From positions 26,056-90,055 of the forward strand of contig JADFUR010000008.1 of assembly GCA_015222055.1 (NCBI GenBank): a stretch of DNA of 64,000 bases, in the 5' to 3' direction. This document shows, in pieces, positions 1 through 64,000 of the stretch. The translations under genes and the position numbers were made by a program. Source of the stretch: Bacteroidota bacterium (GTDB lineage: Bacteria > Bacteroidota > Bacteroidia > Bacteroidales > B39-G9). How positions within the stretch are numbered: position 1 is the first letter of the stretch; every line of letters begins with the position of its first letter. Under the pieces are notes generated by a model that made no database searches, was not told the origin of the DNA, and saw only the letters and a program-made list of their open reading frames with translations.

Positions 1-2469
1 GGCGAAGATTATAATGCAAGTGCTTCATTTGGTAGTGGTGACCAGATTGGAACATCAGCATCATATGTCGTTTATGAAGGATCTAGCAGCACTGTTAACC
101 TTACTAATTTAGAAGCAAACAGAACCTATTATTTTAAAGTTTGCGAATTTAATAATTCAGATGGCAATACGAAATACAATACATCATCAACAGAGACAGG
201 GAATCCAAATAGCCACTCAACCGCTAATGCTGCTCCAACAACTCAAGCTTCAGGTATTACATTTTCAAATGTTGATGCAACAAAATTAACTATTAATTGG
301 ACATCCGGCAACGGACAAAATAGAATTGTAAAAATGAACACCAGCAACTCATTTACAGACCCAACTGACGGGACAGACCCAAGTGCTGATAATGCATATG
401 GTTTGGGTGAACAAGTTGTTTATAACAGTACCGGAAGCACTGTAAATATTACAAATTTAGATGCTAGCACCACCTACTGGTTCAGAGCATATGAATATAA
501 TAACAGCGGAACAAGTACAATGTATAACGTAAGTACAGCTACTGATAACCCTGACAGTATTCTGACACTAAAAAATGCACCTACAACTCAAGCAACAAAT
601 ATTACATTTGCTAACCTAGCATCATCATCAGTTACTATTAACTGGGAAAACGGGAATGGTGAGAATCGCATTTTAGTTGCAAAAAACGGAACCGATATTT
701 CAACTCCAACAAATAACACTTCATATTCAGCAAATACTATTTTTGGTAGTGGAGATGTTACGGGAGCAGGATGTTATGTGGTTTATAATGGATCGGGAAA
801 CACGGTTGATGTTACAGGCTTAACACAAAATGAAACTTATGAATTCGGAGTATTTGAATTTAACAATTCGGGAACATCTTATGCTAAATACCACAACGTA
901 ACTGCTACGGGAAACCCACAAACCTTAGCCACTTCGGGATATACACAATGGACAGGGACAACATCTACAAGTTGGGAGGCAACAGAAAACTGGTCATCTT
1001 CATCAGTTCCAACATCGGGTACTGATGTTGTAATTAAATTGGCTACAAACAAACCGGTAATTAGTTCTAATTCTCTTTGCAATAATATTACAATTGAGCC
1101 TGGAGCATTCTTAACAATTAATTCGGGATATACTCTCAGTGTTTCTGGAGACCTAACAATAGAAGCCTCTTCTTCATATTTGGGGTCTTTAATAGAATTT
1201 GGTGACGGTTCTGTATCTGTTACAGGATCATCAAAAATTCAAAATTATATTTCAGGCACCACAGATTGGCATTACTTATCTTCACCAATAACAAGCACCA
1301 CTGTTGATTTTCTTACAGATTATTATGTAAATAGTTACAATGAATCAGTCCCAAGTTGGACACACTTAATCGCTGGCGATGCTTTAAATGTTATGCAAGG
1401 CTATTCTGTAAAAAATTCATCTGGAAATGCAACTGTTACATTTAACGGAACACTAAACACAGGCAGTAAAAGCATCTCAACAAATAACTCAACACCAACT
1501 GACGATAGCTATGGATGGAACTTAGTAGGAAATCCATATCCTTCAACGATTGACTGGAAAGCCATCGGTTGGACTAAATCGAATGTTGATAATACGGTTT
1601 ATGTTTATCTTGGAAATTCACAATATTCAGCATATAACGGCACGACATCTGCCATGATAAATGGTGGTAGCAGATACCTTTCATCAATGCAAGGATTTTT
1701 TGTTCGGGCTTCTGGAAATGGAACGCTTGGCGTAACAAACAGCGTGCGAGTTGATAAAACAAGGGCGTATTTTAAAAAAGCTGATGAATTGCCAAATAAT
1801 TTATTAAAATTACGTGTTGAAAAAGGGGAGTTTAATGATGAAGCTGTTGTATTATTCTACCAAAATGCCACACAAATATTTGATGGTGAATTTGATGCTT
1901 ACAAAATGTTCAGCTATAATGAAGACATTCCTGAGCTCTACACTTCGACGCAATTAGGAGAGCAACTTGCAATTAACACGTTGCCTAACATATCAAATAA
2001 TGAAACAATCCCATTAGGTTTCAAAACAGAGCAAAGTGGAGATTATACTATTACTGCCGTTGAAAACACATTTGATGCTAACACCTCTGTTTTATTAGAA
2101 GACTTAGAAAAAAAGGAAGTTATTGATTTGAAAATATCTGACTACTCTTTCTATTCCAACTCTGTTTATAACTCCGACAGATTTTTATTACATATTGTTA
2201 TGGAACCATCATTTATAATGAAAAATATTGAAAAAGATAATTCGGTAAGTATTTATTCTTTTAGGAATAGCATTTACATAAAAAATAATTCTCAAAATAT
2301 CTCTAAAGGGGAAGTCGTGGTTTACAATATTTTGGGGAAAGAAATAATTAGAAAGCAATTAAATAACACGACATTAAACAAAATTATGATTAATAAAATT
2401 TCTGGAAATTATATTGTACGAGTATTAACAAATAATAAAATTTTTTCTGAAAAAGTTTTTTTAAAATAA
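1..2469 (+). CDS. Secreted surface protein, 5'-partial: at least 3 fibronectin-III-like repeats plus a T9SS type-A C-terminal sorting domain
   Basis: Frame 1 is open from nt 1 into ORF 334..2469 (..APTTQASGITFSNVDATKLTINWTSGNGQNRIVK-MNTS..), so the start lies outside the window. Modules of ~116 aa repeat (APTTQA[ST]xITF..INW..GNG.NRI..Y.F...E[YF]NNSG). The C-terminus ..VVVYNILGKEIIRKQL..GNYIVRVLTNNKIFSEKVFLK is a typical Por/T9SS CTD. Confidence 0.85.
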   Translation, partial: GEDYNASASFGSGDQIGTSASYVVYEGSSSTVNLTNLEANRTYYFKVCEFNNSDGNTKYNTSSTETGNPNSHSTANAAPTTQASGITFSNVDATKLTINWTSGNGQNRIVKMNTSNSFTDPTDGTDPSADNAYGLGEQVVYNSTGSTVNITNLDASTTYWFRAYEYNNSGTSTMYNVSTATDNPDSILTLKNAPTTQATNITFANLASSSVTINWENGNGENRILVAKNGTDISTPTNNTSYSANTIFGSGDVTGAGCYVVYNGSGNTVDVTGLTQNETYEFGVFEFNNSGTSYAKYHNVTATGNPQTLATSGYTQWTGTTSTSWEATENWSSSSVPTSGTDVVIKLATNKPVISSNSLCNNITIEPGAFLTINSGYTLSVSGDLTIEASSSYLGSLIEFGDGSVSVTGSSKIQNYISGTTDWHYLSSPITSTTVDFLTDYYVNSYNESVPSWTHLIAGDALNVMQGYSVKNSSGNATVTFNGTLNTGSKSISTNNSTPTDDSYGWNLVGNPYPSTIDWKAIGWTKSNVDNTVYVYLGNSQYSAYNGTTSAMINGGSRYLSSMQGFFVRASGNGTLGVTNSVRVDKTRAYFKKADELPNNLLKLRVEKGEFNDEAVVLFYQNATQIFDGEFDAYKMFSYNEDIPELYTSTQLGEQLAINTLPNISNNETIPLGFKTEQSGDYTITAVENTFDANTSVLLEDLEKKEVIDLKISDYSFYSNSVYNSDRFLLHIVMEPSFIMKNIEKDNSVSIYSFRNSIYIKNNSQNISKGEVVVYNILGKEIIRKQLNNTTLNKIMINKISGNYIVRVLTNNKIFSEKVFLK

Positions 2470-2503
2470 AAAATGTTTATTTCGAGTTAATTAAAAATTC
2501 GAT

Positions 2504-2534
2504 TTTGAATCAAACTTCTTTTATTGTAATTTTG
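2504..2534 (+). promoter_or_regulatory. Candidate Bacteroidota-type promoter for the small-protein/exosortase pair
   Basis: TTTG at 2504-2507, a 19-nt spacer, then TAATTTTG at 2527-2534 (fits the TAnnTTTG -7 consensus), 19 nt upstream of the ATG at 2554. This is a motif match only, in AT-rich DNA. Confidence 0.35.
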
Positions 2535-2553
2535 TTGCCAATTTTATTTTCTT

Positions 2554-2856
2554 ATGAAGAAAAATTTTTTATACATAATATCTTTTTTATTTATATTAAC
2601 CGCATTTCCATCAAATTCTATGGCAAATGGCGATGATATATTTAAAAACAAAAAAAATGTTTCTCGAAAAAAAGGGAACTTTCATAAAGATGAAAAATTT
2701 GGCACAAGAGAAAGCAAAGCATTACCATTAATGCCTCCTGATCCTAGTGGTGGCGATGGTGGATACCCTGTTCCAATTGCAAACGGATTAAACATTTTAT
2801 TGATTTTAAGCGGAATTTATGTAACACGTAAAATAAAAAAAGAAATAAAAAAATAG
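2554..2856 (+). CDS. Small secreted protein with a tripartite C-terminal tail (Gly/Pro motif, TM helix, Lys/Arg cluster); candidate exosortase substrate
   Basis: Signal peptide MKKNFLYIISFLFILTAFPSNSMA, a Lys-rich middle, and the C-terminus PPDPSGGDGGYPVPIANG-LNILLILSGIYV-TRKIKKEIKK. A promoter-like boxes motif lies upstream. The gene is 30 nt upstream of the exosortase-like gene on the same strand. Confidence 0.6.
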   Translation: MKKNFLYIISFLFILTAFPSNSMANGDDIFKNKKNVSRKKGNFHKDEKFGTRESKALPLMPPDPSGGDGGYPVPIANGLNILLILSGIYVTRKIKKEIKK

Positions 2857-2886
2857 ACGCCCATTCTATTATTCACTAATTAAATT

Positions 2887-3495
2887 ATGCTATTTTTTCA
2901 GAAATATAAAATTCAATTTGAAAAATATAAAATTTTATATAAAAAAAATCGCAAATTATTCAATAATATCTTTCGATTTATATTTGCTTTAATTTTTGGA
3001 TTAATTTTATCTGTATTAATTACCGAAATAGACCCATTTAAAAGTTATCTTAAAACAACTTCAATACCTGACATATTAACAAAAAGTTTAGTTTACACTA
3101 GCAATTTTTTATTAAACTTATTTGGATTTGATACTTACGCCCATAATAATTTCTTACAAATTAGAGGAACTAACGGCATTAGATTTGTTTATAGCTGCAT
3201 AGGAATTAGACACATGACATTTTTTGCAGGATTTATCATATCATATTATGGTAAATTATTAAATAAAATCTGGTACATTATAGTGGGTTTTATAATTCTA
3301 ATCTTTATAAATTCATTTAGAGCAAGCATTATTTGCATAACTCAGTTATACTATCCCGAATATTTTCAATTTGTTCATTATTACTTTACACGAATTATTA
3401 TGTATGTCTGCATATTTGTATTATGGATGATTTGGATACGATTTTTTGCAACAAAAAAAAGACTGCCTGAAACAGACAGTCTTAAAACAGAATAA
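2887..3495 (+). CDS. Exosortase/archaeosortase-family membrane protein, short XrtF-like form
   Basis: A 202-aa polytopic protein. It has Cys in VYSCIGIRH (C-x-G-[IL]-R), Arg in INSFRAS (N-x-x-R), and His in YYPEYFQFVHYYF followed by FVLWMIWIRFF. The order and spacing match what I recall for exosortase catalytic residues. The size fits the short Bacteroidota XrtF class. Confidence 0.6.
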   Translation: MLFFQKYKIQFEKYKILYKKNRKLFNNIFRFIFALIFGLILSVLITEIDPFKSYLKTTSIPDILTKSLVYTSNFLLNLFGFDTYAHNNFLQIRGTNGIRFVYSCIGIRHMTFFAGFIISYYGKLLNKIWYIIVGFIILIFINSFRASIICITQLYYPEYFQFVHYYFTRIIMYVCIFVLWMIWIRFFATKKRLPETDSLKTE

Positions 3496-3654
3496 ATTAG
3501 TATTTGTAAAAAACGCTAATAACTGCGTTATACTCTTCTTAAAACTCAGTCATTTACTTTAGTAAACCTCTAATTTTCAAGACTTCGAAAGCCTTGTTCT
3601 TAACATTTTTTTATCAAACACTTATCTTTTTAGATATTTTATTACAGATATTAA

Positions 3655-5808
3655 TTATTTCAAATAAGGTTTAACGACTTCAATAACTTCGGGTAAGTCC
3701 ATACCAATATTTTTTAGGTGTTCAACAGTAGGAATACCTTCTTTAGTCCAACCTCTACGAAAATAAACAGCATCTAATAATTTTTCGTACTGCTCTTCTC
3801 TAAATTTACGAGTAATTGCAATTTTTTCTTCAGTAGTTTTTCCAACAGGGTCAATACCAATTTTCTCTTTCATTTGAGTATCGTATCTATCTGCACGAGA
3901 TTCATATTCGGTAACTGTAACAGGGCCGCAAGCACGGTATGGCTGAGCATCATTTTCTCTTACTAATTTACCCCTACGCAAATTAAAAATTCTTTGGAAA
4001 TTATAAACTCTTTCAGATTGAAGAATCATTTCATCAGTATCTATAGGTTTTCCGGTAACAGCAGTAAAAATTTTCAAATAATTATCAACGTGCTCAGGTA
4101 CTTTAGCTGGCTCATCTGTTTCTGCATTATTTGTAGGTTCAACATCATTCCATGGCAATTTACATAATCCCATTAAACCAAACCAGGTTCTAAACATTGG
4201 GAAATAATGTAAAGCTTCAGCTTTATCTTTAAAAGTAGGAATTTGGTTATTTACCATATCCATAAAAATCAACCAAGCTTCATCGTGTTGAGGTCCTTTA
4301 TTTGTCATAGCAAACCCACCTTGTTGAGCCAAAGATTCTTTTGAAACATATTCAGAATATTCAAGCCCTTTACTTTCCATACCAATATCTTGTAAAAAGC
4401 TTGGATCTGCACCGTATTTTTCAGCAAATGTTTTTTTCATTCGACGAATACCTTGTCCAGCAATTTTACCAAAACCTTCGCCTCGAGCAAGTTGATGGAT
4501 TAATTCTAATGCAGCCTCAGCATTTCCGAAATTTAATTCTAAGCCACCTGTTATTTCTTTATTTAAGATGCCAGCTTCATAACATTCCATAATAAAAGCA
4601 AGCAAAGTACCCCAAGAGATAGTACAAATTCCATAAGTATCACAATAAAAATTTGCTTCAATAATATAATCAGGGTCAAAAATACCACAATTTGAACCTA
4701 AACCAGCAGCATTCTCATATTCTGGTCCATCAACAATAACTTGTTGCCCTTTATAAGGACCGGTTTTTAATTCAAAACCATCAACACCTTTTGAACAAGC
4801 CATTGTACATCCAAGCCAGCAACCATCAGGTATACCTTGTGTGAATTTACTTTCCCACACATGAGAATCTATTTTAGGTGTGTCTTTATGGCTTCCATAC
4901 TGATAATTACAAGTTGGTAAAAGGTCATAGTCATCCATTATTTCAACTAAGTGAGCTGTTCCTATTTTTCTCATTTTGCACTGCTCATCGTCAAGCTCAA
5001 TCATTTCTTTAGTAAACCTGCGTCCTCTTTCTTTTATAGTATCAAGGTCAACAACATTATTTGCATTCCCTTTTATTCCGGGTACTTTTGCAACAATAGC
5101 CTTAATATGCTTGTCTCTTAAAACAGTACCTGTTCCTCCTCTACCAGCTTGTTTAAATCTAACGCCTTTTCTTCGTTTGTCGTAAAAGCTGAAATTTAAC
5201 ATCCCAATAAAAGAATTTTCTGCAGCAGCTCCTGTAGAAACAATACCAATATTCATTTTTTCTTTTTCATTATCGGCAAACATATCTGTTAATTGCTCAG
5301 CTAAAATGTGACTATCAACAACGTCGTCAGGAGCTTCATAAATTTCAACACTTCCATTTACTCCATCAATATAAATAATAAGTTCCTTATCTGATTTCCC
5401 CTGAATTTCAAGAGCATCATAGCCTGAAAATTTTAAAAATGGTCCGAAAAAACCACCTACATTGCTATCCATAACAAAATCGGTAGGCGATATTGTAACA
5501 ACAATCGATTTTCCTGCTCCAGCATATTGAGTTATTCCCCCAATAGGACCTGAAGAAATAATTATTTCGTTTTCAGGATCATTCCATTTTGTATTAGGAG
5601 TTGTCGCATCCCACAATAATTTCATCCCGAAACCTTTTCCTCCAATAAATTTATCTTTCATCAACTCAGTAACAGGTTTTTCTTTTACTAAATTATCAGA
5701 AACATTGATGTAAAGGATTTTACTAGTATAACCCTTATCAAGAGGTGTTATATTATAAGAATATTCCTTTAACAATTTATGTGTTTTTTTCATGTCTACA
5801 GCACTCAT
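3655..5808 (-). CDS. aor: Aldehyde:ferredoxin oxidoreductase family protein (tungsto/molybdopterin, 4Fe-4S)
   Basis: 717 aa. The N-terminal AFOR_N-like region contains ..KDKFIGGKGFGMKLLWD.. A Cys cluster GCWLGCTMACSKG is present, and the C-terminal domain contains ..FGLMGLCKLPW.. A GGAGG box ends 7 nt upstream of the ATG. Confidence 0.85.
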   Translation of the reverse strand: MSAVDMKKTHKLLKEYSYNITPLDKGYTSKILYINVSDNLVKEKPVTELMKDKFIGGKGFGMKLLWDATTPNTKWNDPENEIIISSGPIGGITQYAGAGKSIVVTISPTDFVMDSNVGGFFGPFLKFSGYDALEIQGKSDKELIIYIDGVNGSVEIYEAPDDVVDSHILAEQLTDMFADNEKEKMNIGIVSTGAAAENSFIGMLNFSFYDKRRKGVRFKQAGRGGTGTVLRDKHIKAIVAKVPGIKGNANNVVDLDTIKERGRRFTKEMIELDDEQCKMRKIGTAHLVEIMDDYDLLPTCNYQYGSHKDTPKIDSHVWESKFTQGIPDGCWLGCTMACSKGVDGFELKTGPYKGQQVIVDGPEYENAAGLGSNCGIFDPDYIIEANFYCDTYGICTISWGTLLAFIMECYEAGILNKEITGGLELNFGNAEAALELIHQLARGEGFGKIAGQGIRRMKKTFAEKYGADPSFLQDIGMESKGLEYSEYVSKESLAQQGGFAMTNKGPQHDEAWLIFMDMVNNQIPTFKDKAEALHYFPMFRTWFGLMGLCKLPWNDVEPTNNAETDEPAKVPEHVDNYLKIFTAVTGKPIDTDEMILQSERVYNFQRIFNLRRGKLVRENDAQPYRACGPVTVTEYESRADRYDTQMKEKIGIDPVGKTTEEKIAITRKFREEQYEKLLDAVYFRRGWTKEGIPTVEHLKNIGMDLPEVIEVVKPYLK

Positions 5809-6144
5809 GATTTTGCCTCCTATAATTAATTTATTATTTATTTTATATTTAATCTGTACAAAAATAAAAAAATTACGAAGTTTAAACTACTTTATCACAA
5901 AAATGTCATTATGCAAAGTCATTCATAACGAAAAACTTAATACACACATTCATTAATATAAAGAGGCTTGAGGCTTTTGCAATTAAAAAGCTCAGATTAT
6001 TAAAATATATTTTGACTTCATCCTTTAACATGTAAAATCAAAGCTTAGTTTTTGCTTAATATACTTTTAGCAAAAAAAATTACATTTTTTTCATAAATTC
6101 AAATATTAAAATAATTATTTTTACCTTTACAAAAAAAAAGAAAT

Positions 6145-6582
6145 ATGAATTATAAAAAGCTATATTTTCTTATTTTAGTAATTGGAATTGTTGCACTTTC
6201 AATAATATCTTGGTATACATTAACAATCAATATTAATCAAACAACACCTACTATTGTTAATATTTTTTTACATTACAATAAATTGTTTATTTATTGCAAC
6301 TTGCTTCTTTTTATAATTTTATTAATCATATCAAATCTCATTTATTTAAAAACTTTATCTAAATATTTTTTCACCTTAAGTGTTATTTTTTTTATTGCAT
6401 TCACAATCACAAACAATTTTTATTTCTCAAACTATATTCTACATCATTTTTCCGGATACGGACTTAATGAAGAAAACTTCAATCTTTTAAAACTAATTGG
6501 TGCTTTCTCATGTTTGGCAACAATAATAATTACAGCAATTAATTATACAACAATAAGAAACCTGAAAAGAAGAAAAAAATAA
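6145..6582 (+). CDS. Hypothetical integral membrane protein (about 4 TM helices, basic C-terminus)
   Basis: A 145-aa ORF that is strongly hydrophobic and ends in NLKRRKK. I recognised no family. Confidence 0.55.
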   Translation: MNYKKLYFLILVIGIVALSIISWYTLTININQTTPTIVNIFLHYNKLFIYCNLLLFIILLIISNLIYLKTLSKYFFTLSVIFFIAFTITNNFYFSNYILHHFSGYGLNEENFNLLKLIGAFSCLATIIITAINYTTIRNLKRRKK

Positions 6583-6664
6583 TTGATATAAAATTTCTTA
6601 ATAACGTTTTTTATTAATACTTTAGAAAATGAAAATGAAAAAATAAAGTTAAATAATATATAAT

Positions 6665-7057
6665 ATGAATATTGAGCCATTAGTTATTGAAGCAACTTCA
6701 AAAACGCCAAAAGTAGTTTTTGACCCTGATAATAATTTTTATGAATTTTCTGGTCGTTCACTACCTGAAAATGTTGTAAGAACATACGAACCTATTCTAA
6801 AATGGATTGATGCAAACATTAATGAGGTTCCAACTCCAATTGAGATTAATTTCAGGATGGACTATCTCAATTCTGCTTCTGCAAAAATGGTTTCTCTTAT
6901 ATTATCTAAATTTGAAGAATTTTATAAACAAAACAACAAAATTCTTATTAATTGGTATTATTTTTTTGATGATGACGACATTCAATCTGAAGGAGAAATT
7001 TATGCAATGTTAAAGAAAGTACCTATTAAACTTATTGGAATTAAAGACGAAGATTAA
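6665..7057 (+). CDS. SiaC-like DUF1987 family protein (partner-switch phosphoprotein family)
   Basis: The pattern ..TPKVVFDPDNNFYEFSGRSLPENVVRTYEPILKWI..INFRMDYLNSASAKMV..INWYY.. matches the G.S.PEN...Y.P...W / YLN[ST].S.K / W.Y layout I recall for SiaC/DUF1987. Confidence 0.7.
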   Translation: MNIEPLVIEATSKTPKVVFDPDNNFYEFSGRSLPENVVRTYEPILKWIDANINEVPTPIEINFRMDYLNSASAKMVSLILSKFEEFYKQNNKILINWYYFFDDDDIQSEGEIYAMLKKVPIKLIGIKDED

Positions 7058-10000
7058 CTCTCAAAAATTGCAAAGCTCTAAAATTTTTAAATTATTTTCA
7101 CAGCATCCTTTTATAGGGTCAATTACTAAGCAGTTAGAAGACCAAACATCATCTAACATTCACTTAATAGGACTAAAAGGCTCTTTACAATCAATTATTT
7201 GTGCCCAAACCTTTCTCAATTACAAAAACACCTACCTAGTTATTCTGTCAGATAAAGAAGAAGCTGCTTATTTTTATAACGACCTCACACAACTTATTAA
7301 TGATAAAAATGTTCTTTTTTTCCCATCTTCTTATAAACGCTCAATACAATATAAACAACTTGAGACCTCAAACATTGTAATTAAAACTGAAGTTTTAAAC
7401 AAAATTTCTTCTAGCAAAAATGTTATTATTGTAACTTATCCCGAAGCAATTGTCGAAAAAGTTATTACCAAAAGCAATCTTAAAAAAAACACCTTACAGT
7501 TAAATGTTGGCGAAAAAGTTTCAATTGATTTTATTAATGATGTATTAAACGAATATAACTTTGAAAGAACAGACTTTGTTTACAAACCAGGACAATTCTC
7601 AATAAGAGGAAGCATTATTGATGTTTTTTCCTTTTCAGACGAAAACCCTTTTCGAATTGATTTTTTTGGCGATGAAGTTGAAACTATAAGGAGTTTTGAT
7701 GTTGAAAACCAATTATCTAAGGAGAGTTTAAAAAAAATTCGAATTATTCCAAATATCCAGACAGAAGATGTTTCAGATAAATGGGAATCGCTTTTTGACT
7801 TTATTTCAAAAAAGTCTGTAATTTTCACTAATAATGTTCAATTTATTGCAGACCGTTTAGATTCTATCTATAACAAAACGCTTGCTGACATTGACAATTC
7901 TCCAAAAATAAAACAGCAAATTATTGATGGACAATCATTAATAAAAAAATTACAATCTTTTTCAATTATTGAATTTAACAAAAAAAATTATTTTGAACCT
8001 AATCTAAAAATTGATTTCAACTCATCTATTCAGCCTAATTTTAACAAAAATTTAGAATTATTAAGCGACAATATTTACGAAAACATATTAAAAGGATATA
8101 AAATATTTATTATATCAGAAAATGAAAAACAAATTCTTAGGTTAAACTCAATATTCAAAGAAATTAATTCAGACATTATCTTCACTCCTTTAAATATTAA
8201 TTTACACGAAGGATTTATCGACAATGACTTAAAAGCTTGTTATTATACAGACCACCAAATATTTAACAGATATCACAAATTTACTTTAAGAAGCAATTTT
8301 ATAAAAAAACAATCGGTCTCAATTAACACGATAACGGATTTACAACCAGGCGATTACGTTGTTCATATAGACCATGGGATTGGTAGGTTTGGTGGTTTAG
8401 AAAAAATTGAAACAAACGGAAAAACTCAAGAAACAATAAAACTTATTTATAAAGACAATGACATATTATATGTAAGTATTCATTCATTACACCGCATTTC
8501 AAAATACAAAGGAAAAGAAAGCAGTCCCCCCAAAATATACAAACTAGGTTCAGGAGCTTGGCAAAAAATAAAATTAAGCACCAAGAAAAAAGTAAAAGAT
8601 ATTGCGAAAGACTTAATTTCATTATATGCAAAACGCAAACAACAAGTAGGTTTTCAATTTTCGCCAGATTCATATATGAATAGAGAGCTTGAAGCATCTT
8701 TTATCTACGAAGACACTCCAGATCAAAATAAAGCCACACAAAAGGTTAGAGAAGACATGGAATCTAACATTCCAATGGACAGATTGATTTGCGGAGATGT
8801 TGGTTTTGGAAAAACTGAAATTGCTATACGTGCTGCTTTTAAGGCTGTTTCCGACAATAAACAGGTTGCAATTTTAGTTCCAACAACAATTTTAGCTCTT
8901 CAACATTTCTCAACTTTCTCAGAGAGATTAAAAAAATTCCCTTGCACAATTGATTACTTAAATCGCTTAAAAACAGCTAAGGTTCAAAAGGACACTATCA
9001 AAAAACTTGAAGAAGGGAAAGTTGATATAATAATTGGCACACACAGACTGCTTAGTAAAGATATTAAATTCAAAGACCTAGGATTATTTATTATCGACGA
9101 GGAACAGAAATTTGGGGTTTCGGCTAAAGAAAGATTAAAACAATTCAAAATTAATGTTGACACATTAACTTTAACGGCAACTCCAATACCACGAACATTA
9201 CAATTCTCACTTATGGGTGCTAGAGATTTGTCAATAATTAACACTCCTCCTCCCAATCGTCACCCAATATTAACAGAATTGTACACTTTTAGCGAAGACC
9301 TCATTAAAGAAGCAATAACTTATGAAGTTGACAGAAACGGACAAGTCTTTTTTATAAATAATAACATAAAAAATATTGAAGAAATAAAAATTCTCATTAA
9401 CAGAATATGCCCAAATGTAAGAACCATGGTAGCTCATGGACAAATGAAAGGAACAGAACTTGAATCTAAAATGTTTGACTTTATATATGGGAAATATGAT
9501 GTGTTAATTGCCACAACAATTATTGAATCTGGCATCGACATCCCAAATGCGAATACAATAATTATTAACAACGCACAAAACTATGGTTTAAGCGACCTCC
9601 ATCAACTACGTGGAAGAGTGGGACGCTCAAACAAAAAAGCTTTCTGCTATTTACTCGCACCACCTCTTTCTGTATTGTCAAACGATGCTCGAAGACGATT
9701 ATCTGCAATTGAAAATTATTCTGAATTAGGTAGCGGTCTTAATATTGCACTACAAGATCTTGACATTAGAGGAGCAGGCAATATGCTTGGTGGAGAACAA
9801 AGCGGATTTATTGCCGATATAGGCTTTGAAACATATAATAAAATTCTTAACGAAGCTATACAGGAACTTAAAGAAACGGAATTTAAAAATCAATTTACAA
9901 ATGAAAACAGCCATGAGCAAATTATAAAAACACAATCTGAATTCAAAAAATCCGAATTAGACAATTTTGTCTTTGTAAAAGATTGTCATATAGATACTGA

Positions 10001-10424
10001 CTTAGAATTGTTATTCCCAGACAACTATATTTCAAATATAAGCGAACGAATAAAACTATATAGGGAATTAGACAACATTGATAGCGAAGAAAATTTATTA
10101 GAATTTGAAAATAAGTTAAAAGATCGTTTTGGGAAAATACCAACTCAAAGCAAAGAATTATTAAATGTTGTACGCTTACGTTGGATTGCCACTAAACTTG
10201 GAATTGAAAAAATTATACTTAAGAATAATAAAATGATAGTTTATTTTATCTCAAACCAAAATTCACCTTTCTATCAATCAGATATGTTCATGTCGATTCT
10301 TAATTTTGTAAAAACACAACAAAAAAATTGTAAGATGCAAGAAAAAAACAACAAACTTTCTCTTACCTCTGTAAACATTCAAAATATTTCTCATGCAATA
10401 TCAACATTACAAAAAATTGTATAG
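7035..10424 (+). CDS. mfd: Transcription-repair coupling factor Mfd
   Basis: 1129 aa. The CarD-like segment is GDYVVHIDHGIGRFGGL. Helicase motifs are GDVGFGKTE, IIDEEQKFG, LTATPIPRT and QLRGRVGRS. The start overlaps the DUF1987 gene by 23 nt. Confidence 0.95.
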   Translation: MELKTKINSQKLQSSKIFKLFSQHPFIGSITKQLEDQTSSNIHLIGLKGSLQSIICAQTFLNYKNTYLVILSDKEEAAYFYNDLTQLINDKNVLFFPSSYKRSIQYKQLETSNIVIKTEVLNKISSSKNVIIVTYPEAIVEKVITKSNLKKNTLQLNVGEKVSIDFINDVLNEYNFERTDFVYKPGQFSIRGSIIDVFSFSDENPFRIDFFGDEVETIRSFDVENQLSKESLKKIRIIPNIQTEDVSDKWESLFDFISKKSVIFTNNVQFIADRLDSIYNKTLADIDNSPKIKQQIIDGQSLIKKLQSFSIIEFNKKNYFEPNLKIDFNSSIQPNFNKNLELLSDNIYENILKGYKIFIISENEKQILRLNSIFKEINSDIIFTPLNINLHEGFIDNDLKACYYTDHQIFNRYHKFTLRSNFIKKQSVSINTITDLQPGDYVVHIDHGIGRFGGLEKIETNGKTQETIKLIYKDNDILYVSIHSLHRISKYKGKESSPPKIYKLGSGAWQKIKLSTKKKVKDIAKDLISLYAKRKQQVGFQFSPDSYMNRELEASFIYEDTPDQNKATQKVREDMESNIPMDRLICGDVGFGKTEIAIRAAFKAVSDNKQVAILVPTTILALQHFSTFSERLKKFPCTIDYLNRLKTAKVQKDTIKKLEEGKVDIIIGTHRLLSKDIKFKDLGLFIIDEEQKFGVSAKERLKQFKINVDTLTLTATPIPRTLQFSLMGARDLSIINTPPPNRHPILTELYTFSEDLIKEAITYEVDRNGQVFFINNNIKNIEEIKILINRICPNVRTMVAHGQMKGTELESKMFDFIYGKYDVLIATTIIESGIDIPNANTIIINNAQNYGLSDLHQLRGRVGRSNKKAFCYLLAPPLSVLSNDARRRLSAIENYSELGSGLNIALQDLDIRGAGNMLGGEQSGFIADIGFETYNKILNEAIQELKETEFKNQFTNENSHEQIIKTQSEFKKSELDNFVFVKDCHIDTDLELLFPDNYISNISERIKLYRELDNIDSEENLLEFENKLKDRFGKIPTQSKELLNVVRLRWIATKLGIEKIILKNNKMIVYFISNQNSPFYQSDMFMSILNFVKTQQKNCKMQEKNNKLSLTSVNIQNISHAISTLQKIV

Positions 10425-10524
10425 CTAATAAACAACTAATTTGAAAAAAAATTAATATCATAAAACATTTTTGCTATTTTTGTAAAGAATTACTAATTAA
10501 TAATATTTATCAAAAATATTTATT

Positions 10525-11025
10525 ATGGAATTACATAATAATAAAAATATTTTAGATCTATTTATATATGATTTGTCAAAATTTTTTATTGATGAGGATT
10601 ACGAGCAAATATCTTGTGAAGAGATTCAAGGTCTTTTTATGATTGAGTATGAAAAGACTTTACCTTGGACTGAATTAAACATTTTCGACAAATTACGTTT
10701 TCGCGTTTTTAATGACAAACAAAATATAATAGGAAGTAATCATATTAATGCCACTTTATTAAATGATGGTATTATTCTCACAAATCTTGAAGTAAAAAAT
10801 GTTGTTAACAAATTGCATGAAATTTATGGAAAAGATGATAATAATAAAAGAGAATGGTCTCAAGAAGATGAAATAGATTACATCGAAAATATATTTTGTA
10901 GAGTTTGGACATTAGGTGATGGCATTGATGTATACTCTATAACATTAACTATAAGTCCTCAAAAACAATTAATGTTAAGTATCTTATTTTTCACAAACTT
11001 GCTAAAACAAACGAACAAGCTATAA
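10525..11025 (+). CDS. Hypothetical cytoplasmic protein (orphan)
   Basis: A 166-aa ORF with no signal peptide and no motif I recognise. TATTTTTG (10475-10482) lies upstream, fitting TAnnTTTG. Confidence 0.5.
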   Translation: MELHNNKNILDLFIYDLSKFFIDEDYEQISCEEIQGLFMIEYEKTLPWTELNIFDKLRFRVFNDKQNIIGSNHINATLLNDGIILTNLEVKNVVNKLHEIYGKDDNNKREWSQEDEIDYIENIFCRVWTLGDGIDVYSITLTISPQKQLMLSILFFTNLLKQTNKL

Positions 11026-11152
11026 CTTTTTTTTAAATTAAAATAGTTATTCATATCACTTGACATGACAGAAAATAATAAAATTCCGATTAGCTCCTTT
11101 TCATTCAGGAAAAAATATTAAATTTTATCTCTACTAAAAAGGCATTATATAA

Positions 11153-11884
11153 ATGAATCTTTTATTCGACTTTGGAAATACTAACACAAAAATTGCTGTT
11201 TATAAAGGCAACATATTAGTCGAGGCTGAAACATTTAAAGAACTTAATATTAATGATATAAAAAAATTAGAATATTTCTCTTCTATTAATAATGTAATTT
11301 TATCATCTGTTGTTTATTATAAAGATGAAATAAAAAATTACCTAAAAAATAATTTTAATAATTTTATTGAACTTAATTCAGAAACACAAACTCCTATTGA
11401 GTTAAGATACAAAAACAAACAATATTTAGGCAACGACAGAATAGCAACAGCAGTAGGTGCAAACAATATTTTCCCAAACACCAACGTTCTTGTAATTGAT
11501 TTTGGTACCGCTATAACTTTTGACTTAATAAATAGCAAGAATCAATTTATTGGTGGAAATATCTCACCTGGAGTTTCTCTAAGGTTTGAATCACTTAGCA
11601 AGCATACAAAAAAGTTGCCATTAGTACAAAAAGATAAAAATTTTGAATTAATTGGCTCTGACACAAAGAGTGCGATATTATTTGGTGTGGAAAATGGCAT
11701 ATTATTTGAGGTAGAAGGTTATATAAACAAATTACAAAAACAATTTAAACCTCTGAAAGTTATATTAACTGGTGGAGACGCTTTTTTATTTGAAAGAATA
11801 ATAAAAAAACCCATCTTTGTAGAATCAAATTTATTATTTCACGGATTAAATAGAATCTTAAATTACAATGTTAAAAACAATTAG
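11153..11884 (+). CDS. coaX: Type III pantothenate kinase
   Basis: MNLLFDFGNTNTKIAVY, VIDFGTAITFD and ..ILTGGDA are the ASKHA-fold CoaX motifs. Length is 243 aa. Confidence 0.9.
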   Translation: MNLLFDFGNTNTKIAVYKGNILVEAETFKELNINDIKKLEYFSSINNVILSSVVYYKDEIKNYLKNNFNNFIELNSETQTPIELRYKNKQYLGNDRIATAVGANNIFPNTNVLVIDFGTAITFDLINSKNQFIGGNISPGVSLRFESLSKHTKKLPLVQKDKNFELIGSDTKSAILFGVENGILFEVEGYINKLQKQFKPLKVILTGGDAFLFERIIKKPIFVESNLLFHGLNRILNYNVKNN

Positions 11885-13154
11885 AATACTTTTCTCAACA
11901 ATGCTTTTACTGGCAAGCCTAAATCTTTTAGGACAAAATAATACAAGCTCACCTTACTCGCAATTTGGGATTGGAGATCTTGCTAACAAAGGTTTTGGTC
12001 AAAATTATGCAATGGGAGGAACAGGAATAGGTATGCGCTCAAATTTTAATCAAAACAATATTAATCCAGCGTCGCTAAGTTCACTTTCAATACAACGTTT
12101 TAAACTCCAAATAGGAGTAAAAAGTCAAACCACAAAATTCGAAACGTCAAATGCAAAAACAACTCGCAATGATATCAATCTTGATTACTTATCAATGTGG
12201 TTTAGAGTTTCAAAATGGTGGTATTCAAGCTTTAGCATCAATCCTTTTAGCAATGTAGGTTACAATATTTTAGATGCACAGAACTATACAAATATTGGAA
12301 ATGTCGAAACCTATTTTGTTGGTTCAGGTGGAATTAATCAATTTAATTGGAGTAATTCCTTTCAATTTTTCAAACATTTTTCTGTAGGAATAAACGCATC
12401 ATATCTACTTGGATCTTTAGATCAAACTCGAACAGTTCTCTTTATTGACGATCCTCTGACAACTAATAGTCAATTCGAAAAAAATATTAACATAAATGAT
12501 TTTTATTTCAATTATGGAATGCAATATTATAACAAACTTAATGAAGATTATTCATACACATTGGGATTTACCTTTGACAACAAAACTGAAATTGATGTAA
12601 AAAATAATATATTATCCGGTTCAACCCATGGTAGTTATACCAATTCAATTTATGATAATATTTTAATTGATACTCTTGAAAACGTAAAAGATCAAAAAGA
12701 TTCTTTTACAATACCTACAAATTTAGGTGTGGGGTTTAGTATTACAAAAAACGATAAATTTATTTTTGCTGCTGATTACACAAGTCAAAATTGGTCTTCA
12801 ACAAAATTTTTAGGGAAATCAGATTCTTTGGTAAACAGCAATTCTTTTAAATTTGGTATAGAATATACACCACAAAGGAACTCAATTACTCATGCATATA
12901 AAAGATTTCATTATCGTTTTGGTGGTCATTATTCAAACACTTATTTAAATATTTATAATAAACAATTACAAGATTATGGTATTAGTTTTGGACTTGGTAT
13001 TCCATTGAAAAAGACAAATACATTATTAAATTTATCATTTGAGTTAGGACAAAGAGGCACATTAGATAATAATTTAATAAAAGAAAACTATGGAATTATA
13101 AGATTAAATTTATCTTTGTCAGATATTTGGTTTATAAAACGTAAATTTGATTAA
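11868..13154 (+). CDS. Putative outer-membrane beta-barrel protein
   Basis: Signal peptide MLKTIRILFSTMLLLASLNLLGQ, alternating amphipathic strands rich in Y/F/G/N, and an aromatic-rich C-terminus (..SDIWFIKRKFD). It overlaps the coaX stop. Confidence 0.7.
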   Translation: MLKTIRILFSTMLLLASLNLLGQNNTSSPYSQFGIGDLANKGFGQNYAMGGTGIGMRSNFNQNNINPASLSSLSIQRFKLQIGVKSQTTKFETSNAKTTRNDINLDYLSMWFRVSKWWYSSFSINPFSNVGYNILDAQNYTNIGNVETYFVGSGGINQFNWSNSFQFFKHFSVGINASYLLGSLDQTRTVLFIDDPLTTNSQFEKNININDFYFNYGMQYYNKLNEDYSYTLGFTFDNKTEIDVKNNILSGSTHGSYTNSIYDNILIDTLENVKDQKDSFTIPTNLGVGFSITKNDKFIFAADYTSQNWSSTKFLGKSDSLVNSNSFKFGIEYTPQRNSITHAYKRFHYRFGGHYSNTYLNIYNKQLQDYGISFGLGIPLKKTNTLLNLSFELGQRGTLDNNLIKENYGIIRLNLSLSDIWFIKRKFD

Positions 13155-13166
13155 ATTTTTATAAAA

Positions 13167-14507
13167 ATGAAAACGACAGTAATAAAATTAATTTTAGTAT
13201 TTATTTTAAGTGCATTTATTAATAATGCATTTTCTCAACATGTACATGAAAACCCAAAGTTTGGCTCAGACAGTGCTTCTAGAGTAGAGTGTGCAAAAAA
13301 CATTTCTTTATATACAGAATTTTACAAACAAAAAAATTTCAACGATGCCGTAAAACCTTGGAGGTATGTTTTTCAGAATGCTCCATTAGCTAGCAAAAAC
13401 ACCTATATTAAAGGAGCATCAATTTTTAAACATATAATCAATGCTGAAAAAAATATTGAATTAAGAAATAAACATATTGACACTCTTCTAATGATTTATG
13501 ACCAAAGAATTCAAAATTTTAACCAAAAAGGTTCCGTAACAGGTCGAAAAGGTGTTGATTTATTTAAATTTTCAAAAGATAGAGAAGAAGAAGCTTATAA
13601 ATATCTTTTAGAATCTCTAACGATACAAAATGAAAAAACAGATCCTATTACAATTAATTATTTAATGCAAGCAACATACAACCTATTTAAAAAGGAAATA
13701 ATAACTAAAGATGCTGTTATTAACAACTACACAAAATCAATTGATGCTCTAAGCTATGTAATAAAGAACGAAAAAAAACCTAAAAAAATAGAAAAAGCTA
13801 AAACTATTATGAGTAATTGCGAAGGGTTATTCTCTGATAGTGGAGCGGCTGACTGTGAAGCTTTAATATCATTATTTACACCTATATTCAACGAGTCACC
13901 CGAAGATGTTGATTTATTAAAAAAAATAACGAAACTGCTTAACAAAACAGAATGTGTTAATTGTAAATTGTTTCAAGAGACATCAGTAAATCTTTACAAA
14001 TTGGAGCCTTCAGCTGATGCAGCTTATAATTTGTCAAAATTATTCCTGAAAAAAGAAAAAATTTCAAATTCTTCTTATTATTATAAAGAAGCTATTAATC
14101 TTGAAGAAGACAGCACTGTTAAAGCAAAATACTATTATGAGTTGGGATTATTAACAAACTCACAAGGAAATCCTGAATTAGCAAGGAATTATGCTTACAA
14201 TGCAATAAAATTCAATCCTAAAAACGGGAATCCTTATATTTTAATCGGTAAAGCATATGCTTCAGCTTCTAAAAACATCGGTGACGATGAGTTTTCACAT
14301 AAAACTGTTTATTGGGTAGCCGTTGACAAATTTATTAAAGCGAAAAAAGTTGATCCTTCGCTAACTAAACAAGTAAATGAATTAGTTAAAACATACTCAC
14401 AATATTTTCCTGACAAAGAAGCTGCTTTCTTTCATGAAGTTCAAGAGGGGAATCCTTATACTGTTGAAGGTTGGATAAACGAAAAAACAATTGCTCGTTT
14501 TAATTAA
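13167..14507 (+). CDS. Secreted TPR-like repeat protein
   Basis: Signal peptide MKTTVIKLILVFILSAFINNAFSQ, then helical repeats with TPR-like A/Y/L spacing (..AKYYYELGLL..ARNYAYNAIKFNPKNGNPYILIGKAY..). Confidence 0.7.
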   Translation: MKTTVIKLILVFILSAFINNAFSQHVHENPKFGSDSASRVECAKNISLYTEFYKQKNFNDAVKPWRYVFQNAPLASKNTYIKGASIFKHIINAEKNIELRNKHIDTLLMIYDQRIQNFNQKGSVTGRKGVDLFKFSKDREEEAYKYLLESLTIQNEKTDPITINYLMQATYNLFKKEIITKDAVINNYTKSIDALSYVIKNEKKPKKIEKAKTIMSNCEGLFSDSGAADCEALISLFTPIFNESPEDVDLLKKITKLLNKTECVNCKLFQETSVNLYKLEPSADAAYNLSKLFLKKEKISNSSYYYKEAINLEEDSTVKAKYYYELGLLTNSQGNPELARNYAYNAIKFNPKNGNPYILIGKAYASASKNIGDDEFSHKTVYWVAVDKFIKAKKVDPSLTKQVNELVKTYSQYFPDKEAAFFHEVQEGNPYTVEGWINEKTIARFN

Positions 14508-14521
14508 TATTCAAAAATAAA

Positions 14522-15115
14522 ATGCAAATTGACAATATTGTTAATTTTTTAAACTTTTCTAAGATAACAATTACTATAAAAAGCATTATACTTCCTATAA
14601 TTATAGGAAGTATAATGCTTTTTTCATGCAAAACAGATATTGAACAAATAAAAACTATCACTAGTTCCAGCGAAGCACCAATAATATCTGCAAAAAATAT
14701 TGAAATAATTTATAGTGATTCTGCTAAAATAAAAGTAAAACTTTTTGCTACTGAACTAAATCGTTTCAATCAAAAAGAAGAGCCATATACCGAATTTCCA
14801 AAAGGAATTGAAATTCTTTTTTATAACGATTCCCAACAAATTGATGCGTCAATAACTGCAAATTTTTCAAAATATTTTGAAAAAACAGAAATATGGGAAG
14901 CAAAAAATGATGTAGTTGTAATTAATAAAGAAAATGAAAAATTGAATACAGAATATTTAATCTGGGATAAAAGAAAGGCGACTATTTACACTCATGAATT
15001 TGTAAAGATATCATCTAAAGATGGGGTGTTTTATGGTCAAGGACTTAAAGCAAAACAAGACTTATCTAGTTGGGAAATATTAAAACCTAAAGGAATAATT
15101 GATGTTAAAAACTAA
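14522..15115 (+). CDS. lptC: LptC-family lipoprotein (LPS export, periplasmic component)
   Basis: Lipobox ..IMLFSC, and an OstA/LptC-like beta-jellyroll pattern ending ..LNTEYLIWDKRKATIYTHEFVKISSKDGVFYGQGLKAKQDLSSWEILKPKGII. The position before the hemolysin-like and ppiD genes is the conserved one. Confidence 0.65.
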   Translation: MQIDNIVNFLNFSKITITIKSIILPIIIGSIMLFSCKTDIEQIKTITSSSEAPIISAKNIEIIYSDSAKIKVKLFATELNRFNQKEEPYTEFPKGIEILFYNDSQQIDASITANFSKYFEKTEIWEAKNDVVVINKENEKLNTEYLIWDKRKATIYTHEFVKISSKDGVFYGQGLKAKQDLSSWEILKPKGIIDVKN

Positions 15116-15154
15116 ACGATTAATTTTAAACTTAGAAAATTAAATTAACAAATA

Positions 15155-15352
15155 ATGAAAAAACATTTTACGTTCATTTTGCAAATATTATGGCTAATTG
15201 TGTCCATACTAAGTCTTTTTGCAGGCGTTCATAAAACATATTATTCAAATTTCAAAGAAAGCTACCTGTTTTTTATATTTACAATAATAGCTTTGTTCAT
15301 GTATTTTTATCGTAAAAATTTGAGAAAAACACAAAAAAACAATACAAAATAA
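15155..15352 (+). CDS. Small membrane protein (2 TM helices)
   Basis: A 65-aa ORF with two hydrophobic helices and a basic tail, packed tightly between lptC and the next gene. Confidence 0.45.
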   Translation: MKKHFTFILQILWLIVSILSLFAGVHKTYYSNFKESYLFFIFTIIALFMYFYRKNLRKTQKNNTK

Positions 15353-15372
15353 AATATTTTTTATAATAAAAA

Positions 15373-16635
15373 ATGAGTAATATTATAATAATTCTTGTTT
15401 CGCTTCTTTTGTCTGCATTTTTTTCTGGAATGGAGATGGCATTTATTTCATCAAATAAATTAAAAATTGAATTGGACAAAAAACAAGGTCTTTTCTCTGC
15501 CAATATTATTTCAATTTTCACAGATCATCCAACACATTATATAGCTACAATGTTGATTGGGAACACTTTTGCATTAGTTACTTATGGCGTTTTCATGGCA
15601 CGAATTCTTAAGCCATTAATTTTTTTATTTACAGAATCTGAAATATCTATTTTGTTAATTCAAACTCTAATATCTACTTTAATAATACTCTTAACTGCTG
15701 AATTTATTCCTAAAACATTATTCAGAATTAATCCAAATAAAATTCTTAAATTTTTTTCAGGTCCTGTTATAATATTTTACTATTTGTTTTATCCAATAAC
15801 ACATTTCACCATACTATTTTCTAATAATTTTTTAAGGTTTGTTTTTAAAATAAAAATCACCGAAGACGAAACAAAAGTTTCATTCGGCAAAATGGATTTA
15901 AACAATTTAATTGACGAAAACAAAAATGTTAATAATGAAGATATAGAAATTGAACATGATATAAAAATTTTCAAAAACGCACTTGATTTCTCTAATGTAA
16001 AACTTCGCGAATGTATAATGCCAAGAAACGAAATTGTTGCATTAGACATAAAAGATTCCATTGAGGCTCTTAATCAAAAATTTATAAATACAGGCTACTC
16101 CAAAATATTAATTTACAATGGAACCATTGATAATATAATTGGATATACTCACTCTTCAGAATTATTCAAAAATCCCAGTTCGATTAAAGACATGATTCAT
16201 AAAATACCCATAGTTCCTGAAACTATGCCTGCAAATAAATTACTTTCTTCATTTATAAAAAACCATAAAAGCATTGCCTTAGTTGTTGACGAATTTGGGG
16301 GCACTTCAGGCATGGTAACAATTGAAGATATAATGGAAGAAATTTTTGGTGAGATAGAAGATGAACACGATTCCACCGATCTTATTGACACAAAAATTGA
16401 CGAAAAAGAATATCTCTTTTCGGGTAGATTGGAAATTGATTATATTAATGAAAAATATGGATTAAGACTACCTCAAAATGAAGATTACGAAACTGTTGCA
16501 GGACTTATATTGTCTAAACTTGAGGAGATTCCAAAAATAAATGATAATATTAAAATTGATATTTATAACATCAAAATTCTTAAAGTAAGTCTAACACGAA
16601 TAGAATTAATAAAATTATTTATTGAAAATAAATAA
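15373..16635 (+). CDS. CNNM/hemolysin-family membrane protein (DUF21 TM domain, CBS pair, CorC_HlyC domain; GldE-like)
   Basis: The N-terminus LLLSAFFSGMEMAFIS is the DUF21 signature. A CBS-pair region follows (..IMPRNEIVALD..). The C-terminus ..VDEFGGTSGMVTIEDIMEEIFGEIEDEHD.. and the CorC tail are present. Confidence 0.85.
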   Translation: MSNIIIILVSLLLSAFFSGMEMAFISSNKLKIELDKKQGLFSANIISIFTDHPTHYIATMLIGNTFALVTYGVFMARILKPLIFLFTESEISILLIQTLISTLIILLTAEFIPKTLFRINPNKILKFFSGPVIIFYYLFYPITHFTILFSNNFLRFVFKIKITEDETKVSFGKMDLNNLIDENKNVNNEDIEIEHDIKIFKNALDFSNVKLRECIMPRNEIVALDIKDSIEALNQKFINTGYSKILIYNGTIDNIIGYTHSSELFKNPSSIKDMIHKIPIVPETMPANKLLSSFIKNHKSIALVVDEFGGTSGMVTIEDIMEEIFGEIEDEHDSTDLIDTKIDEKEYLFSGRLEIDYINEKYGLRLPQNEDYETVAGLILSKLEEIPKINDNIKIDIYNIKILKVSLTRIELIKLFIENK

Positions 16636-16701
16636 AAAATCTCTCAAAAAATTATAAACTTAACCTTATATTTGCCAACTAATAATGAAATTAAATGTAA
16701 A

Positions 16702-16721
16702 TTTTATTATCTTCGTAAATT
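16702..16721 (+). promoter_or_regulatory. 20-nt motif TTTTATTATCTTCGTAAATT upstream of ppiD (identical copy at 35414..35433)
   Basis: An exact 20-mer is shared with the region upstream of the acyltransferase gene at 35449. It contains TATCTTCG, a TAnnTTnG-like -7 box, and lies 38 nt before the ATG at 16759. Confidence 0.4.
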
Positions 16722-16758
16722 CAAAAAAATTAGATAAAACAAAAAATTAAATTAAAAA

Positions 16759-18867
16759 ATGGCCACATTACAAAACATAAGAAATAGAGCAGGTGTATTA
16801 GTTGCAGTAGTTATTGGTATAGCCCTATTAGCATTCATCCTAGGTGATATGTTAAAATCAGGACGTTCAATGTTTTCAGGTTCACAAAATGAAATTGCAA
16901 ACGTAGCAGGGAAGTCAATTCCGGTTCAACTATATCAACAAAAAGTTGAAGAAGCAACAGAAAACTACAAAAGAAACACAAATAAATCAGCACTTGACGA
17001 AGAAACAAGTGAAAGAATAAGACAACAAACATGGAATGATTTAATAAGAGAATATGTAATGAAAAAAGAATATTCAGAGCTTGGTGTTTCAGTAAGCCCT
17101 GATGAGCTTTTTGACATGGTTCAGGGTAATAATATTATTCCTGAAATAAAAGGAATTCCAGTTTTTCAAAATAGAACAACCGGTCAGTTTGATCGTTCAT
17201 TAGTAATTCAATTTTTAAAAAATATTGACCAAGACCTTTCTGGAAAAGCAAGACAAAGCTGGATAGCTTTTGAAAAAGTAATATTACAAAATAGACTTAA
17301 CGACAAATATAACAACTTAATAAAAAAAGGATTATTTGTTACTAATCAAGAAGCTAAAACAGAAACTCAGGAAAGAAACAACGAGGCAGATATTGACTAT
17401 ATCCTTATGAGATATAACTCAATTAGTGATAGTTCTATAAGCATTAATGATGACGATATTTCAGATTATTATGATGCTCATATTAATGAATTTAAGCAAG
17501 ATGCTTCTTGCGATATTTCTTACATAACATTTGCTATTGAACCTTCAAAAAAAGACAAAGAATTAGCACAAAAATGGGTTAACGATATTGTTTTAGATTT
17601 CAAAAACACTGAAGATGATGTGCAATTTGTTAACCTGAATGGCGATACTCATTTTGACCATTCATTTAATGTGAAAAAAGATATTCATTCACAAATTGCT
17701 TCATTTGCATTTAGTGCAAAAGTAGGAGACATTTATGGACCATATCTTGAAAACGGAGCATACAAATTATCTAAGCTAAGTAAAATTGCATATTTACCAG
17801 ATTCTGTTAATACTCGTCATATTTTAATTGCTCAGGATAAAAATACTGGTAATTTTTCAAAAGCAGAAGCTTTAATTGACAGTTTAAAAACACTAATTAA
17901 ACACGGAAAAAGTTTTGTTGATTTAGCAAAAAAATATTCAGAAGATCAAGGTTCTGCTGATAAAGGTGGCGATTTAGGTTGGCTTCAAGAAAATTCTATT
18001 AGCAAAGCTTTTAGCGATTCTTGTTTTTTTGCAAAAAAAGGTGATTTAGTTACTGTTAAAACACAATATGGGGTTCATTTAATTGAGATACTTGACCAAA
18101 GTAAAAAATTTAAAAAAGTTCAAATAGCAACTCTTGACAGAAAAATTGAACCAAGCTCTGAAACATACCAACAAATTTACTCACTAGCAAGCAAATTTGC
18201 AGGTCTTTATAACACACAAGAAAAATTTGACGAAGCAGTTAAAAATCAAAATATAACAAAAAAAGTAGCTAACAACTTAAGAATAAATGACAAAAAAATA
18301 TCTGGTTTAGATTCTCCTCGAGAACTTGTAAAATGGGCTTTTAAAGCAGAAAAAGGGGAAGGTTCTCCTATATTTGAATTTGGCAATAAATTTGTTGTAG
18401 CAACATTAACTGATGTAAGAGAAGATGGTTTTGCTTCAATAGAGCAAGTAAAATCTGAAATTGAAATTGATGTAAAACGGGAGAAAAAATCTGAAAAATT
18501 AGTAGAACAGATTAATGAATTAAATAAAAAAAATATTAATGAATTGTCAAAAAGTCTAAATGCTGAAATAAAAACAGCAAAAGATATAAAATTCTCATCA
18601 TTTGGATTTCCAGGGCTTGGAGTAGAACCAAACCTAAATGCTACTGCAATTACACTTCCTAAAGACAAATTATCAGAACCAATTATAGGAAATAATGGAA
18701 TATATGTTATTGTAGTTAAGTCAATTAAAAAGCCTAACGAAAATTTAGATATTAACAAGGAAAAAGTATTTCTTACTCAAAATCTACTTAACCAAATTGA
18801 ATATCATTCATATGAAGCTTTAAAAGAAAATTCAAATATTAAAGACAGCCGATCAAAATTCTATTAG
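16759..18867 (+). CDS. ppiD: PpiD/SurA-like periplasmic chaperone with a parvulin PPIase domain
   Basis: N-terminal anchor MATLQNIRNRAGVLVAVVIGIALLAFILGD, and a parvulin core TRHILIA..GGDLGW..QYGVHLIEI. Length is 702 aa. Confidence 0.85.
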   Translation: MATLQNIRNRAGVLVAVVIGIALLAFILGDMLKSGRSMFSGSQNEIANVAGKSIPVQLYQQKVEEATENYKRNTNKSALDEETSERIRQQTWNDLIREYVMKKEYSELGVSVSPDELFDMVQGNNIIPEIKGIPVFQNRTTGQFDRSLVIQFLKNIDQDLSGKARQSWIAFEKVILQNRLNDKYNNLIKKGLFVTNQEAKTETQERNNEADIDYILMRYNSISDSSISINDDDISDYYDAHINEFKQDASCDISYITFAIEPSKKDKELAQKWVNDIVLDFKNTEDDVQFVNLNGDTHFDHSFNVKKDIHSQIASFAFSAKVGDIYGPYLENGAYKLSKLSKIAYLPDSVNTRHILIAQDKNTGNFSKAEALIDSLKTLIKHGKSFVDLAKKYSEDQGSADKGGDLGWLQENSISKAFSDSCFFAKKGDLVTVKTQYGVHLIEILDQSKKFKKVQIATLDRKIEPSSETYQQIYSLASKFAGLYNTQEKFDEAVKNQNITKKVANNLRINDKKISGLDSPRELVKWAFKAEKGEGSPIFEFGNKFVVATLTDVREDGFASIEQVKSEIEIDVKREKKSEKLVEQINELNKKNINELSKSLNAEIKTAKDIKFSSFGFPGLGVEPNLNATAITLPKDKLSEPIIGNNGIYVIVVKSIKKPNENLDINKEKVFLTQNLLNQIEYHSYEALKENSNIKDSRSKFY

Positions 18868-18880
18868 CATATAATATTTC

Positions 18881-18925
18881 AAAAAAAAAATTAGACTAGC
18901 CTTTCGGTAGTCTAATTTTTTTTTT
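18881..18925. terminator. Bidirectional rho-independent terminator between convergent ppiD and yqeY
   Basis: An A10 run, then stem TTAGACTA (18891-18898) pairing with TAGTCTAA (18908-18915) around a GCCTTTCGG loop, then a T-run (18916-18925). Confidence 0.75.
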
Positions 18926-18938
18926 GAAATATTTCTTC

Positions 18939-19385
18939 TTAAGACAATAAAGCCTTTACCTTTTCTGCAATAATTTTCCCTTCGGCCTGTCCTGATAACT
19001 TTTTGCTAGCAATACCCATAATTTTTCCCATATCCTTTATTGATGATGCTCCAACACTTAAAATAATTTCATTTATTTCTTTCGTCAATTCATCGTCAGT
19101 CATTTGCTTTGGCAAGTAAACTTGAATAATGTCGGCCTGAAAAACTTCTATTTCATACAACTCATTTCTATTTTGTTGTATATATATATCCGCAGATTCT
19201 CTTCGTTGCTTAACAAGACGCTGTAAAATTTTTATTTCTTCTTCTTTAGTCAATTCAGAAGAAACTCCTTTTGTTTTTTCTATTAGCAAAGCTGATTTTA
19301 CAGCTCTTAATGCTTCTAGCTTTGCCTTTTCTCTGGCAAGCATAGCTTTTTTAATGTCTTCAGTAATTTGTTCAAATAAGCTCAT
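18939..19385 (-). CDS. GatB/YqeY domain protein
   Basis: A 148-aa helical protein (MSLFEQITEDIKKAMLAREKAKLEALRAVKSAL..). Its position immediately downstream of ftsZ is typical. Confidence 0.8.
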   Translation of the reverse strand: MSLFEQITEDIKKAMLAREKAKLEALRAVKSALLIEKTKGVSSELTKEEEIKILQRLVKQRRESADIYIQQNRNELYEIEVFQADIIQVYLPKQMTDDELTKEINEIILSVGASSIKDMGKIMGIASKKLSGQAEGKIIAEKVKALLS

Positions 19386-19402
19386 ATCATATTATTTTAA
19401 AA

Positions 19403-20884
19403 CTAATCAACGTTATCAAAGAGGTATGAATTATTATGATTTATGTTTACATTTTCTCCACTTTCATCGTCAGACAATGTAAATTTTGAAACCTCGGTGC
19501 TATCTTCTGAGGATAAACTAAAATTTTCTAAATCAATTTCTTTTCGTTTATATGCAGGCACTTCCTCAAATTCATCAATATTGCTATTTCTAAAATTACT
19601 ATATCTGCTTTGATTTCTGTTTAAATTATTAATCTTTTCTTGTTGAATTTTAGCTCTGTTAACATTTATAGTTGTTTCCTTAGCCCTGTCATTATTGGAG
19701 GGTTCTTGTCCAATATATTTATCCTCTAATTCAAATTTTTCAACTTCAGAGTTTCTATTAAAATCAATTTTCTTTTGCGATGATGCGAAATGTTTTTTAT
19801 TTTTTAAAACTTTATTTTCAACCTCAAATGTTACATTAGAACTTAAATCTTCTTCGAGGGAAATTTTTTCTTTCTTTTCAACTTTATTTAAAGCAAATTC
19901 GGGAATTGTTTCCGTATTGAATCCTGTAGCAATAATTGTAACCGAGATATTTCGCCCAAGTGTATCGTCAATAGTATTACCCCAAATAATATCAGCATCT
20001 AAACCAGAAGCATCTTGCAAATAATCTGTTATTTGACCAATTTCATCCACTCTAATCTCATCATCTTTTCCCGAACGAATATTCAACAAAATATTTTTCG
20101 CCCCTCTAATGTCATTATCATTCAAAAGGGGTGAATTTAAAGCTTCCTGAATAACACTCAGTGCCCTGTCATCACCTTCGGCAACGGCAGAACCCATTAA
20201 TGCTACGCCACTATTACTCATAACAGTTTGCACATCAGCAAAATCAACATTAATATTTCCCGAGACAGTTATTATCTCAGCAATACCTTTAGCCGCAATT
20301 GTTAATACATTATCAGCATTTGAAAAAGCTTCTGAGAATGGTAAATTTCCATATATTTGACGTAATTTTTCATTATTGATTATCAGCAAAGAATCTACGT
20401 ATTCTTTCAGTTCTGCTATTCCTTCAATAGCTTGATTAATTCTTCTTCTACCTTCAAATTGAAAAGGAATTGTTACAATCGCAACAGTTAAAATATTTTT
20501 TTCTTTGGCCTCTTTAGCAATAATTGGAGCGGCACCTGTACCTGTACCACCGCCCATACCAGCAGTAATAAAAACCATTTTCGTATTATGAGATAACAAT
20601 TCTGCTATGCTATCAAGACTTTCAATTGCAGCTTGCCTTCCCATTTCGGGGTTATTTCCGGCACCACGCCCCTGTGTTAAAGTTTCACCAAGCTGTATTT
20701 TTATGGGAATCGGACTTCTTGCTAAATCTTGTGCATCAGTATTACACACTACAAAATTAACATCGGTTATTCCTTTTCCATACATATAATTAATAGCATT
20801 ACTCCCACCACCTCCTATTCCAATAACTTTTATTATTGAAGATTTTTCTTGTGGTAAATCGAAATTTATCATATCTTCTAACAT
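19403..20884 (-). CDS. ftsZ: Cell division GTPase FtsZ
   Basis: VIGIGGGGSNAINYM and the tubulin signature GGGTGTGAAPIIA, followed by a long low-complexity C-terminal linker. Confidence 0.97.
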   Translation of the reverse strand: MLEDMINFDLPQEKSSIIKVIGIGGGGSNAINYMYGKGITDVNFVVCNTDAQDLARSPIPIKIQLGETLTQGRGAGNNPEMGRQAAIESLDSIAELLSHNTKMVFITAGMGGGTGTGAAPIIAKEAKEKNILTVAIVTIPFQFEGRRRINQAIEGIAELKEYVDSLLIINNEKLRQIYGNLPFSEAFSNADNVLTIAAKGIAEIITVSGNINVDFADVQTVMSNSGVALMGSAVAEGDDRALSVIQEALNSPLLNDNDIRGAKNILLNIRSGKDDEIRVDEIGQITDYLQDASGLDADIIWGNTIDDTLGRNISVTIIATGFNTETIPEFALNKVEKKEKISLEEDLSSNVTFEVENKVLKNKKHFASSQKKIDFNRNSEVEKFELEDKYIGQEPSNNDRAKETTINVNRAKIQQEKINNLNRNQSRYSNFRNSNIDEFEEVPAYKRKEIDLENFSLSSEDSTEVSKFTLSDDESGENVNINHNNSYLFDNVD

Positions 20885-20934
20885 AACGATATATTATTAA
20901 ATTGCTAATTCTTAAGTCTAAATTCTTATTTAAA

Positions 20935-22245
20935 TTACATCTTTCCATCATCTACCTCAAACATATCACTAAATTTTTCGAGGAATCCATTCAGTCTTTT
21001 TTTCTTTTTTCCTTGCTTATTTTCAACGTTTTCTTCCAAAGGAATATCAACGTCCTCATTTTTTTCACTAGAAATATTTTTTTGAAGTTCAAGGTCATCA
21101 TAACCTTTTAAAATAAGGCCTATAGCTGTAGAATATCTTGGTTGGTTAATATCATCAACCACATTACTTGTTAAGTACTCATTTGGGAAACCAATGCGAA
21201 CATCCAATCCCGTTTTGTATGCAACTAATTGAGGTAAATTCTTCAATAAAGCCCCACCACCTGTTATTACAATACCTGCTCCTAATTTGTCGGCAAATCC
21301 GGATGTCTCAATTTCAAAATAAATTTCAGCAATTATCTCCTCCATTCTTGATTGAATAATATGTGCCAAACTTTTAAAAGAAATCTCTTTGCTTTGTCGT
21401 CCGCTAATACCCGGAATTGTAACAACTTTATTCTCTTGAGCTTCATCAGCAAGAGCTGAGCCAAATTTTATTTTTAAAGCCTCAGCCTGACGTTCCAGTA
21501 TTGAGCAACCTATCTTAATGTCGTTAGTAATTATATTCCCTCCAAAAGGAATAACAGAAGTATGTCGAATAATACCATCGTAAAAAACAGCGACATCAGT
21601 TGTTCCTCCGCCAATATCTACTATAGCAACTCCTACTTCTTTTTCGTCTTCGGTTAATACTGCATTAGAAGAAGCTAAAGGTTCAAGAATCATTTTATTT
21701 ACATTTAAACCTGCTCTGTTAATACATTTTTTTATATTGTTTCCTGCAGCAGTTTGACCAATAACAATATGAAAATTTGCTTCAAGTCTCTTTCCAAACA
21801 TTCCCACAGGACTTCTTACTCCAGTTTCATTATCGACAATAAAATTTTGGGGTAAAACATGAATTATTTCTTCACCTACATCAATAGGTATTCTATACAT
21901 ATCGTCAATTAAATTTTGAACATCGTCGGGAGAAATTTCTTCATCGTAAGTTTCTCTGTTAATATAACCTCGGTTTCTTATACTTCGAATATGTTGACCT
22001 GCAATGCCAACAAAAGCATTGCTGATTTTGCATTCAGAATTTTTCTCAGCATGTTTAACAGCCTCAATAATTGAGCAAACTGTTTTCTCTATATTAAGCA
22101 CAACGCCCCTCTTAACTCCGCTTGAAGGTGCATTACCTAAGCCCAAAATTTCTAATTTACCATTATTATTTTTTTTACCAATTATGGCTACAATTTTTGT
22201 TGTACCAATATCAACAGCAGCAATAAAATTTTCTTTTAGGCTCAT
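20935..22245 (-). CDS. ftsA: Cell division protein FtsA
   Basis: Actin-fold motifs VDIGTTKIVAIIG and VDIGGGTTDVAVF. Length is 436 aa. Confidence 0.95.
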   Translation of the reverse strand: MSLKENFIAAVDIGTTKIVAIIGKKNNNGKLEILGLGNAPSSGVKRGVVLNIEKTVCSIIEAVKHAEKNSECKISNAFVGIAGQHIRSIRNRGYINRETYDEEISPDDVQNLIDDMYRIPIDVGEEIIHVLPQNFIVDNETGVRSPVGMFGKRLEANFHIVIGQTAAGNNIKKCINRAGLNVNKMILEPLASSNAVLTEDEKEVGVAIVDIGGGTTDVAVFYDGIIRHTSVIPFGGNIITNDIKIGCSILERQAEALKIKFGSALADEAQENKVVTIPGISGRQSKEISFKSLAHIIQSRMEEIIAEIYFEIETSGFADKLGAGIVITGGGALLKNLPQLVAYKTGLDVRIGFPNEYLTSNVVDDINQPRYSTAIGLILKGYDDLELQKNISSEKNEDVDIPLEENVENKQGKKKKRLNGFLEKFSDMFEVDDGKM

Positions 22246-22249
22246 ATAC

Positions 22250-23050
22250 TTATCTTTTTGTACAAATAATTTGATTGTTATATTTTAAATTTATTGTTTT
22301 ATATTTATTCCATCCAAGCTGCGAAAACCCTTTTTTATAGAGAGCTTTTAACTTAACGAATTTCTCGTTTAAATTTTCAACACCTCCAAACAAAATAGTC
22401 TGCGATCCAACTCTTGGAATTAATTCATACTCGTTATTCCTTATATAAATTTGCTCAATTTGGGACTTCCAAAACTCATCATCATTAATAAATTTTGCAA
22501 TATTATAAATATCACACAAAATACAATGTCGATTTAATTCATCATTTTTTGATGTAGAAATAATGTCAGTAGAATAATTTCTCTTATATGGCTCATTAAT
22601 ATCACCATTTGCAACTAATACACGTGCTGTGTAATTATTTGAGAGTGGCATTAGAGCACCTTGTTCATCAATATAATAACTTTCATTGTTAAAATTAATT
22701 ATTCTAACAATTGGTGTTCGCTGTTCAATATCAATTTTCAAAATACCATTTATTGTTCGATAAACTTCCGATTTTTTTATTGAAGGATTATTATTAATTA
22801 AGTCCTCTAAATTAGCTAAATTAATACTATCAATAGGATAGCCCAACACTTTGCCTCCTTTATCATAAATCATAGAAATCACATCATCTTCTTCAATAAA
22901 AAGGTTCTGTGAATTATCAATAATAGCTACAACAACAGAACTGCAAGGGATTTGTGCTTCTTTTTCTGACACAAAACTTAATGCAATTACCATATATATA
23001 ATTATTGATAACCAAGTTATTATTTCTTTTATTTTTTTAAATCGTTTCAT
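22250..23050 (-). CDS. ftsQ: Cell division protein FtsQ (TM anchor plus POTRA)
   Basis: N-terminal TM segment WLSIIIYMVIALSFV, about 266 aa, located between murC and ftsA. Confidence 0.8.
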   Translation of the reverse strand: MKRFKKIKEIITWLSIIIYMVIALSFVSEKEAQIPCSSVVVAIIDNSQNLFIEEDDVISMIYDKGGKVLGYPIDSINLANLEDLINNNPSIKKSEVYRTINGILKIDIEQRTPIVRIINFNNESYYIDEQGALMPLSNNYTARVLVANGDINEPYKRNYSTDIISTSKNDELNRHCILCDIYNIAKFINDDEFWKSQIEQIYIRNNEYELIPRVGSQTILFGGVENLNEKFVKLKALYKKGFSQLGWNKYKTINLKYNNQIICTKR

Positions 23051-23116
23051 TTATTATCTACAAAAAAACCAAAATATAAAAATAGATTCTCTAAATTATT
23101 AAATTAAACATAATCG

Positions 23117-24493
23117 CTAAATTTCCAAGTATTTCTTAATAGGTTTTACTAACCTGCCGATATCTCCTGCTCCGAGTGTTAGCAAAACCTCTATATCTAT
23201 TTTTTTTAAAATATTTATTAATTCGCTTTTTGAACATAAAACTTTATTCTCAATATTAACTTTATCAAAAATAATTTGTGAACTAACACCCTCAATAGGC
23301 ATTTCGCGAGCCGGATAAATATCAAGTAAAATTAAACAATCGAGCAAATCTAAACTTTTAGCAAAATCAATTGCGAAATCTCGTGTTCTTGAATACAAAT
23401 GCGGTTGAAAAATTCCCGTTATTTTTTTATTCGGGTATAATTCTCTCGTGGAGGAAATAGCTGCTTTTAATTCGTTAGGATGATGAGCATAATCGTCGAT
23501 GTATACTAAATTATTTGTTTTAACAATATAATTAAAACGGCGCATTACTCCTTTTGAGGAGCTTAATGCATCTCTAAGACACTGTTCTTCTATTCCCAAC
23601 AAATAAGTAACTGCAAAAGCCGCTATTGAATTTTCAACATTAAACAAACCAGGCAAACCTATCTCAACTTTCTCAAAAACTTTCTCTGGTGTTACAATAT
23701 CTACATAATAAATACCATTGCTTAGATTAATTTTATTTGCATAAAAATCAGATTTCTCCCTTAATGAATATGTGTATTTTTTTACTCCTTTGTTTAAGTC
23801 ATAATTTATGTCAATGCTTTTTTTAATCAATAATTTCCCATTTGGTTTTATTTGCTTAATAAATTGAGCAAATGATTTTTTCAAATTTTCCTCATTTCCA
23901 TAAATATCGAGATGATCGGCATCGACTGATGTTACAACAGCAAAATAAGGTAATAATTGAAGAAATGATTTATCGAACTCATCGGCCTCAACTACTACTA
24001 GATTACTTTTTTTTGACAATAATAAATTGCTTTTGTAATTATTTGAGATACCTCCTAAAAAAGCACTGCAATCAAATTTCGATTGTTTAAGAATATGTGC
24101 AATCAAAGCAGAGACTGTTGTTTTTCCGTGAGTTCCCGCAACTGCAACGCCTTGTTTGTCATTTGAAATTAATCCAAGAACTTTTGAACGTTTGTATAAC
24201 TGAAAATTATTTGCTTTAAAATAATTATACTCAATATGATTTTTTGGAATAGCAGGTGTATATATTATTAATGTACTATTATTGTCTTTCGTAAATAATT
24301 TTGGAATATTATCAATATTATCATTAAAATGGATATTAATACCTTCATTTATTAACTCCTCGGTTAATGGTGATTGTGTTTTGTCGTAGCCTGCAACATT
24401 TAAGTTTAACGACTTAAAATATCTCGCAATGGCACTCATACCGATTCCGCCAATACCAATTAGATAAACGTTATGTAAATTTTTAATGTCCAT
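23117..24493 (-). CDS. murC: UDP-N-acetylmuramate--L-alanine ligase
   Basis: IGIGGIGMSAIARY and the Mur ligase P-loop AGTHGKTTVSA. Confidence 0.95.
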   Translation of the reverse strand: MDIKNLHNVYLIGIGGIGMSAIARYFKSLNLNVAGYDKTQSPLTEELINEGINIHFNDNIDNIPKLFTKDNNSTLIIYTPAIPKNHIEYNYFKANNFQLYKRSKVLGLISNDKQGVAVAGTHGKTTVSALIAHILKQSKFDCSAFLGGISNNYKSNLLLSKKSNLVVVEADEFDKSFLQLLPYFAVVTSVDADHLDIYGNEENLKKSFAQFIKQIKPNGKLLIKKSIDINYDLNKGVKKYTYSLREKSDFYANKINLSNGIYYVDIVTPEKVFEKVEIGLPGLFNVENSIAAFAVTYLLGIEEQCLRDALSSSKGVMRRFNYIVKTNNLVYIDDYAHHPNELKAAISSTRELYPNKKITGIFQPHLYSRTRDFAIDFAKSLDLLDCLILLDIYPAREMPIEGVSSQIIFDKVNIENKVLCSKSELINILKKIDIEVLLTLGAGDIGRLVKPIKKYLEI

Positions 24494-24502
24494 TTACAAT
24501 TA

Positions 24503-25609
24503 TTAAATCATTTTTAAAATTTCATTTGCAATAATCTCATCAGAATTAATCACCGCTAATTTTGAAATATTTTCTGATAGATTTTTCATTTTTTCCGTAT
24601 CATTAAATAAACTCAATACTTCTTCAACAAGCATATCTTTTGCTTGATTATCTTTAATTAATAAAGCTGCATTTTTATTTACCAGAGCAATTGCATTTTT
24701 TGTTTGATGGTCTTCAGCAACATTTGGTGAAGGAATTAATATCACAGGTTTCTTCACTAAACATAATTCAGAAATGGTTCCTGCACCAGCTCTAGAAATA
24801 ATAACATCTGCCACAGCATAAGCATAATCCATTCGTGAAATAAAGTCATAAAGTTTAATATTTTTGTCTTTATTATTATACCTCAACAATTCGAATTTAG
24901 CTTTTTCGAAAAAACTTTTTCCTGTTTGCCAAACAATTTGTACTCCGCTTCTAAAAATTTTGTCTAAATCTTTTAAAACACTCTGATTAATAGTTAAAGC
25001 ACCTAGACTACCACCAATTACTAAAACAACTCGTGATTTATTATTTAAATTAAAATATTTAAAAGCCTCTTCTTTTTTATTGTCTATTTCTAATAAATCT
25101 TTTCGGATAGGGTTCCCTGTAAATAATATTTTTTCTTTTGGGAAAAATTTATCCATATTTTGATATGCTACACAAATTTTATCAACTTTTTTTGCAAGCA
25201 ATTTATTAGTTACTCCGGCATATGAATTTTGTTCTTGTATTAATGCAGGAATACCTTTTTTTGACGCAACATAAAGCAAGGGTCCACTTGCATAACCGCC
25301 AACACCAACAGCGACATCGGGCTTAAACGAATTAATTATTTTTCGCGATTTTAATATGCTTATTAATAACTTAAAGAAAAAAGTAATATTTTTAAAAGTA
25401 ATTCGTCGTTGGAATCCACTAATAGGAAGACCAACAATTTTATACCCTGCATCAGGAACTCTTTGCATTTCCATTTTGCTTTTTGCCCCAACAAATAGAA
25501 TATCAACATTTTTATCTATTCTTCTCAAAGCATTAGCAATTGAAATGGCAGGAAAAATATGTCCTCCAGTACCACCACCACTAATTATTATTTTTTTATT
25601 CTTCTTCAT
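24503..25609 (-). CDS. murG: Undecaprenyldiphospho-muramoylpentapeptide beta-N-acetylglucosaminyltransferase
   Basis: SGGGTGGHIFPAISIA. Length is 368 aa. Confidence 0.95.
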   Translation of the reverse strand: MKKNKKIIISGGGTGGHIFPAISIANALRRIDKNVDILFVGAKSKMEMQRVPDAGYKIVGLPISGFQRRITFKNITFFFKLLISILKSRKIINSFKPDVAVGVGGYASGPLLYVASKKGIPALIQEQNSYAGVTNKLLAKKVDKICVAYQNMDKFFPKEKILFTGNPIRKDLLEIDNKKEEAFKYFNLNNKSRVVLVIGGSLGALTINQSVLKDLDKIFRSGVQIVWQTGKSFFEKAKFELLRYNNKDKNIKLYDFISRMDYAYAVADVIISRAGAGTISELCLVKKPVILIPSPNVAEDHQTKNAIALVNKNAALLIKDNQAKDMLVEEVLSLFNDTEKMKNLSENISKLAVINSDEIIANEILKMI

Positions 25610-26756
25610 CAGCTAAAATTAAATCATCGTTTTCGTTAACTGTACGACTAATACTAAGCACAATTCCCATTGCTATGCTTGTAAATATTATTGATGTACC
25701 TCCCATACTTACAAAAGGCAGTGTTTGTCCGGTAACCGGAAAAATATTAACAGCAACTGCCATATTTATCATTGCCTGAAATACAATACTAAATGTTAAG
25801 CCAATAACTAAAAACGCAGGAAAAGTTCTTTCACATTTTTTAAGTATAACTCCTGCTCGATATAATAATATTATATATAATAATAATACAAAAAAACCAC
25901 CGACAAAACCGTATTCTTCAATTATTATTGCATAAATAAAATCTGAATATGGATGCGGTAAAAAATTTCTTTGAGTACTATGCCCGGGTCCTTTTCCAAA
26001 CACACCTCCTGTAACAATAGCTATTTTTGATTGATTAGTTTGATAATTACCATCATTTTCAGTATTGTCTGCAAAACTTTCGATTCTTTTTTTCCAAGTA
26101 CCAACTCTACCATGATTAGGTGAATTAATGGCAATAATAACAAAAATAGAAAAAAATGCTATTCCAATACCAATCACTCCAAATAAATATTTCAAGCTAA
26201 TTCGACCAACAAACATTAATATTAATGATGTTGCAAACAAAATTGCTGCTGTAGAAAAATTTGCGGGTAATATTAAACCACAAACAATAATAATTGGCAA
26301 AACAACTGGTTTAAAAGCCTTCTTGAAATTTTTAATATGTTCTTGTTTATTCGACAATAATCTTGCAATGTAAATAATTAGTGCAAATTTTGCCAAGTCG
26401 GAAGTTTGAAAAGACAAACCTATTCCAGGTAATGTTATCCAACGCGATGCTTGATTAAGACTTATACCTTTAAACAAAGTAAACACTAATAATGGAATTG
26501 TAATGTATAATAATAGTTTCGATATTAAATAATAATATTTATATGAAATTGTATGAAACAAATAAGTAATTCCTAATCCAAAAATTAAAAAGACAGTGTG
26601 TCTAAGAAAATAATAAGTTGTATTACCCCCCATTTTTCTATACGCAAGAGTTCCTGTTGAACTATACACAGCTAATATAGAAAAAATACTCAATATGAAT
26701 ATCACTACCCATATTACAGCATCACCCTTAAAATATTTAGAGAGTTTTTCTTTCAT
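25596..26756 (-). CDS. ftsW: SEDS-family peptidoglycan polymerase FtsW
   Basis: A polytopic protein with ..TGQTLPFVSMGGTSIIF.. near the C-terminus, in the dcw position. Confidence 0.9.
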   Translation of the reverse strand: MKEKLSKYFKGDAVIWVVIFILSIFSILAVYSSTGTLAYRKMGGNTTYYFLRHTVFLIFGLGITYLFHTISYKYYYLISKLLLYITIPLLVFTLFKGISLNQASRWITLPGIGLSFQTSDLAKFALIIYIARLLSNKQEHIKNFKKAFKPVVLPIIIVCGLILPANFSTAAILFATSLILMFVGRISLKYLFGVIGIGIAFFSIFVIIAINSPNHGRVGTWKKRIESFADNTENDGNYQTNQSKIAIVTGGVFGKGPGHSTQRNFLPHPYSDFIYAIIIEEYGFVGGFFVLLLYIILLYRAGVILKKCERTFPAFLVIGLTFSIVFQAMINMAVAVNIFPVTGQTLPFVSMGGTSIIFTSIAMGIVLSISRTVNENDDLILADEEE

Positions 26757-26824
26757 CTACTCAAATTATATAAAATTTCTCGATCAATTTATATATACAA
26801 AAAAATTATTATTTCAAATAAATA

Positions 26825-28174
26825 TTACAAATCCCTTACGGAATTTTTAAATTTTCGTCCTCGATCTTCATAATTCTCAAACAAATCGAAACTAGCACAA
26901 GAAGGCGACAACAACACAACCTCACCTTTTTCTGCAAGATAATATGAAGCACTAACAGCCTCCTCAATTGAATAAGTATCAACAATTATCTCCGAAAAAT
27001 CAGCAAAAGCTTTATGTATCTTTTGGTTGTCTTTACCAAGACAAACAATTGCTTTTACTTTATTTCTAACCAATTCTGATAAGATAGAATAATCATTACC
27101 TTTATCGATTCCTCCAACAATCCAAACTATTGGTTTTGTCATTGTTTCAAGTGCATACCATGTTGAATTTACATTAGTAGCTTTAGAATCGTTAATAAAT
27201 TCTATACCATGAACCTTAATAACAGGTTCTAACCTATGTTCAACGCCTTGAAAATCAGATAAACTTTCTCGAATAATTTCTTTCCTTATTTTCAACACTT
27301 TCCCGGATAATCCGGCAGCCATTGAATTATAAGTATTATGTTTCCCTTGTAAAGCCAAATCTTGTATTGACATGATAAAATTACTTTTTGCCATATTAAT
27401 TATAATATTATTATTTTCAACATAAGCACCATTACTTTCTTTATTACTAAAAGAAAATGGTAGTATATTTGTATTTATATTTCGACTATTTAATCCGTTA
27501 ATAACAACCTCATCATCAGAACAATAAATTAAATAATCATTTAAAGTAAGATTTTGTGTAATTCGAAATTTTGAATTAACATAATTTTGAAACACATTAT
27601 CGTACCTATTAAGATGATCGGGTGTAATATTCATTATTATTGCAATGTCAGGTTTAAATTCATATATTCCGTCAAGCTGAAAACTGCTTAACTCAATAAC
27701 ATAATAATCAAATGAATTTTGAGCAACCTGTAATGCAAAACTTTTACCAATGTTTCCTGCCACTCCAACATTGAACCCTGCTTTTTTCAACAAATGATAA
27801 ATCATTAATGTTGTTGTAGTCTTACCATTGCTACCTGTTATACAAATCATTTTAGCATTAGTATAAACACCAGCAAATTCAATCTCTGAAATTATTTTTA
27901 TCTTCTTCTCAATAATCTTTTTTACTACTGGGACACTATCCGGTATGCCCGGACTCTTAATAATTAAATCCGCATTAAAAATTAAGTTTTCTGAATGCCC
28001 GCCTTCTTCCCATTCAATATTATATTCAATAAGAGTATCTTTATACTTTTGTTTAATGCTTCCATTATCAGAAACAAAGACATCAAAATTTTTTGATTTT
28101 GCTAATATAGCAGAACCAACACCACTTTCCCCAGCTCCTAATATTACAATTCTTTGTTTATTCATCTTTAGCAA
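26825..28174 (-). CDS. murD: UDP-N-acetylmuramoylalanine--D-glutamate ligase
   Basis: ILGAGESGVGSA and ITGSNGKTTTT. The start could instead be the Met 3 codons downstream. Confidence 0.95.
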   Translation of the reverse strand: MLKMNKQRIVILGAGESGVGSAILAKSKNFDVFVSDNGSIKQKYKDTLIEYNIEWEEGGHSENLIFNADLIIKSPGIPDSVPVVKKIIEKKIKIISEIEFAGVYTNAKMICITGSNGKTTTTLMIYHLLKKAGFNVGVAGNIGKSFALQVAQNSFDYYVIELSSFQLDGIYEFKPDIAIIMNITPDHLNRYDNVFQNYVNSKFRITQNLTLNDYLIYCSDDEVVINGLNSRNINTNILPFSFSNKESNGAYVENNNIIINMAKSNFIMSIQDLALQGKHNTYNSMAAGLSGKVLKIRKEIIRESLSDFQGVEHRLEPVIKVHGIEFINDSKATNVNSTWYALETMTKPIVWIVGGIDKGNDYSILSELVRNKVKAIVCLGKDNQKIHKAFADFSEIIVDTYSIEEAVSASYYLAEKGEVVLLSPSCASFDLFENYEDRGRKFKNSVRDL

Positions 28175-28179
28175 AAAAA

Positions 28180-29427
28180 TTATCTAATTTTTAAAGTAAC
28201 AATAGTAATAACAGCAAGCAAAATACCTATTATCCAAAAACGAGTAACAATTTTCGATTCATGATACCCTAATTTTTGATAATGATGATGCAAAGGTGCC
28301 ATTAAAAAAATACGTTTACCTTTTCCGCTTTTTCTTTTTGTGTGTTTAAAATATCCAACTTGTAATATAACAGACAAACTCTCAACAAAAAAAACTCCAC
28401 ATAAAATTGGGATAAGTAATTCTTTATGTATAATAATTGCAAAAACAGCAATAACACCACCAATTGACAAACTACCAGTATCGCCCATAAAAACTTGAGC
28501 CGGATATGAATTATACCACAAAAATCCTATAGTAGCACCTATAAAAGCACTTGAAAAAACAACCAATTCACCGGTATTTGGAATATACATAATGTTTAAA
28601 TATTCCGAATAAATAACATGACCAGACAGATACGCAAGTATAGCCAAAGTAAAGCCAATAATAGCAGACGAACCTGTTGCTAATCCATCGAGGCCATCGG
28701 CCATATTAGCACTATTTGAAACTGCAGTAATAATAAAAATAACAGCAATTACAAAAACAAGCCAAGCCCATCTTTGTGAAGCTTCTTTGCCTAAAAAGGA
28801 AACCAAATTTGCATAATCACCTTCATTATGTTTAAAAAATGGTATTGTTGTTTTTGTCGATTTAATATCTCGAGTAACAAATTTCACATTTTTATTAACA
28901 TTGCTAACTCCCTCTACTATCTGACTAGTTGGTGTTTCAAGCTTAACTTTTTCTCTAATTACGATATCATCGTTGAGATAAAGAGTTAATGCAACAATAA
29001 CTCCTAAACTAATTTGTCCCAAAATTTTGAATCTGCCTGCTAATCCCTCTTTATTTTTCTTAAACACTTTAATATAATCATCGACAAAACCAATAAAACC
29101 AAGCCATACTGTTGTAATAATCATTAAAATAATATAAATATTATCTAATTTGGCAAACAATAAAGTTGGGATTAAAATTGAAGCAATAATTATTATTCCT
29201 CCCATAGTAGGAGTTCCTTTTTTTTGCATTTGTCCTTCAAGGCCTAAATCACGAATTGTTTCACCAATTTGTTGTCTTTGTAGTAATCGAATAATCTTCT
29301 TACCATATACTAAAGAAATTATTAATGAAGTAATAATTGCCAATGCCGAACGAAATGAAATATATTGGAACATTCCTGCACCAGGAAAATCCAACTCATT
29401 TAAATAATCGAAAATATAATAAAACAT
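28180..29427 (-). CDS. mraY: Phospho-N-acetylmuramoyl-pentapeptide transferase
   Basis: FVDDYIKV and [15 protein letters not shown], in a polytopic protein. Confidence 0.95.
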
Positions 29428-29447
29428 AAATCTTTATTGTTACATTA

Positions 29448-29463
29448 TTAAATTGTTAAATTG
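29448..29463. repeat. Inverted-repeat arm TTAAATTGTTAAATTG downstream of the four-helix-bundle gene
   Basis: Its reverse complement CAATTTAACAATTTAA matches TTAACAATTTAA (29870-29881, 12/12) and CAATTTAAC (29858-29866, 9/9) on the other side of the gene. Confidence 0.6.
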
Positions 29464-29471
29464 CTTCATTG

Positions 29472-29849
29472 CTATATTGTTAATTTTTCATTCGTAAATT
29501 TTATCAATGAATTCAATTCCTTAGGAAGAAGTTTTAGTTCTTTCAAAATATGATTATATTCATCTTCTGTAAGCAATTTTCTAATTTTCGATTTTTCATT
29601 CCAATCAAAAGATTCCCAAACAGATCCCATACTATACCTATAAAACTTAATTTTATCTTTTTTACCATATCGTCCAAAACCTTCAGATATATTTGCAGGA
29701 ATTGAATCGGCTGCTCTTACAAATTGTTTTCCAACTGTATCTTTTGCAAACCATTCCCATTTTACAACGATATTCCAAACATAATTGGATAAACTAAATG
29801 CAATTTTATAAACATTTACATCATTTAACTTTAAATATTTTTTATCCAT
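29472..29849 (-). CDS. Four-helix-bundle protein (23S rRNA intervening-sequence protein / Avd-like family)
   Basis: 125 aa. ..VYKIAFSLSNYVWNIV..GKQFVRAADSIPANISEGFGRY..KFYRYSMGSVWES.. is the characteristic motif set of this family. Confidence 0.85.
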   Translation of the reverse strand: MDKKYLKLNDVNVYKIAFSLSNYVWNIVVKWEWFAKDTVGKQFVRAADSIPANISEGFGRYGKKDKIKFYRYSMGSVWESFDWNEKSKIRKLLTEDEYNHILKELKLLPKELNSLIKFTNEKLTI

Positions 29850-29857
29850 TTACACAA

Positions 29858-29882
29858 CAATTTAACATATTAACAATTTAAC
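29858..29882. repeat. Inverted-repeat arm(s) upstream of the four-helix-bundle gene, overlapping the murE stop
   Basis: Read on the minus strand, GTTAAATTGTT occurs twice in tandem (the end of murE ..AATGTGTTAAATTGTTAA, then tatGTTAAATTGTTg). It is complementary to the arm at 29448-29463. Confidence 0.6.
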
Positions 29883-31336
29883 ACATTCTTAAAAAGTTGT
29901 TCTACAATTTCTTTATCGTCAAAATGTTTTTTCACGCCATTAATCTCTTGATAATTTTCGTGTCCTTTACCGGCAATTAAAATAATATCACTTTTTTTGG
30001 CAAACATATATGCTGTTTTTATTGCTTCTTTTCTATCGATAATTGAAATAGTATTTTTAATGAATATTGGTTGAATACCTTTTTTCATATCATTAATAAT
30101 ATCATTGGAATTTTCTGAACGAGGATTGTCCGAAGTTAGAATAACTTTATTACTCAAGGCAGAAACTATTTTGCCCATAATAGGTCTTTTAGTTTTATCT
30201 CTGTCGCCGCCAGCACCTACAACAGTAATTAGTTGCTCATTACCTGAACGAATTTGATTAATTGTAGTTAAAACATTTTTTAATGCATCGGGGGTGTGAG
30301 CATAATCAATAATAGCAGTAATGCCATTACTTGAACGAATATACTCAAAACGTCCTTTTACAGAATTTAAGCTACTGATATTTTGGAGAACCTCATATGA
30401 TTTTTGATCTAATAAAATGGCTGTTGAATAAACCGCCAACAAATTAGATGCATTAAAATCCCCTATCAACTTTGTCCACACTTCAATACCTTTAACATCA
30501 ATCAACATGCCTTCAAAATGGCTTTCTAAAACTCTGCACTTAAAATCAGCAAATGAATGAATGGCAAAAGAGTATTTTTTTGATTTGCAATTCTGAAGCA
30601 TAAACTCACCATTTCGGTCATCAATATTTGTCAATGCAAAAGCAGAATTTGGCAAATTATCAAAAAACATTTTTTTTGCATTAATATATTCTTTAAATGT
30701 TTTATGATAATCTAAATGGTCTTGAGTTATGTTTGTGAATATTCCTCCTTTAAAATTAAGTCCTGCAATTCTATTCTGCACAATTGAATGAGAACTTACT
30801 TCCATAAAACAATAATCGCAACCACTATCTACCATTCTATTTAGCAATTCATTTAACTTAATTGCATCTGGGGTTGTGTGTGTTGAAGCAACAATTTCTT
30901 CATCAACAATATTGCTAACAGTAGAAATTAGTCCAGATTTATAACCCAATTTCTTAAACAAATTGTGTAATAAAGTTGCAATAGTTGTTTTACCATTTGT
31001 TCCTGTAACACCTATTAATTTTAATTTTCCTGAAGGATTATCATAGAATTCCGAAGCAATGTACCCAAGTGCATAATGAGAATCAACAACAAGCACATAA
31101 GTAATTTCAGGTTTTATCTCTTTAGGTAACAATTCACATACTATTGCAACAGCACCTTTTTCTATTGCTTTTAAAATATAATTATGACCATCAGACTGAA
31201 CACCTTTCAAAGCAATAAATAATTGATTATTGCCTATTTTACGTGAATCAAAATTAATATCAGCAATATCAATATCTGCTCCACCAATAATTTTAGTAAC
31301 ATTAAGATTTTGTAATATTTTATTTAATGTTTTCAA
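29870..31336 (-). CDS. murE: UDP-N-acetylmuramoyl-L-alanyl-D-glutamate--2,6-diaminopimelate ligase
   Basis: GVTGTNGKTTIA and TSDNPRSEN. Length is 488 aa. Confidence 0.95.
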   Translation of the reverse strand: MKTLNKILQNLNVTKIIGGADIDIADINFDSRKIGNNQLFIALKGVQSDGHNYILKAIEKGAVAIVCELLPKEIKPEITYVLVVDSHYALGYIASEFYDNPSGKLKLIGVTGTNGKTTIATLLHNLFKKLGYKSGLISTVSNIVDEEIVASTHTTPDAIKLNELLNRMVDSGCDYCFMEVSSHSIVQNRIAGLNFKGGIFTNITQDHLDYHKTFKEYINAKKMFFDNLPNSAFALTNIDDRNGEFMLQNCKSKKYSFAIHSFADFKCRVLESHFEGMLIDVKGIEVWTKLIGDFNASNLLAVYSTAILLDQKSYEVLQNISSLNSVKGRFEYIRSSNGITAIIDYAHTPDALKNVLTTINQIRSGNEQLITVVGAGGDRDKTKRPIMGKIVSALSNKVILTSDNPRSENSNDIINDMKKGIQPIFIKNTISIIDRKEAIKTAYMFAKKSDIILIAGKGHENYQEINGVKKHFDDKEIVEQLFKNVLNC

Positions 31337-31340
31337 TGTT

Positions 31341-33482
31341 TTATATAAGTTTTAAAATTATTTCATTTCCTTTTCGAATTCTTGTTCCAGGTGAAATTGA
31401 TTGCTTATTAACGGACCCTGCACCTTCAACCAGAACTTTCAAGCCAATATTTTCAAGAATAAACAATGCATCTCTTATCCCCATACCTTTAACATTCGGG
31501 ACAAGTAAATTTTTAATAAATCTATTTTGGCACAAAACATTAGAATTAGTTTTTGTTGTCACTACCCAATCTGAATTAATGTCATTATGTAAAACCGGTA
31601 TTGATAAATCAGCACATACTCTATCCAAATCTTTTCCATAACCACTCTTTGAGTAGGGAATATTTTCTTTCAAAATGCTATTATTCATACTGCTTTGCAA
31701 ATTTATATCCGTTGAATATACTTTATCAGCAATTTCTTTAAAAACAGGGCCGGCAACCAAATTTCCATAATAAACATTATTTGATGGTGCATTAACTACA
31801 ACAATACAAGAATATTTTGGATTATCAGCAGGGAAATAACCTACAAATGAAGCCTGATAACTTACCTTTGACTGGTATTTATATCCATATTTTTTATTTG
31901 CAATTTGTGCCGTTCCAGTTTTACCCGCAATTTTATAATTACTATTCTTTAAATTTCTAGCAGTACCTTCTTCAACAGCACCCTCTAACATTTTTTTCAC
32001 TTTATTAATTGTAGATTTTGAGCATATTGAATGATTAATAACTTCTGTAGCAAATGTTTTAGTAATTTCGCCATGATATTTAATTGCTTTAACCAGTTTG
32101 GGTTTTACTAATATTCCATCGTTAGCAACAGCATTATAAAAAGTAAGTATTTGCAGAGGTGTAGACCTAATCTCATAGCCAATAGACATTTGTGGCAATG
32201 ATATACCAGACCATAATGTATCACCCGGATATTTTATATATGGCTTACCTTCTCCCTTAATTTCAATACCTGTTGTTTCGTTAAGATGCATACTATAAAG
32301 ACGCTTAACAAATTTCTTTTCATTATTAGAATAATATTTTGTAATAATTTTAGAAACTCCAACATTTGAAGAAACTTCAAACACTTGTTTAACAGTTATT
32401 TTCCCGTGCCCACCTCGTTTAGAATCTCTAACAGGGAAACCATGATACTTTACAAGCCCACCACCAGTTTCTATACTATCATCCAAATCTACATATCCAT
32501 CTTCTAAAGCAACAATCAAAGAAGCTAATTTAAAAGTTGACCCTGGTTCTGTGCTTTCTCCAATAGCATAATTATACTCTTCTTGAAAATTTCCAAATTT
32601 ATCTCTTGTTAAATTTGCAATTGCTCTTATTTCTCCAGTTTTAACTTCCATCAACACAACACATCCGTGACCTGCATTATGCTTTTTTAATTGACTTAAC
32701 AGTGCGTTTTGAGCTACATCCTGAATATTTATATCAATAGTTGTAATAATATCTTTCCCGTCTTGAGACTCTATTTGATTCTCATCTTTTATAGGCATCC
32801 ACACATTTGAGGAGATTTTTTGCATTAGCTTTACACCATTAACTCCTTTTAAATCGCGGTTATAAGCACCTTCAACTCCAACTATTGTTCCTGATTCGCC
32901 TTTATTTAAATATCCTATTGTTCGTGAAGCTAAATTTACAAAGGGCTGTATTCGTTTATTTTCTTGAGAATAAATAAAGCCTCCTTTATATCTACCAAGT
33001 CTAAATAATGGAAAATTTTTTAATTGTTTTAATTTCTTATAATTCACTTTTCGCTTTATTAAGTGATACCGCTCACATCTATATCGTGCACTAATAAGTT
33101 GGCGCTTATATTCAGACTTTGTTTTATCAGCAAACAAACGAGACAAACTTATTGCAAGAGAATCTATATTGTCATTAAATATTTTATTAGTAATAGCCTC
33201 ACTCTTTAAATCCATTCTAATCTCGTAATAAGGAACAGAGCTTGCCAATAATCTTCCATCTTCTGCACAAATATCTCCTCTATTGGCTTCAATAGTGATA
33301 TCTTTCATTGTTAGAGTATTTGCCTTGTCCCATTTATTTTTTTCAACGGTCTGCAAATATCCTACTCTGCCTATTATTACAATTGCAAAAACAATCATAA
33401 ATACATAAACAAAGCCAACTCTAATTAATATGTCTTTTTTTACATCCATTAATTCACAAGACTTATTATTTAATAATCCCAA
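31341..33482 (-). CDS. ftsI: Class B penicillin-binding protein FtsI (PBP3) with a C-terminal PASTA domain
   Basis: Transpeptidase boxes GSTFKL, SSNVG and GKTGTA. The PASTA-like tail is VPNVKGMGIRDALFILENIGLKV. The true start may be the internal MDVKKD. Confidence 0.92.
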   Translation of the reverse strand: MGLLNNKSCELMDVKKDILIRVGFVYVFMIVFAIVIIGRVGYLQTVEKNKWDKANTLTMKDITIEANRGDICAEDGRLLASSVPYYEIRMDLKSEAITNKIFNDNIDSLAISLSRLFADKTKSEYKRQLISARYRCERYHLIKRKVNYKKLKQLKNFPLFRLGRYKGGFIYSQENKRIQPFVNLASRTIGYLNKGESGTIVGVEGAYNRDLKGVNGVKLMQKISSNVWMPIKDENQIESQDGKDIITTIDINIQDVAQNALLSQLKKHNAGHGCVVLMEVKTGEIRAIANLTRDKFGNFQEEYNYAIGESTEPGSTFKLASLIVALEDGYVDLDDSIETGGGLVKYHGFPVRDSKRGGHGKITVKQVFEVSSNVGVSKIITKYYSNNEKKFVKRLYSMHLNETTGIEIKGEGKPYIKYPGDTLWSGISLPQMSIGYEIRSTPLQILTFYNAVANDGILVKPKLVKAIKYHGEITKTFATEVINHSICSKSTINKVKKMLEGAVEEGTARNLKNSNYKIAGKTGTAQIANKKYGYKYQSKVSYQASFVGYFPADNPKYSCIVVVNAPSNNVYYGNLVAGPVFKEIADKVYSTDINLQSSMNNSILKENIPYSKSGYGKDLDRVCADLSIPVLHNDINSDWVVTTKTNSNVLCQNRFIKNLLVPNVKGMGIRDALFILENIGLKVLVEGAGSVNKQSISPGTRIRKGNEIILKLI

Positions 33483-33843
33483 TTTTTTTTGGTGGCACTA
33501 CAGCTTCTTTCAAATTCAAGCCCTTTTCCTCAACAAGCTTAGCCACTTCCGATTGCTTACTAATATACATTAACTCAGAAGTTGTTGTAATTGCTTCGGC
33601 TCGTAATTCCTTCACTTCATTCTTTAAAATAATCGTTTCCCTAACAATCTTTTCTGCTTGATATCGATTTCCTATATATAATATTGCTACTATTGAAAGA
33701 AATAAAACATATGGTATTTGTTTAATAACATTCTCGCTTGTTAAAAAATTACCGCCAATAAAATCTTTAATAGATCCTTTCTTACTATTTGTAGAAACAG
33801 AATCTAACTCTTCAAAAGTTTTATCGTTATTTAAATCCCTCAC
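33466..33843 (-). CDS. ftsL: FtsL-like cell division protein
   Basis: 125 aa, a single TM (IPYVLFLSIVAILYIG) followed by a coiled-coil segment, located between rsmH and ftsI. Confidence 0.7.
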   Translation of the reverse strand: MRDLNNDKTFEELDSVSTNSKKGSIKDFIGGNFLTSENVIKQIPYVLFLSIVAILYIGNRYQAEKIVRETIILKNEVKELRAEAITTTSELMYISKQSEVAKLVEEKGLNLKEAVVPPKKIGIIK

Positions 33844-33861
33844 AATATTTTATTAAATTTA

Positions 33862-34761
33862 TTACAAATGTTGAGCAACCCGAAGTTTCGCACTTCTTGC
33901 TCTTACATTAATTTCAACTTCGTTTTCGTTTGGTATAATTACTTTTCTATTAATTGCATTAAATGGAACTTGAAAATTTCCATAAAAATCTTTTTCAACC
34001 TCACCTTCAAACTTTCCCTTTTTAATATAATTTTTAACTAATCTATCTTCAATAGAGTGATAAGTAATTACCACTAAGCGACCATCTTTTTTTATAACAT
34101 CACCTGATTGCAATAGCAATTCTTTTAAAGAATCTACCTCCCCATTTACTTCAATACGCAAAGCCTGAAAAACTTTTGATAAATATTTATTCTCTTTGTT
34201 TTTGGGCATGCAACTACTAATAATTTCTTTGAACTGACTAATAGTCTTTATTTCGTTCTGTTTTCTGTAGTTTACAATTACATTAACTAACTTTGAGGTG
34301 TTTTTAATTTCACCATATAATTTAAAAATTGAATATAGTTGTTTTTCATGATAAACATTTAAAACATGCTTTGCTGTAATAGACGATTTTTGATTCATTC
34401 TCATGTCGAGTTCTCCATCATATCTGTATGAAAATCCTCGCTCGGCAACATCAAAATGATGAGAAGAAACACCTAAATCAGCTAACAATCCGTCAACTTT
34501 TCCAATATTATAATATCTTAAAAAATTTTTAAGATATTTGAAATTATGATTAACAAATAATAAACGTTGATCGTTAATAACATTTGGTATCGCATCTTTA
34601 TCTTGGTCAAATGCTATTAACCTGCCAGTTGTTAATTTTTTTAAAATTTCTATTGAATGACCTCCACCTCCGTAAGTAACATCAACATAAGTTCCCTCTG
34701 GATTAATATTTAATCCGTCGATACTCTCTTTTAGAAGTACAGGTATGTGATATGCTTTCAT
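33862..34761 (-). CDS. rsmH: 16S rRNA (cytosine1402-N4)-methyltransferase
   Basis: YHIPVLLKESIDGL and TYGGGGHS. Confidence 0.95.
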   Translation of the reverse strand: MKAYHIPVLLKESIDGLNINPEGTYVDVTYGGGGHSIEILKKLTTGRLIAFDQDKDAIPNVINDQRLLFVNHNFKYLKNFLRYYNIGKVDGLLADLGVSSHHFDVAERGFSYRYDGELDMRMNQKSSITAKHVLNVYHEKQLYSIFKLYGEIKNTSKLVNVIVNYRKQNEIKTISQFKEIISSCMPKNKENKYLSKVFQALRIEVNGEVDSLKELLLQSGDVIKKDGRLVVITYHSIEDRLVKNYIKKGKFEGEVEKDFYGNFQVPFNAINRKVIIPNENEVEINVRARSAKLRVAQHL

Positions 34762-35228
34762 TATTCTTCAAATTGATCAATTTCCCCATCCATAATTTTC
34801 TCCGCCAATTCTGCGAAATCATCTTCATCGCCAACTATATCATTATATAAATCCTTATCCCAAATTTCTATTTTACCATCTTGCCCTGCCAATATTACTT
34901 CTTTATCTATTCCAACTACTTCAAGCAAACGTTTTGGAACTAAAAAGCGATTATTTCCGTCCAATATAATTTCAGCTGTTCCCTTATAAAAGCCTCTTAA
35001 AAATTTATTATGCTCTTTTTTATAAGGATTAATTTTACTGCGAATAATTTTGTTTTGACGCTCCCATTCTTCAATAGGAAAAAGAATCAAGCATTTTTCA
35101 AAAAGATCCTTTTTTATAACAAACTTTATATCAACAGATGATTTCATCTGCCTTTTCAAAGTAGAAGGTAGCATTATTCTACCCTTTACGTCTACCTTAC
35201 ATGGATAATCTCCTATAAATGTTGTCAT
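34761..35228 (-). CDS. mraZ: Transcriptional regulator MraZ
   Basis: Two SpoVT/AbrB-like halves, VDVKGRIMLP and LDGNNRFLVP. I place the start at the ATG at 35226-35228 (MTTFIGDY..). The ORF track begins at a GTG at 35282, which would put the operator-like repeats inside the coding sequence. Confidence 0.9.
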   Translation of the reverse strand: MTTFIGDYPCKVDVKGRIMLPSTLKRQMKSSVDIKFVIKKDLFEKCLILFPIEEWERQNKIIRSKINPYKKEHNKFLRGFYKGTAEIILDGNNRFLVPKRLLEVVGIDKEVILAGQDGKIEIWDKDLYNDIVGDEDDFAELAEKIMDGEIDQFEE

Positions 35229-35266
35229 TACAAAATGTTTCTTGAATGTAAAAATAAGAAATTTTT

Positions 35267-35292
35267 CACCACTTTCAACCACAATTTACCAT
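35267..35292 (-). promoter_or_regulatory. Candidate MraZ operator: three direct repeats with 10-bp phasing
   Basis: The minus strand reads ATGGTAAATT GTGGTTGAAA GTGGTGAAAA. The plus-strand cores are CACCAC 35267-72, AACCAC 35277-82 and TACCAT 35287-92. The site is 39-64 nt upstream of the mraZ ATG. Confidence 0.4.
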
Positions 35293-35413
35293 ATTTTTAC
35301 ACAATTGTTGATAACTTTTTCACCAAACGAACCCCCTTCCACACAAATAACTGTTTTCTAGAATATTAAATAAGAATTAAAAAAATTATTTTTTTTAAAT
35401 TAGCAGAGATTTT

Positions 35414-35433
35414 TTTTATTATCTTCGTAAATT
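35414..35433 (+). promoter_or_regulatory. 20-nt motif TTTTATTATCTTCGTAAATT upstream of the acyltransferase pair (identical copy at 16702..16721)
   Basis: An exact 20-mer repeat, 15 nt before the ATG at 35449, in the divergent region shared with mraZ. Confidence 0.4.
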
Positions 35434-35448
35434 AAAATTTAATTTTTT

Positions 35449-36288
35449 ATGGAAATAGAATTGCTTCAAAACCAAAGACAAATTATTGATGTTGAAGATG
35501 TTATTAAAAATAAAAATTCAAGACTAATAAAAATTCTGCCTAAATTTTTAATAAATTACATAAAAAAAATTATTTGTCAAGACAAAATTAACTTCTCTCT
35601 CACAAAACATTCAAAAACAGAGGGATTTGAATTTTTTGATAATATTTTAAACGATTTTGGCGTTAAGTACTCAATAATTGGTGGAAAAAATATTCCAAAA
35701 TCAGGAAAATTCATTTTTGTCTCAAATCATCCACTTGGAGGCATTGATGGAATAATTTTTCTTAGTGCAATATCGAAATTTTTTAAAAAAATTAAATTTC
35801 CGGTAAACGATATACTCTTAAATATTGAAAAATTTAAAACTATTTTTTTACCAATAAACAAACATGGCAAACAAAGTCGTCAAGCTGTTATAGATATTAA
35901 TAATGCATACAACTCAGATGCACAAATTTTATACTTTCCAGCAGGATTATGCTCACGTAAAATTAAAGGAAAAATAACCGATCTCAAATGGCAAAAAAAT
36001 TTCATACGTCAAGCAATTAAAAACGAGAGAGATATTATTCCTGTGCATATTGATGGGAAAAATTCAAACTTTTTTTATAACTTATCAAACCTTAGAAAAT
36101 TTCTACGTATAAAAACAAATATTGAAATGTTTTTTTTACCTAAAGAAATGTTTAAACAAAAATCAAAAAGGAATATTTTACATATAGGGAAACCTATTTC
36201 ATATAAATTATTTCTAAACCAATCAAAAACCTTAGGGCAATGGACAGAATATGTTAGAAATAAAACATATTCTCTTGCAAAAGAATAA
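35449..36288 (+). CDS. PlsC-type lysolipid O-acyltransferase (GlsA/OlsA-like, amino-acid-lipid synthesis)
   Basis: Acyltransferase box FVSNHPLGGIDGIIFL and ..YFPAGLCSR.. It lies directly upstream of the N-acyltransferase gene. Confidence 0.7.
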   Translation: MEIELLQNQRQIIDVEDVIKNKNSRLIKILPKFLINYIKKIICQDKINFSLTKHSKTEGFEFFDNILNDFGVKYSIIGGKNIPKSGKFIFVSNHPLGGIDGIIFLSAISKFFKKIKFPVNDILLNIEKFKTIFLPINKHGKQSRQAVIDINNAYNSDAQILYFPAGLCSRKIKGKITDLKWQKNFIRQAIKNERDIIPVHIDGKNSNFFYNLSNLRKFLRIKTNIEMFFLPKEMFKQKSKRNILHIGKPISYKLFLNQSKTLGQWTEYVRNKTYSLAKE

Positions 36289-36318
36289 AAACTTTAACTA
36301 TTATAATTAATTAAAAAA

Positions 36319-37308
36319 ATGCAACAAATAATTTTCCCGGTTTCTACAAGCGAACTTTTAAAAGAACTAACAGACGACAAATTTGTTAGAGATACAAACA
36401 AAGCAAAAAATAAAATATACATATTTTCGCATCATGATTCTCCAAACCTAATGCGAGAGGTTGGCAGATTAAGAGAAATTTCATTTCGAGAAGCAGGAGG
36501 AGGAACAGGAAACGAACTTGATGTTGACAAATTTGACACTTCCGAAAAACCTTACAAACAATTAATTGTTTGGGATCCAAAAGCAAACAAAATTGTTGGT
36601 GGTTATCGATTTATATTAACTAAAGATGCTCCCAAAGATAAAAATGGAACTCCAATTCTAGCAACTTCAAGATTATTTAAGTTTTCGGATAAATTTAATA
36701 ATGATTATTTGCCTTATATAATTGAGCTTGGAAGATCATTTATTCAACCCGATTATCAATCAGTAAAATTACATACAAAAAGCATTTTTTCTTTAGACAA
36801 TTTATGGGATGGATTAGGAGCTTTAATTGTTGATAATCCCGAAATAAAATATTTTTTTGGTAAAGTAACCATGTATCCTCATTATAAAAAAGAAGCACGA
36901 AATTTACTTTTATTCTTTATTAATAAATATTTTAATGATGATGAAAACCTAATTTCTCTAATCAAACCACTAGAAATTAATTGGGAAACTGAAAAATACA
37001 ACAAACTCTTTTCGCATAATTCATATAAAGAAAACTACAAAATATTATCAAAAAAAATTCGCACATATGGAGAAAACATACCTCCTCTTGTTAATGCATA
37101 TATGAATCTTTCACCAAATATGAAAACTTTTGGCACATCAATTAATCCTCATTTTGGTGATGTTGAAGAAACAGCTATTTTGATTTCGATAAAAGATGCT
37201 TACGAAGCTAAAATCAACAGGCACCTTATTTCTTATAGAATATTTTTAGAAAACTTCAAAAAAAACATTCTACACAAGTCCCCTAATCAAAATCAAAAAC
37301 TTAATTAA
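36319..37308 (+). CDS. OlsB/GlsB-like N-acyltransferase (hemolysin-like GNAT; N-acyl glycine/ornithine lipid synthase)
   Basis: ..MREVGRLREISFREAGGGTGNELDVDKFD.. and ..LGRSFIQPDYQ.. are as I recall for the OlsB/commendamide-synthase family. It is paired with an O-acyltransferase, as in the Bacteroides glsA/glsB locus. Confidence 0.7.
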   Translation: MQQIIFPVSTSELLKELTDDKFVRDTNKAKNKIYIFSHHDSPNLMREVGRLREISFREAGGGTGNELDVDKFDTSEKPYKQLIVWDPKANKIVGGYRFILTKDAPKDKNGTPILATSRLFKFSDKFNNDYLPYIIELGRSFIQPDYQSVKLHTKSIFSLDNLWDGLGALIVDNPEIKYFFGKVTMYPHYKKEARNLLLFFINKYFNDDENLISLIKPLEINWETEKYNKLFSHNSYKENYKILSKKIRTYGENIPPLVNAYMNLSPNMKTFGTSINPHFGDVEETAILISIKDAYEAKINRHLISYRIFLENFKKNILHKSPNQNQKLN

Positions 37309-37346
37309 TTACTGTCTTTTTAAATAAAAAAACTCTAATTATTTAT

Positions 37347-37383
37347 AAAAAAAACGGAGGCTTGAAAAAGCTTCCGTTTTTTT
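37347..37383. terminator. Bidirectional terminator between convergent genes
   Basis: An A8 run, a stem ACGGAGGCTT/AAGCTTCCGT (one G-U pair) around a GAAA-type loop, then a T7 run. Confidence 0.75.
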
Positions 37384-37401
37384 GTTATTTCTAATTAATT
37401 A

Positions 37402-38544
37402 TTATTTAACTAATAATCTTTTACTATAACTTTTGTTTGATGATGAGATATTAATAATATGATAACCCAATGATTTAAAAACATCTGAATCAAGAGACAA
37501 GTCGATTGTACCATCAAAACCCGAATAAAATTTATTAGAATACTCTACTTTTCCAAAAATATTAACAACTTTTACATAAACTTCTTCATTCTCATTAAAA
37601 CCTTTAATTTTCACTTTAACATTTTCGAAATTCCTCATAACTGGATTTGGAAATACATTCATATCTTGAGCTACTGTTTCTTTTTGAGTCTTCACAACAA
37701 TTAATGAAGAATATTCAAATTGACCGTCATAATCAGTTTGTTTTAGTCTGTAATAAGATATTCCTTGTAAAAAATTATTGTCTATCGTTTGATATTCTAT
37801 TACATCGTTGCTATTTCCTGCACCACTAACAATGCCAATTATCTCAAAATCAATTCCATTGTAAGACCTCTCTATTGAGAAATAATCATTGTTTATTTCT
37901 GATGCTGTTACCCAATTAATAATAACTTGATTGTTATTTAAAAATGCTTTAAATGATATTAATTTAATTGGAAGGGTATTAATCTGATCATCGCCTACAA
38001 CATCTCCTGAAACGTTTCCACCAACAATAACGGAACCCTCGCCAAGTATCTCTCCAGAAGGTGCTGTCAGATCTCCAGTTACGGTTAAACTACCACCTGT
38101 TGTGCCATCTAAATCAACTGTAATTTTTGCACCTTTACCAAGATCTAAGTTGCCGTCAATAGTTGCTTCACCATCTATCGTTAGATCAGCATCTTTGGCA
38201 ACTGTAAAATTGCCATCAATAGTTAGTGAGCCACCATCTAATACATTTAGAATGAAATCTTTATGTGCTTCAGCGGCATCTATTTCAACATTTAATAATG
38301 TATTTATAATTAATTCAGCATCTTCTTCAATTATAATTTCAGTTGCTTTGCTAAAAATTAAGTTGGTACCCGTTACAATTGTACCAGCTGAGATTGTAAT
38401 AGTATTTTCTTTTGAACCATCAGGAATAAGGCCTCCGACCCATGTCGCTGAAGATGTCCAATCTCCAGTTTTAACAGATGTGTAATTGTCTGCAAATAAA
38501 ATAACCGGGAATAAAAGACTAAATATTAAAATTAACTTTTTCAT
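37402..38544 (-). CDS. Secreted beta-helix-like protein with a T9SS C-terminal sorting domain
   Basis: Signal peptide MKKLILIFSLLFPVILFA, then repetitive G/T/D-rich turns (..LTIDGNFTVAKDADLTIDGEATIDGNLDLGKGAKITVDLDG..). The CTD is VFPNPV..YHIINISSSNKSYSKRLLVK. Confidence 0.8.
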   Translation of the reverse strand: MKKLILIFSLLFPVILFADNYTSVKTGDWTSSATWVGGLIPDGSKENTITISAGTIVTGTNLIFSKATEIIIEEDAELIINTLLNVEIDAAEAHKDFILNVLDGGSLTIDGNFTVAKDADLTIDGEATIDGNLDLGKGAKITVDLDGTTGGSLTVTGDLTAPSGEILGEGSVIVGGNVSGDVVGDDQINTLPIKLISFKAFLNNNQVIINWVTASEINNDYFSIERSYNGIDFEIIGIVSGAGNSNDVIEYQTIDNNFLQGISYYRLKQTDYDGQFEYSSLIVVKTQKETVAQDMNVFPNPVMRNFENVKVKIKGFNENEEVYVKVVNIFGKVEYSNKFYSGFDGTIDLSLDSDVFKSLGYHIINISSSNKSYSKRLLVK

Positions 38545-38729
38545 AATTTCTATGTTTTTTACATGAACGCATTAATATATGAATATACGTACACAACATA
38601 GCATAAGTCAAAAAGCATTGATTAACAATCAATATGTTTTGATTATTAGCAAGAATAACCTGACGAATAATTTTAATTATCATCAGGTTATTCTTAATAT
38701 AAAAAAACACTAAATGGATTAGTTTAAAA

Positions 38730-40619
38730 TTAATATGCTCTTACATTTTTCCCTTCAATATAATTTATAAAAGCAGAATTTACAACTTTATTTCCGCCGG
38801 GTGTAGGGTAATCCCCTGTAAAATACCAATCGCCTAAATCATTTGGGCATGCTTTGTGAAGCTTATCAACAGTTTGATATATAATTTTAACATCTGCCTT
38901 AATGTTATTTGGTTTAAGCAGTTGGGCAATTTTATTTGAGATTTCTTCATCTGAGAATGGTTCATAAATCTCTTTCACATAATTAATTATTTTCTCTTTA
39001 GGTAAGCTTTGTTGTTGTTTTGACTTTTGATAAACCTCTTTAATTACGTTCTCTCGACCCGTTTCTTTTAACAACTCAATAGCTGCATTAAAAGCAACAA
39101 AATCGCTTAATTTTGCCATATCTATGCCATAACAATCGGGGTAACGAATTTGTGGGGCAGAAGAAACTATAATTATTTGCTTTGGACCCAATCTATCTAA
39201 AATTTTCAAAATGCTTTGTTTAAGAGTTGTTCCTCTAACAATTGAATCATCAATAACAACCATGCTATCAACATCTCTTTTTATTGTGCCATATGTAATG
39301 TCATAAACATGCTCAACTATATCGTTTCTGTTTTTATCTTCAGAAATAAATGTACGCAACTTCACATCTTTTACAGCAATTTTTTCTACTCTTAATTTTA
39401 AAGACACAATTTCTTCAAGCTGTTCATCAGTAATTTCGTTCCCTAATTTAGCCAGTATTCGTTTCTTCTCCTTTACAAATAAATTATCCATTCCTTCCAT
39501 CATTCCATAAAATGCAGTTTCTGCAGTATTTGGAATAAATGAAAAAACGACGTTTCTAAAATCTTTTGATAAAGCTTCATATATTGCTGGTGCCAAAAGT
39601 TCTCCAAGTTTTTTTCTTTCTTTGTAAATATCAAAATCACTTCCACGAGAAAAATATATGCGCTCAAAAGAACAAGACTTTCTTTCTTTAGGTTCTCTTA
39701 TTTGTTCTTCTGAAACATCCCCTTGTTTTTTAATTATTAAAGCATAACCTGGCTTTATTTCCTTAATTGATTGAAGAGGCACATTTAAGACTGTTTGAAT
39801 AGCAGCCCTCTCTGATGCAGCAACGACTATCTCATCATCGTGATAATAAAAAGCCGGGCGAATTCCATTTGGGTCTCTGTTTACAAAAGCATCACCATGA
39901 CCAATGAGACCAGCAATAACATAACCGCCGTCCCACTTTTCACTTGCTTCAACCAATAATTGCTTCACATCTAATTTTTGTGCTATGAGTTTTGAAATTT
40001 GCGTATTTGTATAATTCTGTTTTTTAAATTTATTAAATAACTTTTGATTTTCATTATCTAAAAAATGACCTAACTTTTCGAGTATAGTAACTGTGTCTGA
40101 ATAATCTTTTGGGTACTGTCCCAAATCAATTAGTGTTTGAAATAACTCATCTACATTAGTTAAATTAAAATTCCCTGCAATAACCAAATTCCTTGACTTC
40201 CAATTATTTTCACGCATTACAGGATGTACATTATCAATATTATTTCTCCCGAATGTACCGTAACGCAAATGACCCAAATATAATTCTCCTGCAAACGGCA
40301 AGTTTTTATTAAAACAATTAGCTTCTTCCGGTAAACTTATATTTTTTGCAATTTTTGAATTAATTTCATCAAACACACTAACAATTGGCATTGAGGCGTT
40401 TGAACGGGCTCTATAAATATATTTATTACCTGGTTCCAAATCGAACTTAATACAAGCAACACCAGCACCGTCTTGTCCCCTATTTCGTTGCTTTTCCATA
40501 AGCAAATACAACTTTTGCAAACCATATTGCCATGTTCCATATTTTGATTGATAATATTCAAGGGGTTTCAACAACCTTACTAAAGCTATTCCACATTCGT
40601 GTTTAATTTGTTCACTCAT
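38730..40619 (-). CDS. purF: Amidophosphoribosyltransferase (long Bacteroidota form)
   Basis: Ntn Cys in MSEQIKHECGIALVRL and the PRTase loop VVIDDSIVRGTTLK. Length is 629 aa. Confidence 0.9.
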   Translation of the reverse strand: MSEQIKHECGIALVRLLKPLEYYQSKYGTWQYGLQKLYLLMEKQRNRGQDGAGVACIKFDLEPGNKYIYRARSNASMPIVSVFDEINSKIAKNISLPEEANCFNKNLPFAGELYLGHLRYGTFGRNNIDNVHPVMRENNWKSRNLVIAGNFNLTNVDELFQTLIDLGQYPKDYSDTVTILEKLGHFLDNENQKLFNKFKKQNYTNTQISKLIAQKLDVKQLLVEASEKWDGGYVIAGLIGHGDAFVNRDPNGIRPAFYYHDDEIVVAASERAAIQTVLNVPLQSIKEIKPGYALIIKKQGDVSEEQIREPKERKSCSFERIYFSRGSDFDIYKERKKLGELLAPAIYEALSKDFRNVVFSFIPNTAETAFYGMMEGMDNLFVKEKKRILAKLGNEITDEQLEEIVSLKLRVEKIAVKDVKLRTFISEDKNRNDIVEHVYDITYGTIKRDVDSMVVIDDSIVRGTTLKQSILKILDRLGPKQIIIVSSAPQIRYPDCYGIDMAKLSDFVAFNAAIELLKETGRENVIKEVYQKSKQQQSLPKEKIINYVKEIYEPFSDEEISNKIAQLLKPNNIKADVKIIYQTVDKLHKACPNDLGDWYFTGDYPTPGGNKVVNSAFINYIEGKNVRAY

Positions 40620-40687
40620 ACTAATTGTTATTTAAAAACAGTAATAATTTAAATTTATATTGCCAGTTAATCAATATTAAAAAATTA

Positions 40688-41158
40688 TCAAAGCTTTGGG
40701 TAATTAATTATAGCCTTTACAATATAAGAATTAGGGAATTGCTTAACAACTTGTTTATAGAATTTCAAAGCTTCTTCTTTTGTTCTATAATCGCCAACTC
40801 TGATTTTAAAAAAGGGAGGTTGATAAAGCGAATAAATTAATCGATAATCAAAATCAGGATAAATTGAAACAAACTCCGAACGTTTGTTATTAGCAACTTG
40901 TCTTGCATCTTGTCCAGAGGCTGTAAATATTTGTATTCTATAACCATTTATACCTCTTTGTCTTTGATGAATAGAAATAAATTTATTTACCAAATTCTCA
41001 ACGGATTGTGATTGATAAATATTGATATGACCTTTTTGAGAATCTTCTTGTTGAATATATTCAAAAAAAGAAATGTCATTTTTATAATCTTGTTGAGCAA
41101 CAACAACATTTAAATTATTAATCTGAATTATTATCAGTAATAAAAAAAGTTTTTTCAT
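40688..41158 (-). CDS. SPOR domain-containing secreted protein
   Basis: A signal peptide, and a C-terminal ..GYRIQIFTASGQDARQVANNKRSEF..FFKIRVGDYRTKEEALKFYKQV (SPOR fold pattern). Confidence 0.8.
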   Translation of the reverse strand: MKKLFLLLIIIQINNLNVVVAQQDYKNDISFFEYIQQEDSQKGHINIYQSQSVENLVNKFISIHQRQRGINGYRIQIFTASGQDARQVANNKRSEFVSIYPDFDYRLIYSLYQPPFFKIRVGDYRTKEEALKFYKQVVKQFPNSYIVKAIINYPKL

Positions 41159-41170
41159 TATTAAACTGGA

Positions 41171-41759
41171 TTAAAAAATAACAGAAATGGATAAATTATT
41201 AATCATCTGCTGTGCATATGTGCCAATAAACATTTTTTTACACTTTCAGATTGTTCTGTCATTATTACAATAAAATCTACCATCCATATTTTTTGCAAAT
41301 TCAACAACAGAGCTAGTAAACACTATTCCCAATAAAAAAATTCCTGTAACATTTTACATTTTTTTTGTTAATATAATTGGCAACTTGATTTGAATAATTA
41401 TTTAAATTTTTATTTGAAGAACTAATATCTACAAGATGAATGTTTGCAGAAAAGGCTTGAGTAATATCTGTTATAAATGGCACTTTTTGTCTAGTTTCTT
41501 TAGACGGGTCAAGTTGCATTACATTTTTTTCAAGGCCAATTTTTTCAAAATACAAACGATTTGTCACGACACAACATGCAGAATTAAAAACTACTCTAAA
41601 ATAATCGTGAAAATCAATAATTTCGTGAAAGGCAGTGTTTTTTTTTGCAAAATGTATCATTCTTATATTCGCATTAAGCTTATTAGTATACTCAATAGCA
41701 TTTTCTAATGCATGAACAGAATCACCTAAAAAATCTATAAGAACAAGAATATATCTCAT
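41171..41759 (-). pseudogene. Decayed universal stress protein (UspA-family) gene with several frameshifts
   Basis: ORF 41313..41759 starts like a USP (MRYILVLIDF..SVHALENAIEYTNKLNANIRMIHF). After its TAG, the expected USP C-terminus continues in other frames. These are SSVVEFAKNMD (frame +1), VDFIVIMTEQSESVKK (frame +2) and MFIGTYAQQMINNLSISVIF* (frame +1, stop at 41171-41173). The frame switches sit near T7/A7 homopolymers. Confidence 0.65.
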
Positions 41760-41916
41760 CAGCCGAATTATATATTATATTTACAAAAAATAAATATAAT
41801 AAAATTAAATCAAACAATGCTTAATATCGAACAAATATAAAAAAAATAAATTATTTTATATTGATATTTCTATCTTACAATATTTAATAATTGTAAGCAG
41901 AATTATCTTTTTTGAT

Positions 41917-41945
41917 AAAAAAAAGAGGAACTATAAGCTCCTCTT
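41917..41945 (-). terminator. Terminator of the exbB-exbD operon
   Basis: Read on the minus strand, the stem AAGAGGAGC/GTTCCTCTT (one mismatch) is followed by T8, 19 nt after the exbD stop. Confidence 0.6.
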
Positions 41946-41963
41946 AAATTTATAATAAATAAA

Positions 41964-42434
41964 TTATTCGGACGATCCTTTTCGTGTAGAATAATTTATT
42001 TTAAGAGCATTACATTCCCTGAGTTTTTGCTTAATATCTGTAACAATACCCATTTTGGTATATTCATCTACTTTTAATGACGTAGTCATAAAAGGCACTT
42101 CATTTTCATCTCTAGCTTCTCTTTCACTAGTAATATAATCGCGTATATCACCAGGAGTTGCAAATGCATCATTTAATTGAATACGAGATTCTGTACCAAA
42201 TATTTTTTGAAAATTTTTTATTGGTGAACCAACATAAATATAGCTTACTAAAGATTTCTTTTCTAATTTTTGTATTTGAACAGCTGCTGGAACATGAACC
42301 TTAATTTTAAGATCTTGTTGTCTCATAGTTGTTGTAACCATAAAGAAAAACAGTAACATAAATATAATATCAGGCAACGATGATGTCGATATTGGAGGTG
42401 TTTCTTTATTATTTGATTTTTTGAATTTAGACAT
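41964..42434 (-). CDS. exbD: Biopolymer transport protein ExbD/TolR
   Basis: 156 aa. ..LPDIIFMLLFFFMVTTTM.. is the N-terminal TM signature of ExbD. Confidence 0.85.
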   Translation of the reverse strand: MSKFKKSNNKETPPISTSSLPDIIFMLLFFFMVTTTMRQQDLKIKVHVPAAVQIQKLEKKSLVSYIYVGSPIKNFQKIFGTESRIQLNDAFATPGDIRDYITSEREARDENEVPFMTTSLKVDEYTKMGIVTDIKQKLRECNALKINYSTRKGSSE

Positions 42435-42436
42435 AA

Positions 42437-43027
42437 TTATTTTCCTCCTCCTACGTTTTTAGGTTCTGCCTCAGAAATTCTTTGAGGATATATTTTTTTA
42501 ACTAAATCTTTCTTGCTAGTGATTAAGTCATCATATTTTTGAGAAAAAATTCTCATGGACAACTCATCACGCAACTCTATATAAGCAGAGAGTAATTCAT
42601 CCTGTACTTGTATATATGTTCCATATGACGTACCCCTGTCATTTTGTAAAGAAATAACGCCTTTCGATACAGGATATTTATTTCCAAAATATCTACTATC
42701 AACTTCTGTTATTTTTTTTTCGGGTAATTTCGGATTGTTTGCCGGATTTTCAATAAATTCCTTTGCTTTTTCTTTCAGTCGACTTACATCCATTGGTTCA
42801 CCTTCAACCAACAATTGATTATTTTTATTAATAAGAACAACGAAAACATTTCTTTCTTTAATCTTATCATTAGATTTTTGTTGGTTTTTTTCAGGCATAG
42901 GAGGCAATTTTCGAGAAATCCCGGAATCTGTATCCATAGTTGTTGTAACAAGAAAGAAAATTAAAAGCAAGAAAGCAATATCTGCCATAGAACTTGCATT
43001 TATTTCTGGTGTTTTTCTTTTTGACAT
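42437..43027 (-). CDS. exbD: Biopolymer transport protein ExbD/TolR (second copy)
   Basis: 196 aa. ..SSMADIAFLLLIFFLVTTTM.. Confidence 0.85.
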   Translation of the reverse strand: MSKRKTPEINASSMADIAFLLLIFFLVTTTMDTDSGISRKLPPMPEKNQQKSNDKIKERNVFVVLINKNNQLLVEGEPMDVSRLKEKAKEFIENPANNPKLPEKKITEVDSRYFGNKYPVSKGVISLQNDRGTSYGTYIQVQDELLSAYIELRDELSMRIFSQKYDDLITSKKDLVKKIYPQRISEAEPKNVGGGK

Positions 43028-43085
43028 AGCTTTTAAATTATAAATTAAAATTTTCCGTGGAAAAAATTTCCACGGAAAATATATT

Positions 43086-43499
43086 TTATCTTAATGCAGC
43101 ACTAATTTCTGAATATATAATACTTAAAACTGCTATTGCTCCACAAATATAGGTCATATATAAACCTGTTCCTACAAATCGAGAAACGCCAGGTGTAATA
43201 TCAAATGTTTCCCATCCGAAGAAATGAGGTATGCTTGAAGATGCCAAGAAAAATGAAATCAATAATAAAACTCCTGCTAACAGAATAGAAATTAAGCTTT
43301 TCTTTGCATTTTCTTTGCTTTTAAAAATATTCACAACGGAAAAAATTAAAGTAATTGCTACAGCTAATCCTAGTAGAATATATGCCCAAATAATAAAAGG
43401 ATTCTCTGTTATTACATCTCCGAAAAACAAAACTCCTAATATTACAGATATACCCATTAAGACATATGAAATAATAGAAACTATTTTATTTATAGACAT
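43086..43499 (-). CDS. Small integral membrane protein within the exbB-exbD operon
   Basis: 137 aa with about 4 TM helices, and a 2-nt gap to exbB. Confidence 0.55.
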   Translation of the reverse strand: MSINKIVSIISYVLMGISVILGVLFFGDVITENPFIIWAYILLGLAVAITLIFSVVNIFKSKENAKKSLISILLAGVLLLISFFLASSSIPHFFGWETFDITPGVSRFVGTGLYMTYICGAIAVLSIIYSEISAALR

Positions 43500-43501
43500 A
43501 A

Positions 43502-44344
43502 TTATTTATTTTTAAGATTAAATTTTGTTATGATGTCAATTAATGTTATTGAAGCATCTTCCATATTATTAACAATACCGTCAATTTTTGCAACTATATA
43601 GTTATAAAAAACTTGAAGAATCATAGCAACGATCAAACCAAATAATGTAGTAATTAAGGCAACACTAATACCACCTGCAACCAATGCCGGTGAAATATCA
43701 CCTGCAGCTTTAATTGTATCAAATGCTGCAATCATACCAATAACAGTTCCCATAAAACCTAACATAGGAGCAAGTCCAATAAATAATGAAATCCAAGTTA
43801 AACCTTTTTCCATTAAGTTACTTTGAACACCACCATAAGAAACAATAGATTTTTCAACAACATCAATTCCTTCTTGTGACCTGTCTAAACCTTGATAAAA
43901 AATACTTGCAACAGGACCTCTTGTATTTCTACATACTTCTTTTGCAGCATCTACGCCACCTTCGTCTAAAGCAGTTTCAACACCTTCTAACAACTTTTTA
44001 GTATTTGTTGTTGCAAAATTTAAATAAATAATTCTTTCTATAGATAAAGCTAAACCAAAAATCAAAGCAAGTAATACAACAGCCATGAAGCCTGGGTTAC
44101 CTTCAATAAATTTTTGTTTAAGAATTTGGTGTAAACCACCTTGAGATTCCTCGACTTGTTCTTCTTCAACAACTGTTGTCGAGTCTGTTTCTACTGCTAC
44201 AGAATCTTGAGCAATTGCGGTTGAATCTGTTTGCTCTAATGCTGTTGCGTCTTGTGCCTCAGCTTCTTCTTGTGCAAATACTAAATTTGATGCTCCAAAT
44301 GTAAGCAAACTAAAAATAGTAAATAATGCAAATAATTTTTTCAT
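43502..44344 (-). CDS. exbB: MotA/TolQ/ExbB proton-channel protein
   Basis: ..GLAPMLGFMGTVIGMIAAF.. I place the start at MKKLFALFTIFSLL (ATG at 44342-44344) rather than the upstream ATG at 44428, because this start gives a signal-like N-terminus. Confidence 0.85.
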   Translation of the reverse strand: MKKLFALFTIFSLLTFGASNLVFAQEEAEAQDATALEQTDSTAIAQDSVAVETDSTTVVEEEQVEESQGGLHQILKQKFIEGNPGFMAVVLLALIFGLALSIERIIYLNFATTNTKKLLEGVETALDEGGVDAAKEVCRNTRGPVASIFYQGLDRSQEGIDVVEKSIVSYGGVQSNLMEKGLTWISLFIGLAPMLGFMGTVIGMIAAFDTIKAAGDISPALVAGGISVALITTLFGLIVAMILQVFYNYIVAKIDGIVNNMEDASITLIDIITKFNLKNK

Positions 44345-44565
44345 GATTCGATTTTTAAATTTTTTAATTATGAACAAAAATATACAAATTAAATTATAAT
44401 ACAAATTTTTTGTATTGAAAGAAATCATAGTCGAATTAGCTAAAAAACCACCAATATGTTGATTATAACTACATGTATCAAACTGAAAAAAATTCTTTCT
44501 TTACTTATAAAAACTTAAAATTATTGGTCGCAAAATACAAAAAAAATTAAATAATAAAACTATGT

Positions 44566-45600
44566 TTAAATATTTATTTCGCCTCTTAAAGATTTTTTAA
44601 GATTTAATATAATTTCTTTATTACTCATTTTCTGTCCTATAAGAAACATTAATTTTGTAATTGCGGCTTCGGTGGTGATATCGTAACCACTATTAACTCC
44701 GCAGTGTAACATTTCTAAACTTGTCTCATATTTTCCCATATCAACACTTCCTGTATTGCACTGAGTAACATTCAATATAATTATGCCTTTACGTATTGCT
44801 TTTTTAATCTCATCAATAAACCAACCTTGGGTTGGTGCATTACCTGAACCAAAAGTTTCAATAACTATTGCTTTCAAATCCTTTATATTAAAGAACGAAG
44901 AAATTACATTTTTATTGATTCCTGGGAAAATTTTTAATACTGCAACATTACAATCTAATTTTGTGTAAATATCAAAATCACGTTTAACAGTTGGATAATG
45001 AATAACTGAATAATTATATTTAATATGAATTCCTGCTTTGGCCAAAACCGAATAATTATCTGATTTAAATGCATTAAAATATTCAGAGCTGTGTTTTGTT
45101 GTGCGGTTTCCCCTATATAATTTATTCTCAAAATAAACACACACTTCTGGGACTAAGGGCTCCCCGTTTCGTTTAGCCGCAGCAATTTCTACCGATGTGA
45201 TAATATTTTCTTTCCCATCAGTTCTTAGGGTTCCTATTGGTAATTGAGAACCGGTAAAAATAACAGGCTTTGATAAATTTTTGAGCATAAAACTAACTGC
45301 AGATGCTGTGTAAGACATTGTATCTGTTCCATGCAAAACAACAAAACCATCATATTTTTCATAATTTTGTTTTATTATTTTTACAAGTTCCACCCAAAAA
45401 GTAGGATTAATATTTGAAGAATCAACTATTGGATCAAATGTTATGGTGTTTAATTTATATCCAAATTTATTTAATTCCGGTACTTGTTTTAAAATATGGT
45501 CAAAATCAAACGGACTGAGTGAGCCTGTTTTGGGATTTTTAACCATACCGATTGTTCCACCTGTGTATATTATTAATATTGAAGGATTTTCCTTTTTCAT
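44566..45600 (-). CDS. ansA: Type I L-asparaginase
   Basis: IYTGGTIGM and VLHGTDTMSYTA. Length is 344 aa. Confidence 0.9.
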   Translation of the reverse strand: MKKENPSILIIYTGGTIGMVKNPKTGSLSPFDFDHILKQVPELNKFGYKLNTITFDPIVDSSNINPTFWVELVKIIKQNYEKYDGFVVLHGTDTMSYTASAVSFMLKNLSKPVIFTGSQLPIGTLRTDGKENIITSVEIAAAKRNGEPLVPEVCVYFENKLYRGNRTTKHSSEYFNAFKSDNYSVLAKAGIHIKYNYSVIHYPTVKRDFDIYTKLDCNVAVLKIFPGINKNVISSFFNIKDLKAIVIETFGSGNAPTQGWFIDEIKKAIRKGIIILNVTQCNTGSVDMGKYETSLEMLHCGVNSGYDITTEAAITKLMFLIGQKMSNKEIILNLKKSLRGEINI

Positions 45601-45762
45601 CTTTAAAATAAAAATTATATTATTATACTTATTTCCTTAATTCACAAAACTAAATATAATCGCCACTAATTCACGAATTTAAGACGAATTAATTCAATCA
45701 GTATTTTTCTTAGAATCAATATTCATTTTTTCAATTCGTGGCATATAAAAAAAATTATAGAT

Positions 45763-46539
45763 TTACAGTATTGTAATATTAAAAAGTTCTTTTGCATTTT
45801 GCGTAGTTATTTCTGCCAGCTTATCAATTGTTACATTATGTAATCGAGCAATTTTTTCAGCTATATAAATTATATTAGCACTTTCGTTTCGTTTCCCTCG
45901 TTTTGGTGCAGGTGACAAATATGGAGAATCTGTTTCTAATAAAATATTTTCTAAATCAACATTTTGGACAACTTTATCGAGACCCGAATTTTTAAAGGTT
46001 ACGATTCCTCCAATTCCTAATTTAAATCCTAATGATATTATTTTTTCAGCTTGTTCATTATTACCTGTAAAGCAATGAAAAACACCCCGTAATTTATCAA
46101 TTTTATATTTTCCGATAATATCAAAAATAAGCTCAAAAGAACTGCGTGTGTGAATAACAATAGGCAAATCATTATTTATTGCCAATTCAATTTGTTTTTC
46201 GAAAGCATCTATTTGTTGAATTTTAAATGTCTTATCCCAATATAAATCAATGCCTATCTCTCCTATTGCATAGAACTTTTCTTTTTTTAGCCACAACTCA
46301 ACATTTTTCAACTCTTCTAAATAATCATTTTTAACTGATGTAGGATGTAATCCCATCATTGGGAAAAAATTATTGGGATAATCGCCGGCAAGTTTCAATA
46401 AAGGAGCAACAGTGCTACTGTCAATATTTGGAAATAAAATTTTACTTACATTATTAGTAAATGCATTTTTTATTACCTGCTCCCGGTCGTTATCAAACTC
46501 GTTGAGATAAATATGTGAATGTGTGTCAACTAATACCAT
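45763..46539 (-). CDS. tatD: TatD-family metal-dependent hydrolase/DNase
   Basis: VDTHSHIY, GVFHCFTGN and LLETDSPYL. Confidence 0.9.
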   Translation of the reverse strand: MVLVDTHSHIYLNEFDNDREQVIKNAFTNNVSKILFPNIDSSTVAPLLKLAGDYPNNFFPMMGLHPTSVKNDYLEELKNVELWLKKEKFYAIGEIGIDLYWDKTFKIQQIDAFEKQIELAINNDLPIVIHTRSSFELIFDIIGKYKIDKLRGVFHCFTGNNEQAEKIISLGFKLGIGGIVTFKNSGLDKVVQNVDLENILLETDSPYLSPAPKRGKRNESANIIYIAEKIARLHNVTIDKLAEITTQNAKELFNITIL

Positions 46540-46601
46540 AATGATAAAATGTCTGCAAATGTAAAAATTTTCAAGAGAAAGTTACAAACTTATTATATAT
46601 A

Positions 46602-46641
46602 AATTAGGCTGCGAAATCCTTTTAAATTATGCAGCCTAATA
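46602..46641 (-). terminator. Strong hairpin downstream of the peptidase gene (probable terminator)
   Basis: A 10-bp perfect stem, ATTAGGCTGC (46603-46612) pairing with GCAGCCTAAT (46631-46640), with an 18-nt loop. It lies 30 nt after the stop at 46671. There is no clean U-tract. Confidence 0.5.
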
Positions 46642-46670
46642 GAAGCAATTGTTATATTAATTGTAATAAA

Positions 46671-48362
46671 TTATTTAATTTCTCCAGAACCGAAATCAAA
46701 TTCTGCTCCATTATCAATGGTTAAGTTATCATTGTCATTTAATATACAAATACCGTTATTTTCTAATTTTAATTCTCCTCCACTTTCAACAACAATATTA
46801 GCATTTGTAATTTTGCCTCCGGTTACTATTAATTTTGAGCCGGTTTTTACGGTAATAACTGCTTGCTTTGGCATAATTACAGCTCCTGTAATTGTTAATA
46901 TTGCTCCTGATTGCGCTGTTAAATTCTGACATAAAGATGTATATGAACTCCATGTTTGATTGTTTGAAACAATAAGAGGTGAACTTGATAAACTTGAATT
47001 TAAACTAATATTATCAATCGCAATATCATCGGAATCCCCAATTATTATCCTCCTCGGCAATTCATTAGGGGTTCCGGAACCGGTAACAGCAATAAATTTG
47101 ATTTTAACCAAATCCCCTGCATAAGAAGAAAGATTAACAGTTGCATTTTTCCAGTCAATACCCTGATTGCCTGATTTTGACCAAATATTGTTTGACCACG
47201 TGTTACCACCATCTGTACTTATTTGAACTGCCAAACTCCCAATATTTGAACCAGACATATTATAATAAAAATTAAAGTTAACATTACACAAAGTAGATAA
47301 ATCAAAGCTTGGGCTTACAAGAACTGCTTTTTTATAAGGAAAATTCGGAGAACTTCCTTCAACATACATATAATAAGAGCCTTGTTGAGCACCTGAAGGA
47401 CCTGTACCTGACGAAGGAGTGCTTCCCGAATGTCTTGTCCAATTTATATCATCATCTGAACTTTGCCACCATGTGCCATCATCTTGCTCAAAACTAAAAT
47501 TATATGGCAGACTATATGAATAAAAACCTGCATCATCTAATGGTCCTATATTCGGATTAGAATCATCACCATCAGCCAAATCAGGACAAGGCGGACAATA
47601 AGAAGGCTTTTTTCCAATACCCCAATTGTAAAAACCATCGTTATCTTCGTCTCTGCACAAAATAGAAAAAGAATTTTCTGTAATTTCGTATAATGGTGTT
47701 AATAATGCTTTTACTCTTGTTAAATATCTCTGTCCATTTAATGTTGTATTTGTAACTAAATTGACATATCCATGATCTCCAAAATTGGGACCACCACTAT
47801 TTTTAAAAATCCAATAAGTTGCACCAACTAAGGAATTGCCTTCCTGTACTATAATATCTGGATCCCAGCCAGTTCCCGATTGAATAGTATCTCCTTCTTC
47901 AATAACACCGAAACCAATTAAAGCCATAGAATGACCTCCAGAAGAATGCATCATGGCTGCAGAAAGTGGTCCATATTTAATAATGGCTTTTTTAATTTCC
48001 TCTGGATCACCATCAACTTGCCCATCGACTGTAATGTTTAATTTACTATCAATTTTAACCCAACAGCTAGGTTCCGTACAATTAGATGGATCATTACAAG
48101 GTAATTCCGATTGAGCCCAAGGAAAACAATTCTCATCTTTCACGCCCTTATTTATTAAAAAATCAAGAGTGTTATTTGCAAAACCTCCACTACACCCAGT
48201 ATTATCATTATCACATGATAAGACATGTTGTTCTGATAAATTTAAATCAATATGTGAATTATAATATAAATTAGCAATTCCCTCTAATGCTGCAATAGGT
48301 CCAAAAATATAACAAGTACTTGGGCATGGACACCATGATTGTTGACTTTTAATAGAAGTCAT
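46671..48362 (-). CDS. Papain-family (C1) peptidase plus MAM domain plus beta-helix-like tail; the homologous reading frame continues upstream to 48578 with no start codon
   Basis: C1 boxes are present: ..SWCPCPSTCYIFGPIAALEG (Cys box), GGHSMALIGFG (His box) and YWIFKNSGG..GDHGYV (Asn box). The MAM-like region is FSFEQDDGTWWQSSDDDINWTRHSGSTPSSGTGP..YYMYVEGS..IAIDNISL. The SFDWR motif lies upstream of the first ATG. Confidence 0.8.
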   Translation of the reverse strand: MTSIKSQQSWCPCPSTCYIFGPIAALEGIANLYYNSHIDLNLSEQHVLSCDNDNTGCSGGFANNTLDFLINKGVKDENCFPWAQSELPCNDPSNCTEPSCWVKIDSKLNITVDGQVDGDPEEIKKAIIKYGPLSAAMMHSSGGHSMALIGFGVIEEGDTIQSGTGWDPDIIVQEGNSLVGATYWIFKNSGGPNFGDHGYVNLVTNTTLNGQRYLTRVKALLTPLYEITENSFSILCRDEDNDGFYNWGIGKKPSYCPPCPDLADGDDSNPNIGPLDDAGFYSYSLPYNFSFEQDDGTWWQSSDDDINWTRHSGSTPSSGTGPSGAQQGSYYMYVEGSSPNFPYKKAVLVSPSFDLSTLCNVNFNFYYNMSGSNIGSLAVQISTDGGNTWSNNIWSKSGNQGIDWKNATVNLSSYAGDLVKIKFIAVTGSGTPNELPRRIIIGDSDDIAIDNISLNSSLSSSPLIVSNNQTWSSYTSLCQNLTAQSGAILTITGAVIMPKQAVITVKTGSKLIVTGGKITNANIVVESGGELKLENNGICILNDNDNLTIDNGAEFDFGSGEIK

Positions 48363-48578
48363 CCAACCGTTGCCAAATTCTTGAACACCATCCCAATGTA
48401 TATCAGGATTCCCATCAAAATAAGGGGATGTGCTTTTATTGGCACCATGTCTATTTCTCCAATCAAACGATGATACAAGATATGAAGTTGATTTAATAAT
48501 TGTAGGTATATCAGAATAAAAAGTAAAAATACCACCCTTATAATATTCAAACCCTTCTAAATTATATTTTTCACCAAA

Positions 48579-49145
48579 TTATATTTTTTTTTCACTATAG
48601 GATAAATTAGTGTATGAGGTTGTATCAGCAAACCATAACATATTATTGTATTGTATTTTACTTTTTATATTTTGAATGTTATCTAATAATTGTTGCTTCT
48701 TGTGAATTTTTCTTAAACTTTCAGCATTATAATTTTTATTATCTTTATCTGAATAACTTATTTCATTAAGCAACAGTTTAGCATTTATTAATTCAATTCT
48801 TAATGACTTTGGATTTAAACCGCTTAAATAATATGTTTCTTCCCCTTTATTTGAAAATGAAAAATTCTTATTTTGACTTATTAATGGATAAGTTTCAAAA
48901 ATTAAATATTCATTCCCTGAATTATCAACAAGAACCACTCTAATTAAACTATTATTATCATTTAGTTGTGCCTTACCACTAATGCAGACACCTGTTATTT
49001 TAGAAATTTTTCCAAAAATAAATAATTCTTTATCAGTTGTAAAATTTTGATGAACAACTATTGATTTGTTAATTTGTGCATTCAATAAAATACAAATACA
49101 GTTTAATAATAAAATTAACAAAGATCTAAAAATATAATTTTTCAT
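48579..49145 (-). CDS. Signal peptide plus N-terminal/pro-region fragment of the same C1 peptidase gene (ends at an in-frame TAA)
   Basis: MKNYIFRSLLILLLNCICILLNAQ.. The stop TAA at 48579-48581 is in frame with the downstream peptidase ORF. Confidence 0.7.
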   Translation of the reverse strand: MKNYIFRSLLILLLNCICILLNAQINKSIVVHQNFTTDKELFIFGKISKITGVCISGKAQLNDNNSLIRVVLVDNSGNEYLIFETYPLISQNKNFSFSNKGEETYYLSGLNPKSLRIELINAKLLLNEISYSDKDNKNYNAESLRKIHKKQQLLDNIQNIKSKIQYNNMLWFADTTSYTNLSYSEKKI

Positions 49146-49156
49146 AATTCAAATAT

Positions 49157-50056
49157 TTATTTAATCATTATTTTACCAGAATATAATGTTTTGTCAACAT
49201 CATATATATTATAAAAATAAAGACCTGTTTGTAATTTTAAATCATTAATATAAAGTCTATTATAACCTTTATGAATAACAATTGATTTAATTATTGTTCC
49301 AAAAACGTTATAAAAATTCAGATAATAATATTTACCATAATGTAAATCTATCTCAATAATTAAAAAATCTTCAACAGGATTAGGGAAAACCTTTATTTTA
49401 GTATTAATTATTTCTTCTGTGATATCAGTAAATAAATAACAGGTATTAAATTCATTATTTTGATAAAGCAGATTATTATTTTCTGTGAAACAGAGTAAAT
49501 GGTAACTTCCTCCACAAGGAATACCTAATCCACTATTTAGTACACCAAATAAGCTACCAATACCTTCTATCCAAACCTCTGAACCATTAGAAGAACTCAA
49601 ATAGATTTGTTTCCTTTGATGTTCTCCAATTTCTATATAATTAATTGAATCTACTACTAATTGAGCATCAAACTGTGGTAATTTTATAGTATCATTAATA
49701 GTAATATTAAAATCATATATCAATATCTCATTAGAATTTTTGTCTGACAAATAATATACTTTTTTTAATGAATCTTCACGAATAAAACCATTTTCTTTCC
49801 AATCAATCATCAATGAATCATTGGTTTTAAAAACTTTTTTATAAAATTTGTCTCTAATTAAAGTATCAATTGAAAATTTAACAAACTCTGTTTTCTGTAC
49901 AAAATACGGAGAAGAAGTATCATCTGTTTGATATAATGTACTCCATATTCTATTAGTATCAACCAAAGGATAATAAGTTTGGTTTATAGTAAGTTCCTGT
50001 GCGTTAATTAATCCACCAAATATTATTAAAAAAAATATAATTGATAATCTTTTCAT
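49157..50056 (-). CDS. T9SS cargo protein, paralog 1 of a tandem family
   Basis: A signal peptide, a ~200-aa domain with the conserved G.GS..G.L...C..L.CF..N..LLYQ....CY pattern, and the CTD VFPNPVEDFL..GLYFYNIYDVDKTLYSGKIMIK. Confidence 0.85.
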   Translation of the reverse strand: MKRLSIIFFLIIFGGLINAQELTINQTYYPLVDTNRIWSTLYQTDDTSSPYFVQKTEFVKFSIDTLIRDKFYKKVFKTNDSLMIDWKENGFIREDSLKKVYYLSDKNSNEILIYDFNITINDTIKLPQFDAQLVVDSINYIEIGEHQRKQIYLSSSNGSEVWIEGIGSLFGVLNSGLGIPCGGSYHLLCFTENNNLLYQNNEFNTCYLFTDITEEIINTKIKVFPNPVEDFLIIEIDLHYGKYYYLNFYNVFGTIIKSIVIHKGYNRLYINDLKLQTGLYFYNIYDVDKTLYSGKIMIK

Positions 50057-50060
50057 ATTT

Positions 50061-50942
50061 TTATTTTTTTATTATTAATACACCGTTCTTAATTACTTCT
50101 TTTTCAGATTTTATAGAATAATAGTATATTCCATCGCTATAGCCTGATAATGAGAAAGTTGTTTTGATTGAAAAAAGTTGTTTTGATTTTAATAATTTGC
50201 CATAAATGCTATATAGAGAAAATTTTGCATTTGTGTTTTTATCAAAAAAAATAGTAAGTTCATTAGAAACCGGATTGGGATAAATTTTTATAATTCTTTT
50301 TACTTGCTCTTTAATGTCTGTTTTATAATATTCGTAGCAACTATTTCCGCTCTGATATAACAAACTATCATTTTGATGGAAACATGATACCCTGTCGCTA
50401 CTACCTGTGAACCCAGAATAATAAAATAATCCTAAAATTCCACCATTTGTCCCATATCCTTTAATCCATCGCAGGAATCCAATATATACAATTTTTCTTT
50501 GTTTCCCTGCAAAATATATAGTTGATACACTATCTACTATTTCCCATTCACCAGAATGTGTAAAATCATAGATATGTGGAATCCAAATTGTATCCCCAAC
50601 TTCAACATTATAATTATACAACAACTTTTCCTGATTGTAATCGTGAACATAAACTCTGCCGGCAGAATCATCTCTAAATAGGAAACGGTATCTGCCCCAA
50701 TTTTCAAATAATGGATCTACACATGCTTCAAGAAATGAATAATGCAAACTATTAATTATAGTATCGCCCCTAAATCTATAACCCATTGTTGAAGCAGAAA
50801 GTATTTCAGGATAGTTTTCGTCAGAATAGCATTCTGTAACAACAGACCATTGTTTTGTTGTATCAACAATTGTTTCATACTCTTGGCAATTTCCTATATT
50901 CGATAGAAAAATCAATACTAAAAGGATAAGTGTTTTTTTCAT
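50061..50942 (-). CDS. T9SS cargo protein, paralog 2
   Basis: MKKTLILLVLIFLSNIGNCQEYETIVDTTK.. The CTD is IYPNPVSNEL..GIYYYSIKSEKEVIKNGVLIIKK. Confidence 0.85.
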   Translation of the reverse strand: MKKTLILLVLIFLSNIGNCQEYETIVDTTKQWSVVTECYSDENYPEILSASTMGYRFRGDTIINSLHYSFLEACVDPLFENWGRYRFLFRDDSAGRVYVHDYNQEKLLYNYNVEVGDTIWIPHIYDFTHSGEWEIVDSVSTIYFAGKQRKIVYIGFLRWIKGYGTNGGILGLFYYSGFTGSSDRVSCFHQNDSLLYQSGNSCYEYYKTDIKEQVKRIIKIYPNPVSNELTIFFDKNTNAKFSLYSIYGKLLKSKQLFSIKTTFSLSGYSDGIYYYSIKSEKEVIKNGVLIIKK

Positions 50943-50947
50943 TTTTT
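50857..50947. repeat. 91-bp near-identical repeat covering the 5' end of paralog 2 (partner at 51727..51817)
   Basis: 90/91 identical to 51727..51817, at an offset of 870 bp. The single difference is T50873 versus C51743. Confidence 0.9.
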
Positions 50948-50948
50948 A

Positions 50949-51812
50949 TTAATTTATAATTATTTTACCGGAGCTTAAAATTTTCCTTTTGTTTTTAATT
51001 AAATATAAATACACTCCTGAGTTTAAATCTGTCAATGATATTTGTGTTGATGTTGAATTTATTTTAGAGTGCGAAATTTTTCCCCCAATAAGGTTATAAA
51101 TAGTTATACTAATATCATTATATGTTTCAGGTATTTTTATAATTAGTTTGTTTGTTGCCGAATTTTGGTAAACCTTTAAGCCTGAAATCTTATTATCATT
51201 AATACCTAAAGTATTTATATAACAAGAAGATTCAAAATTAGGATTATGATACAATAATTCGCCATTTTTATAATAACAAATTAATTCACGGCAAACTCCT
51301 GTCGAGCAATAAAAAAATGGACTTATTAAGCCAATATTACTTCCCACACCCTCATAATGTTTTGCTTCCATGTTATACCCCAAATATTGAGATAATCTAT
51401 TTTCCCCGGCAAAATAGACAGTATCAATATCAATAATATAATATAAACAATCATGTTGCGAAACAACGGAATCCTTAATTGTTAAATTAAAATTATATAT
51501 TGTATCAATAATTTTTACAAAATCTTTATGTTGAAAACTAACAATTTTGTTTTCTTCTCTGATATATCCTTCAAATTGCCAATCAGTATAAAGACTATCT
51601 CCGGCTTTCCAGACCTTATACCAATTAAGACTGTCTAATTGAATACTATTGGCTATTTTAAAAGCATAACTTCTTCCCATCCATGGAGCAAGATCTGCGG
51701 GAGATTCAAATACAACCCACATTTTAGTTGTATCAACAATTGCTTCATACTCTTGGCAATTTCCTATATTCGATAGAAAAATCAATACTAAAAGGATAAG
51801 TGTTTTTTTCAT
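50949..51812 (-). CDS. T9SS cargo protein, paralog 3
   Basis: MKKTLILLVLIFLSNIGNCQEYEAIVDTTK.. The CTD is VYQNSATNKL..GVYLYLIKNKRKILSSGKIIIN. Confidence 0.85.
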   Translation of the reverse strand: MKKTLILLVLIFLSNIGNCQEYEAIVDTTKMWVVFESPADLAPWMGRSYAFKIANSIQLDSLNWYKVWKAGDSLYTDWQFEGYIREENKIVSFQHKDFVKIIDTIYNFNLTIKDSVVSQHDCLYYIIDIDTVYFAGENRLSQYLGYNMEAKHYEGVGSNIGLISPFFYCSTGVCRELICYYKNGELLYHNPNFESSCYINTLGINDNKISGLKVYQNSATNKLIIKIPETYNDISITIYNLIGGKISHSKINSTSTQISLTDLNSGVYLYLIKNKRKILSSGKIIIN

Positions 51813-51817
51813 TTTTT
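51727..51817. repeat. 91-bp near-identical repeat covering the 5' end of paralog 3 (partner at 50857..50947)
   Basis: See the partner repeat. It covers the 5 nt upstream of the ATG plus the first 28 codons. Confidence 0.9.
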
Positions 51818-51857
51818 TTGTTATTAACTTAATTAAATTTTGTTAATGAATAACTTT

Positions 51858-51935
51858 CTACTTAGTAAGTATCATCTTTTTAGTATCAATTTCTTTTCCG
51901 TTTGCTGTTAATGTATAAAAATATTTATGGTAAAT
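51858..51935 (-). pseudogene. Relic of the last ~25 codons of a T9SS C-terminal sorting domain
   Basis: The minus-strand translation is IYHKYFYTLTANGKEIDTKKMILTK*, bounded upstream by a TAA. It matches the terminal strands of type-A CTDs (G.YFY.L...G....KK.IL.K). No intact ORF is attached. Confidence 0.5.
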
Positions 51936-52277
51936 TTATGATAATTTTTAATGTTATTGAAATGTTCTTAAAAACTATTTTAAAGTGTTAAAAAAACAGC
52001 AACAAAACTATTAGCAAAGTGAGTGGTTCAAAGAGGTTTTGTTTAAAAATAATTCAGATCTACAATAAAGTTTATATTTAAAATGATATGGAAATATTTA
52101 ACTTATGGCTTTTTACCCTTTCGGCTGTCGCCACTTTCCCTTAAAAAGGGAAAGATGCTTTAATAAACAGAGTAATGAAATTTAAAATATTAAGGAATAA
52201 GTGATTGAAGAACAGAGGGTTAAATAAATAAAAACTGAAAAATATTTATAAATAATAATTATATAAATAGACTGTTA

Positions 52278-53390
52278 TTAATTACACAAGGCATAATATT
52301 TCCCAGGCAAACTTTTCACAATACCTGAGAATTCCAGATTTAACAACATTGCTGAGACTTTACTCATTGGGAATTGAGTTTTAATGCAAATAACATCAAT
52401 GCTTTGTTTGTCATTTTCTTTTAAAAAATCAACAATATTCTTTTCATCATCGGTTAAATTAACAAACAATTTTTTTTGAATTACGTTTGGTTTTGCCTCA
52501 CCTACTTCCCAACCCAGAATATATTCGAGGTCTTTAAAATTTTCGATTAAGGCAGCACGGTTTGATTTTATAAATTTATTGCATCCAACAGAATATTTAT
52601 CGTTAACACGACCGGGGAATGCAAAAACATCTCTATTATATGAATTAGCGATATCGGCAGTTATCAGAGAGCCCCCTTTTGCGGCAGATTCAATAACAAT
52701 TGTTGCATCTGACAAACCTGCAATTATTCTATTTCGTTTCACAAAATTTGCTCTGTCAGGATTTGTGTCAGATAAAAATTCTGTAAGCAAAGCACCTTGA
52801 CTAATTATATCTTTAGCAATTTTCTTATGTGACGAAGGATATATTCTATCTAAACCATGACCGAGAACAGCAATGGTTTTAAGATTATTTTTTAATGCTG
52901 CTTTATGTGAGACGATATCTATACCATAAGCCAAGCCACTTACTATTATTGCATTATGGCCATTGTCGTTTAAATCTTTAATTAATTCGTTACAAATATC
53001 ACGACCACGCTCGGTTGCGTTTCGTGTTCCAACAATGCTTATTACTTTTGATTGATTAAAATTGACATCTCCTTTTGAAAACAACAATAATGGAGCATCG
53101 TAACAATTTATTAATCGTTGCGGATAATCGTTATCTAAATAAAAAAACGGTTTTATATTATATTGATTGATAAATTTTATTTCTTGTTCAACTCTGTCAA
53201 AAATATTATGATTGGCAATATTATCAGCCAAATGCGAACCAATATCGGGAATTTTAATAAGATTGGATTTTTTTTCTTTAAAAACCCCCTCAACACTTCC
53301 CACATAAGCTATTAACTTTTTGGCTGTAACAAAACCAATACCGGGAATTAAAGCAATACCAATTTTATACTTTAACTGTTCGTCATTCAT
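52278..53390 (-). CDS. dprA: DNA-processing protein DprA
   Basis: ..IALIPGIGFVTAKKLI.. (N-terminal helical SAM-like region) and a Rossmann core with VSGLAYGIDIVSHKAAL. Length is 370 aa. Confidence 0.9.
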   Translation of the reverse strand: MNDEQLKYKIGIALIPGIGFVTAKKLIAYVGSVEGVFKEKKSNLIKIPDIGSHLADNIANHNIFDRVEQEIKFINQYNIKPFFYLDNDYPQRLINCYDAPLLLFSKGDVNFNQSKVISIVGTRNATERGRDICNELIKDLNDNGHNAIIVSGLAYGIDIVSHKAALKNNLKTIAVLGHGLDRIYPSSHKKIAKDIISQGALLTEFLSDTNPDRANFVKRNRIIAGLSDATIVIESAAKGGSLITADIANSYNRDVFAFPGRVNDKYSVGCNKFIKSNRAALIENFKDLEYILGWEVGEAKPNVIQKKLFVNLTDDEKNIVDFLKENDKQSIDVICIKTQFPMSKVSAMLLNLEFSGIVKSLPGKYYALCN

Positions 53391-53540
53391 TTCAAAAAAA
53401 AAAGTAGTTCTATTAATACATATTCTTAGTAGACAAAAAATAATTGCCTAAAATTGAATTTTTATAAATATATTTTATTCTCAAAATCAACAAAAAAAAT
53501 TAATTTAAGAACCTATACTTTTCAAAAACTTCTCTTAATT

Positions 53541-53657
53541 CCGCAGGGGAATAAAATTTATTTTCTAATTAGCAGACTGCTCCCTGCGGTTATATTGTTT
53601 ATTATCATCACCCACGATTAAAATCGTGGGCTATTCATATTTTTTCCTTTCAGGAAA
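53541..53657. other. Cluster of three hairpins with GC-rich stems in an AT-rich spacer (candidate small structured RNA or REP-like element)
   Basis: Stem 1 is CCGCAGGG (53541-48) pairing with CCCTGCGG (53582-89). Stem 2 is CCCACGAT (53611-18) pairing with ATCGTGGG (53623-30), with a 4-nt loop. Stem 3 is TTCC (53644-47) pairing with GGAA (53653-56). None has a canonical U-tract for either flanking gene. Confidence 0.3.
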
Positions 53658-53723
53658 TTGTTAATTAAAAAGCTATATAATTATCTTATTTTTAATTAGT
53701 TAACAATCAATTTTTAATTAACC

Positions 53724-54185
53724 CTACTTGTTAATTAAGGCAGAGTTTAACATTTTAGACATTTCATCTATTTCTTTACCATTTAACAAACTAATACTTA
53801 TTGGTGGATATTTGGCAACTCCTCCTTTTAATTTTTGATATAAGATTAACTCTTTTTTGTATCCAAAAAATGTAGTTTTAATTTTAAACTTAACAAATAA
53901 AGCATGTTGAATTTTTATTGTTTTATTTGAGCCAATAATTAAACTAAGAGATGAAAATTTAAAAACCAACTTATCTTCTTCTACATCAAATGAAAAATAG
54001 AAAAAGTGCAAATGTGTAATAATTACAAAAACACAAACAAAAACAGCTGTTAAAATTGCTATAAAAGAATACCCTTCAACAAAATCGACTAATAAAGAAC
54101 CAACAAGCAACAGCAGATAAATAAAAAGCATTAACCTAAAACAGAACTTCGTTTTTGATGCTTTTTGTTTATTTTCGAATAACAT
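53724..54185 (-). CDS. Hypothetical membrane protein (2 N-terminal TM helices plus a small beta-rich, PH-like C-terminal domain)
   Basis: A 153-aa ORF with two hydrophobic helices (LMLFIYLLLLVGSLLV, FIAILTAVFVCVFVIIT). I recognised no family with confidence. Confidence 0.55.
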   Translation of the reverse strand: MLFENKQKASKTKFCFRLMLFIYLLLLVGSLLVDFVEGYSFIAILTAVFVCVFVIITHLHFFYFSFDVEEDKLVFKFSSLSLIIGSNKTIKIQHALFVKFKIKTTFFGYKKELILYQKLKGGVAKYPPISISLLNGKEIDEMSKMLNSALINK

Positions 54186-54270
54186 AATTTTTAATATTTA
54201 ATATTTAAGTCTGATTTTTTATTAATTTTATATTTTTATTTTTTCAAATATACATATAAAAATGTAATTA

Positions 54271-55323
54271 ATGTTCAATTCAAATAACATTATAACAGAC
54301 AAACTAAACTTGAATTTACAAAAGGTTTTAAAAAATTATTGTATTAATAAAGCTTTTATTCTTGTTGATGACAATAGTTTAAAACATTGTTTTCCTATAA
54401 TTAATAAAACTACCAATTTAAATAATGGCAACATAATAAAAATAAAAACCGGTGAAAAAAACAAAAATATTGACACCATTGTTTCTATATGGAATTTTTT
54501 AAGTAAAAACAATGCTGACCGGTATTCAGTGTTAATAAATTTAGGAGGAGGTGTCGTTTGTGACATTGGTGGTTTTGCAGCTTCTACATTTAAACGCGGA
54601 ATTGACTTCATTAATATACCCACTACTCTGCTTTCCCAAATTGATGCTGCTGTGGGCGGGAAAACAGGATTTAATTTTAATGGCTTAAAAAATGAAATTG
54701 GTCTGATAAATAATGCAAAACATGTTTTTATCGACACAATATTTTTAAACTCTTTAGATAAGGTTAACATTTTGTCAGGTTTTTCAGAGATGATAAAACA
54801 TGCTCTTATCTATAACAAAAAGTATTATGCTGAGCTACTTAATTTAGATTTAGAAAAGACTTACAGCAAAAAATTTAAAGAATCTGTTATTAAATCAATA
54901 AAAATCAAAAATCACTTTGTTAAAAAAGACCCTTATGAACAAAATATTAGAAAATCGCTAAATTTTGGACATACTTTTGCTCACGCATTCGAAAGTTTAG
55001 CTTTAGCAAAAAACCAGCAAATAACACACGGTTATGCAGTAGCTTTTGGTATTATTCCCGAATTATATTTGTCATATAAAAACTTAGGTTTTAATCACGA
55101 CAGCTTAATGGAAATTTCTAATCATATTATTAGTATTTACGGCAAATTCAATATTAATTCAAATGACTATACTGAAATAATTAACTACATTAAACACGAC
55201 AAAAAAAACAAAGGCAACAAACTAATGTTAACACTTTTAAAAAACATTGGTAATGCAAGCATAAATAACTCGTGTGAAGATAAAGAATTAATTGAAGCTT
55301 TGAATTTTTATTCATCGCTGTAA
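54271..55323 (+). CDS. aroB: 3-dehydroquinate synthase
   Basis: LGGGVVCDIGGFAAS, ..AAVGGKTGFN.. and NFGHTFAHAFE. Confidence 0.9.
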   Translation: MFNSNNIITDKLNLNLQKVLKNYCINKAFILVDDNSLKHCFPIINKTTNLNNGNIIKIKTGEKNKNIDTIVSIWNFLSKNNADRYSVLINLGGGVVCDIGGFAASTFKRGIDFINIPTTLLSQIDAAVGGKTGFNFNGLKNEIGLINNAKHVFIDTIFLNSLDKVNILSGFSEMIKHALIYNKKYYAELLNLDLEKTYSKKFKESVIKSIKIKNHFVKKDPYEQNIRKSLNFGHTFAHAFESLALAKNQQITHGYAVAFGIIPELYLSYKNLGFNHDSLMEISNHIISIYGKFNINSNDYTEIINYIKHDKKNKGNKLMLTLLKNIGNASINNSCEDKELIEALNFYSSL

Positions 55324-55364
55324 AGCACAAAATATTGAGAACCAATCTTTAAACAAGAACAATA

Positions 55365-56591
55365 ATGCATTACAAAATCTCAAAAGACAATAGAAATCTC
55401 GTTGGTGAAATTAACTTACCTGCATCAAAAAGCATAAGCAATAGACTGCTAATTATTCAGGCATTAAACTATTCTCTAGCACCAATTACAAACCTCTCGC
55501 AAAGCGACGATACAAAAATTATTTATTCTGTTCTAAACTCTAACACAAATAATTTTGACGTAGCTAACTCAGGAACTGCAATGAGATTCTTAACTGCATT
55601 TTTATCAAAAATTGTTGGCGAATGGACAATAACAGGCAGCGACAGAATGAAGGAACGACCTATTGGCGAATTAGTAAAAGCTTTACGCGAATTAGGAGCC
55701 AATATTGAATATCTTGAAAACGAAGGATTTCCGCCTTTAAAAATTTTAGGTTCAAATCTCACCGGTAAGACAATTGAATTAGATGCAAACATAAGCAGTC
55801 AGTTTATTTCCGCATTACTTCTTATTGCGCCAACTTTAAAAAATGGACTAACAATTAAACTTAATGGCAAAATTGTTTCAAAACCATATATTAACTTAAC
55901 TCTAAATATTTTAAAACAATTTGGCATTAAATCAACATTTATCAACAATACTATTACTATTAATAATCAGCCTTTTTCAGCAAAAGATTTTTCTGTTGAA
56001 GCAGATTGGAGTGCAGCTTCATATTGGTATGAGATGGCAGCTTTCGCAGATAAAGTTGATTTAAAACTTTACGGCTTAAACAAAAACAGTCTTCAAGGCG
56101 ACTCTGCTGTTGCAAAAATATTTAAAAATTTTGGAGTAAAAACAACTTTCATCAACAATGGTATTCATCTAACAAAAGAAGAATGTAATATTAAAAAATT
56201 CAATATTGACTTAATTGATTATCCCGACCTTGCACAAACAATAGTTGTAACATGTTCGTTTTTAAAAATTCCTTTTAAGATTAGCGGTTTAGAAACTTTA
56301 AAAATTAAAGAGACAAACAGAATTAATGCTTTAATAAGCGAGCTCTCAAAATTTAATATTAAGTTAACAGAAACATCCGACGGCGTTTTAGAATGCAACG
56401 ATTTTCAGCACAACAATATTGACAAATATTTTATCGACACTCACAGTGACCACCGAATGGCTTTGAGTTTTGCCCCAATATCCATTTTAAACAAAAAAAT
56501 TATTTTTGATAATATTGATGTAATAAACAAATCATATCCTGCTTTTTACGAGGATTTAAAAAGAGTTGGGTTTAAGATTAGTGAAGAATGA
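55365..56591 (+). CDS. aroA: 3-phosphoshikimate 1-carboxyvinyltransferase (EPSP synthase)
   Basis: LPASKSISNRLLII, NSGTAMRFL and SDHRMALSFAP. Confidence 0.9.
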   Translation: MHYKISKDNRNLVGEINLPASKSISNRLLIIQALNYSLAPITNLSQSDDTKIIYSVLNSNTNNFDVANSGTAMRFLTAFLSKIVGEWTITGSDRMKERPIGELVKALRELGANIEYLENEGFPPLKILGSNLTGKTIELDANISSQFISALLLIAPTLKNGLTIKLNGKIVSKPYINLTLNILKQFGIKSTFINNTITINNQPFSAKDFSVEADWSAASYWYEMAAFADKVDLKLYGLNKNSLQGDSAVAKIFKNFGVKTTFINNGIHLTKEECNIKKFNIDLIDYPDLAQTIVVTCSFLKIPFKISGLETLKIKETNRINALISELSKFNIKLTETSDGVLECNDFQHNNIDKYFIDTHSDHRMALSFAPISILNKKIIFDNIDVINKSYPAFYEDLKRVGFKISEE

Positions 56592-56616
56592 CTCTTACGA
56601 GCTTTTCTAATAATCT

Positions 56617-57498
56617 CTATTCAATAATATGCTTCACTCCTACTTGTAAAATCTCTTTTGTATCATCTTTGTACACAAATGCAACAATTGAACATTGATT
56701 TATATCCCAATTGGTATTTATCTGATAATTGTAAGATTTTATTATTGATGTATCAGCATGAGCTATTCCACTTGATATAATTGTCCCCCATGTGCCATTT
56801 ATTGCATCACGCAAAACATGTCTATGAACAAAATTCGGAATGTCGTCCGGTGTTGAGTTATAATCTTTTTGATAACTCGCAATGCTGTCTTCTATAATAT
56901 AAACAGCTAAATTACAAGTCCCTTGAATATCATTTAAAATCATTGATTGTATGTGAGTACTTAGTTTTCTGTCGGCCTCATCATATTCATTTATAATATT
57001 TATATCTATTTCAGGAGGAGTATTAATAATTTTTTGAAGATTACTGCCCCAGTTAGTATGTTGTAGAATTAAACCGGCACCGAAATCTTTTCTGTTAATC
57101 ATGCCGTTTGGCAATCCTGCTGCATCATTACCAAAATAATCACTAATATCAGTCGCAGTTATATTCCTATAATCATAGGTATAATTCGGGTAAACACCTA
57201 CACTCGCAAACCAACCAACATGAGGAGAATAAGTTACAAGTTGTTCTTTATATATTTGTTTTAAAGATTCGTAAGTCTCTATTGCCTCAGGACAATTACC
57301 ACACATGTGACCGGTAAATTCTTCTAATAAAATTATTCTTGTATGAACATTATCTTCGGGAAAATTCGTAACAGAAAAATTTGTTGTATCCTCATTATTA
57401 TTCTCAACAAATGGGCCGTTTATCTTATCACATGAATACATAAAAAAAACGAAACTAATGAAAATGATAAAATATATGTAATTATTTTTATATTTCAT
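56617..57498 (-). CDS. Omp28-related outer-membrane lipoprotein with a thioredoxin-like CxxC motif
   Basis: Lipobox FFMYSC, plus ILLEEFTGHMCGNCPEA and later ..NFVHRHVLRDAI.., as I recall for the Omp28 family. Confidence 0.7.
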   Translation of the reverse strand: MKYKNNYIYFIIFISFVFFMYSCDKINGPFVENNNEDTTNFSVTNFPEDNVHTRIILLEEFTGHMCGNCPEAIETYESLKQIYKEQLVTYSPHVGWFASVGVYPNYTYDYRNITATDISDYFGNDAAGLPNGMINRKDFGAGLILQHTNWGSNLQKIINTPPEIDINIINEYDEADRKLSTHIQSMILNDIQGTCNLAVYIIEDSIASYQKDYNSTPDDIPNFVHRHVLRDAINGTWGTIISSGIAHADTSIIKSYNYQINTNWDINQCSIVAFVYKDDTKEILQVGVKHIIE

Positions 57499-57612
57499 AC
57501 TAAAAATTATTATAATATTAAATTTGTTAAGCTATTGATATTCAACGTTAAAACCGTTACGAAAATTCAAGAAAATCTCTGTTATCAAACTTAATTTATT
57601 ATTTACAACATT

Positions 57613-59262
57613 TTAAAAACTACTTGATAATGAAAAAGTTATGCCGTTAGACGCAGGAACATTTCTACAGATTCCACCAACACAAACAATTCCTTTTCTT
57701 TGTTTTCCATATCCAAGTGCAATACGAGTTGTATTCTTACTATATCCAAATGACATATTATAATAATGGATTTGTTTTTCTGAATCGGTGTTTCCATAAT
57801 TATATTGGTCGAGTACAGCAAAAAACCAATGAGGTGCCATTGTATATTGTATTAAACCCATTGCCCAATTCCCATTATCTTGTTTAGTTGATAAATGCTG
57901 AAATTGAAATTGTAAAGCATGCATGGGTTTTATTTTATAAGTCAAATCCAAAATACCAATGTTAGCATAAATAGTTTTGTATCCTGCCAATCCTTGAATA
58001 ACATTTTTATTGTAAATCAGATTTACATAAGTAAATATTACTTTCAGTTTCTTGCTAAATTTTCTGTTTAACTCAATATTAAAATCTTGAAAATATTTTT
58101 CATCCCCAATACTAAAAAACTCAGATTCATATCCCATGTAAGTACTGTCTGGCAATTCTGTTTTTTTTATACTATTATTTAAAGAATAATTAATAACAAT
58201 ATTTGTCCCGTATTTACCACCTATTTTTGATTTTTTCTTAATATTATAAACCAGTTCCCCCTGAAAACCAATTTCTCCGTTAGGCTGAACAGAATATGGA
58301 TACATAGCCGCAAGCGTGTAAGAATGTTGTTTATTAAGAGGCGGAATAAAATTAATATTTAATGTATTACCGGTAGCTGTTCTGTCTGACCTAAAATCCA
58401 TATTATCTATGTATTTAGTACCTAAAGAGATACCCAAACCTCTTTTTGAATATGAAGCGTTAACCAATAATGCCTGACCCGGCTTATAAATAAATTTATT
58501 TACACTAGAGGGATCGTTAATTTTATAAGCATATTCAGTCATAAAATTTATCCTGCCACGAATAATATTCATTCGTGTTGCAAAAGAAGCAACATTTTTT
58601 GGCAGTATATATATAGGATCAATATCTTCTTGGAATTTACTTACAGCACTGGCTCCAAGAATAATTTGCGTTTTTTTATCAGAAAGTCCTTTAAAAATAT
58701 CATTTAGGTAAAATTCACCATCAGCTCCACGTATAATACCGGGTCCTGTATCGAAAAAAAATCGTTGTTTGCCAACTAAACCTTTCAACGTTATTCCTTT
58801 ATAAGGTTTTAATATTATTCTAAACCCATCAATAGAATTATCATATCCCAAACTTCTTTCTTCATAACTCCTAAATATCAAACCGTTACCGAATTGCTCA
58901 TAAAAATTTCCGGCAGTAATCTTCATATCATTATCGTTAAAAGAGACATATCTATATGGAATCCCAGAGCCTTTATATCTTGGGTCAAATCCTTGTAAAG
59001 CGTTCAAATAACTTTCATAACGAAAGCCTGCCGAGAATTTTCCATTAATATAATTAATATTGGCAAAACCATTCATAAGAAATTTCTCGGGCACGTTAGG
59101 TGCTCCTATCAATGAATCTTGCACATAATATTGGCAATCTGTCTGAAAATTTCCATGAACTACACCATTATCCGTATTTTGTGCATATGACTTGGTAATA
59201 GTCAGTAGGAAAAACAATAAAACTATAGCAATATATGAGCCTGTATAATTTATATATTTCAA
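57613..59262 (-). CDS. Large outer-membrane beta-barrel-like protein (resembles the DUF6029 family)
   Basis: A signal peptide ending ..TKSYAQ. The N-terminal region is GNFQTDCQYYVQDSLIGA..NGFANINYINGKFSAGFRYESYLNALQGFDPRYKGSGIPYRY..GNFYEQFGNGLIFRSYEERSLGYDNSIDG. The C-terminus ends ..ITFSLSSSF. The family name is from memory. Confidence 0.65.
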   Translation of the reverse strand: MKYINYTGSYIAIVLLFFLLTITKSYAQNTDNGVVHGNFQTDCQYYVQDSLIGAPNVPEKFLMNGFANINYINGKFSAGFRYESYLNALQGFDPRYKGSGIPYRYVSFNDNDMKITAGNFYEQFGNGLIFRSYEERSLGYDNSIDGFRIILKPYKGITLKGLVGKQRFFFDTGPGIIRGADGEFYLNDIFKGLSDKKTQIILGASAVSKFQEDIDPIYILPKNVASFATRMNIIRGRINFMTEYAYKINDPSSVNKFIYKPGQALLVNASYSKRGLGISLGTKYIDNMDFRSDRTATGNTLNINFIPPLNKQHSYTLAAMYPYSVQPNGEIGFQGELVYNIKKKSKIGGKYGTNIVINYSLNNSIKKTELPDSTYMGYESEFFSIGDEKYFQDFNIELNRKFSKKLKVIFTYVNLIYNKNVIQGLAGYKTIYANIGILDLTYKIKPMHALQFQFQHLSTKQDNGNWAMGLIQYTMAPHWFFAVLDQYNYGNTDSEKQIHYYNMSFGYSKNTTRIALGYGKQRKGIVCVGGICRNVPASNGITFSLSSSF

Positions 59263-59297
59263 AACGTCATTTGTTTTTATTAAAAGTTATAAAATAA

Positions 59298-59804
59298 TTA
59301 TTTCTTATTGCCAGATAATTTCACAATCATCTTATACAACTCATTTTCGTCGCCTGGAGAATAAGCACTGTGTTGCCAAACAACTTCCATTTTGTCATTT
59401 AAAAGGAAAGTATGTGGAATATTACCAACATTCATTGCTCTTTTAAAATCTTTGTTAGGGTCGAGATAAACTTCATAATCCCATGCTTTTCCATTTACTA
59501 ATGGTCCAATTTTTGATGAATTTCTAATATCATCAACAAAAACCGCAATAAATTTCACTCCTGTTTCTTCTTGCCAGTCGTCATACACTTCTGCTATTGC
59601 ATCAAGTTCCTGCATGCAAGGATGACACCATGTTGCACAAAAATCAATTATTACAGGATTCCCATCATTTGAAAAAGTGTTAGTATTTATAGTTTTCCCA
59701 TCTATTGTTTTAACATCAATTGATGGTAAACGAAATGCTTTTTGCGAAAACGCATAAGCGGATGATAATGTAACAATTAACAATAAAATTAATATTTTTT
59801 TCAT
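59298..59804 (-). CDS. TlpA/ResA-family periplasmic thiol:disulfide oxidoreductase
   Basis: FCATWCHPCMQE is the active site. I place the start at MKKILILLLIVTLSSAYAFSQ (ATG at 59802-59804), because the ORF-track start at 59897 adds a non-signal extension. Confidence 0.85.
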   Translation of the reverse strand: MKKILILLLIVTLSSAYAFSQKAFRLPSIDVKTIDGKTINTNTFSNDGNPVIIDFCATWCHPCMQELDAIAEVYDDWQEETGVKFIAVFVDDIRNSSKIGPLVNGKAWDYEVYLDPNKDFKRAMNVGNIPHTFLLNDKMEVVWQHSAYSPGDENELYKMIVKLSGNKK

Positions 59805-59984
59805 ATCACATATTTTTTTTAATATATTTTTGAATTCTCTCAAGAAGTAATGTTTATATAATATAGGTCTAAAAAAATCAAAACCACAGATTTTCAAATT
59901 ATGTAAAATACATTATTTATTAATCAGAAAATCTATGGTAATTCTATATCAGTAAATTCAAAATTTTTATTTTCGAACCACTAA

Positions 59985-60716
59985 TTAATGCCTAACAACT
60001 ATTTTTTTTACCTTAGTATCATTCCGCTCAATTAATGTATAGAAATAAGTTCCAGATTTCCAATCATTCACAGGAACTGTAATATTTTTTTGACTTCCAG
60101 ATATTTTTATTTCTTTAACAACAGAACCTAATGCATCATAAATAATAATTTTTGCAGATGAATGGTTATTCATTGAGTTCCCTGAAATATTAACATAGTC
60201 TGTAGCAGGATTTGGATAAACATTAAAAGAATTTACTTCATTAATATTAGAAGAAATATCATCAAGCCCGACTTCAAACAATACAGTTACCGAAGCAGAA
60301 TCATCAGGATTATCAGCGTCAAAAAACACATAAGTTATTATGCTTGTTCCTTGATTATCATTAGATGTATAATCACCGTGAAAATCTTTTTTATTAATTC
60401 CGCCACCGTCAATATCAATTGGATTAGGCGAAACATAAGTAAATGGGGAAAAGCATTGTCCCCAACAAAATGTATTTATTGAACCTGAAACTAAATAGTT
60501 TTCTATCTTTTTAACCTTTATAGATATTGTAGAAGAACTATTGTTTGTTATTTCAACATCTGCAACTAAAGCTGTAGTTGTTCCTGATATTATTAATGTA
60601 TCATTAGTAATGTCATTTGCTGATGTATCTGTTAGCGATAAATTTTGTGCAAATAAACAATTTACACTTAATGTCCACGCAATAAAGAATACAAGTATTT
60701 TATTAATAGATAACAT
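59985..60716 (-). CDS. T9SS cargo protein with an Ig-like N-terminal domain containing a CWGQC pair
   Basis: A signal peptide, ..NTFCWGQCFSP.., and the CTD VYPNPATDYV..GTYFYTLIERNDTKVKKIVVRH. Confidence 0.8.
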   Translation of the reverse strand: MLSINKILVFFIAWTLSVNCLFAQNLSLTDTSANDITNDTLIISGTTTALVADVEITNNSSSTISIKVKKIENYLVSGSINTFCWGQCFSPFTYVSPNPIDIDGGGINKKDFHGDYTSNDNQGTSIITYVFFDADNPDDSASVTVLFEVGLDDISSNINEVNSFNVYPNPATDYVNISGNSMNNHSSAKIIIYDALGSVVKEIKISGSQKNITVPVNDWKSGTYFYTLIERNDTKVKKIVVRH

Positions 60717-60798
60717 AATTAAAAAAAATTAAAATTATAAAATCAGTAGTTCATTATCCTGAAAATTCATGAAAAAGAACACTATAAATAGAGAATAA

Positions 60799-62850
60799 TT
60801 AATGAATTATCTGCATTTGTTTAACATCAATTGTTTTATTATTATTAATTAATCGATAAAAATACATTCCATTATTAAGATCGGAAGTATTAATTTGAAC
60901 TTGTGTAGCTTGACTATATATAAATTTATTCAGAACAATTCGACCTGTTACATCAATAATTTGCAATTTAGAATTTTCACCAACATTTTTCACAGGTATA
61001 ATTGTATAATCATTACAAGGATTAGGGAAATTTTGTTTCATGTTCAATTTACTCATAGCTTGTTCAAATTCAATACCATTAATTTTCTTATGAAACCAAT
61101 CATTAATTAGCTTTACAACTTGTTTTCTAACAACTGTATCTGCAATCATAGAAGGGGAGAAACCAAAATACACAGTTTTATAAGTGCCACTTGTAGCTCT
61201 TACAGCAGAAATTTTAGTTTTAGCATTATCATAATAAAGTATAGCTCTCCCGATATTTTTTATCGAAAGTTCGTCGGGATACATACTACTTAAACCATAA
61301 ATACTTAACAATTTTGAATTATTAACAGAGCCAAAAACATCATCAGAGGCATTAGAAATTAGACTATCGTTAGAAGAGCTTCCGTCATCAGCCCAAGCAG
61401 CATTCAAATAATTTGAGTAGAACGCTTTAGTAGCAGCTGTTCCATAAGGATTTTGTGTGTTCCAAGTTTCCCATCCAATATCTTGTCCGGCAATAAAAAG
61501 ACTTCCTCCATTATCAAGAAAATCTGAAAAAACAGCTACATTATCGTCCGTTAAGCTTGGGAATGTCCATGCAGCATTAAAATAAATGTATTTAACATTT
61601 GTTAATTGATTTGCTTCAACACCTTTGATAAATAACTGATAAGAAGCAACTGCATGAGTTGTATTCCCTGCATAATCTAAGCCCTTAAGATAATCTTCTT
61701 CTAAATCAGACGGCTGTCCGCCATCCCACGACCCTTGATTATTAACAACTAAATCTGTAATGTCTGAAGAAATAATATTAAACTGTAATGCTTGTGTGGC
61801 TATGCTTGTATCATCTAACGATTTCATACCAAACAAATAGTTTCCTATTGATGATGTAGAACCGACTTTAACATCAACACTAACAGCTATGCTTGTATTA
61901 GCAGGTAAAACAATATCTGCAGAATCTGTGTAATTAGTTGAATTATATGTAAATGAAGCTGACCAATCAAAAGGATTCTCTGAAATTAAGTTAATTCTAA
62001 AATTACCTGCTGTATTTCCGGTATTTATTAAATTGACTGAAAAATGTTTGGTATCTCCTGCCACACCCTTCAAAAATGTTTGGTCAATAGTTGTCAACTC
62101 CCACTCAGGATCAACAGCAGAACCTGAATTTATAACTTCCTTAGTTGTTTCGTTTTGAATAAAAGCAATGGCATAAACTTTAGAAGTGTCCCATGTTGCA
62201 GCATCAAGATCATAAGAATAATCAAACACAACAGAATCTCCTGTTATAGCCGGAGTGTATGTGTCTCCATTTGTGTTTGGCAACATTTTCCTAAATACAT
62301 CAGGAAAGTTTTTTTCTCCATTTGTCCCTGGTGCAGATGTATAATCAATTTCACTTTCTATAACAGCAACTCTTAATTTTAAATTTCCTGTTGGAGGATT
62401 ACCAACTGTATAAACAGTAACTTTCACATCTCTGTTTGTTCCATCTGAAGTTTCTTTTACTTTTATTCTTATTGGGCAGGATTCTGATGACACATTATTA
62501 ACCATATCCTGAGTAATGCCCACAGATCCTCCCTCATATTTATTCCCCTGCATAAGCATATCAGGCACACCAGAGATTCCATAATAAGAAACTCTTGACG
62601 CCACATCACTTGCATTATATTTATTCATTGGGTCTGTCCCCGGCCAAACAGTATGATAAGCAATGTGATGAATACGACCTTTGTTGTGGTCTAAAACATT
62701 AGCTTTAAAAACCGGATTTTGTGATGCACAAGGTGGGCAACTGGCATTTGTGAAATGTTCAAAAAAAACATTTTTTTTGGCTTGGGCCTTAACATTATAA
62801 GAATATAATGTTATAAAAAACACTAAAACAAAAGGTAAAAAATTTTTCAT
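60799..62850 (-). CDS. Large T9SS cargo protein: N-terminal Omp28/thioredoxin-like CxxC domain, central domains, T9SS CTD
   Basis: A signal peptide, VFFEHFTNASCPPCASQNP (the same E.FT..C..C pattern as the 293-aa lipoprotein), ..FLDNGGSLFIAGQDIGWETW.., and the CTD FPNPCNDYT..GMYFYRLINNNKTIDVKQMQIIH. Confidence 0.8.
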   Translation of the reverse strand: MKNFLPFVLVFFITLYSYNVKAQAKKNVFFEHFTNASCPPCASQNPVFKANVLDHNKGRIHHIAYHTVWPGTDPMNKYNASDVASRVSYYGISGVPDMLMQGNKYEGGSVGITQDMVNNVSSESCPIRIKVKETSDGTNRDVKVTVYTVGNPPTGNLKLRVAVIESEIDYTSAPGTNGEKNFPDVFRKMLPNTNGDTYTPAITGDSVVFDYSYDLDAATWDTSKVYAIAFIQNETTKEVINSGSAVDPEWELTTIDQTFLKGVAGDTKHFSVNLINTGNTAGNFRINLISENPFDWSASFTYNSTNYTDSADIVLPANTSIAVSVDVKVGSTSSIGNYLFGMKSLDDTSIATQALQFNIISSDITDLVVNNQGSWDGGQPSDLEEDYLKGLDYAGNTTHAVASYQLFIKGVEANQLTNVKYIYFNAAWTFPSLTDDNVAVFSDFLDNGGSLFIAGQDIGWETWNTQNPYGTAATKAFYSNYLNAAWADDGSSSNDSLISNASDDVFGSVNNSKLLSIYGLSSMYPDELSIKNIGRAILYYDNAKTKISAVRATSGTYKTVYFGFSPSMIADTVVRKQVVKLINDWFHKKINGIEFEQAMSKLNMKQNFPNPCNDYTIIPVKNVGENSKLQIIDVTGRIVLNKFIYSQATQVQINTSDLNNGMYFYRLINNNKTIDVKQMQIIH

Positions 62851-63127
62851 AATTGGCGATTATTATATTTTATATTTAAACTTTAATTTTCAAATATACG
62901 CAAATATTTATATTAAAAAATCTGAATTTTTAATTTCGTTTAATCATCTATTATGAGACCACTTTAAAAAGCCGCTAAATGATTAATTAGTCATCTAACG
63001 GAAACGATAATGCACATCAGTCATAAATACACAAATCAGTTAAAATTTAATAATTTTAGTTTTAAGAGTAGGTTATTTTATTTTCTTTGTTCCTAATCGA
63101 TCAAATTAGGTTAAAATAATTTATAAC

Positions 63128-63170
63128 AAAAAAGCTTCTCTATATTGAAAAGCTTTTTTGTTTTTTTTTA
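63128..63170 (-). terminator. Terminator downstream of asnA
   Basis: Stem AAAAAAGCTT (63128-37) pairing with AAGCTTTTTT (63150-59), with extra inner pairs and T/A runs on both sides. It lies about 50 nt after the asnA stop. Confidence 0.55.
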
Positions 63171-63212
63171 TTTCTAAGGTTTCTTAATCCAAAAAAAATC
63201 AGACATAAAATC

Positions 63213-64000
63213 TTAAAGCAAACTAATTCCCATTTCAGACAATTCAGAAACCATTGGTTCAGGCCATAAACTTACTTGCACTTGTCCAATATGCATTTTC
63301 CTTAACATATACATACATATTCGTGATTGACCAATTCCTCCACCAATGCTTAAAGGCAACTCATCGTTAAGGAGCAATTTGTGAAAAGGTAATTTTTTTC
63401 TCTCTTCTACTTCTCTTATCTTAAGTTGTTTAATTAATGTTTCAGCATCAACGCGAATACCCATTGATGATAATTCAAAAACAGATTTTATAACGGGATT
63501 CCAAATTAAAATATCACCGTTGAGCCCATAATAACCATCTTCATTTTTTGTACTCCAATCATCATAATCAGGAGCGCGACCATCGTGTTCCTGTCCATCA
63601 CTAAGTTTTTTTCCTATTCCAATTAAAAAAACAGCACCATATTTCTCACAAACAATTCTTTCTCTTTCTTTTGGTGTAAATAGCGAAAATTTTCTACACA
63701 GTTCTTCTGTGTGAAAAAATGTAATTTTTTCAGGTAAATATGATTGAATTTCGGAATACTGCACAGCCACTTTTTGTTCTGTTTTACGTATAACTTGATA
63801 AATTTTTCGCACCTCTTCTTTAAGATACTTCAAATTTCGTTGCGATTTATCTATTCGTTTTTCCCAATCCCATTGGTCAACATAAATAGAATGAATTGAA
63901 CTGTAATCTTCATCAGGACGAATAGCTCGCATATCGGTCAAAATTCCTTTACCAATTTCCACTTCAAACTGTTTAAGTCTTAATCGTTTCCATTTTGCCA
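63213..64000 (-). CDS. asnA: Aspartate--ammonia ligase, 5'-partial (runs off the window end)
   Basis: ..IYVDQWDWEK.., ..GGGIGQSRICM.. The frame stays open from the internal GTG at 63962 to nt 64000 (..AKWKRLRLKQFE-V-EIGKG..). Confidence 0.9.
   Translation of the reverse strand, partial: AKWKRLRLKQFEVEIGKGILTDMRAIRPDEDYSSIHSIYVDQWDWEKRIDKSQRNLKYLKEEVRKIYQVIRKTEQKVAVQYSEIQSYLPEKITFFHTEELCRKFSLFTPKERERIVCEKYGAVFLIGIGKKLSDGQEHDGRAPDYDDWSTKNEDGYYGLNGDILIWNPVIKSVFELSSMGIRVDAETLIKQLKIREVEERKKLPFHKLLLNDELPLSIGGGIGQSRICMYMLRKMHIGQVQVSLWPEPMVSELSEMGISLL

Follow-up and report, generated by a model that had tools for sequence, protein, structure and literature searches.

A conserved small secreted protein and a short XrtX-like exosortase as a candidate sorting pair in Bacteroidales

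Introduction

The closest described counterpart of the locus analyzed here is the three-part XrtX system curated in NCBIfam, which consists of PID-CTERM proteins (NF046080), exosortase X (NF046081) and the XrtX-associated membrane protein (NF046082), and is exemplified by WP_187066529.1 from Pontibacter cellulosilyticus. No paper mentioning XrtX or PID-CTERM was found in the literature searched. A further short exosortase of Bacteroidota, XrtF (TIGR04128), forms a system with the exosortase F system-associated membrane protein (TIGR04127). In Flavobacterium johnsoniae, xrtF and its partner gene (Fjoh_1448/1449) are needed for surface colonisation and biofilm formation, the mutant phenotypes resemble those of T9SS mutants, and the substrates of XrtF were stated by the authors to be unknown (PMC10936215).

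The same superfamily includes exosortase A of the PEP-CTERM system (XrtA/EpsH; TIGR02602, TIGR03109) and archaeosortase A (ArtA) of Haloferax volcanii, which handles PGF-CTERM proteins and is the sole member that has been dissected experimentally. A recognition motif that abuts a transmembrane (TM) helix is the layout of exosortase, archaeosortase and rhombosortase signals, and Cys, Arg and His constitute the triad proposed for the exosortase family (bioRxiv 10.1101/2023.06.07.544157).

Here we describe two neighboring genes in a stretch of Bacteroidota DNA of 64,000 nucleotides (the window, meaning the whole stretch analyzed), which we consider likely to be a dedicated sorting-signal/exosortase pair and a divergent sister of the Bacteroidota XrtX/PID-CTERM system.

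Results

The exosortase gene

The genes discussed below are the following:

1..2469, + strand: 3′ part of a gene for a large surface protein that has fn3 repeats and, at its C-terminus, a T9SS type A sorting domain (TIGR04183, Por_Secre_tail)
2554..2856, + strand: gene for a 100-aa secreted small protein, candidate sortase substrate (stop codon 2854-2856)
2887..3495, + strand: gene for a short polytopic exosortase of 202 aa that resembles XrtX and stays under every subtype cutoff (NCBIfam/Pfam, invariant columns, HMMER profile search, NJ tree)

The small gene and the sortase gene, both described in an earlier note on this DNA, were found at these positions with all the peptide strings quoted for them, and they are separated by 30 nt on the same (+) strand. 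The 202-aa protein is an exosortase-family enzyme, as had been proposed, since it exceeds the cutoffs of both the exosortase/archaeosortase signature TIGR04178 (44.1 bits, cutoff 23) and Pfam PF09721 (38.2 bits, cutoff 25.7); hydropathy indicated several membrane segments. In an alignment of 50 sortase relatives (23-46% identity), the sole invariant columns were C104, N142, R145 and H164, and these contain the Cys, Arg and His to which the earlier note had pointed. The candidate catalytic codons are tgc at 3196-3198 (Cys104), aga at 3319-3321 (Arg145, in N-x-x-R) and cat at 3376-3378 (His164).

The subtype, however, is not the XrtF suggested at first: the protein scored 62.1 bits on TIGR04128 (cutoff 90) and came nearer to XrtX, its best NCBIfam subtype (NF046081), with 107.7 bits, short of the cutoff of 170. 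On TIGR02602 it reached 23.2 bits (cutoff 105.55). Sortases paired with the same small-protein family scored 68-102 bits on NF046081, compared with 181-216 for bona fide XrtX, and a neighbor-joining tree placed them apart from XrtX, in a separate half of the tree. Members of this clade are at present annotated merely as 'archaeosortase/exosortase family protein' or 'hypothetical protein'. In a HMMER profile search the sortase had 1,211 homologues. A sequence search of the PDB with the 50-sequence profile returned two insignificant matches only (E ~0.06, anti-CRISPR proteins), and the sortase therefore has no solved homologue. An AlphaFold2 model built from a 9-sequence alignment (pLDDT 48, pTM 0.33) was too poor for the geometry of the triad to be read from it, and a pattern search of genome contigs derived from the sortase alignment gave pattern matches with zero confirmed relatives among them.

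The small gene and its product

The small open reading frame is short, of low complexity and Lys-rich in a genome of 29% GC, and the 100-aa protein and its tail matched no Pfam or NCBIfam model, even at E<=10. Such properties would suit a chance reading frame in AT-rich DNA lying beside an orphan sortase, an explanation that we regard as extremely improbable and that is refuted by selection together with homologue conservation. The gene is under purifying selection (dN/dS 0.06-0.35 at a near-saturated dS of ~0.7-2.3, the same range as for the sortase) and is conserved in 18 independent loci. Its homologues extend to ~30% identity with architecture and position kept, and occur in Bacteroidales, Salinivirgaceae and 'Chlorobiota' metagenome-assembled genomes. 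The small-protein family has 29 members of 70-109 aa, none of which carries a name other than 'hypothetical protein'. The 100-aa protein is composed of the following parts:

residues 1-24, + strand: predicted signal peptide, Sec/SPase I (…SNSMA, cut before NG)
residues 25-60, + strand: Lys-rich region with KKGNFHKD
2734..2787 (aa 61-78), + strand: signature block PPDPSGGDGGYPVPIANG, with the putative cleavage region P-I-A at aa 74-76
2788..2853, + strand: C-terminal hydrophobic helix LNILLILSGIYVT followed by basic RKIKKEIKK, read from the sequence and kept across the family

Without its signal peptide the protein has ~75 residues, and its predicted mature part has ~52 (pI 9.5, 10 Lys/Arg). 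The tripartite layout claimed for its extreme C-terminus (signature, TM helix, basic cluster) is genuine: the helix abuts the PVPIANG motif with no spacer, and the basic residues run up to the stop codon. Ten columns are invariant in the family (P61, P62, D63, P64, G67, G70, P72, P74, I75 and G78), and its consensus is PPDP-GGGGGG-[ND]P[IV]P[IV]-x-x-G. The recognition motif previously given as G-Y-P-V-P has to be redrawn, since the invariant P72, P74, I75 and G78 give P-x-P-I-x-x-G instead. A profile of the tail, run against the 218 open reading frames of the window (>=40 aa), matched the 100-aa protein alone (66.8 bits; next best 5.4).

Comparison with the XrtX/PID-CTERM system

Among 57 XrtX-related loci examined, nine have a small secreted PID-CTERM protein encoded directly upstream of the sortase (L039, L061, L071, L072, L074-L076, L081 and L087). 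These neighbors are secreted proteins of 61-100 aa, which are encoded 16-108 nt upstream of XrtX, end in …[IV]P[IV]DGG, TM helix and basic residues, and score 34-48 bits on NF046080 (cutoff 26). When the window's small-protein family was aligned with them by hhalign (probability 96.7%, E=4e-10, with the score of the TM and basic part being partly compositional), the tails were in register, and P-I-A of the window therefore corresponds to P-I-D of PID-CTERM. An HMM built from the XrtX neighbors only picked the window's 100-aa protein as the sole one of the 218 reading frames (E=6e-7). NF046080 itself did not match this protein or its tail at E<=10, and family member P0166 reached 14.6 bits (cutoff 26) over model positions 2-23. 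The Asp of the signature is not conserved: the window has P-I-A at this place and its relatives have P-I-[ASG] or P-V-D.

The two systems have in common (i) a Bacteroidota exosortase that is short (~170-200 aa) and carries identical invariant residues (Cys, N-x-x-R and His), (ii) a Pro/Gly-rich, Sec-secreted protein of 60-100 aa encoded directly upstream, with P-[IV]-x-G-G, a TM helix and a basic tail, and (iii) Wzc-type genes in the vicinity, in some loci of each system. They differ in several respects. The window pair misses the cutoffs of both NF046081 and NF046080; the C-W-P-P-x-x-C element is absent from its small-protein family, whereas the KKGNFxKD and PPDP-Gly6-NP(I/V)P(I/V) modules are peculiar to it; and the giant fn3/T9SS protein that is constantly encoded upstream here has a related gene in one XrtX locus only (L072). 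The XrtX-associated membrane protein is encoded in 43/57 XrtX loci but in 0/14 loci of the small-protein family: its HMM had no match (E<=1) in the entire window and the 13 related loci. A 145-aa polytopic protein encoded at 6145..6582 was considered as an XrtX- or XrtF-associated partner and rejected, as it matched neither NCBIfam nor the HMM of the XrtX-associated protein.

The pairing is consequently less new than had been supposed, because the curated XrtX/PID-CTERM system shows the same arrangement in those nine loci. Judged from sequence, the pair, which is conserved in uncultured Bacteroidales, is an unannotated, divergent cousin of XrtX/PID-CTERM, and neither an XrtF system nor a new kind of system.

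The window sortase resembles XrtF in being a short Bacteroidota exosortase, and its T9SS/EPS context echoes the XrtF phenotypes. It differs from XrtF in that an obvious candidate substrate is adjacent and a TIGR04127-type partner is absent: there is no adjacent multi-TM partner, as the earlier note had said, and no TIGR04127 match was present among the neighbors scanned. With PEP-CTERM/XrtA the locus shares the superfamily, the logic of the tripartite signal and the association with EPS loci. XrtA, however, is a larger 8-TM enzyme serving many P-E-P targets, while here there is one small dedicated target, the tail of which contains no PEP motif.

Given the Gly-rich tail, we also considered that it might be a signal of the GlyGly-CTERM kind, cut by a rhombosortase-type rhomboid protease in place of the exosortase. 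In L009, L010 and L011 a rhomboid gene is indeed located at ~3 kb from the cassette, and P0180 gave a very weak score on the GlyGly-CTERM model (10.8 bits, E=0.54), but those rhomboid genes lie within a housekeeping block on the other strand. Furthermore, the 64-kb window contains no rhomboid homologue, none was called in the 20.6 kb of L001, the window's 100-aa protein did not match GlyGly-CTERM, and the gene whose adjacency is conserved is the exosortase. Cleavage by a rhomboid protease is in our opinion very improbable.

Linkage of the two genes

The synteny of the small gene and the sortase gene was confirmed from both sides. Starting from the sortase, the small gene was directly upstream in 7/7 close relatives with upstream sequence. 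Starting from the small protein, which led to ten independent distant loci (identity 36% or lower), the sortase gene was adjoining in five (L009/L019, L010, L011/L016, L028 and L037), and one more (L027) had it at a distance of 2.2 kb. Over all 18 independent loci, the sortase lies within 2.3 kb in 13 and is immediately adjacent in 12, with a gap of 9-38 nt in nine of the 11 adjacent loci for which it was measured. Neither a -7 box nor a terminator was found in the gaps between the two genes. One feature precedes the small gene:

2527..2534, + strand: TAATTTTG, candidate -7 promoter box of the Bacteroidota type (TAnnTTTG), 27 nt before the small-gene ATG, a consensus match only

The window, L001, L005 and L008 have the TAnnTTTG box at -27 to -31, and L010 has it at -19, against a background density of ~1 per kb per strand. 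A scan for sigma-70 promoters was discarded (11 found vs 11.7 expected from shuffled sequence), sigma-70 being unsuited to Bacteroidota. The small gene and the sortase gene are probably co-transcribed, and for such a conserved pair a dedicated substrate/sortase relationship is therefore the best reading. Of the original proposal, the conserved pair and the tripartite tail stand, and the XrtF enzyme, the novelty and the G-Y-P-V-P motif do not.

The linkage is not universal. Five 'type II' loci (L012, L020, L022, L031 and L035) carry the small gene with an intact NPIPISGG tail, and their downstream flank (3-6 kb) contains no sortase gene; a gene for a SpoIIE-type phosphatase follows the small gene in place of the sortase. 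An IUPAC motif scan of 185,579 genomes gave 14 chance (high-GC) matches and 11 true ones, all of which were this small protein.

A surface-structure module around the pair

The reading frame at 1..2469 matched TIGR04183 with 28.4 bits (cutoff 23), in addition to weak matches to fn3 and Pur_ac_phosph_N. Its frame 0 is open from base 1, hence the gene is cut by the window edge. Wherever a related locus has upstream sequence, a homologue of its product (E 1e-50 to 0) is encoded directly before the small gene; the most constant neighbor of the small gene is this giant fn3/T9SS protein and not the sortase. Downstream of the sortase there is a convergent gene for aldehyde:ferredoxin oxidoreductase, and in loci with more flank divergent Wza/Wzc polysaccharide-export genes come after the pair. 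With the fn3-repeat T9SS cargo upstream and Wza/Wzc after it, the pair lies within a conserved module for surface structure, and this linkage suggests that anaerobic Bacteroidales have a surface/EPS module not studied so far.

Such surroundings bear on an alternative in which the small protein loses its signal peptide and is then left uncleaved, as a bitopic membrane protein with the C-terminal helix as a permanent anchor. Its partner would be the fn3/T9SS giant or the Wza/Wzc exporter, and it might serve, for instance, as a cationic tether in the periplasm; the sortase would have other substrates or a non-proteolytic role. This would agree with the fn3/T9SS protein being the only universal neighbor of the small gene and with the lack of a nearby sortase in the five type II loci. 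We nevertheless think it rather unlikely. Conservation in the protein is highest in the Pro/Gly signature that abuts the helix; a simple anchor could do without such a signature, and this one is in register with a curated sorting signal. The sortase is, moreover, immediately adjacent in two thirds of the loci, mostly at a very short distance, and no other tail-bearing candidate substrate was seen in the 64 kb or among the true matches of the motif scan.

Discussion

For the dedicated pair we propose the following mechanism, modeled on ArtA, in which removal of the C-terminal helix is coupled to lipid attachment and Cys173 and Arg214 are essential. The 100-aa precursor would be exported by Sec and its signal peptide cut after SMA24. 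The C-terminal helix would then hold the precursor in the inner membrane with RKIKKEIKK on the cytoplasmic side, and the signature P-V-P-I-A-N-G would therefore be at the periplasmic face of the membrane. There, Cys104 of the adjacent sortase might attack the signature with the assistance of Arg145 and His164, so that the helix and the basic tail are removed from the precursor. The resulting Lys-rich peptide of ~50 residues (NGDD…PPDPSGGDGGYPVPI-) may be released or transferred to an acceptor, e.g. a lipid or polysaccharide. Cleavage of the small protein, the place of the cut, the acceptor and the biological role are all inferred; most likely, the processed peptide contributes to cell-surface, EPS or biofilm architecture. 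The model departs from ArtA in that the latter is archaeal, recognizes a PGF motif and has large S-layer substrates, and in that its third essential residue was reported to be Arg253, while it is His164 that is invariant in the family of the window sortase.

Release might, alternatively, be the purpose of the system, the small protein being the precursor of a cationic signalling or antimicrobial peptide and the exosortase a maturation protease rather than an anchoring transpeptidase. The size and charge of the predicted mature part and the presence of one substrate per sortase would fit this idea, and the transpeptidase nature of exosortases is unsettled in the literature (bioRxiv 10.1101/2023.06.07.544157). 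On the other hand, the conserved cassette is devoid of an immunity, ABC exporter or receptor-kinase gene, its context is that of a surface structure (T9SS adhesin-like protein, Wza/Wzc), and a peptide released into the periplasm would have no evident route across the outer membrane. We therefore judge this alternative to be improbable.

A more speculative extension, to which we assign a low probability, is that the fn3/T9SS giant, the PPDP-Gly6-NPIPI protein and the XrtX-like sortase constitute one module that couples two sorting pathways. The exosortase would attach the Lys-rich peptide covalently to a lipid of the envelope or to the polysaccharide exported by Wza/Wzc, and the peptide would anchor or adapt the T9SS-secreted fn3 giant.

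The substrates of Bacteroidota exosortases are experimentally undefined, and a one-enzyme/one-substrate pair is available in this locus and in its XrtX/PID-CTERM cousins. With its ~75 residues, the target is ideal for testing whether exosortases act as hydrolases or as transpeptidases, where they cut and what the acceptor is, and annotation would profit from new HMMs of the sortase clade and of the PPDP-Gly6-NP(I/V)P(I/V) small protein. If true, the coupled T9SS/exosortase module would provide the first defined substrate for Bacteroidota exosortases and tie these enzymes by a direct mechanism to the biofilm phenotypes that depend on T9SS.

Gene pair and its immediate surroundings

The window has a GC content of 29%, and every peptide string that the earlier note cited for a putative sortase and its candidate substrate was found in the ORFs of the window. 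The features concerned are as follows:

1-2469: ORF encoding an fn3-repeat protein with a T9SS C-terminal domain, open at base 1 and cut by the window edge
2554..2856, plus strand: small gene, 100-aa ORF
2887..3495, plus strand: sortase gene, 202-aa ORF, starting 30 nt after the small gene
3196-3198, 3319-3321 and 3376-3378, plus strand: candidate catalytic codons of the sortase (Cys104, Arg145 and His164, respectively)

The small protein (MKKNFLYIISFLFILTAFPSNSMA, NGDD…KKGNFHKDEKFG…PPDPSGGDGGYPVPIANG-LNILLILSGIYVT-RKIKKEIKK) opens with a Sec/SPase I signal peptide. A Lys-rich stretch follows, then a Pro/Gly signature, and the protein closes with a hydrophobic helix and its basic end. Convergent to the sortase gene lies that of a tungsten-type aldehyde:ferredoxin oxidoreductase (3655-5808, minus strand, 717 aa), whose homologues in the related loci L001 and L006 contain AFOR_N/AFOR_C. 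L001, L002, and L006, all close relatives, keep this convergent order, and the conserved neighbor suggests an anaerobic lifestyle of the host. A minus-strand hairpin of 11 pairs with a T-run (3459-3483) falls within the final sortase codons (…KRLPETDSLK…), about 170 nt beyond the stop of the oxidoreductase gene (3655..5808), and is probably the terminator of that gene, embedded in the 3' coding end of the sortase.

Identity of the sortase

The window sortase scored above the cutoffs of TIGR04178, the general signature for exosortases and archaeosortases (44.1 bits, cutoff 23), and of Pfam PF09721 (38.2 bits, cutoff 25.7), and it stayed below the cutoff of every subtype model (XrtX, XrtF, and XrtY).

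Scores of the window sortase with the subtype models
XrtX (NF046081): 107.7 bits, cutoff 170
XrtF (TIGR04128): 62.1 bits, cutoff 90
XrtY (NF046083): 58 bits, cutoff 160

The XrtF-like label proposed in the earlier note was therefore ruled out, and judging by these scores, XrtX is the nearest curated family. XrtX was also the best model for all 20 nearest representatives scanned singly, each below the cutoff (60-166 bits), as compared with 181-216 bits for bona fide XrtX proteins from the same hit list; one bona fide XrtX, P0061 from Pontibacter cellulosilyticus, is publicly named 'exosortase X'. Close homologues of the sortase are few (8 proteins with 67-76% identity among 5.8 billion), and in an exhaustive profile search with HMMER, 1.84 billion cluster representatives yielded 1,211 relatives, only 8 of them with E<1e-30. 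In an alignment of 50 relatives (23-46% identity to the window sortase), the only invariant columns were C104, N142, R145, and H164, which bears out the assignment of the 202-aa protein to the exosortase family with its Cys, Arg, and His residues. These three agree with the triad proposed for the exosortase superfamily (bioRxiv 10.1101/2023.06.07.544157), and the invariant Cys and Arg with Cys173 and Arg214, which are essential in archaeosortase A (PMC9263693).

Conservation of the small gene and its linkage to the sortase

A homologue of the small ORF was found directly upstream of the sortase, on the same strand, in all close relatives with upstream sequence (L001/L002, L003/L004, L005, L007, L008, and, partially, L006), the gap measuring 30-32 nt in four of these loci and 232-239 nt in two others. 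The dN/dS ratio was 0.06-0.35 for the small gene (dS about 0.7-2.3) and 0.14-0.28 for the sortase. A profile search yielded a family of 29 proteins of 70-109 aa, some from Salinivirgaceae and 'Chlorobi' MAGs and every one unnamed or a 'hypothetical protein'. They share a signal peptide, then a basic KKGNFxK region and the element PPDP-GGGGGG-[ND]P[IV]P[IV]-x-x-G, and they end in a basic tail preceded by a TM helix, the invariant residues being P61, P62, D63, P64, G67, G70, P72, P74, I75, and G78; we refer to these proteins as the PPDP-Gly6 family. A spurious small ORF is refuted by the dN/dS values and by the conservation of the family across distant loci.

When 185,579 species-representative genomes were scanned with a DNA motif, 25 matches were obtained, of which 11 were true, all being the small protein from low-GC Bacteroidales, Salinivirgaceae, or 'Chlorobiota' MAGs, and 14 were chance matches in high-GC genomes. 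Three of the four distant members examined (L009, L010, and L011; identity ≤36%) had an exosortase of 183-203 aa encoded 9-38 nt downstream. Searches with the small protein led to ten distant loci; in five of these the sortase was immediately adjacent, and in a sixth (L027) it was 2.2 kb away. Altogether, a sortase lay within 2.3 kb of the small gene in 13 of 18 independent loci, in 12 of them immediately adjacent. A -7 box of the Bacteroidota type (TAnnTTTG) precedes the start codon of the small gene by 27-31 nt in the window, L001, L005, and L008 and by 19 nt in L010, and neither such a box nor a predicted terminator was found in the gap between the two genes; these sequence features are consistent with co-transcription of the pair.

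Relation to the XrtX/PID-CTERM system

Three consecutive NCBIfam models describe the PID-CTERM sorting domain (NF046080), XrtX (NF046081), and an XrtX-associated membrane protein (NF046082). In 57 metagenomic loci related to P0061, a secreted protein of 61-100 aa was encoded 16-108 nt upstream of XrtX in nine, and seven further loci had a small secreted protein 0.5-4.5 kb downstream (e.g. L057, L059, L062, L063, L067, and L068). The C-terminal part of these proteins is …PPGGCWPPSxC-[IV]P[IV]DGG, then a TM helix with a basic tail after it, and they matched NF046080 with 34-48 bits (cutoff 26). A C-W-P-P-x-x-C element often stands just ahead of P-I-D-G-G in PID-CTERM small proteins. A protein of about 160 aa encoded just downstream of XrtX matched NF046082. 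Since XrtX loci carry PID-CTERM small proteins recognized by NF046080, a small dedicated substrate beside a short Bacteroidota exosortase is an architecture already curated (NF046080-NF046082), and not new as the earlier note had supposed. The literature searched contained no mention of the XrtX/PID-CTERM arrangement.

The two small-protein alignments matched each other in hhalign over 26 columns (96.7% probability, E=4e-10), with PIPIs-G on iPiDGG. P0166, a PPDP-Gly6 member, matched NF046080 at 14.6 bits (model positions 2-23), P-I-S being placed on P-I-D, and an HMM built from XrtX-neighbor proteins only selected the window small protein alone among 218 ORFs (23.2 bits, E=6e-7; runner-up 3.4 bits). 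Therefore, P74-I75-A76 of the window protein is the counterpart of P-I-D.

However, the window pair misses the curated cutoffs for both the sortase (NF046081) and the tail (NF046080), and in a rough neighbor-joining tree without bootstrap, all sortases paired with the PPDP-Gly6 family are confined to one half, XrtX occupying the opposite half. The XrtX-associated membrane protein occurs in 43 of the 57 XrtX loci, whereas none was found in the entire window and 13 related loci. PPDP-Gly6 proteins lack the C-W-P-P-x-x-C element of XrtX-neighbor proteins and have KKGNFxKD and PPDP-Gly6 modules of their own, while the giant fn3/T9SS gene, constant upstream in the window family, has a relative in only one XrtX locus (L072). 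Sequence comparison thus identifies the window pair as a divergent, currently unannotated sister of XrtX/PID-CTERM, set apart by its signature and its gene context. The earlier observation is thereby confirmed; of its interpretation, the exosortase assignment, the tripartite tail, and the pairing stand, but not the XrtF identity or the novelty.

Surface-structure context and proposed processing

In every locus with upstream sequence, the small gene comes immediately after that of a giant protein with fn3 repeats and a C-terminal domain of T9SS type A; these giants are homologous and, outside the window, 829-2712 aa long. Type II loci, in which the small gene has no sortase nearby (none within the 3-6 kb downstream flank examined; L012, L020, L022, L031, and L035), retain both this giant and the small protein, whose NPIPISGG tail is intact. 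Their small gene is followed by genes for a SpoIIE-type phosphatase (absent in L035), a DUF4384 protein, a 191-aa lipoprotein, and a 432-aa protein. The type II loci and the universal fn3 neighbor would suit a small protein acting as an uncleaved anchor for the fn3/T9SS protein, but its conserved PID-like signature argues against this, and we consider such a role unlikely.

Divergent Wza/Wzc-like genes lie beside the cassette in L001, L003, L010, and L012; by analogy with L001, L010, and L012, those of the window would lie upstream of it. A Wzc-like gene likewise adjoins XrtX directly upstream in six loci (L055, L060, L062, L063, L067, and L068). Two further genes lie 2.6-3.2 kb downstream of the window pair: that of a regulatory phosphoprotein of the SiaC family (6665..7057; PF09345, 108 bits) and a conserved polytopic 145-aa ORF (6145..6582; L001 homologue, E=5e-62). 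L009-L011 likewise have a SiaC gene, no more than about 3.6 kb from the cassette. Together with the SpoIIE/PP2C-type phosphatase directly after the small gene in type II loci other than L035, these SiaC genes may reflect control of the surface module by partner switching. Biofilm formation and colonization by Flavobacterium johnsoniae depend on xrtF and its partner, whose mutants have T9SS-mutant-like phenotypes and whose substrates are described as unknown (PMC10936215). The gene context points to a role of the pair in surface, EPS, or biofilm architecture.

The processing model proposed here for the PPDP-Gly6 family is patterned on ArtA/PGF-CTERM and on the general sorting-signal layout, a signature followed directly by the TM helix (bioRxiv 10.1101/2023.06.07.544157). 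The precursor would be exported by Sec, lose its signal peptide, and be held by the C-terminal helix with the basic cluster on the cytoplasmic side. Cys104 would then attack at the P-[IV]-x region, directly next to the helix on the periplasmic side, and the Lys-rich peptide of about 50 residues (pI 9.5) would be released or transferred to an acceptor. That the sortase is solely a maturation protease yielding a free cationic peptide seems to us improbable. Processing by a rhomboid is most improbable, as the window encodes none and none was called in the L001 sequence examined.

A sister system to XrtX/PID-CTERM would not surprise a specialist; the sortase and the small protein constitute a clean, testable enzyme-substrate candidate in a phylum whose exosortase substrates are experimentally undefined.
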